Below are positions 1 to 64,000 of a DNA stretch of 64,000 nucleotides, in pieces (within the stretch, counting starts at the first letter, position 1; each line of letters begins with the position of its first letter). Source of the stretch: Eledone cirrhosa (Eukaryota); NCBI GenBank assembly GCA_964016885.1, contig OZ024742.1, forward strand, positions 230,330,001 to 230,394,000, given 5' to 3'. The translations under genes were made by a program, and so were the position numbers. The notes under the pieces were generated by a model. It had not been told where the DNA came from and searched no databases. It saw only the letters and a list, made by a program, of their open reading frames with translations.

Positions 1-292
1 CAAAATGAAAACGAAATTTCATTTCTCACTCTTAGTATGGCACTTACTTAAATGTAAGTATGCATGTATACGTACATACATATATGTATACAGACGTACA
101 GTAGCATGCACATATATATATATATATACATATATACATACATATGCATACAGGTACACATACATATATGCACGTATCAGTTTAGCGGCGCTAACGTCGC
201 TTTGTTCGTTTGTAAACAAACTGAACAGCCTGAATTTATGCCATACGGTGTTAAGGCAACCACGTCACCTTTTTGTTCAACACTGACACAGG

Positions 293-337
293 AACGATGT
301 ACTAGTTTCAAGCTTGTTAGCTATCATCAGCACCGTT
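293..337 (-). ncRNA. Minimal type I hammerhead ribozyme, short palindromic helix III (copy 1)
   Basis: Minus strand reads AACGGUG-CUGAUGA-uAGCuaacaaGCUu-GAAA-cuag-UA-CAUCGUU: 7-bp helix I, intact core, ACUAGU palindrome, predicted GUA cleavage. Confidence 0.85.
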
Positions 338-758
338 TACCCATCTGCCAGATAGTTGAACGTTCGAAAGTATATACTTTCCTTATGAAAATTAACGGCT
401 GAGCAGCCTAATTTGCATATTGAGTGAGTTAAATCGGTCAGGCATACCGAAAACGATAAATTGAAACAAAATGAAAACGAAATTTCATTTCTCACTCTTA
501 GTATGGCACTTACTTAAATGTAAGTATGCATGTATACGTACATACATATATGTATACAGACGTACAGTAGCATGCACATATATATATATATATACATATA
601 TACATACATATGCATACAGGTACACATACATATATGCACGTATCAGTTTAGCGGCGCTAACGTCGCTTTGTTCGTTTGTAAACAAACTGAACAGCCTGAA
701 TTTATGCCATACGGTGTTAAGGCAACCACGTCACCTTTTTGTTCAACACTGACACAGG

Positions 759-803
759 AACGATGTACTAGTTTCAAGCTTGTTAGCTATCATCAGCACC
801 GTT
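759..803 (-). ncRNA. Minimal type I hammerhead ribozyme (copy 2)
   Basis: Same sequence as 293-337, shifted by 466 bp. Confidence 0.85.
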
Positions 804-1224
804 TACCCATCTGCCAGATAGTTGAACGTTCGAAAGTATATACTTTCCTTATGAAAATTAACGGCTGAGCAGCCTAATTTGCATATTGAGTGAGTTAAAT
901 CGGTCAGGCATACCGAAAACGATAAATTGAAACAAAATGAAAACGAAATTTCATTTCTCACTCTTAGTATGGCACTTACTTAAATGTAAGTATGCATGTA
1001 TACGTACATACATATATGTATACAGACGTACAGTAGCATGCACATATATATATATATATACATATATACATACATATGCATACAGGTACACATACATATA
1101 TGCACGTATCAGTTTAGCGGCGCTAACGTCGCTTTGTTCGTTTGTAAACAAACTGAACAGCCTGAATTTATGCCATACGGTGTTAAGGCAACCACGTCAC
1201 CTTTTTGTTCAACACTGACACAGG

Positions 1225-1269
1225 AACGATGTACTAGTTTCAAGCTTGTTAGCTATCATCAGCACCGTT
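1225..1269 (-). ncRNA. Minimal type I hammerhead ribozyme (copy 3)
   Basis: Same sequence as 293-337, shifted by 932 bp. Confidence 0.85.
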
Positions 1270-1726
1270 TACCCATCTGCCAGATAGTTGAACGTTCGAA
1301 AGTATATACTTTCCTTATGAAAATTAACGGCTGAGCAGCCTAATTTGCATATTGAGTGAGTTAAATCGGTCAGGCATACCGAAAACGATAAATTGAAACA
1401 AAATGAAAACGAAATTTCATTTCTCACTCTTAGTATGGCACTTACTTAAATGTAAGTATGCATGTATACGTACATACATATATGTATACAGACGTACAGT
1501 AGCATGCACATATATATATATATATACATATATACATACATATGCATACAGGTAACACATAGTTAGTATAAATTTCACATATATATCTGTAAATATATGT
1601 TTAATGTGTCAATATTAGCCAAACTGATGTGATTAACGTGTGTGTAGAAGTGTGTGGGTGGTTTTCTTGTAATTGGTTACGTTATGTGTATGTATGTATG
1701 TATATATATATATGTATGTATATATG

Positions 1727-1759
<33 letters not shown>

Positions 1760-1961
1760 GTATGTATCTATCTATCTTTCTATCTTTCTATGTACGCATG
1801 TATGTATGTGTATTTATGTCTGTAAGACAGAGTTTGCGTCTGAATTTTCTTTGGGTGGTAGGTGGATACTTTTGCATCTATATATGCAAAACTGGTTTTA
1901 TTTTACGTAATTGGTATGTTTATGCGTACAAGCGTATGCATATGTGTGTATATGTGTATAT

Positions 1962-2098
1962 CACCTTGATCACCTTGACTGACCAGTCTGTCGGGCGTCC
2001 ATTCGGCGGCGCTGGTCACAGCACGCCGTCCATTCCTCTCTGGATCGTGCTTCCCTCATCCATGTAGTCCCAATCGTATTCCTTAAATCGATTTTAGG
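1962..2098 (-). mobile_element. 3' end fragment of an RTE-like LINE
   Basis: Minus-strand translation DLRNTIGTTWMREARSREEW...SR* followed by a short (TCAAGGTGA)2 tail, resembling RTE C-termini. Confidence 0.55.
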
Positions 2099-2708
2099 TA
2101 TATGTGTATATACATGAGTATATATGTCTTTGATTTAGGGTTTGTCTATCCTTGTGTGTTTTATATGGGTTACTGTAAGGGTATTCCTTGTGTGTTTTAT
2201 ATGGGTTACTGTAAGGTTACTGTAATGGATTCCTCTCGCTTTGGATACTAAATATATATATGTGTATACATTTCTATTTTTGTCTGTCTGTCTGCGCCTC
2301 GTGTGGGAGATGTGTCGTTTACTATGTGTTTATGTAGTTACACATATCTATATTCATATATGTGTGCGTGCGAATATATATGTGTGGCTCCTTGTGATTA
2401 GTTTGTGTTTATGCGTATTAGATGGGCGATTTCTAGGTGAGCATGTGCGTATGTATGTATATGTGGGTGGGTGCCTGTTATGTTTAAACAAGTTTTTTCT
2501 GTGGTAATGCGTATCTCCACGCAAAGAAACCGTTCGTCTGCTAAACGTGATTCTAAACGGTGTTATTGATATTTCCCGATATATATTTTCGAAAGATCAA
2601 GTAGCAATTCAAATTAGCAAGTATTTTCTTCCAAATCGATTAAAGTTCGTGCTGCAATATATTTCACAACATTTTTCAGGAAAGTTCAAATAACTATCTA
2701 CTCTCTTG

Positions 2709-2797
<89 letters not shown>

Positions 2798-2802
2798 ATA
2801 TT

Positions 2803-2866
<64 letters not shown>

Positions 2867-2867
<1 letters not shown>

Positions 2868-2941
2868 ATATTTTATCTGATGAGGACGCAACTTTCGTCC
2901 CAGGATCATATTTGTTTTCGAAATGCGCATAATAAAATATA
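2867..2941 (+). ncRNA. Type I hammerhead motif with long imperfect helix II, in a short insert between (TA)n tracts
   Basis: UUUUAU-CUGAUGA(2877-83)-36 nt-GAAA(2920-23)-ugcgca-UA-AUAAAA; AUGCGCAU palindrome; homologue at 6435-6505. Confidence 0.7.
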
Positions 2942-2978
2942 TGGAACTTTTTTAACGATCTTTTAATTTCTTCACATA

Positions 2979-3020
<42 letters not shown>

Positions 3021-3055
3021 CATATATATACATACATATATATATATACATATAT

Positions 3056-3369
<314 letters not shown>

Positions 3370-3424
3370 GCGTGTGTGTGTATGTGTGGGAGAGGGTCTG
3401 TCTCTGTGTGTCTGTGTGTATGTA

Positions 3425-3686
3425 TACGAGGTCTGTGTGAATCGTAAGGGGACTGGTGTGACATTCATTTCCAAACAACAAACTATATGGTTTCCCCTTC
3501 AAAGTAACCCACTTCGAGTCTAATGTATTTTCCCATCCCTCTCTGCCACGCTTCTATGCACTGGTGGAATGATTCTTTTGGGATGCCCCTCAGCTCCTTC
3601 GTTATGGTCCTCTTCATCGCCTCCACGCCTTCAAAATGGGTACCCTTGATGACCCTCTTGAACTTGGGGAAAAAAAGTCACACGGG
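3425..3686 (-). mobile_element. Mariner transposon 3' fragment
   Basis: Minus translation (with a frameshift) PCDFF..PKFKRVIKGTHFEGVEAMKRTITKELRGIPKESFHQCIEAWQR..GYFEG* matches the mariner transposase C-terminus; TIR-like end TACGAGGTCTGT at 3425. Confidence 0.85.
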
Positions 3687-4453
3687 GAAAAATAAAGTGA
3701 ATGAGATAGTTACTCTGTATCTTTCTCAGGAAGAAATCTGCTGCACTCAGACCTGGAGAGCGATGGGCTCTGCCAGGCTTAAAATGCCCAAGAAACGTCA
3801 ATAGGGCGTCAATACGTATGTCAATACGGCGTCCCTACGACTCTATCAGGAGTTACGGTACCATAACATACATACATATATATGTATATATATAGATACA
3901 CCGAAAATCTTACTACTTTTTCATATATAAATGATACAATAATGTTTATTGAATTATATTGGTATCAAGATTGACGCTAGTGATTCTCTGATTTGAAAAA
4001 GTGTAAAATGTGGGGGCAATACTGTGAGCTGTTGACCGCATTTTAGGAGTGAACAGTAAACCAAGGTAAACAGATGCAATGCTGCAATGGCGTAACAATA
4101 AATAGGGTATTAATGAGTAAATGAAGGTGCTAAACAGGAGGATAAAGAGATGAGATAAGTTTGCTGGAAGTAGAACGGGAGTAGTAGAAGAGCAGTTAAG
4201 AAGTGAGACGTTTTCGAAGGTTTGATTGAGCGATACATACAGAGGAAGCATTAGGTTGGGTAGAATGAGGTGTGTGTGTGTGTGTGTGGGGGGGGTCATT
4301 GCATGGCATAATAATGGTATGTTATGTATTACTCGGTTAGATTTTAACTTTAGACTCTATCATTTCTCTCCCTCTCTCTCCACACACATACACACACATC
4401 TGTATACATATATATATGTGCGTATAAGAATATAAGAATATATATATATGTAC

Positions 4454-4521
<68 letters not shown>

Positions 4522-4697
4522 TACGGCTGTGTGTGTGTCTAGCTGCATTTCTCGCCTGTTTATATGCAGCTTTAAATTACAGAAAGATAAATATCTTTAC
4601 TGAAATACTTCCGAGTTGGACTTCTACACGCACATCCATAAATTCCTATCTATATATCTTTATCTATCTCTCATTCTATGTATCTGTTTATCTATTC

Positions 4698-4812
<115 letters not shown>

Positions 4813-4986
4813 TCTCTCTCTCTCTCTCTCCTTCTCTATACATATACGGTGTGTAGTTATCACAATATATGTTTATATGTATAACCATATCCACATTCAT
4901 TGAAATGACAATACCCTCTCATTCTCTACCTTCAAAATCTATATTTACATCTAGGCTGTTAACTTTTGGTTGAATGCTACTCTTTA

Positions 4987-5061
<75 letters not shown>

Positions 5062-5065
<4 letters not shown>

Positions 5066-5267
5066 AAAACGTATGACCCCGACGGCAGAGCTCAAGCCGT
5101 TTCGACGGTTATTTCTAGGCTGAAATTTCTAGTCTAGAAATACCCGTCGAAACGGCTTGAGCTCTGCCGTCGAGGTCATACTTTTTCCTATTAACCACTC
5201 TACTACCCTAAGTATTAAGTACTCTGGTGCGTTATGGTCCATTTGGTTCATTACCTCAATTCCTTCG

Positions 5268-5270
<3 letters not shown>
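5062..5270 (+). mobile_element. Fold-back insertion, family P
   Basis: Inverted arms 5062-5117 and 5133-5190, the right arm reading GAAA-cggc..gccg-UC; flanked by (TA)n on both sides. Confidence 0.8.
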
Positions 5271-5318
<48 letters not shown>

Positions 5319-5572
5319 AATTAGTATATCTACCAACATATATATACAGATGCATACCTATGCTAGCAAATATATAGGTTTTGTCTTTGTGGTTCAATGC
5401 AAGGGGAAGCAGAACAATTATATGAAAGACGTAAAATAAGAAAATTATAAAAATTAACTTACTTACTAAAATTTCACTCCAACTAATTAGTTTCTGAAAG
5501 GGAATAAACATGATTTCCGATCGGAATTTTAGTAAGTGAATTTTTATAATTTTCTTATTTTACGTCTTTCAT

Positions 5573-5639
<67 letters not shown>

Positions 5640-6218
5640 GAATAAAGTTAGTCCTTCATCAGTGATCTTCCAACCATCATTGGTATTTCATCGCTTTAAA
5701 GACCATATACCCCCGGTTGGTGCGAGCAGCGGCTAAAAAAAGTCGTTGGGACACGTAAATAAAGGGGACACGAGTGTAAACAAACAAAAATGGTGAAGCA
5801 ACGAAAAGTGAGGAAGAAGGAGTCAAGTCCCAAATTTCTATGAATTTAAATTCGGTGAAATCGTTAACGAGAGAGAATAAAGACCATCAAACCTGATATA
5901 TCATACTGTGAATAAAAAATATTAGTTATAAAATAATAAACTCATGTTCATCAGCCTTCAAAATGGGTGTACACAGTTTCGGACACTACTGACAGTACTG
6001 CTGTTCCATCTGGGGTCACAGTTTCTGACAAAATACTCAAACACAATCCTTGCAGTCTTTTTTTAATTGTCAATATTATATCACTCGTGAAGCATGCAAT
6101 TCTATTCTCTTCTTTTGTTAAGTTATTCAGTGAAGTTGGGTGACCTGGTGTTTGGGTGGTGGATTCATGATCACAGACAGTAGTGTTCTTAAATAAATAA
6201 CTTTATTCCTTGTTTTGC

Positions 6219-6267
<49 letters not shown>

Positions 6268-6375
6268 GTATATATATGATATATTAATATTTACTCCAAT
6301 AATTTGTTGAGTGCTTTATATCAGTTATAAAAAATATTTTGCTTGTTGTATCCCAACAAATTAAATATAACCTCT

Positions 6376-6408
<33 letters not shown>

Positions 6409-6434
6409 CAAAAGATGGTTAAAAGAGTTCCATG

Positions 6435-6505
6435 TATTTTATTATGCGCATTTCAAAAACAAATATCATCATGCAATAACATTTGCGTTTTCGTCAGATA
6501 AAATA
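6435..6505 (-). ncRNA. Type I hammerhead motif with a 16-bp helix II
   Basis: UAUUUUAU-CUGACGA-aaacgcaaauguuauu(gcau)gaugauauuuguuuuu-GAAA-ugcgca-UA-AUAAAAUA; helix II has one mismatch. Confidence 0.75.
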
Positions 6506-6739
6506 GGGAGACATGATATGAAGGTTAAAACACACTTGTGAATAGTGCAGTTTTAAATCAACATATGAAAAGTAGTTTTAGATTGATGTGTGATATTGGG
6601 AAAAAATTGAGGGGGGGGGGGGGAAAGGATGAAAAAGAGGAGGAGATGAGAGTAAAAAGTGGAGGGGGAGGAGTATAATGAGGAAGGATGAGATATCTGC
6701 ATTGCTTTATTGTACTTCAATAAAACTCACCTCCTACAT

Positions 6740-6778
<39 letters not shown>

Positions 6779-7109
6779 TTAAGTATATCCGTCGAAAAGG
6801 TAAAAGAAATAAATGTGCTCTATGTATAGTAGAGAGCTATTTAAATAATAAACAACACAATATAATGATTCCATTACCATAGGTTCCAGAACGATCCTTA
6901 CAGAAACTGTAATGTTTTAGATATAAGTTTTGATATCATCTTATATCCAAAATATAACTGTTTTATCTGATAAACGGGCCGGGCGTCTCTGTAAGTGTCT
7001 TCTAGTTTCTTGAAAGCTTTGGCAATGGAATGATTATATTGTGTTATTCATTATGTAATGATATATAGGGCGGGGATAATTATATATAGGGCGAGGATAA
7101 TGATAAATA

Positions 7110-7298
7110 GGGCGGAGAATTGCTAGTATCGGTAGAGAGTCGGATGCCATACTTTCTAGCATAGTTACGTCCCTTTACAGTCTGAGTTCAAATCCCGCCG
7201 AGGTTAACTTTGCCTTTCATCCTTACAGGGTCGATAAAATAAAGTACCAGTAATGTACTGGTTAATTGCTGGCCTTGTGCCTAAAGTAGAAACAATTA
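7110..7298 (+). mobile_element. tRNA-derived SINE, family A
   Basis: B-box-like GAGTTCAAATCC, conserved core GCCTTTCATCC..GGGTCGATAAAATAAAGTACCAG, tail GGCCTTGTGCCTAAAGTAGAAAC; many copies in the window. Confidence 0.85.
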
Positions 7299-7318
7299 TG
7301 TAATGATATATATATGTA

Positions 7319-7432
7319 GTGGAGGCACGTGGCCTAGTGGTAAGTGTGTTGGACCCAGGATCATAATGCCGTGGCTTCGATTCCTGGGTTGCGTTTTGTG
7401 TTTTTGGGCAAAACTCTCAATCGCTTCACACC
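7319..7432 (+). mobile_element. tRNA-derived SINE, family B (5' part, CORE-like segment)
   Basis: A-box TGGCCTAGTGG, B-box-like GCTTCGATTCC, then TGTGTTTTTGGGCAAAAC; related to 30480, 41950 and 54585. Confidence 0.6.
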
Positions 7433-7487
7433 ATAAAAACTGGCAGAAGATGGCGTAAGACAGAATTTTAGCCTTTATGTATGTATG

Positions 7488-7579
<92 letters not shown>

Positions 7580-8219
7580 TGTATATATACATAAATATGT
7601 ATGTATATATATGTATGTATATATGTATGTATAATAAATATGTACGTATATATAGGTGTCATATGTTCAGATAAATTGAACATCAAAAAATACTACTGAT
7701 ATTAACAATGCAACATTTTCCTGGAACTAAGTAGTATAATTAGCAAGGCGAATACGATCTGAAAATCAATTAACGATTAGTTTGGGTTTGCATTGAAATT
7801 GTAGTCATAACACATCTTTCAAAATGTTTATATAACAGTGTTGAATACACATCATTACATGAATATAGAAAGCATATAAGCATTTATTAACTTGCTAGAA
7901 CACACATGACACATACACACTCAAGCACACGCACATGCATACACACACACCCACGCGTATATATATATTTATATATATATATTTATATATATATATATAT
8001 ATTTTATATATATATATATATACTTATATATATATATATATATATATAAATTTATATATATATATATTCTATATATATATATATATATAATATTATATAA
8101 AAGGATTATGAGTTCATGCAAGTGACTTATGTTTCGTCACTATATATATATATATATATATGTATATGTATATAAATATATATATATATATCTATATGTA
8201 TATATATATATATATATAT

Positions 8220-8287
<68 letters not shown>

Positions 8288-8292
8288 ACACT

Positions 8293-8321
<29 letters not shown>

Positions 8322-8323
<2 letters not shown>

Positions 8324-8680
8324 TATTCAAAATATTAATAAATGAAGACATTCACATAATCAAAATATAAGTTTTATTATATATATTTCGAAGGTACTGT
8401 GCTGTTTTTTCAGTACGTCCTCGTCAGATAAAATACATGAATTGATGTATGACATAGCTCAAGGGTCTTGATGCTTCAATTCCAGTATTGGAATTGAAAA
8501 AACAGCACAGTACCTTCGAAATATATATAATAAAACATATATTTTGATTATGTGAATGTCTTTATTTATTAATATTTTGAATAATATTAATAACTCCAGA
8601 AAACTTCATTGTAGAGTGCTTTTAATCTATTGTAAAACTATATTCATTGAGTAATCAATGAACCATATTAATCTTTGAGT
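8322..8680. mobile_element. Fold-back insertion with one complete and one half hammerhead
   Basis: Inverted arms about 8322-8412 and 8495-8586; flanked by (TA)n. Confidence 0.75.
8372..8433 (-). ncRNA. Type I hammerhead ribozyme
   Basis: UUUUAU-CUGACGA-ggacguacug(11 nt)caguaccuuc-GAAA-uauaua-UA-AUAAAA. Confidence 0.8.
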
Positions 8681-9121
8681 ATATATATATATATATAACG
8701 AAGAAAATGTGGTAAGGAACTAGATGGACCATAACGTACCAGAGTACTCAATACTTAGGGTAGTAGAGTTGGTAATAGGAAAATCAGACATATATATATA
8801 TATACACGTTTAAATTTGGCGGCGGTTTACCACTGAGTAAAATTGGTCATTCTTCAATCATAATCATGACGTGATATGAGAAAAGCACTCTACGTTATGC
8901 AACTCATCCATCTTTGATGTTGAATTATGCTGGTGGTGCGGGAACGGTGTTAAATATAGAAAGTAATAACAACAGCGAGGCATAATAACAACAGGCTGCT
9001 ACGATCATCTCTGGGTCAAGAACAAAAACACACTTTTTTCCTCTCTGAATTTTTCTTTGATTTTTTCATTAAAGCCTCTTGGAATGTATTCACCATCATT
9101 CCGTTGGTCTTCAACTATTAT

Positions 9122-9190
9122 GCAATTTACACCTGAAGATATCACCGGGTTCTTACGCAACCTGACCACTGAAATGTGCATAGTGTTTGC
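9122..9190 (+). ncRNA. Probable degenerate hammerhead motif
   Basis: ACAC-CUGAAGA-(cggguu/aaccug hairpin with unpaired base)-GAAA-ugugca-UA-GUGU; helix I extends with GCAA/UUGC. Confidence 0.45.
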
Positions 9191-9818
9191 AGAAATAAAT
9201 AATTAATCTGTCCGGCCTCCTGTCATTTTACTTTATATATACAAGCATTGTTTTCGTATGAGTTGGTGTTCACAATGTGTTTGGAATATCTAATTTTCAA
9301 TTTGCCTATTGCACATATATATTCTAGAATGTATTTATATTAATACTATTATTGTTATTGTCGTTAAATCTAGTTTCACTCTGTTGATTTTTCCCCTTCC
9401 CTTTACCTTTTTGTTTCACAGTGATATTCTCTACGAAGTTGCACACCTTGTGTCTATATTGACTAACTTTTTAACATTAAGTGTGTGTGTGTGTGTGTAA
9501 GTGTGTGTGCATGAGAGAGAGAGAGGTGAGGGGAGAGGTTGGCAGATATAAAAATACACAAATGCTCAAATTACTAGACAAATCTTGCTCAAAATGGCTG
9601 CCACTTGATTCATGTCTTTTATCATTATTATGGTTGGTGGAATAACAAAATCGTTAGAGCATCTGATCCTATTCTCTACTTCTATTTTCAACGCCTGACG
9701 AGGGCAACGCTGCCTCCTATCCTTTTAGGTTCTATAAAACATTTAACAACCCATTTAAAAAAAACAAAAAAACGGTATTCTTTTTGGCCTAAAGTATTAT
9801 TCATATTATTTCCTCGGT

Positions 9819-10002
9819 ATGATGTATGGTGGATTGGCAGTATCGGTAGAGGATCTAACATCTTGCTTTGCAGCATAGAGTTACGTCCCTTTACCGTCGA
9901 GTTCAAATCCGGCCGAGGTTAACTTTGCCTTTCATCCTTATGGGGTCGATGAAATAAAGTACCAGTAATGCACTGGGAAAATTGCTGGCCTTGTGCCAAA
10001 AG
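9819..10002 (+). mobile_element. SINE family A with an 18-bp target-site duplication
   Basis: TCATATTATTTCCTCGGT at 9801-9818 and 10003-10020 flanks the SINE. Confidence 0.9.
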
Positions 10003-10959
10003 TCATATTATTTCCTCGGTTTTTCGTTGTTCTTTTACCGGTTTTTGTAGTTGCTAGATATCAAGCTGTCTTTTGCATCCTGAAGTGTCTTACGTGTTTT
10101 TCTATGGCAAACAAACAAACCTTCTGTAGAATCATAAAATCCTCCTCTGTACTCACCATCTTCAAGCAACCATTGAATCATTGTGTCACAGTTTTGAATA
10201 ATCTATTTGCAATAAGCATATTCAAATCATCGATATTTCGTATCTCGGGTTTTGGTATTTTTGTATTTTCTCGCCTTCTTTTTCTCCCACGCTAGTATCA
10301 AATGGCTAGCAATATCGATTAGTCAACGCATTTATATATTTATTTATTATTGTTGTTATTGTTATTAATATTGTTATTAATTACAAACGTACAATCAGAA
10401 AGAAAGAAAGAAAAACCATTCAAAGAGTGAAGTTTAAATCCGGTTTTTCTTCTATTTGCATTTCTCAGTTCAATGAGCTACTAAGTGTAACTCAACAGCG
10501 CTACATCATCAGGCTGATGGAAAATACATTATAACGATAACAATAACAACAATACTACCAGCGATAATGATGTTATAATAATGCGATTTCGTTATATTCT
10601 AGATTTTTGTCGTTTTTCACGCCTGTTTTTCACATTCTATACAAAACGCCCACTCTTCTCTAATCTCTTCGTGTAATGCTTCCTAGCTGTCATCATGATT
10701 ATTTTTTTTTTCATTATTTGATATGATAATAATAATAGTAATAATAATAATAGTTTCTTTATTTGCCACATAGGGCTCACATTAAGGAAACAATAAACAC
10801 GGCGCAAGACAGTAAAGTTTGTGTTGTTTTCTGAAAATAAAAGGTTATAACAAAGATTAATACAAATATATAAATATCTTAAACATAACAAATTCTCCAA
10901 AAATAGGGAGACCTCCGAGAATCACTCGTTGAGAAAACTCCCATTTCCGGGTGAGAGAA

Positions 10960-11215
10960 GCCATCCTTCACGTTACCTTGTCCCAGGTTTTATCCATCTT
11001 GAGGTCCGCTTCAAACAAGACGCTGAGAAATTTAACCAGTTCTTCCGTCTAGCGGCGACTATTGGTTGGCATAGACCTGCCTCTCCATGTGCCGGAGAGC
11101 TGCAGGCACACCGACTTATCCTGGTTAAGTTTTGTTTCTGTTACCGCTTCATACTCCGTGGGAGTGGTGCCGATCATCTCAATGTGCTTGGTGTTCGACA
11201 CCAGCGCAGTCAGAT
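10960..11215 (-). pseudogene. Tx1/L1-clade reverse transcriptase fragment
   Basis: TALVSNTKHIEMIGTT..EYEAVT.TKLNQDKS and, in another frame, VKFLSVLFEADLKMDKTWDKV resemble the region following YADD. Confidence 0.55.
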
Positions 11216-11787
11216 AATTTGATGTTTAGGGATTATTTTATGTGTTTGGGTGGTGCGATTTTTTGGGGTGTTATATAATTTGTTTCTGAAATGCTGGTAT
11301 TGTGTAGTTTTGTATTTTTTGTGTTTATTGCCGTGTAGTATGCTGATGAGGTGTGACTAGCGGTGACTGCGCAATTGATGGTGTTGATGTTGGTGATGGT
11401 AGGAGTGGAGGCGAGGCTTTAGCATTTTTCCAGTTTCAGCCTCTTTTTAATTTTTGAGGACAAAGACCTGTAGTTTCTTTTCATTATTGTTTCTTATATA
11501 CCAAAGTCCATTTTCCTCGCATCTTAACCAGTTCTCACATGAAATAAGCCACCTTGTTCATTCTTTCTTGCTGTATGCACTATACATCCCTGTTTTCATT
11601 GAATGCTCCAAACTTTTTTCCTGGTTTTTGTACCTAATTTTTTCCTGGTTTTATGTACCTAATTCATCCTATGTCCACCTTAGGATTCCTGCTCCATATC
11701 TCACAAGGGTAACAATCCACATTTATATGGCATATAATTTGTTCCGCCCATTTAATTTTGCTTTGAAGATCTGTCCTACTCTCCTGT

Positions 11788-12150
11788 AGTGTCGGTAGAA
11801 CGTCGGACAATATGATTTGCGTCATATGGTTACGTCCCTTTACGTTGAGTTCAAATCCCGCCGAGGTTAACTTTGCCTTTCATCATTACGGGGGTTGATA
11901 AAATAAAGTTCCAGTAATGTACTGGGGTCAAATTAATCGACTTCCCTTCAAATTGCCGGCCTTGTTGAATTGGCAGTATCGGTAGAGTGTTGGATGCCAT
12001 GTTTTCTAGCATAGTTACGTCCCTTTACGCTCTGAGTTCAAATCCCGCTGAGGTTAACTTTGCCATTAATCGTTACGGGGGTCGATAAAATAAAGTACCA
12101 GTAATGTACTGGGTAATTGCTGGCTTTGTGCCAAAAGTAGAAACAATTAT
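11788..12150 (+). mobile_element. Two head-to-tail SINE family A copies
   Basis: Family A core at about 11845-11925 and again at 12030-12145, followed by an (ATT)n tail. Confidence 0.85.
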
Positions 12151-13439
12151 TATTATTATTATTGTTGGTGTATTGCAGCATTATAATTATAATCATCATC
12201 CTTATAAAGTATTGGTTACTGTTGTTAATTTAATCGTTTATATTCTCTTTAATGATTATAACCAGCTATGAATTCCAATTTTATAATTTGTGTTATTATT
12301 GTAGGAACCAAATATTTCAGTATTGTGTAGGCTTTTTGGTTTTTTTTTTCTTTAACACTATTTTGTAATTGTTGAGCTTGTTGAAGAAGAGAGCTAGAAG
12401 TGTGTGGTCTAACAAGCTGTACTGTTTGATGAGAAAATCTCTCTTTGAATGAAATCTACCACTGAAGTCTCACTATTAATAGGAAATCTAGAATCATGTC
12501 AAGTATAATCATGTGTTTTATGAATAATGGACATCTGCCAATAGAAATAAGGATAATCCTTCAGTAGTTAAGAGGACAAGACCTTTACTCTCATATTTAA
12601 CATATAGGTCAACAAATGTATAGCTATGCTATCATGTATAAAACCATAAGTAATCTCAGATCTGTTTTCCACCTACGGAAATTAACATTCAATAGATATA
12701 TGCGTTTTCAGAGTAAACAATACAGCAACTACTGCATAGAGAACTGATAAGAAAACATGCTCATGCAGCTAATACATCCGTGCAGTCGCCAATACACTTC
12801 TGTAATCTCACGGAAGCAGGATTTATCTCAGAACTCAGTGAGCTGGATCGGGTGTCACAAACCCTTTCGTGTGATTCTTTAAAGATTCTGCCAATTTATT
12901 TAATCCAGACATATGAAAGGTGAAATTAATATCGGTGGCGTTTTCAAATCAGCACATATAGAGCAGGAACAATTATCGCATAGCCTTTTATTCCGACGCT
13001 CTAATGACTCTCACATGTTAGCCGAACATTTTATATTGTATATCTATATCATATTAATAAAAGTATGTCTAGATACTATGAACTGAGGGCGATGTAGTTG
13101 AGAAAGATAATGATTTTGATGATGGTGGTAATTAATATCAACTTCATTATTGCTTTTGGTAGAATCATTAAACTGTTAGTTTTTATTCCTATTATTTACG
13201 TTTTCCTGGCGTTCATAAAATAAAGTACCAGTCAAGTACTGAGATAGATTTAATCTAATTTCCCCTCCTCACAATTACCGACTTTGAGTCTAAGTAGGAA
13301 AGCATAAACCAATCTATTTCAAATAATATCAACACTACAGATATTTAAAAATGGAAAGGGCTGTAGGGTCACATAAAAATGGGAGGAGAAAGGGGGAGGG
13401 TATGGGCTGTGAGTCTAGGGCGCGGTAGTATTGGGGGTG

Positions 13440-13790
13440 CATCTCGTGGACAAGACCACAAAAGCATTTGCACAGACAATGGCCAGCGATACACGCTGCA
13501 AGAGCCACCCCACCTCGCGGGGCTCCTTTCTCAGACGGGCTGCTGACGTTCCGATCTTGCGAAGGATTTCGGCAGTACGGGGTCCAAATACGCCTAATCT
13601 CTCGACGGCAACCTGTCAGACAATCCCTGGTATTTGTTTGTCTTCCGTTCCTCTAAATTGCTGGCCACAGTACCAGGGTTTGTGACCGAAGCGACAAAGT
13701 TGGAGGTGCAGAAGGTGTCGAGCTGTGCCACTCCGATGCGAGCGCAACCCCCATCAAGAAGGGTACCGGTTGATGAGGAGAGCACCAAAT
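13440..13790 (-). pseudogene. Restriction-like endonuclease C-terminus of a CRE-like non-LTR retrotransposon
   Basis: LDTFCTSNFVASVTNPGTVASNLEERKTNKYQGL ... RKIG..RLRKEPREVGWLLQRVSLAIVCANA matches the DT..S..PG.AA..E..K..KY and QR.S.A.QRGNA motifs. Confidence 0.65.
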
Positions 13791-14188
13791 AGAGCCACGT
13801 GCCCCTTTTTGGCTGTGAAGCGGAGCGAAGGCAGGTGAAGCAGTGTTGGTCAAAGCCAAACTCGAGCCGCCTGAAAGAAGATCTGCATTTGATGTCGTCT
13901 TAGTTTCGTTGGATATTTGTATACTGGGGGGGACAGAATGGTCGTGTGTTGGTTTTACAATGTCCGCAGTTGTGCTCAAGGATGTGATTCTTTAACGAAT
14001 CTGCCAATTCATTACTGCATGGTGTGACACTTTATTTATCGACCCCGGGAAGAACTTCGCCTGGTTTGGAATAAAAATACACAAAACCAGATCAAACACC
14101 GCAATGCAACTTTGGAGGACATTCTAAAGTGTGTGACAAATATGGTGAAACATAAATAATTTTAACAATCTATAATATTATATGTACG

Positions 14189-14302
<114 letters not shown>

Positions 14303-15219
14303 AATTAAATCCTGTTTAGATAAACTAAGCTCTGGAGAATCAGAAGGCAACAATAAATTATAGATATTTATTACTATGTGAATATCTTTACGTGTAAACA
14401 TTCTTCAGCTGAAAAACATCACCCACGATCTGCAATTCACATCGGCATTGCTATTGAAAATATTTCAATTATTATAAGTCGGTTGAATATTACTTAATAT
14501 TTGGGAAGAATAATTCTTGTTCTTGCCAAATATTGATCTAATATAATTATATGCTTTGTTTGCAACGTTTAACCAATACATATACAAACCATTGAATTGT
14601 ATAAAATAACAAGAAAAACTGAGTTAATGCTGCCTAATATGTTTGGAGTTTATGCAGTGACCTATAAGAAACACAACTGTTATTTAGACATAAAATATAG
14701 GAAATCTAAATATTTGTTCAATGTCGCCATATATTTGATCTCGATATAGGGGAAGGGCTCGTTTCATACAGTAGAATTACATGTAAATATGTGTCTGCCG
14801 ATGCAGATACAGATGTATAAGCGATTGGGAACTCATTCATCACGATCGCAGTCATCATCAGCGTTTCAACGTTTTTGGTGTGGTCGTTTCATCGTCATTG
14901 GCGTCGTCGCCCTCGGTGTGCTCAGTGTAAAATATCATCTGCTATTAGTATGCTAAATACCATAGGTCGCTCTGTTTTCTATGCTTGATTACAGATGTGT
15001 ACACTGTGGGAAATCAATAATGAAAGGTCTTGCTGAAAGACACAACACGCCACCCAGTCTGGTGATCGTAAATAAGGTTTGGAGCCCGGGATATATATGC
15101 CATATATGCCATGAATATATGAACAAGCATGGAAACAGTGGAATAATGTAATTATTACGTTAGAAGATAATAGCTGTTTTCATTGTATATACATATGTAA
15201 GGGCAGTGGATTGGCAGTA

Positions 15220-15420
15220 TCGGTGGAGGGTCGGACACAATGCTTTGCAGCATAGAGTTACGGCCATTTATGATCTGAGTTCAAATCCCGCCCAGGTTAA
15301 CTTTACCTTTCGTCCTTATGGGGTCGGTAAAATAAAGTACCAGTCACGCACTGGGGTCGATTCAATCGACTTCCCCCCTCCTCCCAATTTGCTGGCCTTG
15401 TGACTATATAAGAAACCATT
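15220..15420 (+). mobile_element. SINE family A
   Basis: Full head, B-box, core and tail. Confidence 0.85.
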
Positions 15421-15861
15421 ATATATACATATTAGGAGAATTTTGGAAAATTTGAAAATATTGTCGACACAATACAGATAAATAAAATAGTTGAATAAAG
15501 TGTATGATATCTGCAGGGAAACCAACGACATATCTGTCATATGCAGGTACTACTATTCACTTTGTTTCCGTCTCTAGGCTTACTATACCTAATTTCTCTA
15601 ACTATATTCTTATATCTGTTGTTATTAATATAGTTACCCGTATTGTCTTAACTATATATTCAAATATAAATAAATATACAAACACACATCGTGTATCCTT
15701 ATGTCTGATAGTAGATTTCTGAATCTATATGACCTGTCAGATGGCAATAACTTCAGGGTCATTACGTTTGCTGAAATAACTCACACACACAAAAACACGC
15801 ACTCACACTCAAACACAGACACAGACACAGACACAGACACACACACACGCATGTATGCGCG

Positions 15862-15913
<52 letters not shown>

Positions 15914-16234
15914 TACTGCAGCAAGTCCAAATCCTGTACTGTTTGCTGCGTTAGTGAATATACTAACAACGTTGATGACGTAATTGTATAAATATATATA
16001 GATATAGATAAATAACTGCTACATGAAGAATTTATATGGAACTATAATGAAGTGAAGCTTTCAATCATTAAAAATAGGCGTGGTTACAAAAGGAAGATGT
16101 CAGCTTGTTCCAAGATCAACTGTATCGTATAACCATCACTATTTCTGTTATTAATGTTGTATCCGTTCCATTTGTATCCATCCATCGGAACATATATACA
16201 ATATGCATACATGCATGGGTTATATTCTTATATA

Positions 16235-16281
<47 letters not shown>

Positions 16282-16439
16282 ACGCATGCGTGTATATTTG
16301 TGGAGACAGATGGAGAGTAACAGTACGAGTGAATAAGGAAGACAGATGAGTAACGAATGATCAAGATACAGACAATAGTCAAAGTGAGAAATAGATGGCG
16401 GCTGCGTGAGCCGGCGGGCAAGTGTGTGAGCGCACGCGC

Positions 16440-16499
<60 letters not shown>

Positions 16500-16617
16500 A
16501 AAACAAATAAACAGACAGACAGAATGAAAGTTATGAGGATTTTTATTACGTTTATTTCCTGCGTGTGATCAAGAATCAAGTATATATATATATATAGAGA
16601 GAGATATATATATATAC

Positions 16618-16814
16618 ATTGTTATGCTTTGGGAGGGTCATGTTGCCAGTAAGAAACACACGCACCAGATGCTTTCACTCCAATTTATTATAAATTAAAT
16701 TTATAAATTTAAGAATTTATAAATTTCCGGTTGGTTGGTTGGTTCCATAACCGGACGGTTGTTCATATATTGTCAAAGTTCTTTCGTCACACATTCTGTG
16801 ACCTCTTCAGTGGC
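16618..16814 (-). mobile_element. Family Q insertion ending in a hammerhead motif (16772-16814)
   Basis: GCCA-CUGAAGA-gGUCAC(agaaugu)GUGAC-GAAA-gaac-UU-UGAC; near-identical to 51362-51555. Confidence 0.6.
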
Positions 16815-16954
16815 TGGGGATTCTTGCTAAACAAATTCAGAAACGAAATATATATATATATACATATATATACATATATATACATATATATACATATATT
16901 GTGCCTAAAGTGGTTATTTTTAATATATACATAAACACACACATACAACGTCCC

Positions 16955-17200
<246 letters not shown>

Positions 17201-17211
17201 ATATATATGTT

Positions 17212-17244
<33 letters not shown>

Positions 17245-17251
17245 TTATATA

Positions 17252-17520
<269 letters not shown>

Positions 17521-19739
17521 TTTCTGTGTCTATATAATACATAGCTCTATGGGATTCACTGTGTCTATAGACTATATAGATATGTGGCATTCAATGTAAG
17601 AAGTTACTATGTAATATTCATTTGGTGTGTATGAATTAATTGTCTACATCATTTATAGATATATGATAATTATTGTGTTAATGTAACAAATATCTGTAAA
17701 TAATGATTATGTAAGCAAACAAGTGTAGGCTGGGTTTGAATTATTAAATCAACAAATATTCTGTGACTGATGATTTTATAGCAATGTGAAGTACTTTATA
17801 ATACTAATAAGAAACAACCTTTATATAACGGGTTAGTGCAATGCTAAAACACTGACACAATTTTAATCTGAAATTTAAACAATTTCACTTGCCAAGGTCA
17901 TTTATTGTCACATCTTGTAAGCTCTCAGTTCGCATTCCACTCACTGAAATATTTTTGTAAATAGTAGAAAAGGAAGCAGTTTAAAATTCATGTTTCATTA
18001 CTTTCAACAAATATTTTTATTTTCTAACTTTATATGTTTGTTCCTCGGTAAATTTCGACAATGATCACTTAGCAGCTGGAGTAGCTGAAAATCATAATAG
18101 TAATATCAAGGCGTATATTTCAATACCAAGGTTGTGTATTTCAAAGGTAATTCTCAAATAGAATAAGTCTGGCACAATATATACCAAAGCTGAACATTAA
18201 AAGCACAGATACAATCAGTCCGACGAACCTTCATACGTTTTCTGTTATCCAATTTTATCCGAAAATCTGAGATTAACCAAAATGCCGTAAACCCTTTTAA
18301 CACTCAGCCATAAATAAACTAAATATATAAATGTTCATATAAATCCATGCCTGTTTTATATTTTACATCTCGAGAAAATTCACTATGCATTTACTAATTA
18401 CACGTTTTAGAACTGACACGCAATATCCCCGTGTTTTATAAAAGACGATTAGAATGGTAGGCGCCTGGAAGGCTACCCAACCGAAAAATATTCTCCATGA
18501 GGTTATAATTAAGACTGCCATAGGGCTACCAAGGATAAATTTTGTTTTAGCATGAGAATCAAACTTAAAACATTGGTTATATACACTGTGTATATCATGA
18601 AATAACTACTGCTTTGTTTTCATTTTATCATTTATGCAAAACTCGAACGGGATTACTGTTTTAATCAATTCTTAATGTTTGAAATTATGGAATGAAGCAG
18701 AACTATAACCTCACAGACAATAGGCGTGTGTATTTGTGACAGAATGTAACGTAAACTATGAAAGAACATCAATATTGACGTGCTGTTGCAATTTAGATAA
18801 CGTAATGATAAAATGACTTGTAAATTGTTGAATAGCTATTTAAACTTCTTGTCCGTTTACACTCCTTTGAGGATTGCGATGTAAATAATGACAGAGATAA
18901 CATTTATAGATTCTCCTATATATACATAATCTGACTTTAAAATTACATCATTGGATGCAAAAACTGTTTAATCTTTTACAATTGGAATGAAACCCTTGGA
19001 TCTAATACTGGACATTTTCTTATTTGTTATCATGGAATACAAATGAATTCAGAAATTCCTTATTCGTTTATACTTTCACTGGCTTCAGTCACTTGATAAA
19101 TCTTACTGGGGTAACGCATTGGGAGATTTATACTGTGGACCACAGTACTAACTTTATGAAGCCTGACACTTATTTTATGAATCTCTTTCTTTTGTTGAGA
19201 AGGACAAGATGGCGGAAGAATTGAAAAAGAAACATTTTTTTTTCTAATAGTAGTGGTATGAATATATTCTTAAACTGTTGCCCGGAGGTATGTTCACGAA
19301 AATGTACGTCATGAAAATAAAAGACAAATTTCACAAGTGAAATGGTCAAAAATAAGTGGATATCGATTTTTCAAGATTGACAAAGATAGAAACGATGCCG
19401 AGACTATATGTTGAAAAACTTATTAAGAGTAAAAAGGGTAATAATAAGAATAATAATGAGCATGCGTTGGAGGAGGAGTAGAAACTGATTAAAATTCATT
19501 AAATGATTATAAATAATTCTAAGTTATTTTCGAAAGGACAAAAATGGTGGGTGCTAAACGAGAGAGAGAGAGAAAGAGAGAGAGAGAGGGGGGGTATGTC
19601 TACCGTAGTTTTGATTGCGACGTTCCATTTAACTGTTTTCTATTTATATATTATAATATAAATGTCCTTTCTTATAGCCAATACATTCTAACAAGAATTT
19701 TGTTGAGGAAAACTGTGAATCTCGTTAATCATTTGTTTC

Positions 19740-20215
19740 TCCAATCCCAAATCATCCCACCATCACATGACATATGCAGCTGAGACTACTTTGGCATTCA
19801 AATCTCCTAAAACCACGAGGATGTAATTCCGGGAGCTATCTTCAAGATTATTTCCTGGTCATAGTACTCTCCAAAAGCATCATCATCATACTCGAATGTT
19901 GGTGCATAGATTTCTATGCTGGTAATATTCTGTGGTATTGCAGTCACGCGCGTGCTGATGAGGCTGGCTCTTGGTGTAACGGCTGGCGACTGAGCTCACT
20001 CAGGTTTTGTTAGTAATGAACCCCACTCCATGTTTGGGGTTGGTGTCACCACCGCTGTATCACAGTTTGTGGCCTTCATCTGTATTTGTCTCACCAAATC
20101 CAATCAACCTGACTTCAGCCAGCTCTGAGATATCCTATGTGCATCTGTAAGTTCATGAAAGTTCTTTCGTTCTTCCACAAGAATTTTGAGTGCGGACGTT
20201 CCATTTCCCAAAGAC
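19740..20215 (-). pseudogene. AP-endonuclease domain of an RTE/BovB-like LINE
   Basis: WNVRT..ELAEVRLIGFGETNTDEGHKL*YSG..KHGVGF..NITSIEIYAPT..ILVVLGDLNAKV, with stops and frameshifts. Confidence 0.85.
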
Positions 20216-20615
20216 AATATTTTCTTGATAAAACTGATCGTTCTTGATGTGGATGTCATTGTCATTATGGTAGTCATCTTATTTACAAATTGATCACCCC
20301 CACCCTAGAAAATAGAGGTGGAGAGTGCAGTCATTAGTTTTCCGCGCCTCGACAGATCAGTCATGTTATTTGACTGTGTCTCTATCAAGGCATTTCAGTC
20401 AGCCTTAGGACGATTGGTGTGCCCATCTCTCTGCAAGCAACACATCATTAACTTTAACCTGCCAGCAGAAGCAGTTTGTGGAGAGTGGCTAAAAATGTTT
20501 TCGGTGCCAATAGTATGAGTTAGGCGAAAACCGCCAAGGAAACATACCAAGGAATGCCGCCCCATTATCTTTGTATATACATTTGTAAATCTATGTCGGT
20601 GTTTTTCTCTATCTG

Positions 20616-20702
<87 letters not shown>

Positions 20703-20706
<4 letters not shown>

Positions 20707-20949
20707 GGAAAAAATATGAAATCGAAAATGCAACTGGAGTCTTTTTCAGAATATTTATTTGTTTCCTTTACCGGTTTCAGTCTTCTTATGCTTTTCAAAA
20801 GTAGAATTGTGATGGACGGGAAAAACCACAAACCCTCCATCTCAATTGTAGTTTTGAAAAGCATAAGAACTGTGAAACGGGTAAAGGAAACAAATACATA
20901 TTCTTAAAAAGTCGCTAGATGCATTTTCGACTACATCTGTTTTCCTTAT
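20703..20949. mobile_element. Fold-back insertion, both arms carrying a hammerhead 3' half
   Basis: About 115-bp imperfect arms centred near 20826; arms read GAAA-ccgg-UA (minus) and GAAA-cggg-UA (plus); no CUGANGA. Confidence 0.7.
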
Positions 20950-21053
20950 ACCTTCACTCGTGTAGGAAGCGCATTTTTTTTTTCAATTTAAAAAAAAATC
21001 CTTTCTGATATATATATATATATATATATATAGATAGAGAGAGAGAGAGAGAT

Positions 21054-21342
<289 letters not shown>

Positions 21343-21669
21343 GTGTGTGTGTGTGTGTGTGTATATATATAATGAAATCTATCATACACTCAATTTATAT
21401 ACAAATACTATAATAATCAAATAAATATCAAGTTACCCCAGAGTCGATTGCTAATCCAATCTCATTATTGGAAGGATAGACCTGTGTACATATAACCAAC
21501 ACTTACATACAAATCTGCGTTATTCTATGATATTACCTGTTACCTGATAATGCTATTGTTTAACTAACCACAGTTGCCGATCGGTGATTGAATTTTATGA
21601 GCAACGAGCATGAAAATCTCTTGATTTTATATTGGCAAAACCATACTCCTACCATACACACAGACAAAC

Positions 21670-21713
<44 letters not shown>

Positions 21714-21731
21714 ATAGAGACAGAGAGAGAA

Positions 21732-21775
<44 letters not shown>

Positions 21776-21787
21776 ATAGAGACAGAA

Positions 21788-21849
<62 letters not shown>

Positions 21850-21869
21850 TTGTATATATATATATAGAT

Positions 21870-21909
<40 letters not shown>

Positions 21910-22276
21910 AATAGATAGGTATGGATATATATACTGTATACACAGGATATTATACAGCTGTTTAATCGCAGATTATAGATGATATGCTTATTGTCCATAA
22001 GATTCGGTCGGTGTCCGCGAAGCTATTATGACTATCTGATTAGGATAAAAATTGATGTTATCAGTGACAAAAATACAATTGAATTATACTTAGAACCATA
22101 CTAATTCTACAATCCAGAATTGCCTGTGCCGTCATTACAAATATATTACGTATAGCAGAAACTAGTAGCAGAGGATAATAACTACTTTTGAGTAGGGAAT
22201 ATTATGTTAAGTTTCGAATATGTCATGAATTATGTTTGGATGTTGTTGTCGACGCGAGAATACTCACAGAGGGACA

Positions 22277-22353
<77 letters not shown>

Positions 22354-22354
22354 G

Positions 22355-22407
<53 letters not shown>

Positions 22408-22416
22408 ATATATATG

Positions 22417-22574
<158 letters not shown>

Positions 22575-22884
22575 TATATAAATGGAAGATATGATCTCAC
22601 GCAGTTACTGATAACTTTCATATCAGTGGAGATTGCAACATTCATCGGTAGCCATTAACAGTAATATTACTTCTGAATGCTATGGAAAATCTATGATGAT
22701 CATTTTCTATTTTGATTTTGAATCTTTTGTTGATTGTACATTCCGATCTTTATAGCTGCAGTCGTAGAAATTAGATATTTGCGTGGAGAGGTAAGCTGTC
22801 ATCCTGGGCACTTACATCATTTCTTATTTCTCTTTATAGTGTTGCATAGCGTTCTCCTCTGTTTCCTCAATAACTTTTCAGCAG

Positions 22885-22975
<91 letters not shown>

Positions 22976-23059
22976 ATCCACCCACACACACACACGCACT
23001 TAGACATACACATACAAAGAGGCAGAGAGAGAGAGAGAGAGAGAGAGAAATCCATCCAC

Positions 23060-23330
23060 TGCACCTCCACGAATGTCTTCTACGGGTTCCAATGTACGCT
23101 ATATGCGGCCGTCTACATTGCCCAAACAAACGTCGATTAACGGACAGTTTTGTCGAGACATCAGACTGAACCACCAGTGTACACTCAACCAATATCTCTA
23201 TTCTGTCGGACACTTCATCCACCACCTTATACCTTTCGGTCTTCTTGACTGCCCCGGATACCCAGAGTTTCGCCTCAGGATAGATCAGCACATTATATTT
23301 TCAAATCTTTACCACAAACGGCCTAAATAC
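23060..23330 (+). pseudogene. Degenerate GIY-YIG endonuclease of a Penelope-like element (Penelope/Poseidon/Neptune type)
   Basis: CTSTNVFYGFQCTLYAAVYIAQT..RRL...GH..HHL..FGL...NGLN with frameshifts. Confidence 0.7.
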
Positions 23331-24859
23331 ACCACCTCTTTTCCTCTAGTCAGTTTTTTCCTAACTCCACCTCCCTTCCACTCTCACATCATCACACATG
23401 GATACACAAATACACACACTAACACGACCATAGATACATAAACTCAATTAATTATAGTAACACAACTAATTGATTAATTGTACTAACATAACCAATAAAA
23501 TAAACTAACACAACTAATAAAAAAAACAAAAACTTACAGACTAATTAAACAATACTAATAACACTAACACTTCTAATTAAATAACACCACTAATTAAATA
23601 AAACCAAACAATTCATCAATGAAACTAACATGACCCCCACACACACCAGACGTACAACCACCGCCAGAACTAATACCACCAACGTAAACAAACACAAATA
23701 AAACAACATCACAGTGACACCTAGAAACTACTCTAACTCCTTGTCCCGTGACACCATATATTAAGTCTACTCTCCCTCTCTCTCTCTCTCTTTGGAAGAT
23801 ACACACAACCTGCTCGAACACACCTACATTTCTCTGTTGGTGTGCTACATACACCCACTGTACCGCCCCCTCTTCCTATCTGGTCACTAGTTACCACATC
23901 ACTTCCTGAGCCATCGCATAATTTTTATCACAAACTCTGGATATCTTCTCAATTGTTTCAAACACCCGAACGTGGATATGGACAGTGATACGCAAACTAA
24001 TAACCGCAGAAACTTACCCAAACAGGCCCTCACTGAGAACACCCATAAACACAGCCACATACACAAGGACACGTGTACAAACAAGCACACCAAACTACAA
24101 AAAAAATTAGAATCACTAATATACACGTACACACACTTCCATCAACAATACACAACACACACATAAAGCACTCCTTCTGCGCACGCACGCGTTATAATAC
24201 CAATGATACACTTGAACTCACCACCTTAACCTGATATGAACTCATGAAGTAAACACCCGTAACAATCTTGTTGGGCGTTCTGGGCGACACTAACGAATCG
24301 GCCAACACACTGTCATTGCTTAAAGTTAAATAATAGCCACTAAGTGTGTTGATTGCTATTATGAGACGTAACATTTAGATAATTTTTTCTTAACATTCTT
24401 TTAAACAGCCTTTAATATCTTTCAGTAATTTGCGTTATTGCGATTTTCATAATCACCACTGTTGGTAAAACAACATAAATACAATTTAAACATTAAACAA
24501 GAAAAAATATATAAAGTTAGCTATAGTTGTTGAATGTAGTAGTGCACTTAGAAACGTTGAACGAGGTTTTAGATTATCAACTATTAAAGAATTAAGTTCT
24601 TGAGATGGAAATAGATGTAACATTAATGATAGACAAAGTAATATCATCACAAACAAATATAAAGTAGCTTCCTACTTATACAAAGTAAAACAATATAAAA
24701 ACTACGAGGAGCCAACGTTTCATTTTAAAAGGGAAGGGGGGAAAAAGAAGAAAAACTGAAAGCATCACGTGATACGAAACGGAAACCATTTAATGCATCA
24801 TTCAAATTCACAATTAATTCTTTCCAACACGCAAAGAATCTACTGTTTCCATGTGACTA

Positions 24860-24860
24860 T

Positions 24861-24896
<36 letters not shown>

Positions 24897-25103
24897 TACT
24901 ACTACTACTACTACTACTTGTGCTGTTTCTTCTTATTCTACTACTAATACTGCTGCTGCTGTTGCTGCTGCTACTACTAGAAACCACCTCTACTCCTCCT
25001 CCTATTACTACTGCAACCACCACCTCCTCTCCTCCTCCTCCTATTACTACTACTACCACCACCACCACCTCCACTACTACTATTACTACTACTACTACTA
25101 CTA
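24860..25103. repeat. Compound trinucleotide microsatellite (ACT/GCT/CCT/CCA)n
   Basis: Seen directly. Confidence 0.95.
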
Positions 25104-25701
25104 TGAGCCAAAGACCTTCAACACAACACTAGTTTCTACATTTGGCATAAAGCTAGCAATTGGAAGGGAAGGGGAAAGTTGATTAAATCAACCCCAGTGC
25201 GTTACTGGTACTTTATAATGAAAGGCAATGTTAACTTCGACTCAGAACTTAAAAAGCCGTAATAATTATTGGCGGTTTAACGATTATTCCACAAAGTTAC
25301 TGATTTTCCCTTTGTGTACAATGTCGATTATGAATAATTGACGCTATATTTTATCGAACCCAAATAGATGAAAGGCAAAGATGACAGAGGCAAGATTTAA
25401 CTCAAAATCTGTAGTGCACGGATTAACATTGACGCTTATAATGGTTTCTGATTCAGGCATAAACCAATCATTTTGGGGGTAGAGGGGAAAGTCAATTAAA
25501 CCATCACCACTGCGTTACTGGTAATTTATTTTACCGACTCCGCAAGGAGTCTAAATTGATGTCGGCGGGATTTTTAACACAGAAAGATGGAACGAATAAC
25601 AAAAACATCCCATCCGACATTCTAATGGCTCGGCCAATTTGAATAACAATTTCTTTATTGTCCGAAATGACCGACATATAGGGTCATAATAAAAAAGACA
25701 A

Positions 25702-25740
<39 letters not shown>

Positions 25741-25777
25741 GAAAGATTTGAATGGATACAGTTTAGTTGAAAGGAAT

Positions 25778-25897
25778 TTATTGACACGTGTTTCTATAAC
25801 AGTTACATAACCTAAAACAGCTGCTATCTACAAACTTTTAGTTATGCAGACATTCAATATTTCAATGTTATTATTTACTGTCATTTCATCAGAATAA
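25778..25897 (-). ncRNA. Hammerhead with 91-nt helix II domain (inverted copy)
   Basis: Reverse complement of 28549-28668. Confidence 0.75.
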
Positions 25898-26461
25898 TAT
25901 TACTGAGGACCTATTTAGTTTTTATAGAGAATATTAGGAGGGAGGGGTGAAGTTGTTAGAAGAATAGTTGAAGGAGTGGTTTTTCGATAGCAGTGAGAAT
26001 TCTTGGTGGCAGTGAGTAATTAGATTCCCATCTGTTGTTTTGACATTTTTTATAGAATATATTATTGGTTATTTTTCTAAATCTATAGAAGGATTAGAGA
26101 TAGTAAAGATATGCGTGGTTGGTTTTGTGTTTGCACTTAATTAACATTCAGACTTAAATTTTTCTTTCAAGTGTACGTATCCTTTCACCCACGCATTCAT
26201 ACACACATATATTTGCACACCTCTACAAAATACATATACTCACAATTCACATATTCATACTTACATATATATATACACATGCATACACATATATATACAC
26301 ACATGTATTCATGTACATACATACGCGCTCATGTGTATACATTTTCATACTCAACTTATCTTTATATACACACGTATAGACATACACATATATACATACA
26401 TACTCTAGTCCATGTGTACACACATACACATACATACACATCTATATACACATACATACAT

Positions 26462-26604
<143 letters not shown>

Positions 26605-26650
26605 CACTTTAATACATGAATACACTTACATCTAACTATACACATCAAAC

Positions 26651-27656
26651 ATTTCCCTTAGAATCTCGGGTCTATCTTCTAACATACAAGTATTTAAGGA
26701 ACACGCCGAGTACTACGATAACGCCCTTAGTAAAGCAGGCTACCTCAACAAAATAGAGTACATAGATGGGAACAATCAAAACACCCAAAATAAATCCCAC
26801 ATAGGTAGATATAATAACACAACACCAAACCACACTTACTACCATAGTATGCACACCAGTAAACCAACAAACAAAACTAATAGAAAGCGATGCAAAGAGT
26901 ACTTATGGTATAACCCCGAATACAATAGTTCCATTAGTACAAATTTACCAGTACTCTTCTTTAAAATAATTAAAAGACATTTTCCCACATCACACAAATA
27001 CCACAAAATCCTAAACCCTACCACTATAAGACTGTCATACTCTACAGCGTTAAACCTTGAACAACACATAAAAAAGATCAATACTAGAAGGTTAAACGAA
27101 AACACTAAGAACTTAAGTACAAAGAACACAAAAAAAAACAGTAGACAATACACTACAGAACATAAATAAACCACACCTAAGTTCGTCCGCAATACTACTC
27201 CAGAGAAAACCCAACGTACACAACTGTAACTGCACCTATCCTGACAACTGCCCCCTCGGCAATAACTGCCTGGAAAAAAATATTATTTATAAGTGTACCA
27301 TTAAATCCGGAGGCAACGAGTGGTATTACGTGGGATCAACGGCAACATCGTTTAAATCTCGATTGTATAGGCATTCTTACTCAATAAAACACCAGAGCCA
27401 AAGAAATGTAACAACTTTAGCAGAAAAAGCTTGGATGCTCAGGGATAGCGATCAAAAGTTTACCCTAAAATGGGAAAAATTAGCTAAAACCCAAAGCTTT
27501 TCCAGGAGCCAAAATTTCTGCAAATTGTGTAATCTTGAGATTTATTACATAATCACACACAAGAAGAAACTGCTGAATAACAGAATTGAACGAACATTAT
27601 TCTGCCGTCACAGAACTAAAACCCTTTTTTCCCACTACAAGCCGAATATTACATAA
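26651..27656 (+). pseudogene. PLE RT-thumb/linker plus GIY-YIG endonuclease (Naiad-like), one frameshift probably at the A-run near 27130
   Basis: [48 protein letters not shown] / CNCTYPDNCPLGNNCLEKNIIYKC..YYVGSTATSFKSRLYRH..CKLCNLE..LLN.R.E..CRH; the CxCx5C linker and CxxC before the catalytic E are Naiad features. Confidence 0.9.
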
Positions 27657-27943
27657 AAGAGGGACATCCCCCAACTATATAAACCTTAATCTAGTTAGAA
27701 AAATATAAAAACAATCTCTTCTCAACATATATTAATAACCTTAAATTACCACACTAATAATGGAAAGATATGCTGATGAGAATAGGTGCAAATATGCGAT
27801 AATGAATGTGTCTAAAAACGTCCATAAGTATGTATATATATGTGAAAATGTATATAAATAAGTATATATATATATATGTTTGATGTGTATAGTTAGATGT
27901 AAGTGTATTCATGTATTAAAGTGATTATATATATATATCTATA

Positions 27944-27988
<45 letters not shown>

Positions 27989-28548
27989 ATGTATGTGTAT
28001 ATAGATGTGTATGTATGTGCATGTGTGTACACATGGACTAGAGTATGTATGTATATATGTGTATGTCTATACGTGTGTATATAAAGATAAGTTGAGTATG
28101 AAAATGTATACACATGAGCGCGTATGTATGTACATGAATACATGTGTGTATATATATGTGTATGCATGTGTATATATATATGTAAGTATGAATATGTGAA
28201 TTGTGAGTATATGTATTTTGTAGAGGTGTGCAAATATATGTGTGTATGAATGCGTGGGTGAAAGGATACGTACACTTGAAAGAAAAATTTAAGTCTGAAT
28301 GTTAATTAAGTGCAAACACAAAACCAACCACGCATATCTTTACTATCTCTAATCCTTCTATAGATTTAGAAAAATAACCAATAATATATTCTATAAAAAA
28401 TGTCAAAACAACAGATGGGAATCTAATTACTCACTGCCACCAAGAATTCTCACTGCTATCGAAAAACCACTCCTTCAACTATTCTTCTAACAACTTCACC
28501 CCTCCCTCCTAATATTCTCTATAAAAACTAAATAGGTCCTCAGTAATA

Positions 28549-28668
28549 TTATTCTGATGAAATGACAGTAAATAATAACATTGAAATATTGAATGTCTGC
28601 ATAACTAAAAGTTTGTAGATAGCAGCTGTTTTAGGTTATGTAACTGTTATAGAAACACGTGTCAATAA
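28549..28668 (+). ncRNA. Type I hammerhead with 91-nt branched helix II domain in the PLE 3' region
   Basis: UUAUU-CUGAUGA(28554-60)-aAUGACAGU...ACUGUUAUa-GAAA(28652-55)-cacgug-UC-AAUAA. Confidence 0.75.
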
Positions 28669-28817
28669 ATTCCTTTCAACTAAACTGTATCCATTCAAAT
28701 CTTTCTATTTTCTCCGGATTACTTTTGGAACTACAACTGGAACCGTCGAGCAAACTCTACGTGAGCTGATAATCTACTGTGTGTAATATTTATATTACAA
28801 CACAACGGAAAATACTG

Positions 28818-28849
<32 letters not shown>

Positions 28850-28856
28850 TATATGT

Positions 28857-29154
28857 ATAAGCAAAGGGATATTTAATTTGTTGGTAATTCAACAAATATA
28901 TATATTTATAACAGATTCGAAGCACTAGACAGTTTTTCCTATAATATCAATGATATTAAAAAATGGAAACTATATTTATAAAACCATATTTATTCTATTA
29001 TATATATTTCAAGGGTACCAAAACTTTGGTACGCCCTCATCAGATAAAATACAAATTCATCTGATGAGGGCGTACCAAAGTTTTGGTACCCTTGAAATAT
29101 ATATAATAGAATAAATATAGTTTTATAAATATAGTTTCCATTTATCAATATCAT

Positions 29155-29160
<6 letters not shown>
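28857..29160. mobile_element. Fold-back insertion with two divergent hammerheads (28991-29051 minus, 29056-29112 plus)
   Basis: Both arms read CUGAUGA-gggcguaccaaaguuuugguacccuu-GAAA-uauaua-UA-auagaa; 13-bp central spacer; (TA)n flanks. Confidence 0.85.
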
Positions 29161-29239
<79 letters not shown>

Positions 29240-29574
29240 CCGTCTGTCAGTGCCTTCGGGAAGGTTTTTTCTGAGCATGGCAGGTCTAAAGAGTCATCTG
29301 AGAGTGCACAAGAACAGGGAAGCAGGCATGTAATGTCTGTGGAAGGGTATGCAGATCGAGTAGTGATCTCACACAACACATTGGGTCACATGGTACCATG
29401 GGCCCAGCTTTAGGTGTCAATAATTGTCACAAGTGTCGTGTTTGTAACAGAGTTTTCAAGTCGCTGGCTGGACTAAAAAGTCACACAAGTTCAGCGAATC
29501 GGTAGGGGTTCTCCTACATGGATATGAAGTAGTGGCCGGACTCGAAAACGAGTTGGCAGCCACCATATATATAT

Positions 29575-30400
29575 ATACCAAAATACATAAAATACATAAA
29601 AATTGACATTCCCCAATAGGGGCAGTACTCAGAAACACCACCAATATAAACCAGCCTATCTGCAAGAGCATCCATGGAGCACGACCGTCTCCATTCCAAA
29701 TCAGCAAGCCGACATGTGCATGATCAGAGTAGACCCATTCACACAAGCCATTCTCGCTATATTCACCGACCATTTAACAAATGTACTGGGGTTCAACTTC
29801 TCTCTACACCCTCACTTACCTTTCCATGTGGAGCTTGAAAACGTGGAGGAGGGATTGGCCTAAGAGAAAACTGTCTGTCTTCAGGCCAAGTAAACTGCCT
29901 GCATCTCCCGGCCAAAATAAGACGATGGAGCGATCATCACAAGGGCTTCAGTCGATAATAGAATCTGTTCTACAGACGATAATAGCTGTTCAACAAAACC
30001 CCACAAGGGACACTGGAAGAGTGTGTGCAGAACGATTTCGTCGCTCTGCGCGCTTCTCGGACAGGTCTGTCCCACTGTTCTTCCATGCTTGTAGAATTTA
30101 TCTCGAACCGGTTATGCCCCTCGGTAGCACTGCCAAACCAGGGATTTCTTGAAGTTGTGCCTGGAATAGCCAGTGCAGTCCGATTCCATGGAAGCCCAGA
30201 GCGCTTCCTGGAACGACCTTACAATTGCACACCACTAGTCCTCTAAAGTACTCTAGAATAAAATTTCCTCTGACCGCATTGCCTGACTAATAGAGGGCAG
30301 TGAGCGCTTGACAGCATTTTAGATATCAGGCGATCATTCTAGGACTTCCCTTGACCCACAACTGCAGTTCAGTCAAGGAGATGAAATACGGAAAGATTTT
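29575..30400 (-). mobile_element. Tx1/L1-clade LINE 3' fragment
   Basis: LAWQCYRGA*PVRDKFYKHG..CPRSAQSDEIVLHTLFQCPLWGFVEQLL is a degenerate CCHC/zf-RVT region of ORF2. Confidence 0.7.
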
Positions 30401-30479
30401 GTCTACCATACGGTGACCACACCTCTTCACCATTTAGAAATATCTGGAGTTGACGTACACTACGATTGTGAAAGAACGT

Positions 30480-30780
30480 AGCCTAACGGTTAGAGTGATA
30501 GGCTCAAAATCGTAATGGTATGAGTTCTATTCTCGGCTGCACGTTATGTGATTTCTGAAAGACATACATTATATCACATTGCTCCAGTTCACTTAGCTGG
30601 CACAAATGTCTTGTACCTCTAATTCAAAAGCCTCATCTGGTCAATAATTCTGTTATATTGAATCTTCCGAAGGATTAAATTAAGGGTGTATGTCTGTGAA
30701 ATACACAACCACTTGCACTTTAATCTCATAAGCAGGCTGTTCCGCTGATTAAATAACTCATCTTCGAAAACTACGGAACT
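30480..30780 (+). mobile_element. Degenerate SINE family B
   Basis: tRNA-like head plus body TGTCTGTG.AATAC..CCACTTGCAC shared with 39980-40230 and 54585-54880. Confidence 0.55.
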
Positions 30781-32267
30781 AAAAAAAAAACATACACACA
30801 TATGTGTGGAATAATCAGCCCTTTGCATGTCACTTATACGAACAGCGTATTCCCATAATCAACTCATTTGGAACACTCGCTTCGAAATCGAAGAAAGTCC
30901 GACACCAAGACGTGTCTGTGGAATACTGCACCATTTGCATACAAATGTTGTGCACAGGCTGTTCTGTTAATCGAAACAAGTAGAACACTCGTTGCCGAAA
31001 CCGAAAGAGATCCATCACGCAACAGATCACGATTATAGATTCACGGCAGTGTCGCATACTTTCAGTTTACGCTATATCGTTGTGTAATATATTATTTACT
31101 TCCTGAATATTGATAGAAACTCATTGCTTGCGAAATATATCAGACACATATATTTATTCTAGAAATTGAATTTATACACAAACGGATACTTTTATTTATT
31201 ATTTATTTTTTATTTGCCAGACACCATTTATAAATACTTGCTCATTCTGTATGTGTATGGGGTGGGGATGGACTGGTGGACTCTGGCTTTGTATATATGT
31301 GAATGTGTGTCTTTGGGCGTTTTTGAGTCTGCATGCGTAGGCGGGTGGGTGTTTGCATTAGATATTTAGTAATATAAATGTGTCCGTGAAATTACTAGTT
31401 CGTTGATTAGAGGTTATTAGAGCATAAAACAAAATGCCATGATGTATTTCTGGTGATTCTCTGTCTTCTGATCTCAAATCTCGCCAAAGGTAACTTTGAT
31501 TTTCATCGATTTCAGGATCAATATAATAAAGTAGAAATCTAGGGTGGCGAATTGGCGAAGTGAGGGCATCGGAGGAGATGTGTTGTAGTATTTACTCCAT
31601 CACTTATGCGTTTAATTCCTCTCATCTCCTCCAAAGTGGGGTAGACTTAATTCGTCGGGTTTAACACCCCCATCTAAGCAGTTTTTGACTTTATGGTGCA
31701 AGAATTCAGGCCAGGCATCATGATTAAAAATATCTACCTCAATCCCATCATTCCTAGTATCCCAAAATGTGGCATGAGCAATGATATTCCTTCACTGACT
31801 AGAGAAAAACAAAACGAGTTTACTTTGTAGAAATGGTTGTTTTTTTTTACAACGATCTAAACTGAAATCACGCCAAAATCGACCTTGTCTATAGGATATA
31901 ATAGGATCGATTTCATTTATTTTTTAATGGGTCTTTTTTGCATAACTTACATCATTTAATGGTGCATTATATAGCATGTACAGTAATGTTTATTTATCAC
32001 AGAAGAGCGTTTTTGAATAATTGGGGAATTCATTGCTGTTTCGCTTACGTCTGCGGATCTTCGGATTCCGTGTTATCTCGTTCCAGATTTTTAAAATTAC
32101 CCTAGAGCCCTATGTTTATTTGAATAAAGTCTAATATATATATCTCAGTCTTTCTACCTCTCTCTCCTTCTCTTCGTCTCTTTCAATCTTTTCTCGTTCT
32201 CTCTATCTATCTATCTACTCATCTATTTACCTCATTCTACCTGTCTATTACTTACATTTCTCTAATT

Positions 32268-32296
<29 letters not shown>

Positions 32297-32298
<2 letters not shown>

Positions 32299-32757
32299 TC
32301 TATTCTATTCTAAGGCGGGTAAAATTCCCGAGATCCATGGACGAGTTCTCTCCAGCGGTCTCTGTCCCTCATTATCGCTGCCATGTCCTGCGTCTCCAAC
32401 AGACCAGTGTCTGTCCTTAGGGCATCAACATACGTTAACCTTGGTCTTCCTCTTCTAGTGTGTCCATGTCCGGTGTGGAAGTCGGACCTTCGTAGAGACC
32501 TGAAAATCCGCCTCTTCATTGCTGTAGTGGAGTCTGTGCTGCTGTATGGGTCTGAGACTTGGACACTGACCAAGAAACTCACTCAGATGGTGGATGGGTG
32601 CTACACGAGAATGCTGAGGATGGCTCTGAACATTAATCAGTATACACTGAGGATGAAAAACTCAGAGCTGTATGGGAGCATCCCAAAAGTCAGCTCAAAA
32701 GTGACACAGAGGAGACTGAGGTTAGCTGGACATGCTCACCGACATCCAGAGTTGACA
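32297..32757 (-). mobile_element. 5'-inverted (twin-primed) RTE LINE fragment
   Basis: Minus 32469-32310 GHTRRGRPRLTYVD..MRDRDRWRELV..* plus (GAATA)n tail; plus 32470-32757 WKSDLRRDLKIRLFIAVVESVLLYGSETWTL..RRLRLAGHAHRHPE. Confidence 0.9.
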
Positions 32758-32851
32758 TCTATATATATATATATATATACATTATGAAGAGAGAAGAAAC
32801 ATTTAGATATAATTAGTAATAAAATGTATCATACCTAAACTGCTCCTAAAT

Positions 32852-32939
32852 TCCTCGACAACGTAGTTTCGTGGCATAAACAAAAACAATATATCAAAGA
32901 TATAGAGTCCTTGCGAGGTCTGCCAACTTATCAAGAGGA
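32852..32939 (-). ncRNA. Hammerhead, U3:A8 variant (one helix III substitution)
   Basis: Reverse complement of 34168-34255 with cuacguug in helix III. Confidence 0.7.
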
Positions 32940-33442
32940 TACCTCATTTTACTAGTCTCAAGAACGCGTCTACACGACGTGAGAAAGAATCCCAAAAGGC
33001 GGAGGGGGAGATAGTCACGCGATATAACGGTCGAGAAACAGAGCTAAGCCTCTTATAACCACGAAGAAAATACCACGGAGGCGGAGGGGGTATTCATATC
33101 GAGGCCGTAGAAGAGGTAGTGAAGAAGGCGAGAAGTATGAGTAATGGAAGCTTTCCAGTTGTCCCCACACTTCAAAGATTGCTCGACCAGAGGGAGTTAT
33201 TAATATATTTAGAAACACACAGATACACGCGGACACACACATATATACATGAATGCATCCGCACCCAACTGTGAGTTAAGGGTGCCAACTTCACCGATGT
33301 TGCTCAATGAATGACTGGGACAGACCAATTCAGTTTGAACCAGACTGAACCAGTATCAGAGTTAAAAATACATTATGAAGAGAGAAGAAACATTTAGATA
33401 TAATTAGTAATAAAATGTATCATACCTAAACTGCTCCTAAAT

Positions 33443-33530
33443 TCCTCGACTACGTAGTTTCGTGGCATAAACAAAAACAATATATCAAAGATATAGAGTC
33501 CTTGCGAGGTCTGCCAACTTATCAAGAGGA
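33443..33530 (-). ncRNA. Hammerhead, U3:A8 variant
   Basis: Reverse complement of 34168-34255. Confidence 0.8.
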
Positions 33531-34167
33531 TACCTCATTTTACTAGTCTCAAGAACGCGTCTACACGACGTGAGAAAGAATCCCAAAAGGCGGAGGGGGA
33601 GATAGTCACGCGATATAACGGTCGAGAAACAGAGCTAAGCCTCTTATAACCACGTAGTCGAGGAATTTAGGAGCAGTTTAGGTATGATACATTTTATTAC
33701 TAATTATATCTAAATGTTTCTTCTCTCTTCATAATGTATTTTTAACTCTGATACTGGTTCAGTCTGGTTCAAACTGAATTGGTCTGTCCCAGTCATTCAT
33801 TGAGCAACATCGGTGAAGTTGGCACCCTTAACTCACAGTTGGGTGCGGATGCATTCATGTATATATGTGTGTGTCCGCGTGTATCTGTGTGTTTCTAAAT
33901 ATATTAATAACTCCCTCTGGTCGAGCAATCTTTGAAGTGTGGGGACAACTGGAAAGCTTCCATTACTCATACTTCTCGCCTTCTTCACTACCTCTTCTAC
34001 GGCCTCGATATGAATACCCCCTCCGCCTCCGTGGTATTTTCTTCGTGGTTATAAGAGGCTTAGCTCTGTTTCTCGACCGTTATATCGCGTGACTATCTCC
34101 CCCTCCGCCTTTTGGGATTCTTTCTCACGTCGTGTAGACGCGTTCTTGAGACTAGTAAAATGAGGTA

Positions 34168-34255
34168 TCCTCTTGATAAGTTGGCAGACCTCGCAAGGAC
34201 TCTATATCTTTGATATATTGTTTTTGTTTATGCCACGAAACTACGTAGTCGAGGA
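34168..34255 (+). ncRNA. Type I hammerhead ribozyme, U3:A8 core variant
   Basis: UCCUC-UUGAUAA(34173-79)-GuUGGCA...UGCCAC-GAAA(34237-40)-cuacguag-UC-GAGGA; ACUACGUAGU palindrome. Confidence 0.8.
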
Positions 34256-34486
34256 ATTTAGGAGCAGTTTAGGTATGATACATTTTATTACTAATTATAT
34301 CTAAATGTTTCTTCTCTCTTCATAATGTATTTTTAACTCTGATACTGGTTCAGTCTGGTTCAAACTGAATTGGTCTGTCCCAGTCATTCATTGAGCAACA
34401 TCGGTGAAGTTGGCACCCTTGACTCACAGTTGGGTGCGGATGCATTCATGTATATATGTGTGTGTCCGCGTGTATCTGTGTGTTTC

Positions 34487-34535
<49 letters not shown>

Positions 34536-35449
34536 CAAACTGGAACGAAAACAGAGAGGCAATACAAACAAAGGTTTATTAGTTTCACGCTCTTGAGAGT
34601 GGGGGTGTGGGGATATATATATATATATATATATATATAACCCTCTCTATGTTTCTCTCTCTCTCTCTTTCTCTCCGTACTAATCATTTAAATTATTGCA
34701 TCTGTCTTTCCACATCTATGAATGTATCACTTACATTACTCTCGCCTCTCGCCTCTCGCCATCATTCTGTATCTACATAACTCCTAATTTCTTTACATCC
34801 TCTCTATTTCTACTTCTCTCCGTATCTCACTTTTTCTCTGTTTCTATCACTTACAAAACCCTCATCCTTAGGTAAAAACCAGACAATTAAGGCGACATTA
34901 CGTCTCCGCAGAACTTTCCAGTTCATATAAGGGAATTGAACTGGATGTAGACTTCATTTTAACTCTTTAGTAACGCTACTTGTGTCTTGGAGTTGTCATT
35001 ACAATGCTGACATAACTCATTAATACTGGCGATTCCAATATCCAATAGAATAGAACGCTATCAGAAACCTTCAGTAGTCACAGCCGATCCATACCGTACT
35101 TGTAGTATCATTACTTCTTCTTCTGCTTTGTTAATAAACAGTTAAATTGTATATCAGAATATACCCCCACCTAAAGCGTCATCTTGTCTGATCATCTCGT
35201 ATGATTTTATAACCGTTTAGACTTAATGGCTATTGAAGATATATCGGATGTTTTGTGATTTATATGTTAATAGATATGGGATTGCCGTAGAGGTCGTGAG
35301 ATTCGTGATATTTGAGGATTTAAGGATAACAATTTTCTAGTATGTTAATAAACAAGCTGCTATATAGTAGGGTGTCGAAAGTCAATACAGGACCTATATG
35401 GGTGCTTGCATGTGAAGTTAACACCTACTTGCTACTAGTGATAATGGTT

Positions 35450-35660
35450 TTTAACATTAACACAAGAACAGCAATTTGAGGGAAAGGGAAAGTCATTTAA
35501 ATCGACGCCAGTAGTCACTGGTACCTTATTTTAACCACATTTAAAGGATGAAAGGTAAATTTCACTTCAGCGGGATATGAACTCAGGACGTAAAGGGTCG
35601 TAACTACATGCCGTAAATGATTTTATTCGAGACTAAAAGATTCTGACAATTCACCGCTTC
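35450..35660 (-). mobile_element. Degenerate SINE family A
   Basis: CTGGTAC..TATTTT..GGATGAAAGG..CGGGATATGAACTCAG is the reverse complement of the family core. Confidence 0.65.
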
Positions 35661-36228
35661 GATAATGATATTGATAATAATGATAGAATTAATAACGATA
35701 ATAATAATGATGATGATAATAATAATATACATTTTTTTCTCGCTTGAAGTCTCAGTCATTGATGTTATTTAACTAGAAAGTTTATTCAAATGAACACCAA
35801 GCCGTTACCTGCAGCCTCAGATATTCAGGACGTATCGGAGGGTTCTTGCTGTTTCCAGCAAGCATGCTTTTCGAAGTGTTCCAGAAAAAAGGAGGCTGGA
35901 CTAATATTCTTTAACCATAATGAACACTCTTCTAGATAGTAACTAGTGTTCCTATGACCATTTCCCCTTTCCCGTCATGCATCAGCAAAATCTTCCATAA
36001 GCATTTACTCGGATGTCACATCAACAATAATAGCCACGAATTTTTGAACAAAAGTACATTATCTATTTGTATAATTCTTTTATAATATCAATCATGATGA
36101 AAATGATGATTTTATCCACTCCTGTGCAGCCCTGGTAAAAAGGTTGTCAAAGTATAACTCATGCTTTGTATTATACTATATCCTTCCCAGTGTCTCGATT
36201 ATTACATGGATTATATTTATGCCTCTAT

Positions 36229-36304
<76 letters not shown>

Positions 36305-36307
<3 letters not shown>

Positions 36308-36490
36308 AAGAAGGTGTGGTAAGATACCAGGTGGGCCATAAGGCACCAGAGTACTCGATATATAGGGTAGGAGAGTGGGTAATACGAAAATAGTCAGGAC
36401 CTCGACGGTTGAGCTCCGGCCGTTTCGACAACGTTCGGATCTAGCGCTGTCGAAACGGCCGGAGCTCAGCCGTCGGGGTCCTGACTTTTC
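36305..36490 (-). mobile_element. Fold-back insertion, family P
   Basis: Homologous to 3056-3260; centre near 36438; (TA)n flanks. Confidence 0.8.
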
Positions 36491-37762
36491 ATATATATAT
36501 ATATATATATATTATATGTATCTTTCATAAGGTTTTTAAGTATAACATGTATACAGAATAGTACAATATGCTGAGACAGATTGTTTCTGAAAACGAATGT
36601 CCCTGTGTTCAGATTAGGTTGTGGGAGTATTTAAGTGGTATTTGTTCATAGTTCCTTCTATTTCTCAGCTAAAAACTGAATTATACACACACCGTAGAAA
36701 AATGTGTGTTGATATAACGTGTTATCTGCTGCAGTATTCCTAGTCAACACTGTCTATTGACATGACCTGTCTAATGATTCTAATTTGAATTTTGTAGTTC
36801 ACATAAACCGCATATTGAACTGCGAATGACCAACTGGACCACAGGCTAATGTGGCACTGTATAATGTGTTTTAATAGACTTAGTGTTTACAAGCGAAACA
36901 ATCCTAAATTCTATTATTAAGGTACCAAACTCTACGAAGTTAGAAAGAATATACTGTTAATGTTAAGAATACTGATATATTACTGAAGTCACATAGCTTA
37001 GTGTTTAAAGTACCAAGCTTACGATCGTAACGTCAGGATTTTGATTCTCGTTTTGTCATTAGTGGAAGATTTTATTGGCCTGTGCCTTTTTACTTATTGT
37101 CATGGAAACCAGAGAATTGCATGCATAGGTTATTGTTTGCCTTGAGGATGCAAAGCCATGGTAAGTCAGTTATAGGTGCAGGACTCACGGTCACACATGA
37201 CTTAAGGGAGCCCCACTATTGCTCATTGCAATTTAATGGAGTATTACGAAGAGGTAATATGTTCAAATGATGTTGACTATAAGGGTTAAACATGGTGGGG
37301 AGCAGGAATAATTAAATACAATTAAAATTGTAATTATATCTGAGACATATAAATACAAGAGGAAGTGTAAACAGTCATCTTAAAACCGGAAGGGACATAT
37401 AGCCAATATATTAATCCAAGTAGAATTGAATATGTAGATATAGTTAAAACAAATGTAAAGATAGAGTAATTAAATAATAGGATGAGCTAGTCGATTTGTA
37501 AACAAGTGTAACTGTAAACAAGTCCTATAGAGCTATAGGGAATGAAAAAGCAAAGTGTATCTCTAAATAGATTTGAAGTGTTCAATTCAAGTAGGAGCGG
37601 AATAAACTGCATTCATTCGTAAATTAAACAGAGGCGTATTTTGGTAATGATAGTTATAAATGGGAATTATAGGAGTAATTATTTTGTGAAGGGTAAAATT
37701 ATAAACCTTTTACATCCTCTTTTCTTTTATCTAATAATAAGTTCATATACATATATCTATCT

Positions 37763-37839
<77 letters not shown>

Positions 37840-38353
37840 TATATGTGTGTGTATCTATGCATGTACATACGTATATAATGAGAGAGAGAGAGGGGGGGGT
37901 GATAGAAAGAAGAGAGTGAGAGCTTTTCAATGGCTTTCTAACTATCCTTATATTAGTAAGTAGAAACAATGGGAAGATGAAACCAGAAAAATCATTGTAA
38001 ACCATCCTGTTTTGAAATAAACAAATTACAATGCGTTACTATATTATTAGCTGGTACACTGGTACCTCATTAATAAAGTGTTACTTTTCTTCCAAATAAA
38101 CACTTAAATATATACGTGTGTATGTATATACTGTAGATTTATATGTATATAAACAACAAAAAATATTTACTCTTTAGGTGACACCATTCTTGTGGCAGAG
38201 TTGGGTACATTATACATATTTAGGATGGCGTATACTCATCAGGCAGCTGCCTATCCCGGAATCATTCAACTGAAGCGATGGAGTTTGAGACTTCCCTCCA
38301 CATATTCACAACCACTCACTATTAGGTCACGCTGTGTGATATACATATATTCA

Positions 38354-38400
<47 letters not shown>

Positions 38401-40782
38401 CATTTCAAAAGTGGCTGTATTCTTCCTAAAAATATTCATTCGTTTAGTTTGTCCTTTTATTATCGTCTATCTTTATCCATTTAAATCTAATTTTATCTTC
38501 TGAGGAAGGACTCAAGTTCGAAACGCTAAGATTAGTTTCCGAAGGTATTAAGGATTAAATTAATATATATAATCATTGTCCTCATTTGATTTCCCGATTT
38601 GCTTTTCCTTGTCGACTTCTCTCTGTCTCTCACTCTCTCTCTACCCCCTCGCTCTCTCTCTCTCTCTCTATCTACCTATCTATCTACCTATCTAACTATC
38701 TCTCTCTATCTTATCTATCCCTCTCTCTCTGTCTCACACACACACACGCCGCGTGCGCACGCAAGCACCAATACGCACGCACGCACACACACATATACAT
38801 ACAGACACAATGAATCCTACATCAAGGCAAGATGATACAAAACCCACATTATTATCATCGGTACATTTACAAATGTTTTTCTTTCATTCATTTGAACGAA
38901 ACCGTTCAAATCTGTCATAGGGCGATATTGATTTTTATCATACTTGCGTCGTTGAAAGAGAAGAAAAAAACAAGTAATACCTTTTATACATTATAATATT
39001 CAGTAAGTTCAATAATATTTCCATCTCCTTTACATATATATGAATCGTGTAAATAACAAAATTGTCAAGATTACTGTTACTACTTATCGCTGCAACATTC
39101 TTAAAGATAACAACTCTAATTGCTATGAATACAAGGAATTTCCAGGGGTCTTTTATATATTGTTATATAATTTCGAAGATAAGTGTGAAACCGACTGGAT
39201 TAAATGCATTAAAACTAGAATATTCTTTCCGATTAAATCGACATCGAATTCATCTAATTATTATTTATATTTTCGCTTTCTTCTCTTTTTTTCCCTCCCA
39301 ATTTTGCAGTAACGTGCTGCTATGTTATTTCACTGAAGGAACACAAATTAGCAAAATATAATCCCAATAGCAAAATGAGTAACTAAAAGAAAAACAGTTT
39401 GCCAATTCGTCTGAAACAAAGACACTGTAATATAATTAAATATTTCTTCCTCCATGTCTGAATCCATGGTATGAATATGTAAACCATAATTTGGCAAGAT
39501 ACACAAACCTTCGGCGGTAGAGGTTTCCATTGTATGTTTATTGTTGATTTTGAAGGAGTGTGGTTTAGTTGTTATGGTATTTGGCATGCAACAGTAAGGT
39601 CGTGAGTTCGATTCATATTTATGTCATTAATGTTTACCCATGTTTATCTAAGTGGGTGGGTTGAAACGTCTATAGGCTGACTTTGAAAGAATGATGCTAG
39701 AGCAGTGAAATCATTCATGCCTTAATTTCAACTCTTTTTATTAATAATTGCACTCTTTCTTTCAGGGGACTATCTGGTCATACCATGATAATATCTTGGT
39801 CAGCCTATTAACTTGTCAGAGAATATCTAGGTCAGCCTATTAACTTGTCAGCTGACGCTCGTATTATTGATTTATACAAATTTGATATTCACAGTCAAAC
39901 TATTCAAAGAGTATCCTCAGCTCAATGCCCAGGGTGAGTGCTAAAGTAGAAATATGGGCTACGAGTGTGAAAGATAATAGTTTATTGGTTAGTGTTCGGC
40001 TCAAAATCGTAGTGGAGTGTGTTTCATTCAGCCGGCATATTGTCTACATAAGCAAAACACTATTTCACTTTCCTGCAGTCAACTCGTCTGACACGAAATG
40101 AACTGCGCTTGTATTTCAAAAGCTAGCCGTGCCATAAACTGTCACACTTAATCTCACTGAGAACTACGTTAAAGGCATACGTGTCTGTGGAATACTGGAA
40201 TACCCAATCACTTGCACATTAACTTCACCAAACCGATTCTCATAGGTTTCAGAGATGAACATTTCCAGTTGTTCGATCAGAGAAGTGGTTCAGCATTCCA
40301 CAGAAAGATGTACCCTTAACTTAATTCCATAGGAAATCCAGTGAGCCATAGCGCGTGTTAGAGCAAGCCTTTTGAGTTACAGGTACAGTTCATCCAGTGG
40401 GCACTCAAAAACTTTCTCTCTACATTATGTCACTCATAAGGCATGGGTTGATATGAGTCTATAGTAAATAATACTTGCCCAAGATTCCACGCTGTAAGAA
40501 ATATCCTAATGACTACGAAACGAACTCTTTAATTTTGAAAGGTGAATAATAGCAGAAAGAAAACTTTATAAAATGACTCGTTATTTCGTCCATTTATGAA
40601 ATTGTTATATAAATTTAAATAAACATATTCGAACATAAATAGAACATGGTTGGCGAACCCGGTTCAACTGGAGGTCACGTCTATTTCTAGATTACACTGA
40701 TTTACAGACTCAGAAGTATCATCAATATAGATTGTAAACACCAAATATATGAATACATACGCCAGGCATGCAATACACACAC

Positions 40783-40821
<39 letters not shown>

Positions 40822-41162
40822 AAATATGTATGTATATATATACATATATATATGTAGGGTAATAATTGGTTAGCGGTGCATAGAGGAATGTTACTTTCGG
40901 CAACAGTCTCAGCAATTATTTGGAAGCACTGAAATCGTACCAAATTATTTCAATTTTGTAGAATTGTTGTTTCTTCTTCTTCTTCTTCTTCTTTGTTGGG
41001 TTAGTAGTGTTTCTTAGTTATTTCATATATATAGAGAGAGAGATGTGTGTGTGTGTGCTTGCGTGTATATAAGTATACATAAATATGCATCCATATATAT
41101 GCATATCTAAGCGTGTGGGTGTGAGAAGAGAGATTGGGAAGTACAGTGGAAAAATCTAGCAT

Positions 41163-41370
<208 letters not shown>

Positions 41371-41949
41371 CTTGCCAACTACACCATTATTTAATTTAGA
41401 AACGTATATTTACTAATGAAGCAAAACATCTTCTTACACATATGCAGACGCACACATCATTGCTTGTATATGTATATGTTTGTATGTGTACGCCTCCGCA
41501 CATGTATATATTTATATGTGTGAGTGTGTATATATATATATATAGTTATGAATGTATTCGGACTTGAAAATCGGTATCTAGTGACAGCTGTTATGTACGC
41601 TATAAAACGTGTAAAAGCTTAATGTAGGTAAATTCACCATATACCATCTATATTTATATATAGATATGTTCCTACTGATACAGACCCACGCACGCATCTG
41701 AAATATTATTGTGTTTTCAAAATTCAAAATTCACCACTACACAGTTGTACCTTCGAAAATAGTTTCAGGATTCAAGCAAATACCCGGTGACGGATACTAA
41801 TTGAAGAGAACCTCCTGAATTAATTGAAACAGGCATCTGCTCTATACTGCACGATGCGATAAGATTAAACCACCTGGAATATATTTGTTGGGTGTGAAAA
41901 TATATAACCGAACCATCAAATGAAACAAATGTTTTATACAATTTTACCC

Positions 41950-42045
41950 CAGATTATGTAATCGTGAGGTTGTGAGTTCGATTCCCGGACCGGGCGATGC
42001 GTTATGTCCTTGAGCAAGACACTTTATTTCACGTTGCTCCTTCAA
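41950..42045 (+). mobile_element. SINE family B fragment
   Basis: GAGTTCGATTCCC B-box followed by CORE-like TGTCCTTGAGCAAGACACTT. Confidence 0.7.
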
Positions 42046-42726
42046 CCTGGAGTTGCGACCGATAGATAGTATTAGCAATTGGAAAGACCAATCGAAACAA
42101 TATTTCCTCGGTCTGATTTGACGAACGTCGATCATTCCTTTTTTATGTAGTAAATTCACTCTCCAGCTTTCCACATAAAGTTAATACTTTATACCGGGGA
42201 GACTCCTGTATAAACGTACCCGTATCTGTCAATGCTTTGGCGGAAGTATAAAGTCAGCTCCTCTGGAGGTTGAAACGTCTCAGGTAAACAATGATAATAC
42301 AAATGCTTAGTTCTCTCTACGGTTTCGCACTGATCAACGTGATAAGTCTTTTATAATCTTTTATTTATATTTTTTAAATATTTACCACCAGCAACTTTGT
42401 AGGTTGCGAGCCATTGTATTCCGAGATTCGAGTAACACATCTCCGACACATGTTTACTGTATCATCGAATATTGTCTGAGTGAAAGTTGTTTTAGCATCA
42501 GCAGTTACGTTGTGAATTAATAGCTCATAACTATATCGGAAAAAAGCCTTGGTCAAACAGATGTCTTAATTGGTTAAGACTGTTGTGACCTTATTGCTCA
42601 TGAAATACTCTCCATTGCAATTAATTGATGAAAAGGTTTTGAGGGATTTACTGAAATTATTGATTATTTATTTACAACGTTAGTAACTGGATATCTGGTT
42701 CCTATATGAAATTATGTTGGATGATT

Positions 42727-42953
42727 TTAATTTAAATAATTGTTTCTACTTTTTGGCACAAGGCCAGCAATTACCCAGTGTATTATTGGTACTTTATTTT
42801 ATCGGCCCCGAAAGGATGAAAGGCAAAGTTAACCTCGGCGGGTTTTGAACTTAATTTAAATAATTGTTTCTACTTTAGGCACAAGGCCAGCAATTACCCA
42901 GTGCATTACTGGTACTTTATTTTATCGACCCCGTAAGGATGAAAGGCAAAGTC
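42727..42953 (-). mobile_element. Tandem pair of SINE family A 3' halves (about 124-bp period)
   Basis: TAATTTAAATAATTGTTTCTACTTT at 42728 and 42852. Confidence 0.8.
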
Positions 42954-43132
42954 ATTAAATAATGACCTTTTAAGATGCGTGATTTTGTATCCGTTTTCGT
43001 ATCCGTTTTTGTAACCGTTTTCGGCTGCGTTGGTATCAATATAGCTAACATAATACGGAAGTCCACACACACATGCGCACACATACATACACAGACACAC
43101 ACATACATTATATATATATATATATATACATA

Positions 43133-43606
43133 ACGGCGATGAATTAGTTTTGCGACGTTTTGATATGAAATCGTGTGTCGAAACAAATATTGTTATACTT
43201 GGGGAGGGTCTTATTTGTGTAATATTGCCAGAATTAATAACAGAACACACTCACTGTTTGGTTGGTTTTCGCTTTTGTGTCTTTTATATCGGTTAACTTA
43301 ATTTATTCGGTCCTCAATGTTACTATTGACTAACCAACGGTCAAAAATACAGATATAATATAGACACAAACACATGACGATGTTGCAGATGTGCAACGAA
43401 GGAACTTTGTTAGACTATATATATGTATTTGTGTCTATATTATATCTGTATTTTTTACCGTTGGTCAGTCAATGGTAACAGTGAGGACCGAATAAATTAA
43501 ATTAACCGATATAAAAGACACAGAAGCGAAAACCAACCAAACAGTGAGTATGTTCTATTATTAATTCTGGCAATATTATTACACAAATATGACCCTCCCC
43601 AAGTAT

Positions 43607-43614
<8 letters not shown>
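43133..43614. mobile_element. Family Q-related fold-back with about 190-bp arms and a hammerhead relic in the spacer
   Basis: Arms 43187-43375 and 43424-43614; spacer aUGACGA-uGUUGCA(gaug)UGCAAC-GAAg-gaacUU. Confidence 0.75.
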
Positions 43615-43654
<40 letters not shown>

Positions 43655-44673
43655 TATTTATAGCCAATATTTTCAACATACATTCACGATACCTGATAGA
43701 TTTCACATGATCACATGATAGCTTTTAGAAGGTTGGTGTCGCACTCATTTGACTTTCAATGTGTACCTGTTTCTCATCTAATACTTCTAGGTTTAGTAAA
43801 ATGAATATTATTAAATAGCTATGTAAATTACATTAAGGATTATGTTAATTAATTCCATCGACCGCAACAACACACTTTGGAAACCTGACACAATGTGCCT
43901 CGAGGCTGTTCAAAGGAAATCAACAAATTTATTTTGTTTAATAGTAATATGATTAATAATAACCTCCAAAATAAATAACGGAAATTAATAATTAAAATTG
44001 CCTAAATCCTTAATTGATAAATTAATGCAGAAATGTTTTTCAATAGGAATTTGTGGCGTTCATATCTCTTAACTACATGCGTTATGTTGGGAGTTAAGAA
44101 ATTTTGTTCTGACCGGCAGATGCTTTGTATTCGAAACCCACAGGGTCTCATTTAAATAATGATAACTTTAAACTTCATTAAATTTAATTAAGGAATTAAA
44201 GATATAAGGGAAACCGATAACTCAAGAGATTTTATAATGGGGTATAGTTCTGGGAGAGCATAATATTCCAGCAGAATGCCCATTGTTAATTAACAAATTA
44301 TTATCTTTTGACAGAATATAATAAACCACGTTTGTTAGTGAATTGAAGGCGATATTATCCAATGAAGTTACCTTTTTTTCTTTAAATTTCTTCATTAGTT
44401 TACGTGAAATAATATCGATTTAAAGTAGAAATAGTTGCAGCCGGAGGCAATTTAAACGTGTTTATCTATATAAAAAATGAAAGAAATGGTATTATTCTCA
44501 GATCTCTCCTAGAAAAGTGTGTATATTAGCCATTCCCTTGCTAATACTGTATGACAGTGGCAATTCCTGAAAGACGATCTGCCGTTCCTCCGATGTCAAA
44601 AGGCTGGATCTAAACGTAGATTGTACAGCACGGAAATGATACCGCTACTTCCAGGTGTCCAAGCTGACGTTTT

Positions 44674-44915
44674 CATCATCATCATCCGGTGGTCCCAGCC
44701 GAAATGGACTCAACAATTGATCTCCACGTGGGTCTGTCGTTCATTGCCGTTGCCAAGTCCTGGATTTCAATAACAAAATCACTGGAGATGACATCGGGTA
44801 GGAGAGCTTGCGCCCCTGTTATTAGTAACTGCTTGTGATTTCCAAAGCACTAATGGGGACACAGCCTCATAGGTGCCACGATGGCAGTGGCCAGCAAATC
44901 TTACTCTCCTCTTAC
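44674..44915 (-). mobile_element. RTE LINE 3' fragment
   Basis: RRVRFAGHCHR..LVLWK..GRKLSYPDVISSD..EIQDLATAMNDRPTWRSIV..* with a (TGA)n tail. Confidence 0.8.
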
Positions 44916-44932
44916 GTACAACGCATATAAAA

Positions 44933-45110
44933 CAGTAGTATCGGTAGAGAGTCGGACGCCATACTTTCCAGCATAGTTACGTCCCTTTACGATCTGAGTT
45001 CAAATCCCGCCGAGGTTGACTTTGCCTTTCATCCTTACGGGGTCGATAAAATAAAGTACCAGTAATGCACTGGGTAATTGCTGGCCTTGTGCCTAAAGTA
45101 GAAACAATTA
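44933..45110 (+). mobile_element. SINE family A
   Basis: Near-consensus copy. Confidence 0.85.
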
Positions 45111-45645
45111 TATGTAACGAACCCAAAATGTTGAAAGGCGAAAGAAAGAGGCAAAGTCAGACTCAACTAGATTATAACTGAGAGTGCAAAGAGCTAGAAG
45201 AAATTTCCATAGCATTTACACTGAGATTATAACAACTGTGTCAATTGATGGTCTACTTGTCTTCTCTTATACTCTGTTTAAAACCCTCCTACTATAGATA
45301 GTGACGTAATTTGTCACATACATATGACTGTGGCTTTCAAGCAAATGGAATCGTTAGTGGGTGATGCCCAGCGTTCTTTGATTATTTCGTCACTCAAACA
45401 AAAAAGTCCCCCACTTGCCAATGTGGGAAATCACTGCCATTCTAATTTCCAGCTCATCCCCCTCCAAATGTACCAGATTTAGCAGGGCGTTCTTTCAGCT
45501 GCCTCTCTCAACCTGCAAGTATCTGCCTATTTTTTCTTTTCCACATATTCCCAAATCCTTACGAAATTTCCCTGGTTTACCTTATTGCTAACAATACATA
45601 TTTTAAAGGAATAGAAGTGAATAGGTATAAGGTATAGTCTGCATG

Positions 45646-45677
<32 letters not shown>

Positions 45678-45826
45678 TATAATTGGTGTTGGATGCTTTA
45701 AGCGTCCGTATGCGGTAAGCCGTTTGAGCACTCGATACTCTCATAGAGCAGAGTATGATATGACAGAATGGATATTGAATTTGTCCAACAAATTCCATTC
45801 GTCGCAACACTGATTCTTTTTTTTCT

Positions 45827-45903
<77 letters not shown>

Positions 45904-45959
45904 GAAAATACGCACACACGCACGCACATACACGCATACACACATATATATTGAAACAA

Positions 45960-46642
<683 letters not shown>

Positions 46643-47033
46643 ATGGCAAAATGTCTTCTACATGACTAGAACTGTTTCATTCGAAGGAAATCACTGCGTA
46701 TTGTATTGTTTATAAAAATGAAGACAACATGAAGAAAACATATGGCGATAATTTGAACTCGCACCAATGCAATCTATTTGACTTCTCCTGTAATTTTAAT
46801 ACCTCATGAATCGTAATTTCCTACGGTTGACATCGGGAGAAATAGCAAGAAATGTATTTCCCGGATACACACACACAGGAATTCAATTATATATATATAT
46901 ATATATAGTAATATGGCCGTATGGTCTCCGTTTTATTTTGGGGATTCGAAACCGATCGGTAAAGGTAACTATAGTAGGTAAAGTCAATTTTTAAAAATTT
47001 ATTTTGAAACTTTTTCATTATTTACTAAACCTT

Positions 47034-47096
<63 letters not shown>

Positions 47097-47100
47097 TTAA

Positions 47101-47216
47101 TTTTGCTCCCAATTTAGATTTTGTACATGTATACATTTGTATAAATGAATATATATATATATTATATATATATATAATTATTAATTATATATATATATTA
47201 TATATATATATAATTA

Positions 47217-47259
<43 letters not shown>

Positions 47260-47304
47260 TTTATACAAATGTATATATGTACAAAATCTAAATTGGGAGC
47301 AAAA
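47101..47304. repeat. Palindrome of about 50-bp unique arms around a (TA)n core
   Basis: TTTTGCTCCCAATTTAGATTTTGTACA... mirrored at 47255-47304. Confidence 0.9.
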
Positions 47305-48144
47305 GTATGCTAATAGAATTGAGAGCATACGCATTAATATCTATGTACATCTTATACAAATACAGATTCAACTATACGCCATCATTAGATGAATAAATAA
47401 ACGGTTTAAAGTGCTTTAATCATACATCTCCTAACAGAAGCTGAATATTTCATACAAGTAATTGAAAAATTGTCTTCCCTGTTATTCATTAAATGTCAAC
47501 TTATTTTGTCAGCCTAAATACCTGATGTTGAAACCACCACGATTGAGCAAGACAATATTCTTAACTTGATACGCTGCAATCAAGTTTTCAATTTATTATT
47601 ATGCAAATGAAATTAAGATATTTTTAGCAGAGAATTGCAACAGAATATTACGTATTATTGGATTTATTCTTGCTGAAACAGTGTAGAGTATGTCGTTCAT
47701 TGTAGCTTTAATTGATATAACTGAGATAAATGAATTACAAATTACATTTTTATTATTATAATTATTTTCTTTTTTGTTTACTTAAGCTATATTTGAAAGT
47801 AAGATTCATTTACATTTCACTATCTCTATAATCTAATTAGTGTTCGAGGCATCTCATCTGTCCATCGCTTTATTATTTCAAGCAAATCTAAAATATTTCT
47901 TTGATTATCTTAAATAATAAACTAGAAATTGCTGGTATGTCGTTTATATTTTCCAAAAGTGTTAGTTTTATCAGCATTTCTGCATATATTTTCTCTATTT
48001 ATTATGTTTACTATTATATTCAGCTTTAAAATCTAATTAAGGCCTAACTTTCTCTGTCCTGGTCTCGCTCACTCATTCAACTTAGCTCTCTCCCTCTTCT
48101 TTTCTCTCTCGATCCAGCTCACTGCCTCTTCCTCTCTCTCTCTC

Positions 48145-48226
<82 letters not shown>

Positions 48227-48238
48227 GAGAGAGATATA

Positions 48239-48433
48239 GTAATTGTTTCTACTTTAGGCACAAGGCCAGCTATTATCCCAGTGCATTACTGGTACTTTAT
48301 TTTATCGACCCCGTAAGGATGAAAGGCAAAGTTAACCTCGGCGGGATTTGAACTCAGAACGTAAAGGGGCCGTAACTCATTGCTGCAAAGCATGGCGTCC
48401 GACCCACTAACGATACTGCCAATCCACTGCCCC
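48239..48433 (-). mobile_element. SINE family A (full length)
   Basis: Reverse complement of the family consensus. Confidence 0.88.
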
Positions 48434-48654
48434 TATATATATATTAATAATAATAAATTTGAAGACTAAAATCCAAAGAGGGCCCGATAAGGATAAATAT
48501 ATATCAAATATATAAGAACCGTAGAACAAATATTTATTAAAATAACAGATTAATGTTTAAACATAGAATCGCTGCTTTCACGCTTAACGGGATCTTCTGA
48601 AACTAACAAAGTCAATCTGTGAACCCAGAAGTGAATATTTCAAAAAACGTTGTA

Positions 48655-48696
<42 letters not shown>

Positions 48697-48702
<6 letters not shown>

Positions 48703-49131
48703 ATTTTAAATAAATGGAAACTATATTTATAAATATTTATTCTATTATATATATTTCAAGGGTACCAAAACTTGGTACGCTTTCATCACATAAAATACAA
48801 AGTTTGTTTATTAAATTTTTATATAACCAAGAAAAGATAGTTTAACGGTTCAAGTTTTTTCTTTCTATCCAAGAAAAACTTGAACCGTTAAGGTATCTTT
48901 TCTTGGTTATGTCAAAATTTATAAAACAAACTTTGTATTATATCTGATGAAAGCGTACCAAGTTTTGTGACCCTTCAAATATATATAATAGAATAAATAT
49001 GGTTTTATAAATATAGTTTCTATTTATTTAATATCATTGAATATTATACTCCAGAAAATTTGTCGAGTGCTCTGAATCAATTATAAACATTTATATTTGT
49101 TGAATTACCAACAAATTGAATATCCCTTTTG

Positions 49132-49135
<4 letters not shown>
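48697..49135. mobile_element. Fold-back of the 28857 family with two mutated hammerheads
   Basis: About 160-bp arms centred near 48866; left arm gUGAUGA, right arm CUGAUGA...cAAA. Confidence 0.8.
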
Positions 49136-49166
<31 letters not shown>

Positions 49167-49168
<2 letters not shown>

Positions 49169-49720
49169 CGAATTAGTACCATTGAACCACAAATATTATA
49201 AACAACTTGCATATTTCTACAAGTACATTGTACCTGTTGAGGTATTCATCCACTTTTATATTTTTTCTCCTTATGTAGAGAACAAAACGTTGATTAATGC
49301 TGCTAATTTTAGTGGCAATATCAACATGTTTATAATATACAGCTATTATCAGCGACCTGATTTTGCGTGTGTGTCATTTTAACGGCTTGACCGCATGCGT
49401 TGGGCAGGAAGCGAAATATTTACTTGCTATAGGGCTTGCAACCTTATGGTGTGGAAATAAGCTGTCTGAAGATTCATTTCTTTCTGTTGGAAATTCTCTG
49501 GATTTCAAATCTTTTGGAATGATGAAACCGTCGGTAACAGCAATAGAACAGGTGATTATTTAAATCGTTTTTTAATTTATTTAGAAAATTGTTTGATAAC
49601 CGCTTGCTCCGCTACTTTTTATATTGTTCTGGCATCTCGAATTAGTACCTTGAACCACAAATATTATAAACAACTTGCATATTTCTACAAGTACATTGTA
49701 TCTGTTGAGGTATTCATCCA

Positions 49721-49727
<7 letters not shown>
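49167..49727 (+). mobile_element. About 1.2 copies of a ~469-bp non-coding hammerhead unit with ~93-bp terminal redundancy
   Basis: 49167-49260 is repeated at 49636-49727; (TA)n flanks. Confidence 0.85.
49461..49541 (+). ncRNA. Type I hammerhead ribozyme
   Basis: GCUGU-CUGAAGA-uUCAUUUC...GGAAUGAu-GAAA-ccgucgg-UA-ACAGC. Confidence 0.8.
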
Positions 49728-49755
<28 letters not shown>

Positions 49756-50853
49756 GGGGGGGGTGTACGTGCACAGGACATCATTTCCTAATATAAATAT
49801 ATTTGTATATCACTAGAAAAACAATACGTTTCGTTAATGATAATAAGAACCAAGTCTTTGTAATAGGAAAAATAGACAGGAATACTTTTGTAAATATTTT
49901 ATAACCACGAATGTTGTTTTTATCTCACCTTTCTTATAAAGATACCCACCACTACTTGCAAATGATTCCTGCTTAAATGAACAGCATTTCTTTATGAAGC
50001 AGAACATATATGGTTCGTTAGTTTGGGTGAATATATAACCGAGTTAAAGCATGCGGCATAGTGATTAGTTGGTAGTGATTAGGATTGCAAGGCTTTAGAT
50101 TCTATATGTGGATACAGTGGTGCATTAAGGTTTTGAAAAATATACTTCCTTTCAGGTCTGAAAAACATGTAAAATTACCAGTGGGTTTAACCTTGCATTA
50201 GACAGAAGAGTCATGAAACCGGTCTAAGCTCCAGCGTGATCAGCTACCAGTTTTGTGAAAGACTGGTTGAATGTGCACCATACATTGAAATAACAGTATA
50301 TCAAGAAATGTGACAGTCAGGTTAAATAGTAATCCAAGTTCGTAAATTAGAGAAGTGAGTATTATAAAGCTTATTTACTCGGTGAATTAATTCCATTAAT
50401 CAACCTTTTATGGAAGTTTCACAGACGATTAAATGGGCTGTAGATGTTTCTTTAGAGCGTGCATACCTATTTTATGGAATCCAATTCAGCTAAATGAGAC
50501 TTGAAATGTAGTCAAATATTTCTGTTTACTTTACGTCTTTCCAGATATCAAATGCCAATTTAACCCTTTTGATACGAAACCAACTAACACTGCATCTGGT
50601 TCTACGGTTCAAAATTGTCTATTTTCAAACATTTTCACCTGAAAATTTTGAAATGTTTTTTTACATGTCTACGTAGTCAGTGTTTATTTGATACGTATAC
50701 ACACCATCTCGATGATATATATACACAGGAAAAGAGTAAGGAGCTCAGCCCTCGGGGTCCTGGCTCCTTTCGTATTACCCACTTTACTGCCTTAAGTATC
50801 GAGTACCACGGTACGTTTTGGTCCACCTGGTATCTTACCACACTTTCTTTGTC

Positions 50854-50971
<118 letters not shown>

Positions 50972-51089
50972 ATATATATATATATGTATGTATGTATATG
51001 TATATATGTATATTTATACATATATGTGTATGTATGGATATATATGTATATGTCTGTATATATGTATATATATATGTATATATATATAT

Positions 51090-51293
51090 AAGTTAATCCG
51101 GGTTCAATCGGAGGTAACCACAGTAAGTAAGGTACTCAATACATAGCAGAGTATAAATGTTTAATATAGAAAAGCTTTTACAGGACTAGAACTGTTTCAT
51201 TCATGCAAAACCATCAGGAAGCAGGAAGCTTCCTGATGGTTTCGCATGAATGAAACAGTTCTAGTCCTGTAGAAGCTTTTCTATATTAAACAT
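51090..51293. mobile_element. Family R fold-back with two back-to-back hammerheads (A9G in both)
   Basis: Plus arm 51226-51278 AAGCUUC-CUGAUGg-uuucgcaugaau-GAAA-cag(uucuaguc)cug-UA-GAAGCUU. Confidence 0.8.
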
Positions 51294-51307
51294 GTATATA
51301 TATATAT

Positions 51308-51679
51308 CGTTTCTGAATTTGTTTCGCAATATTCTTTATCTGAAAATGTGTGTTGAAACCGATATTGTTATACTTTGGGAGGGTCATGTTGCCAATAAGA
51401 AACACATGCACCATTGCTTTCACTCCAATTTATTACAAATTAAATTATAAATTTAAAAAAATTCATAAATTTCCGGTTGGTTGGTTGGTTCCACAACCGG
51501 ACGGTTCTTCATATATTGTCAAAGTTCTTTCGTCACACATTCTGTGACCTCATCAATACACGAACAACCGTCCGGTTCTGGAACCAACCAACCAGAAATT
51601 TATAAAATATTTATAAAGGAGTGAAAGCGTGTGGTGCGTGTGTTTCTTATTGGCAACATGACCCTCCTAAAGTATAACA

Positions 51680-51683
<4 letters not shown>
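51308..51683. mobile_element. Family Q fold-back
   Basis: Arms 51362-51518 and 51554-51683; the inversion point falls in the CUGAUGA box near 51554. Confidence 0.8.
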
Positions 51684-51769
<86 letters not shown>

Positions 51770-54584
51770 TGAAATAAATGGATGCCTTCCAGTAGAGGAG
51801 CAGAAAGGACCGACAGTAAAATAAGTTATCGAATACAATGGATAGAGTGTTTGAAATTAGGTCCTCTGACTATCACTCTTTTATTCGGTTGAAATATATT
51901 AATAAGTATGTTTTTTTTTATATTCATGTATTGAACTATAACCACTATCCTTTCTGGGATGGTTTGGTGACTGTGTGCAGACTTATTTATATATATTCAT
52001 GATTTTTTGTTCTTTTGTTCAGAGGAAATGAATTGGTTTCCTTTTCGAAAGTTAGATTTCATTTTGTATTGCATATACATGAAATTGAGGCGACAATTTC
52101 TCTTGGTTAAGAATTGATCTGAAATAATATATGCCAATCTCGGAAATAGTAACGAAACACAGAAAATGTTAAAACTGCCGTAGAAAAACTGCAACGTGTC
52201 ATATTTTGATGAATTATGTAAATTATATGTGGTGTTATTTCTTTATACAATTCACTCGTATCTTTACATCTCTGATAAGATCTGAAAGTCTCTTTCCTTC
52301 TGGCAATGTTATTAAACTTTCTAATACTTTTAGAAAAACATATGTAAACATACTATATTTACCTGAAGTTTGAAAATTATATACAATGTCATATCTTTAT
52401 ATGATTCAATTGTATTGTTATATCTCTAAGAAAATTTCAAAGTATGGTTCCTTCAAGCAATGTATTTAAACATCCTAATATATATCACTAAAACCAAACG
52501 GAAATTTGTAACAAATAAAGTGATATTAAAATATATATTTTAAAGATTCCATTCCTTTAGTTTTTTTTTTTATATAAAATCAAATACGTTCATAAGGTCA
52601 CCAGATTATGCTATTATTTAAAATATATATTAGTCAGGAAATTAGAAATAGTATGTTAGTAGGTATAAGACGTTCACTTAAATGTTTAAAAAATACTTGA
52701 TCTCGACCGTGTTTTCTAGTTGCAGAATGTTTCGATACTTTAAAATGACATTAAATATTTAAATCTGAATAAGTTCAGATGATCTTTTCTGAGCGATACT
52801 CAATCTCATTGGATTTTATTTTTTTATTAGCGTGTTTTATTGACTTTAAAGTTATATGGAATAATTAAACAGAAATAAGATTCTGAAGGCTTCTTCTATT
52901 TTTAAAAGTATTTTAAATTGTTGAATTTGTTATTATTTTATGGAATGTACATCAATTGGTTTTGACGATGGATTCTCTCGTTGTTTGGTCAACTGATGAG
53001 CCTCCTCTTGAAATTAATGTGTAAGGGACTGAACATTCCACAGGCCCTTGTACCTTAAGCGAGTTTCAAGAGAGGTCTGAGTGATACATTGTGTGACAAG
53101 GTTGTCCCTTTGAATAAGAGGGACTGTCTGTCCGACGAGCTTCCAAACAGTTTCAGTCGTTCTAATTCCATTCACAATGCATATGTCAAGCCGAGGTTAT
53201 GCTAAATGACAATTGCCCAAGATTGCGAGCGAACCCCTTAACCATGCTTGCGCCCTGTACGTATTATTGTAATAACTGCAGATTTGAATCCTTTGAATGT
53301 CATTGAATCATATACACAAAAATAAAAACAAACAAACAAAAAAAAACGCTAAAATATTGATACAAAGTTGTTTTGCACAAAGTTAACAAAATTGGTCTTT
53401 GGGGATTTCTAGTCTGGAAATACATGTTAAGACAAAATTATTTATCAAATTTCATTAACTAATGTAGCATAGGTCATTTGGAGGATTGAGAAATTTGTGA
53501 TTAATATTGTTTTGAGGAAAGCTGCTACAATGCAAGTTAGAAATAAAGGAGTGAGAAGTATAATAGAGTAAAACAAATAAAATAACAGGTTATTCGTTTA
53601 CATTCTATTTCCTGATATTTAGGGTTCATCCCTATTTCTACAAAATGAAGGACATAGCGTATGGTGATGGTGATGAGTAACCCCTATATCCGTTTGCCCT
53701 AAATACTGCAAAAGCATCGTATGCTGATGTTTTTATTGTTGCTGGATTGAGTGTTTAGACTGAAAGTCAGCTCTGATCGAGCAAATACATTATAAAAATT
53801 TTACTCGCCATGTGTATGTCGTGCGCTTTTTCAGACACATTACATATAGGAACAGAAGCCAGAATTTCAATGCAGTATAGAGAATTATAGAACAAGATAT
53901 AACACATTCCTAATAACACATTTATATAACACAAGATATAATACATTTCTAATAGTAAAGTATGCAATTCTTTTGGAAATGCCAATACAAGGTAAGTAAC
54001 AATTAAAGGTGCTAAAAGAAGAGATAAATAAAAAAAATAGCTTACACTTTTATCTCATATTTCATGATAGTTCACGTTTAGGTCCCGTTGTTTATCGTAC
54101 TGGCTTCCCAAAGACTGTCGATCATATAGAATATGTCAAACATTCTAGATAACATACTTTACAGGTTCCATAAATCATTACTTTTGTAGCAAGATGAGTG
54201 GGTATTTTATACCATGGTAGAACGTTTCAAGAAAAGAGACAAACATTTAACATGTCAGGGACTATTAGAAGCCGCTTTGCTTTTATTTCCGTTGGCCATC
54301 AGGACTAATGATTTCCCTTATTGATTTTGTTTCTTTACGGTCTGACTTCAAATCCTGCTAAGTTCAACTTTGCCTATTATTGTTCAGGGATGTATAAATT
54401 AAATTAAGTCAAAATAATAATATACTTTCCTTCCTACTTATGCCTAAATTTGAAATTATAAGGTAAATATGTCTCGCGAATTTTAAGAAATCACAGATAG
54501 AGATGAAATATAAAAACATATAAAAGGCCATCTTTGAGGAATTCCAAATATATCGCGGATAGCACATTTATAAAGCTGGGAAAG

Positions 54585-54880
54585 CTCAGTGGTTAGGGTG
54601 TTTGGACTAAGATCGTATTTTCGAATACCGGCGGCGAATTGTGTCCTTGTGAAAGACACTTTATTTCATGTTGTTCTAGGCGACTTCTTAGAGATAGAAA
54701 AAATGAATTACCTCTGTGATAAAAAACGGCAGGTTTACCACACAATATGTTACACCGAATAACCATGAGATCTACCTTTAAAGTGCGCATGTCTTTAGAA
54801 TGGTCAATCATTTGCACGCCAATTTCATGAACAGGGTATTCAGCTGGTCATAGGACTGGCATACTCGTTGTCGGCAAAAT
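54585..54880 (+). mobile_element. SINE family B
   Basis: AGCTCAGTGGTTAGGG A-box, TTCGAATAC B-box, TGTGTCCTTG..AAGACACTTTATTTC. Confidence 0.65.
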
Positions 54881-55160
54881 ATCATGGTAGCCATGAATTA
54901 ATAAAGTATATTTATATATAATCACAATCTGCTCGAGCTGTGCTCCAAAGGCAAAACTCTCCTCACACTGTGTCACACTGAATCCCCTAAAGACTTACTT
55001 TGTAGTTGTAGACACTTGTAGAATGTTCAGCCACGTACACGTTGAGTTCATATATCGCTGAAGCTCATTGAGATTACGTTTTCACGAGTAACCAAACAAC
55101 TTTTACGGTCTTTGACATTATAAGGTTATGGCGAACATAATCTAATAAAATGCATTCAAT

Positions 55161-55194
<34 letters not shown>

Positions 55195-55275
55195 CGTGTG
55201 TGTGTGTGCGCGTGGAATATATTGTGTATATGTATATTATATATTGTGTATATGTATATTATATATATGTATTAT

Positions 55276-55341
<66 letters not shown>

Positions 55342-55380
55342 TTTATATATATATATATATACTTTATATATATATATATA

Positions 55381-55588
55381 TAGAGGAACCAGTAGTACCC
55401 CGACGGCTGAGCTCAAGCCGTTTCGACGGCTAATTCTGGACTGAATTAGCCGTCGAATTAGCCGTCGAAACGGCTTGAGCTCAGCCGTCGGGGTCCTACT
55501 CGTTCCTATTACCCACTCTACTAACCTAAGTATTGAGTACTTTGGTGCTTTATGGTCCACCTAGTTCCTTACCACATTTCCTTCGTTA
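55381..55588 (+). mobile_element. Fold-back insertion, family P
   Basis: Centre GACGGCTAATTC-TGGACT-GAATTAGCCGTC with a 12-bp duplication, then GAAA-cggc..gccg-UC. Confidence 0.8.
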
Positions 55589-55616
55589 TATATATATATA
55601 TATATATATATATGTA

Positions 55617-55683
<67 letters not shown>

Positions 55684-55718
55684 TTTATATATATATATAT
55701 ATACTTTATATATATACT

Positions 55719-55757
<39 letters not shown>

Positions 55758-55783
55758 TTTATATATATATATATATATATACT

Positions 55784-55822
<39 letters not shown>

Positions 55823-55861
55823 TTTATATATATATATATATATATACTTTATATATATACT

Positions 55862-55904
<43 letters not shown>

Positions 55905-56017
55905 TTTATATATATATATATACGTGGGAAAGTAATATATATATATATATGTATATACTTTATATATATATATATATACTTTATATATATACTTTATATA
56001 TATATACGTGGGAAAGT

Positions 56018-56107
<90 letters not shown>

Positions 56108-56559
56108 TCTTTATATTTCATCAATTTAATGTGTTGACTGCAGTGCAACAAGATTTCTACAGATGTACGGGAAGCCTTTTAATCAATTGAAGTTACATTC
56201 CTTGTCTAGTAATATGTTCAACGTCTTAAATGAATTATGTTATTCCAATGGTTTTAGTTGTTAAGGACAAACCGCCATAAGCATATATAAAATTTGATAT
56301 CTATTCAAAATAATATATGCATTATCAATGACTGCCAGGAGCGAAAGTAATCGAATGGACCTTCATATGTTTGATGGTGTACATGGATAGCATATTAAAA
56401 CACATACACAAATATGTGCATATGTGTATGTATGTGTGCCTGTATTTATAGATGTCTATAAATGTGTATGTATATATATATATATGTATAAACGTGCACG
56501 CATGTGAATGTATATATATATAAACACACACACACACACAAACACACACACATATATAT

Positions 56560-56653
<94 letters not shown>

Positions 56654-57160
56654 GTGTGTGTGTGTGTGTATTGGCCAGAGTGGATAAGTGAGTGTCTGCA
56701 TTTGTATAGGTTTATACTGGTAGATAAGGAAGCATTGATATGATAGAGTCTACTGGATCTTGATATATTCTTCAAACAGAATCTGTTAACCCTGATACAT
56801 TGAGTAAAGTTCAGGTCAGTGAAACCTCTAGAATTTAGATGATGTAAGGCAAGGTAAAGTATCTCGGTAGAAATAACGATTGGATTTTTATACAACCGTA
56901 TGTCGTTTAGGCGTAAAACGTTGATAATATAAGCGCAGACATAGCTGTGTGGTTTAGGAGTACACCTTGTAACTAGGCGGTTTCGACACTATTTCTACTG
57001 CACCACACGTAAGTAGAATCAGGTGTCTCACTCACACTATCTCTCTCTACCCCTGTATATATGTATATAATCCCTCACTCAGCCTCAGCATCTCTCCATG
57101 CACTGACTATTCCGATCATTAGTGGTCTCCTCGGCCCCAGAACCACGGACTCATCCTCTA

Positions 57161-57561
<401 letters not shown>

Positions 57562-59486
57562 AGAAAGTGAGAGGTATATATGTATATATACGTGTGTTTC
57601 TTTACGTCATCAAACGGTTTAATAAAATAACATACTAACACTTCTTCTTCTTCTTCTGCGAGAGAAAGTGACAAATAGAGAGGCAGGGGCAGAAAAGAAT
57701 ATCAGTCCTTGAGTGGTATTTTATTTATCAATATCACAACGATGAAACTCAAATTTGGGCCGACTGAAATACAGATGCATTTAATCCGACATCTTGAAGA
57801 CTCTGCCAAATGTTCTGGTTGCACACATAACCCAGTATTGGTATGGCCCCAATGAAACAGGAGTACCTATTGGACTTTACCATATCCGTATTAATGTCAC
57901 GCATCATGGTACATCCTATTTATATTAAATACTGATAACGACAGCATAAATACTAATGGTATGCTGTGTTAATATTTGATTATATGGAATTGTAGTGCAA
58001 ACAGAGACTTACGTGAGGCAGGAACTTCTTCAACAGCGCTGATAATTACATAAGCGAAGCTGTATATAAAGATGTGTGTCTCTATTTATGTGTATATATG
58101 TTATATACATATATGCACACTCCGAGTTTGTCGAAATATATGTATCACAAAATTTAGAGAGGCATTTGAAATATAATTCAACATGTGAGTTTTCTTAGAG
58201 TACACTACTTAATTTATATAACCAGTCATAATGACGAACATACACTCACGTGCACACATACACAAACACTCTCACATACACACACATATACCTATACACA
58301 AACAGGGGCTTAAATATTCATATACACATTTACACACTCGTATAACGATACACACACACACACACACATACGTATAAACACAGACACTCTTAAATAAATA
58401 GGAACACATTCTTCAATATATATATTCACATGCACGCATACACTCAAACATTTATACAGATAGACACTCTTGTATATGTATAAAAACTCACCCTCTAACA
58501 CATTCAATTGCATATACGCACAGACATTCTCATATACTTATGCACATGCAAATACTTTTAGACAAACACATAGATGTATCATTGCGATGATATATGGCTA
58601 CAGTAGAATTCCCAACGCACCACTTCTATATAGAAGATAGTACTAACTTCATTTAACTCATTATGAAGATACACATAGATCTCCACAGACATTCGTACTT
58701 AAATGCACGCACATACACACACTCGCATACTTATCACAACGATATATGGCTACAATGAAATTAACAACGCATTATCTCTCTATATATATAAAACTGAAGA
58801 TGTCTGTCTGTGTGAGTGTATGATGTTTATGCATTTCCACATTTCTCTACCGATTTGGGTTTTTTTTCTTCCAATTTGCTCCAAATTTACCACCGAGGGT
58901 CAACGCGACATAAATTTTGCCAAAAATTTCCTGCTTCTATGAAAAAAAATAGATAAAACTAAATATATGCTCTAACTCTCTCTTGCTGCCTCAACTGCTG
59001 CGTCACGTGCTGGTGAGGACGAAGGGCAGCGTTCCAGACGCCGACGTACGGACGCTGCTACTTGAATCTCAACAAAGACATTATATTTTGTTGTTGTCCT
59101 TTTTGTAATTTTTGTTTCTTTCTTTTTAGCAATATGAGAAAAAAAAGTATATAAATATTCTGATAAATAAATAGCGAGAAAACTTTTTTCAGGAACGTCC
59201 GATTTTGATGATTTTTTTTCCAGTGTGCTCCAAATTATCGCCCCTATTTACGCTCTTTTGTGCTATAACTCAGACGTGCTTGGCTTACAGGTTTGACCTA
59301 CTATGTGACGTGCATTCTTGCTACAACTTACTTCGTACTCACTTTCTACTTATTCACTGTTCAATTGAAATTTTTCGCTACCCCCTATTTTTTGCTCCAT
59401 TACCTGCATAAATATTTACGTGTTTATTTATACTTCCTGTTTCCCTTTTTAAATTTACTTTTAAAATATACTTTGGCACTACAGTC

Positions 59487-61041
59487 ATGCCTCCCAAGAA
59501 AAGACCACGGCTTTGTCGCCAAAATAAAGCTGCTTCTGCTGCCAAACGAAGAGCTACAGATTCGTCTCTCGAGAATTTGACTCGGTTGTCACAAAATGCA
59601 ACTCGAAATGCAATTACCCAGTCAACCGCCTTTCCGGGAACATTCGCCTTTCCAGGAGCATTCGCCTTTCCGGGAATGCATTTCTAACTGCAGTTGCACG
59701 TGCAGCGCAAACTGATGAACAATATTCTCGACGACGAAGCAAAAATGCTGCCTCCACTGCTGCGCGTGCTGGTGAGGACGGAGAACAGCGTTCCAAACGA
59801 CGAGGAAGAGATGCCGCCTCAACTGCTTCGTCATGTGCTGGTGAGGACGAAGGGAGCGTCCCAGACGCCAACGTATGGACGCCGCTTCAACCGCTTCTGT
59901 GCGCGCGTCAGAGACTGCCCAAATTCGATTACACAGAATAAACGCCAATGCACTCCGCAGGAGTGCTCAACGAAGTACTCCGAGGATCAGTTGTACTCAG
60001 TGGTCTCATAAAGCTTTTCACTATGACCCTACAGTTAACTATGCACTGCTGCCAGAAGTTCAGATTGGATCCATGTCCGTCATTTGCCAATCTTGCCGGG
60101 CAAAAAATTGGCTTGGGGAGACTTCAGGGATGTGCCGCTCTGACGGCAAAGTGAAACTGCCTCCTCTACAGGAACCACCACAACCTTTGAAGTCTCTACT
60201 GACCAGTGACACAGCCGAGTCGGAACACTTCCTTCAATGTTCCAGGAGATACAACGCTGCCTTCCAAATGACCTCTTTCGGAGCTAACATCATACGGGAG
60301 GACGGCTTCATGCCTACCTTTAAAGTTCAAGGACAAATTTACTGCAAGATCTGTTCGCGCCTGCCTAGGACAGACCGAGAGCCCCAGTTCCTACAGCTAT
60401 ACTTTTTCACTGACTATTTGGACCAAGCCGAACGTCGCGCTTTAATCTCGCCTGGCACAGAGATGAAAATTCTGTTGGAACTTCAGAGAATGCTGCACGA
60501 AAACAACAACTACATTCGCAGTTTTAAATGCGCATTGGAGGCCGCTCCGGCGCCAAATTTTGCTGTTATAACGACGCTGACAGGAAACCACCAGGCACCC
60601 ACGCCGGCCATTTTAACGCTCCCACGTGCAATGAAATATCTCTGCTTCTTCATGGAGAACAGTAGAACAAGCGGGACATCATACTTCAGTGTAGGGACAA
60701 CACTCTGCAAAGGATCTCAGCGAGACGCATAGGTCCTACGATGCATTCCAATACCCCCTTCTTTACCCATTCGGTGACGACTTTGGAAATCCTTTGGAAA
60801 TCCTTTGTGCAACAGCAACAAAACTGTTTCCTGTATGCAATTCTACGCCTACCGATTCATGGTCCGTGAAGGTTGCTTTAACCACCTCCACCGTGCAAGA
60901 GTACTCTTCAATCAGCTTGCTGTAGACGCGTGCGCAAAGATGGAATCTGAAAGGCTGTGCTACATAAGGAAAAATCAAGCACGCCTTCGTTCGGACAGCT
61001 ACATTCACTTACGGGATGGAGTAACGAATGACGTCGATCCC
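59487..61041 (+). pseudogene. Helitron RepHel N-terminal region
   Basis: MPPKKRPR start; C..C.AK.W.GE..GMC..GKV.LP; RRYNAAFQMTSFGA; FKVQGQIY; PQFLQLYF; FYAYRFMVR..KMESERL.YIR.NQ.RLR; frameshifted. Confidence 0.9.
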
Positions 61042-63679
61042 CAACTTTGAGGCGCAGTTCATGAGGTGGCAGTCCTGAGTGGTCCAAGGAATTGAAGAAT
61101 TCTGTAGTTAAATCGTCAACCTCATCTTTGTCCACAAGTGTGTCCACAGATTTGTAGGTATGGAGGTTTCCAGGAATGCGTTGCAGAAGGTCCTCATTGA
61201 TTTTTGCAACAGAGATATTTTTGGGAGCTAATATGGCTCTATCGCACAGCCAACTCGTGTGTTTTGTAGTTGATGGCCATATCGTGAAAGACAGAGGCTG
61301 TGAGGTCGTCAACAGTGTCGACAATGTTGCCTACTTGCGAGACTGCCTTTTCTCCAGCTGCATCTGAAGGTGCAGTGCCGTCACCAACTGTTAAGAGGTC
61401 CTTTGAGAAGTCGGCTGCTAAGTGGTCGCCGAGCAGTTGGGCTCTCATGTTTGTTGTGAGGGTCAGAATTGTCACTTCCTGCCATAGGAGAAATGACTTA
61501 ATGCAAGCCCCCAAAGTGTCGGCCCTGGTGGCTTTTGGAACAACTGGAAGAGTTTGTCGAAAATCACCAGACAGCAGTAGAGGTACTCCTCCCATCGGCC
61601 GGTTGCATTCCCTGATGTTTCGTATTGTCATGTCTAACGCCTCAAGGGACCCTTTATGGGCCATTGTGCATTCTTCCTACACAATTAGCTGGCATCCTTT
61701 CAACACTTCTGCTTTGTCAGAATGCTTGGTGATATAGCAGGTTATTGTGTCGTCTGAAGTCGCGTTGAATGGTAGTTTAAATGCGGAATGAGCTGTCCTA
61801 CTTCCGGGCAGCAGAGTTGCGGCAATCCCAGAAGAAGCCACAGCTAGGGCGAAGCCACAGCCAGGGCTGTCGCACTTTGGCGAGGAGGAATTTAGTGACG
61901 AATGTGTTACCAGTTCCTCTTGGGATGTCCAAAAAGAAGATACCTCCTGTGCGTTGATGAATGGAAGTGCAAACTGTGTCATACGCCCGCCGTTGATCCT
62001 GCAACAATATCGGCTCGTTTTCGTTGATGAACAGTTCGAGGGAGTCGACGTCGTAGGCAGTTTCCTGAATTATGCCCGTCGGAAGTTTGTCCGAGCCCGT
62101 TCGCTGAACTTTTGGCAGTCCATAGAATGGAACGTCATTTCCACCGGCAGTTAGGATTTTGTCCTCAATGTCAACGAGAGCTTTGTTGAAGAATTCGTCG
62201 CTGAGTCGTACGTCGGAATGAGGGAGTAGCAGTTGTCCTTGGTGTATGTAGTCATCGGAAAGGTCCTCTTTGTATTTCTCCCATAAGGATATAGGGTCGC
62301 TTAGTTCGCCTGTCTGCAGTAGCACCGCAAAGTGTTGCCGAAGACTTCGCGCTGAGCGTATTGTAGCTGCCTCCGCCAACGTGGTATCCCGCTGAGTGCC
62401 ATCTTCCAGTAGACGCTGTCTAAGGCAGGCTGCGCGGAATGAAGTGCAAACCTCTCCGTTGATTGTTTTCAGATCGTCGAAAGATGTCGGTCCTACCACC
62501 TCATGTAGTAGAAGGCGGAGATAAAAGCATTCCTGTTGGTTAGGATGAATGGTGTACACTCTCCCAAGGGTAGTGAGATTTTAATGTCTGGATGTCCCTC
62601 GACGAATTGTCCTTTCACCCTTCGTAACAAAATTCTGTTGCCTGTGTTCCAAGTGTAGTATGATGGCACCTGAGAAGAAGAGGGTCTTGGCGAAGGGATC
62701 GTTTCGGCATAACTTAAAAAATGCCGTAAGTGTGGTGTCCTAGGGTTCCTCTGCTATCTCAGCAGCGGTGGAGGCGGTGAAGTAGACTCTTTAACCATTT
62801 TCAAGGTGGACCGCCAACTGTTTGATTGGAAAAATCGCCAGATGTATCGGCGGACCTGGTATCGACTTACTTCGTCTCGGTTGTTCTCCATTGTAAGACC
62901 AAAGGACACAGCATCGGACCCCTTATTGGTGTACTTGCAGACGTACTTTATTGATTTGACGGAGTGGCAGTATTCAACGTTAATGCGGGTGTCAAACATT
63001 TTAAGCAGAAGTGGGCAGTAGGGTACAATCCACCGGTTGCCGACGTGGTGATGTGGGGTTTTCGCAACAATTCCTCCCTCTGCTGGCTCCTTGCGGCGGT
63101 ATAATGGGTAACCGTCGCCACCTGTCTGAGTTCTCGGAGGAATGGCCTTGGATACCTCTTGGTGCACCTTCTTTCTTTAATACATGGCGAATTCATGTTG
63201 AAACCGTTTCCGTGTGGTCGTGAACCATGTGAGCAGTGACGATGTTGTGGAGTTCTCTGTCCAATTTCGGGTCGGGTATTTCTGCTGAAATAATGCTGTC
63301 TGTCAATGCTGGTTGCGTTGATGTTCGTTATTAGCCAAATGAGTAGGTGGGCGTGTGACAGGCCTCTCTTTTTCCACTCAACGGTGTATACGTAGCACCT
63401 AACAGGTCCAAAGGCCTTACCTGATTGTATGAGTTCAATAAGTTTTGTCAATTTCAAGTGGAAGACTCGTGCCTTAAGGTCGTGTCTGTCTGACGCCCTT
63501 TGTCCGGGGAATAATTCCGCGGTAATTTCAGTCCACATAGGGTTGCAAGTTAAAGTGATAAAGACATCTGGTCTGCGGTAGAGACACACGTAAGTCATAG
63601 CATCCTGTGTGCGTTCACTCAAGTATCGGGGACTCCCAATAAACGTCGATGGAAGGATACAATGTTTTCCAAGTTTCTC
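61042..63679 (-). pseudogene. Inverted Helitron Rep and helicase segment
   Basis: ILPSTFIGSPRY; PDVFITLTCNP.W; VEWKKRGLSHAHLLIW (HUH); FYLRLLL; FFLDIPRGTGNT (decayed Walker A); GDFRQTLPV; LPPHELRLKVG. Confidence 0.93.
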
Positions 63680-64000
63680 TGCAATGGAATACGGTTAGTG
63701 GTAAGAAACCTCCTGCGGCATGTAATTGAAGCTACAATTCGCACGAACTGCGGCGCTGGAGAAAACGTCTTTATACCCAGAATACCATTAACTCCATCAG
63801 GTACGGAATGCCCCTGTACTTCAATCCCCGTTAAACTTTGCTTCGCGATGTCAATCAACAAATCCCAAGGCCAAACGCTAACAACGGCAGGCCTCTATTT
63901 AGGCCAGCCGTGCTTCTCACACGGCCAATTATACGTCGCATGCTCAAGAGTCGGATGCAAGCAGAATTTATTCATACTTGCGCCCAAAGACAGAACAAAA
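63677..64000 (+). pseudogene. Helitron PIF1 helicase C-terminus
   Basis: LCNGIRLVV..VIEATI..GENVFIPRIPL..FAMSINKSQGQTL..FSHGQLYVACSRVG. Confidence 0.92.

What the first reader, a model, noticed from the sequence alone, without database searches (positions are those of the whole stretch)
32779..34490. 591-bp unit integrated as about 1.5 plus 1.4 copies head-to-head
Both halves are longer than one unit and start or end at arbitrary phases, as expected from rolling reverse transcription of a circular or multimeric RNA. The plus half begins in the helix III palindrome about 8 nt before the cleavage site through an ACG microhomology (33652-54). Copies differ at very few sites and there is no credible ORF.
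Basis: partly seen in the sequence, partly recalled or inferred. Interest (0 to 1): 0.75.

Follow-up and report, generated by a model that had tools for sequence, protein, structure and literature searches.

The report
RNA circle copied from two starts
This is one of thousands of young insertions of a 591-base non-coding repeat with a predicted self-cutting RNA motif; its back-to-back halves end at two different fixed sites and carry the same sequence variants, likely because a Penelope-type transposon enzyme copied one RNA circle into both DNA strands at once.

Summary
In detail: 1.49 and 1.43 copies of a 591-nt unit, head-to-head through an ACG overlap, inside (TA)n, no coding ORF. It is a young non-LTR-retrozyme-type family with a type I hammerhead motif (U3-A8 core) and 5,064 exact core copies genome-wide. 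One claim fails: only the inner 5' ends are arbitrary. The outer 3' ends sit at two fixed sites, phase 80 (A) and 245 (B). In 120 regions, 65 of 70 head-to-head pairs were A+B, none A+A or B+B. Both arms of a locus share variants (119 of 120); two haplotypes tested occur at no other locus. Locus-fixed changes lean A>G on the ribozyme strand (27 vs 14 T>C), ADAR-like, but the private subset did not replicate. Best reading: a Penelope-like enzyme primes one sense, likely circular, RNA at two sites, one per DNA strand. RNA, cleavage, the driver element and read support for this junction are not shown. The class and Penelope tail/inversion are published; I did not find strict pairing for retrozymes in print. 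This scan noted the same architecture in other genomes.

The parts
32777..33654 (-). Left arm, 878 nt = 1.49 units; 5' end (inner) at unit phase about 385, 3' end (outer) at fixed site A, phase 80, running into (TA)n
33652..34495 (+). Right arm, 844 nt = 1.43 units; 5' end (inner) at phase 584, 3' end (outer) at fixed site B, phase 245, running into (TA)n
33652..33654 (.). Head-to-head junction of the two 5' ends, 3-nt exact microhomology ACG
33660..34250 (+). One complete 591-nt unit, cleavage site to cleavage site (predicted monomer/circle); folds better than all 100 shuffles, z -5.5
32857..33447 (-). Complete 591-nt unit on the minus strand
34168..34255 (+). Complete type I hammerhead motif: 5-bp helix I, U3-A8 core variant (34173-34179), helix II with a long inner hairpin, GAAA (34237-34240), palindromic helix III, predicted GUC cleavage after 34250
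   Evidence: own descriptor; alignment with sister family; no Rfam hammerhead hit
33443..33530 (-). Complete hammerhead motif, minus strand
32852..32939 (-). Hammerhead motif, minus strand, with one substitution in helix III at 32860
32760..32779 (.). Left (TA)10 target, overlapping the last bases of the site A end
34490..34532 (.). Right (TA)21 target, overlapping the last bases of the site B end
33228..33228 (-). Rare A>G variant at unit phase 220, present in all three copies of this locus that cover it (also 33879 and 34470); 8 of 288 sampled copies, 122 exact matches genome-wide

Best explanation
The locus is one insertion of a young, non-coding 591-nt repeat with a hammerhead motif (a non-LTR retrozyme), likely written into a (TA)n microsatellite by a Penelope-like RT/GIY-YIG enzyme supplied in trans, which would prime one sense-strand, probably circular RNA at two fixed sites, one from each nicked DNA strand. 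Steps: (1) inferred: tandem loci are transcribed, the hammerhead cuts (likely as a dimer through its palindromic helix III) and monomers are ligated to circles. (2) Shown in sequence: every regular insertion has its 3' ends at site A (phase 80) or B (phase 245), each a short AU-alternating motif able to pair with (TA)n; two-armed insertions use one of each. (3) Inferred: the two target 3' ends anneal at A and B and both are extended round the template for 0.1-7.6 laps. (4) Shown: the two variable 5' ends meet head-to-head, mostly with 1-10 nt overlap; inferred end joining. (5) Shown: both arms and all laps carry one haplotype; inferred: one template molecule, sometimes bearing ADAR edits. My odds per step: retrozyme-type element 0.93; PLE machinery 0.85; one template for both arms 0.8; monomer circle rather than linear multimer as the usual template 0.7; A>G excess due to ADAR 0.65.
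For: Pairing: 65 of 70 adjacent minus-then-plus arm pairs are A+B, 0 A+A, 0 B+B, 5 other (one duplicated insertion, L078, is counted twice, so 64 independent; 44 of them come from the two samples not picked on an A end). Among the 100 listed A ends and 100 listed B ends no two of a kind face each other within 10 kb (read by eye). Genome-wide 2,470 exact A junctions and 982 exact B junctions with (TA)n. Priming by annealing: G77 of site A reads A in 17 of 101 terminal copies and 0 of 248 internal copies. One template: divergence 0.30% within an arm, 0.34% between arms, 1.63% between loci in the unbiased sample; variants present in two or more copies and covered on both arms are on both arms in 119 of 120 cases; variants covered three or more times in a locus are in one copy (85), all copies (73) or some (10); the L099 haplotype matches 7 places, all in that one insertion, 4 on one arm and 3 on the other, and the L097 haplotype 2 places in its one insertion. 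Strand polarity: distinct locus-fixed variants A>G 27 vs T>C 14, p 0.0006 against base composition; private singletons 5 vs 13. Hammerhead: descriptor match on one strand only; core positions vary less (13 of 7,680 vs 1,166 of 137,890 calls, gaps included, copies not independent); core and helix III kept in a sister family 74% identical, whose inner helix II hairpin differs by paired changes, read by eye. PLE context: coding RT + GIY-YIG elements in this genome also end at two sites in (TA)n with head-to-head arms. Literature: a purified PLE cleaves and extends both strands, starts at two internal RNA sites that define the tail, and is predicted to be a dimer (PMC11167929); retrozyme circRNAs and a PLE-driven tandem cDNA model (PMC7229834).
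Against: No RNA evidence: expression, cleavage and circularity are untested. The driver PLE is not identified and the unit shows no sequence similarity to the PLE ends examined. The A>G excess replicated for all fixed variants in 40 fresh loci (15 vs 8, p 0.01) but not for the private ones (1 A>G vs 2 T>C of 10); the pooled private count (9 vs 3, p 0.014) leans on two loci; 5'-G depletion is only p 0.07 and edited sites are not more paired than other A (p 0.36). Polarity is taken from the majority base. Five loci carry variants in only some copies; in L051 both arms share a position-specific pair of variant copies, which fits a multimeric template. In the predicted monomer fold the hammerhead helices I and III are not formed. 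The coding PLE checked pairs its ends less strictly (4 A+B, 2 B+B, 1 other). In vitro the published PLE used uncut RNA and started at sites not homologous to the target, unlike the annealing inferred here.
Confidence: 0.72

Rival explanations
1. Same PLE two-site priming, but the template is a linear, uncut multimeric transcript of a tandem source locus; uniform haplotypes are inherited from the source array.
For: L051 arms share position-specific variants; 10 of 168 well-covered variants are in only some copies. Hammerhead cleavage was not needed for PLE insertion in vitro (PMC11167929). U3-A8 and other minimal PLE hammerheads are reported as weak cutters or untested (PMC4209133 passages).
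Against: Two private multi-variant haplotypes have no donor elsewhere in the assembly; independent editing or mutation along a multimer would give mixed units, yet 73 of 83 multi-copy variants are in all copies. Some earlier step must still have multiplied a monomer.
Confidence: 0.17
2. The unit is the pLTR of a coding Penelope-like element and these are truncated end fragments.
For: Two fixed 3' ends, inverted arm, (TA)n target and type I hammerhead are all PLE traits (PMC8557442 passages). One locus (L190) has a PLE RT ORF joined to the unit in the same orientation.
Against: Arms are pure tandem units up to 7.6 laps. Of 52 free 5' ends only L190 runs into a PLE ORF at the junction, and it does so mid-ORF before the endonuclease through a 5-nt microhomology; the other 29 fetched copies of that PLE show no hit to the unit and, where the stretch reaches it, end in their own GIY-YIG and 3' region. 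No PLE protein similarity in the unit. Only 120 of several thousand loci were examined.
Confidence: 0.04
3. DNA-level or fold-back origin: inverted arms arise by self-priming on an antisense template (proposed for Penelope in PMC3846280) or by palindrome formation, and tandems by unequal crossover after insertion.
For: Head-to-head palindromic junctions in PLEs were read as antisense self-priming; local amplification by unequal crossover was proposed for retrozymes (bioRxiv 10.64898/2026.07.22.740005). 7 of 65 pairs have 5' phases within 15 nt (3.5 expected, p 0.057).
Against: 58 of 65 junctions are not near-symmetric; fold-back would give two arms ending alike, not A with B; post-insertion singletons are not homogenised; the strand bias is A>G on the hammerhead strand, not T>C.
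Confidence: 0.05
4. Assembly artefact (inverted chimera in a repeat).
For: No read-level confirmation of this junction (one search had contigs only).
Against: The same ordered geometry recurs at 64 independent loci with different inner breakpoints and locus-specific haplotypes.
Confidence: 0.02

Closest known systems
Metazoan non-LTR retrozymes (Cervera and de la Pena 2020, PMC7229834: abstract, sections 13 and 17, passages read; Li, Clavereau and Pollet 2026, bioRxiv 10.64898/2026.07.22.740005: parts 1-3 of 5 read)
   Same: Non-coding tandem units, one type I hammerhead per unit, GC under 50%, thousands of copies, PLEs in the same genome.
   Different: 591 nt is above the 170-400 nt of the 2020 paper but inside the 51-972 bp range of the 2026 survey. 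U3-A8 core with a long helix II insert. The texts I read describe no fixed paired 3' ends, head-to-head arms or editing marks ('inverted' occurs 0 times in the 2020 main text), and leave the mobilisation mechanism open. circRNA not shown here.
Endonuclease-bearing Penelope-like elements: inverted pLTR and 'tail' (PMC8557442 passages; PMC3846280 passages and Discussion; PMC11167929 parts 1-2 of 4)
   Same: Two alternative 3' ends, inverted 5'-truncated arm, (TA)n target, type I hammerhead upstream of the ends.
   Different: No ORF; tail 165 nt instead of 30-40; arms are multi-lap tandems of one unit; strict one-A-one-B pairing; signs of primer annealing at the target, whereas the anole PLE started at non-homologous sites in vitro.
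U3-A8 minimal hammerhead of Schistosoma Cercyon PLEs (PMC4209133 passages)
   Same: U3-A8 in place of C3-G8, bulged base at the start of helix II, palindromic helix III suited to dimer cleavage.
   Different: Here highly conserved, in a tandem non-coding unit, with a 40-nt hairpin inside loop II.
LINE-1 twin priming (recalled, not checked in a paper here)
   Same: Both target strands prime on one RNA; 5' ends joined head-to-head by microhomology.
   Different: In L1 the second site is variable and the arms cover different parts of a linear RNA; here both sites are fixed and both arms can lap the unit.

Membership tests
Non-LTR retrozyme | Tandem repeats of a short non-coding unit | tested here: met
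Non-LTR retrozyme | Type I hammerhead motif in each unit | tested here: met
   (own descriptor, U3-A8 variant); Rfam models did not hit
Non-LTR retrozyme | No LTR pair around a distinct internal region; dispersed high copy number | tested here: met
   arms are pure unit repeats; 5,064 core matches. PBS/PPT not searched
Non-LTR retrozyme | Self-cleavage of the RNA | not testable with these tools
   needs in vitro transcription
Non-LTR retrozyme | Expressed as linear and circular monomer RNA | tested here: inconclusive
   no RNA holder listed; closed unit-length contigs in two runs of unknown kind fit tandem DNA equally
Autonomous Penelope-like element (unit as pLTR) | RT + GIY-YIG ORF attached to the repeat | tested here: not met
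   120 regions: none complete; one mid-ORF chimera, L190
Penelope-type insertion (works like) | Two alternative 3' ends (tail) | tested here: met
   phases 80 and 245
Penelope-type insertion (works like) | Inverted 5'-truncated arm, microsatellite target | tested here: met
Penelope-type insertion (works like) | Mobilised by a specific PLE protein | tested here: inconclusive
   several PLE families present; no shared end sequence found
Plant-type LTR retrozyme | Type III hammerheads in two LTRs, 4-bp TSD | tested here: not met
   type I motif, tandem units, (TA)n target

The most novel reading that the evidence does not exclude
These insertions are a genomic record of the full Penelope integration step: a dimeric enzyme grips one ADAR-edited, sense-strand RNA circle at two fixed sites, primes each from one DNA strand and rolls both cDNAs round the circle before joining their 5' ends. 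That would explain the tail and the head-to-head inversion together, settle template polarity against the antisense self-priming model, and give the first direct genomic evidence of rolling-circle reverse transcription of an animal retrozyme.
Probability: 0.45. Interest if true: 0.8.

Novelty: new variant of a known kind. Interest (0 to 1): 0.58.

Why it matters
How Penelope-like elements integrate (why a tail, why an inverted arm, which strand is the template) and how animal retrozymes move are stated as open in the papers read (PMC8557442, PMC3846280, PMC11167929, the 2026 preprint). A 591-nt ORF-free substrate with thousands of near-identical insertions, two mapped priming sites used strictly one per arm, and natural single-molecule marks makes these questions testable by plain genome counting and by one in vitro assay. 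It also suggests that RNA editing marks can be fixed in the germline through this route. The element class itself is known, and the scan has seen this architecture in other genomes, so the value is mechanistic, not a new kind of element.

Tried and rejected
Rfam: no hit at gathering score in the window, and no hammerhead family among 35 weak matches; the MIR8562 match only reflects the DNA palindrome. No RNA holder listed. Contigs of 621 nt (X1) and 620 nt (X6), i.e. unit plus 30, look closed, but the run kind is unknown and tandem DNA gives the same, so they are not used. No listed contig bridges the 33652-54 junction; a hole proves nothing. 5' truncation hot spots (phases 172-182, 1-20, 390-410) seen by eye are not significant after scanning (P 0.09). 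Symmetric fold-back junctions are not clearly enriched (p 0.057). Edited positions are not more base-paired than other A in the circular fold (p 0.36); some helix-pair indices in that script were off, so its helix II probabilities are not used. Search for the driver: low-stringency BLAST of the unit against masked flanks found only a sister non-coding family (the middle's output was cut); two coding PLE families fetched have unrelated ends; other PLE families seen in flanks were only inspected at single copies. A Pfam accession recalled for a PLE domain was not in the library. Target-site duplication cannot be read in (TA)n. Rows dropped before variant counts: phases 74-86 and 196-250, the first 10 nt of each arm, the duplicate copy in L078, the decayed last copy of L065, and arms under 93% identity in the third sample.

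Full report
Observation. The region is as described. With phase 1 set at the base after the predicted cleavage site (unit = 33660-34250), the left arm reads on the minus strand from phase about 385 to phase 80 (32777-33654, 1.49 units) and the right arm on the plus strand from phase 584 to 245 (33652-34495, 1.43 units). They overlap by ACG at 33652-54, differ internally at two sites, and lie between (TA)10 and (TA)21. The longest stop-free frame is 86 aa. The genome is a 3.0-Gb, microsatellite-rich animal assembly.

Ribozyme. Rfam finds no hammerhead, but my descriptor finds one type I motif per unit, on one strand only: helix I of 5 bp, a core with U3-A8 in place of C3-G8, helix II with a long inner hairpin, GAAA, a palindromic helix III and a GUC site. 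The U3-A8 covariation and dimer-type palindromic helix III are described for PLE hammerheads (PMC4209133, passages). A sister family about 74% identical keeps the core and helix III and changes the inner hairpin in paired fashion, by eye. The unit folds well (z -5.5), with the hammerhead's helix I sequestered in the monomer prediction. Activity is untested.

Family. A 30-nt core pattern has 5,064 exact matches, control 0. I mapped 120 regions: 40 best matches including the window, the first 40 core-bearing regions on contig 1 in list order, and 40 picked on having an A end. Arms are pure tandem units, 0.1 to 7.6 laps; 107 of 187 regular arms exceed one unit and 174 cross the cleavage site. Of 194 arms, 187 end at site A (78-86) or B (243-251). 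Of 70 adjacent minus-then-plus pairs, 65 are A+B (64 independent), none A+A or B+B; of the other five, L094 and L176 are three-piece insertions whose outer ends are A and B, and L065, L087, L107 have an end elsewhere. For the 44 independent pairs not picked on an A end, chance at even odds is about 2^-44 (arithmetic). Single-arm insertions are common (20 of 40 in the unbiased sample, 11 A and 9 B), and 41 of 52 free 5' ends abut TA repeats. Of 69 inner junctions 44 overlap by 1-10 nt by BLAST ends, 10 are blunt and 15 have extra bases.

Priming. Both sites end in an AU-alternating hexamer just 3' of a predicted hairpin. The G at phase 77 is A in 17 of 101 terminal copies and in 0 of 248 internal copies, including internal copies of the same loci. 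The simplest reading is that target (TA)n paired across the motif and replaced it, which marks the outer ends as primer ends; slippage at the boundary after insertion is an alternative.

One template. In the unbiased sample copies differ by 0.30% within an arm, 0.34% between arms and 1.63% between loci. Variants are mostly in one copy (85, read as later mutation) or in all copies of a locus (73), seldom in some (10, five loci). Shared variants lie on both arms in 119 of 120 cases. The L099 haplotype occurs at 7 places, all in that insertion and on both arms; the L097 haplotype at 2 places in its insertion; a donor could be missing from a haploid assembly. The window's own rare variant, A220G, is in all three copies that cover it and in 122 places genome-wide. 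L051 is the clear exception: both arms share an ordered pair of variant copies, which fits a multimeric template.

Strand. Distinct locus-fixed variants are A>G 27 and T>C 14 on the hammerhead strand (p 0.0006); private singletons are 5 and 13. The first 80 regions gave 23 vs 8 and, for private ones, 11 vs 3. The 40 fresh regions gave 15 vs 8 (p 0.01) but only 1 vs 2 among 10 private variants, so that part did not replicate. Several A>G sites recur on different haplotype backgrounds. 5'-G depletion, an ADAR trait that I recall, is weak (p 0.07). I rate ADAR editing of a sense template as likely, not shown; transcription-linked mutation or polymerase error are alternatives.

Driver. Coding PLEs with RT and GIY-YIG are abundant. 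One family has two ends about 60 nt apart in (TA)n and head-to-head pairs, 4 A+B, 2 B+B, 1 other among 30 loci. None examined shares end sequence with the unit. In L190 a PLE ORF is joined mid-gene to the unit through a 5-nt microhomology inside one (TA)n-bounded stretch; a template switch would hint at the driver, but a deletion between neighbours explains it too, and it is 1 of 120 regions.

Mechanism and literature. A purified anole PLE cuts and extends both strands, starts at two internal RNA sites that define the genomic tail, and is predicted to be a dimer (PMC11167929, parts 1-2 of 4 read). Tail, inverted arm and (TA)n bias are general PLE traits (PMC8557442, passages), while head-to-head arms were attributed to antisense self-priming with polarity left open (PMC3846280, passages and Discussion). 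Retrozymes are known circRNAs proposed to be copied by PLEs into tandem cDNA (PMC7229834, abstract and sections 13, 17), and a 2026 preprint links them to pLTRs but leaves the mechanism open (parts 1-3 of 5). Putting these together with the data gives the model in Best explanation. I did not find strict A/B pairing or editing marks for retrozymes in the paper searches (listings seen; only the six papers named were opened, no supplements).

Earlier notes. After forming this reading I found that the scan had noted two-site head-to-head retrozymes in other genomes and ADAR-like marks in both arms of a Penelope copy. They agree, are unchecked by me, and are not used as evidence.

Verdict. Real feature; new family of a known class, with an insertion rule and single-template marks that make the Penelope integration step testable. 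Novelty: new variant of a known kind. Interest 0.58.

Noticed in passing
window 32306-32760: RTE-type LINE 3' fragment directly left of the insertion, itself partly inverted (about 32306-32469 minus, 32471-32760 plus) with a short pentamer tail; very abundant in run X2. RTE label recalled from the translated motif.
   Followed up: no
L190:318-3550 (G000:C1:70686100-70692600): Chimera of a PLE RT ORF and 1.85 retrozyme units in the same orientation, 5-nt microhomology, TA at both outer ends; possible template switch that could name the driver.
   Followed up: partly
L110-L139: Older sister retrozyme family, about 74% identical, copies about 95% alike, same U3-A8 hammerhead and the same two end sites.
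   Followed up: partly
L075:5900-9001: Unrelated 310-nt tandem repeat with a canonical type I hammerhead, also head-to-head (3 minus, at least 7 plus copies) starting in (TA)n.
   Followed up: no
window 2867-2941, 6435-6505, 8372-8433, 28991-29051: Four further type I hammerhead motifs with long helix II loops; the last lies in the 105-nt inverted repeat 28944-29160.
   Followed up: no
window 26636-27653 (+): Two open frames resembling the PLE-like ORFs seen near other loci, by eye; no Pfam hit.
   Followed up: partly
window 59845-63694: GC-rich stretch with open frames whose motifs look like a Helitron Rep/helicase (recalled, not tested).
   Followed up: no
window 1-1561: 466-bp tandem repeat, 3.3 copies at 99% identity.
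   Followed up: no
L051 (G000:C12:14089600-14099500): Largest insertion seen, 6.0 plus 7.6 units; both arms share an ordered pair of variant copies, pointing to a multimeric template or template switching.
   Followed up: partly
L099:5205-5265: Junction holds about 59 nt made of short repeated copies of a unit motif, suggesting stuttering at the join.
   Followed up: no
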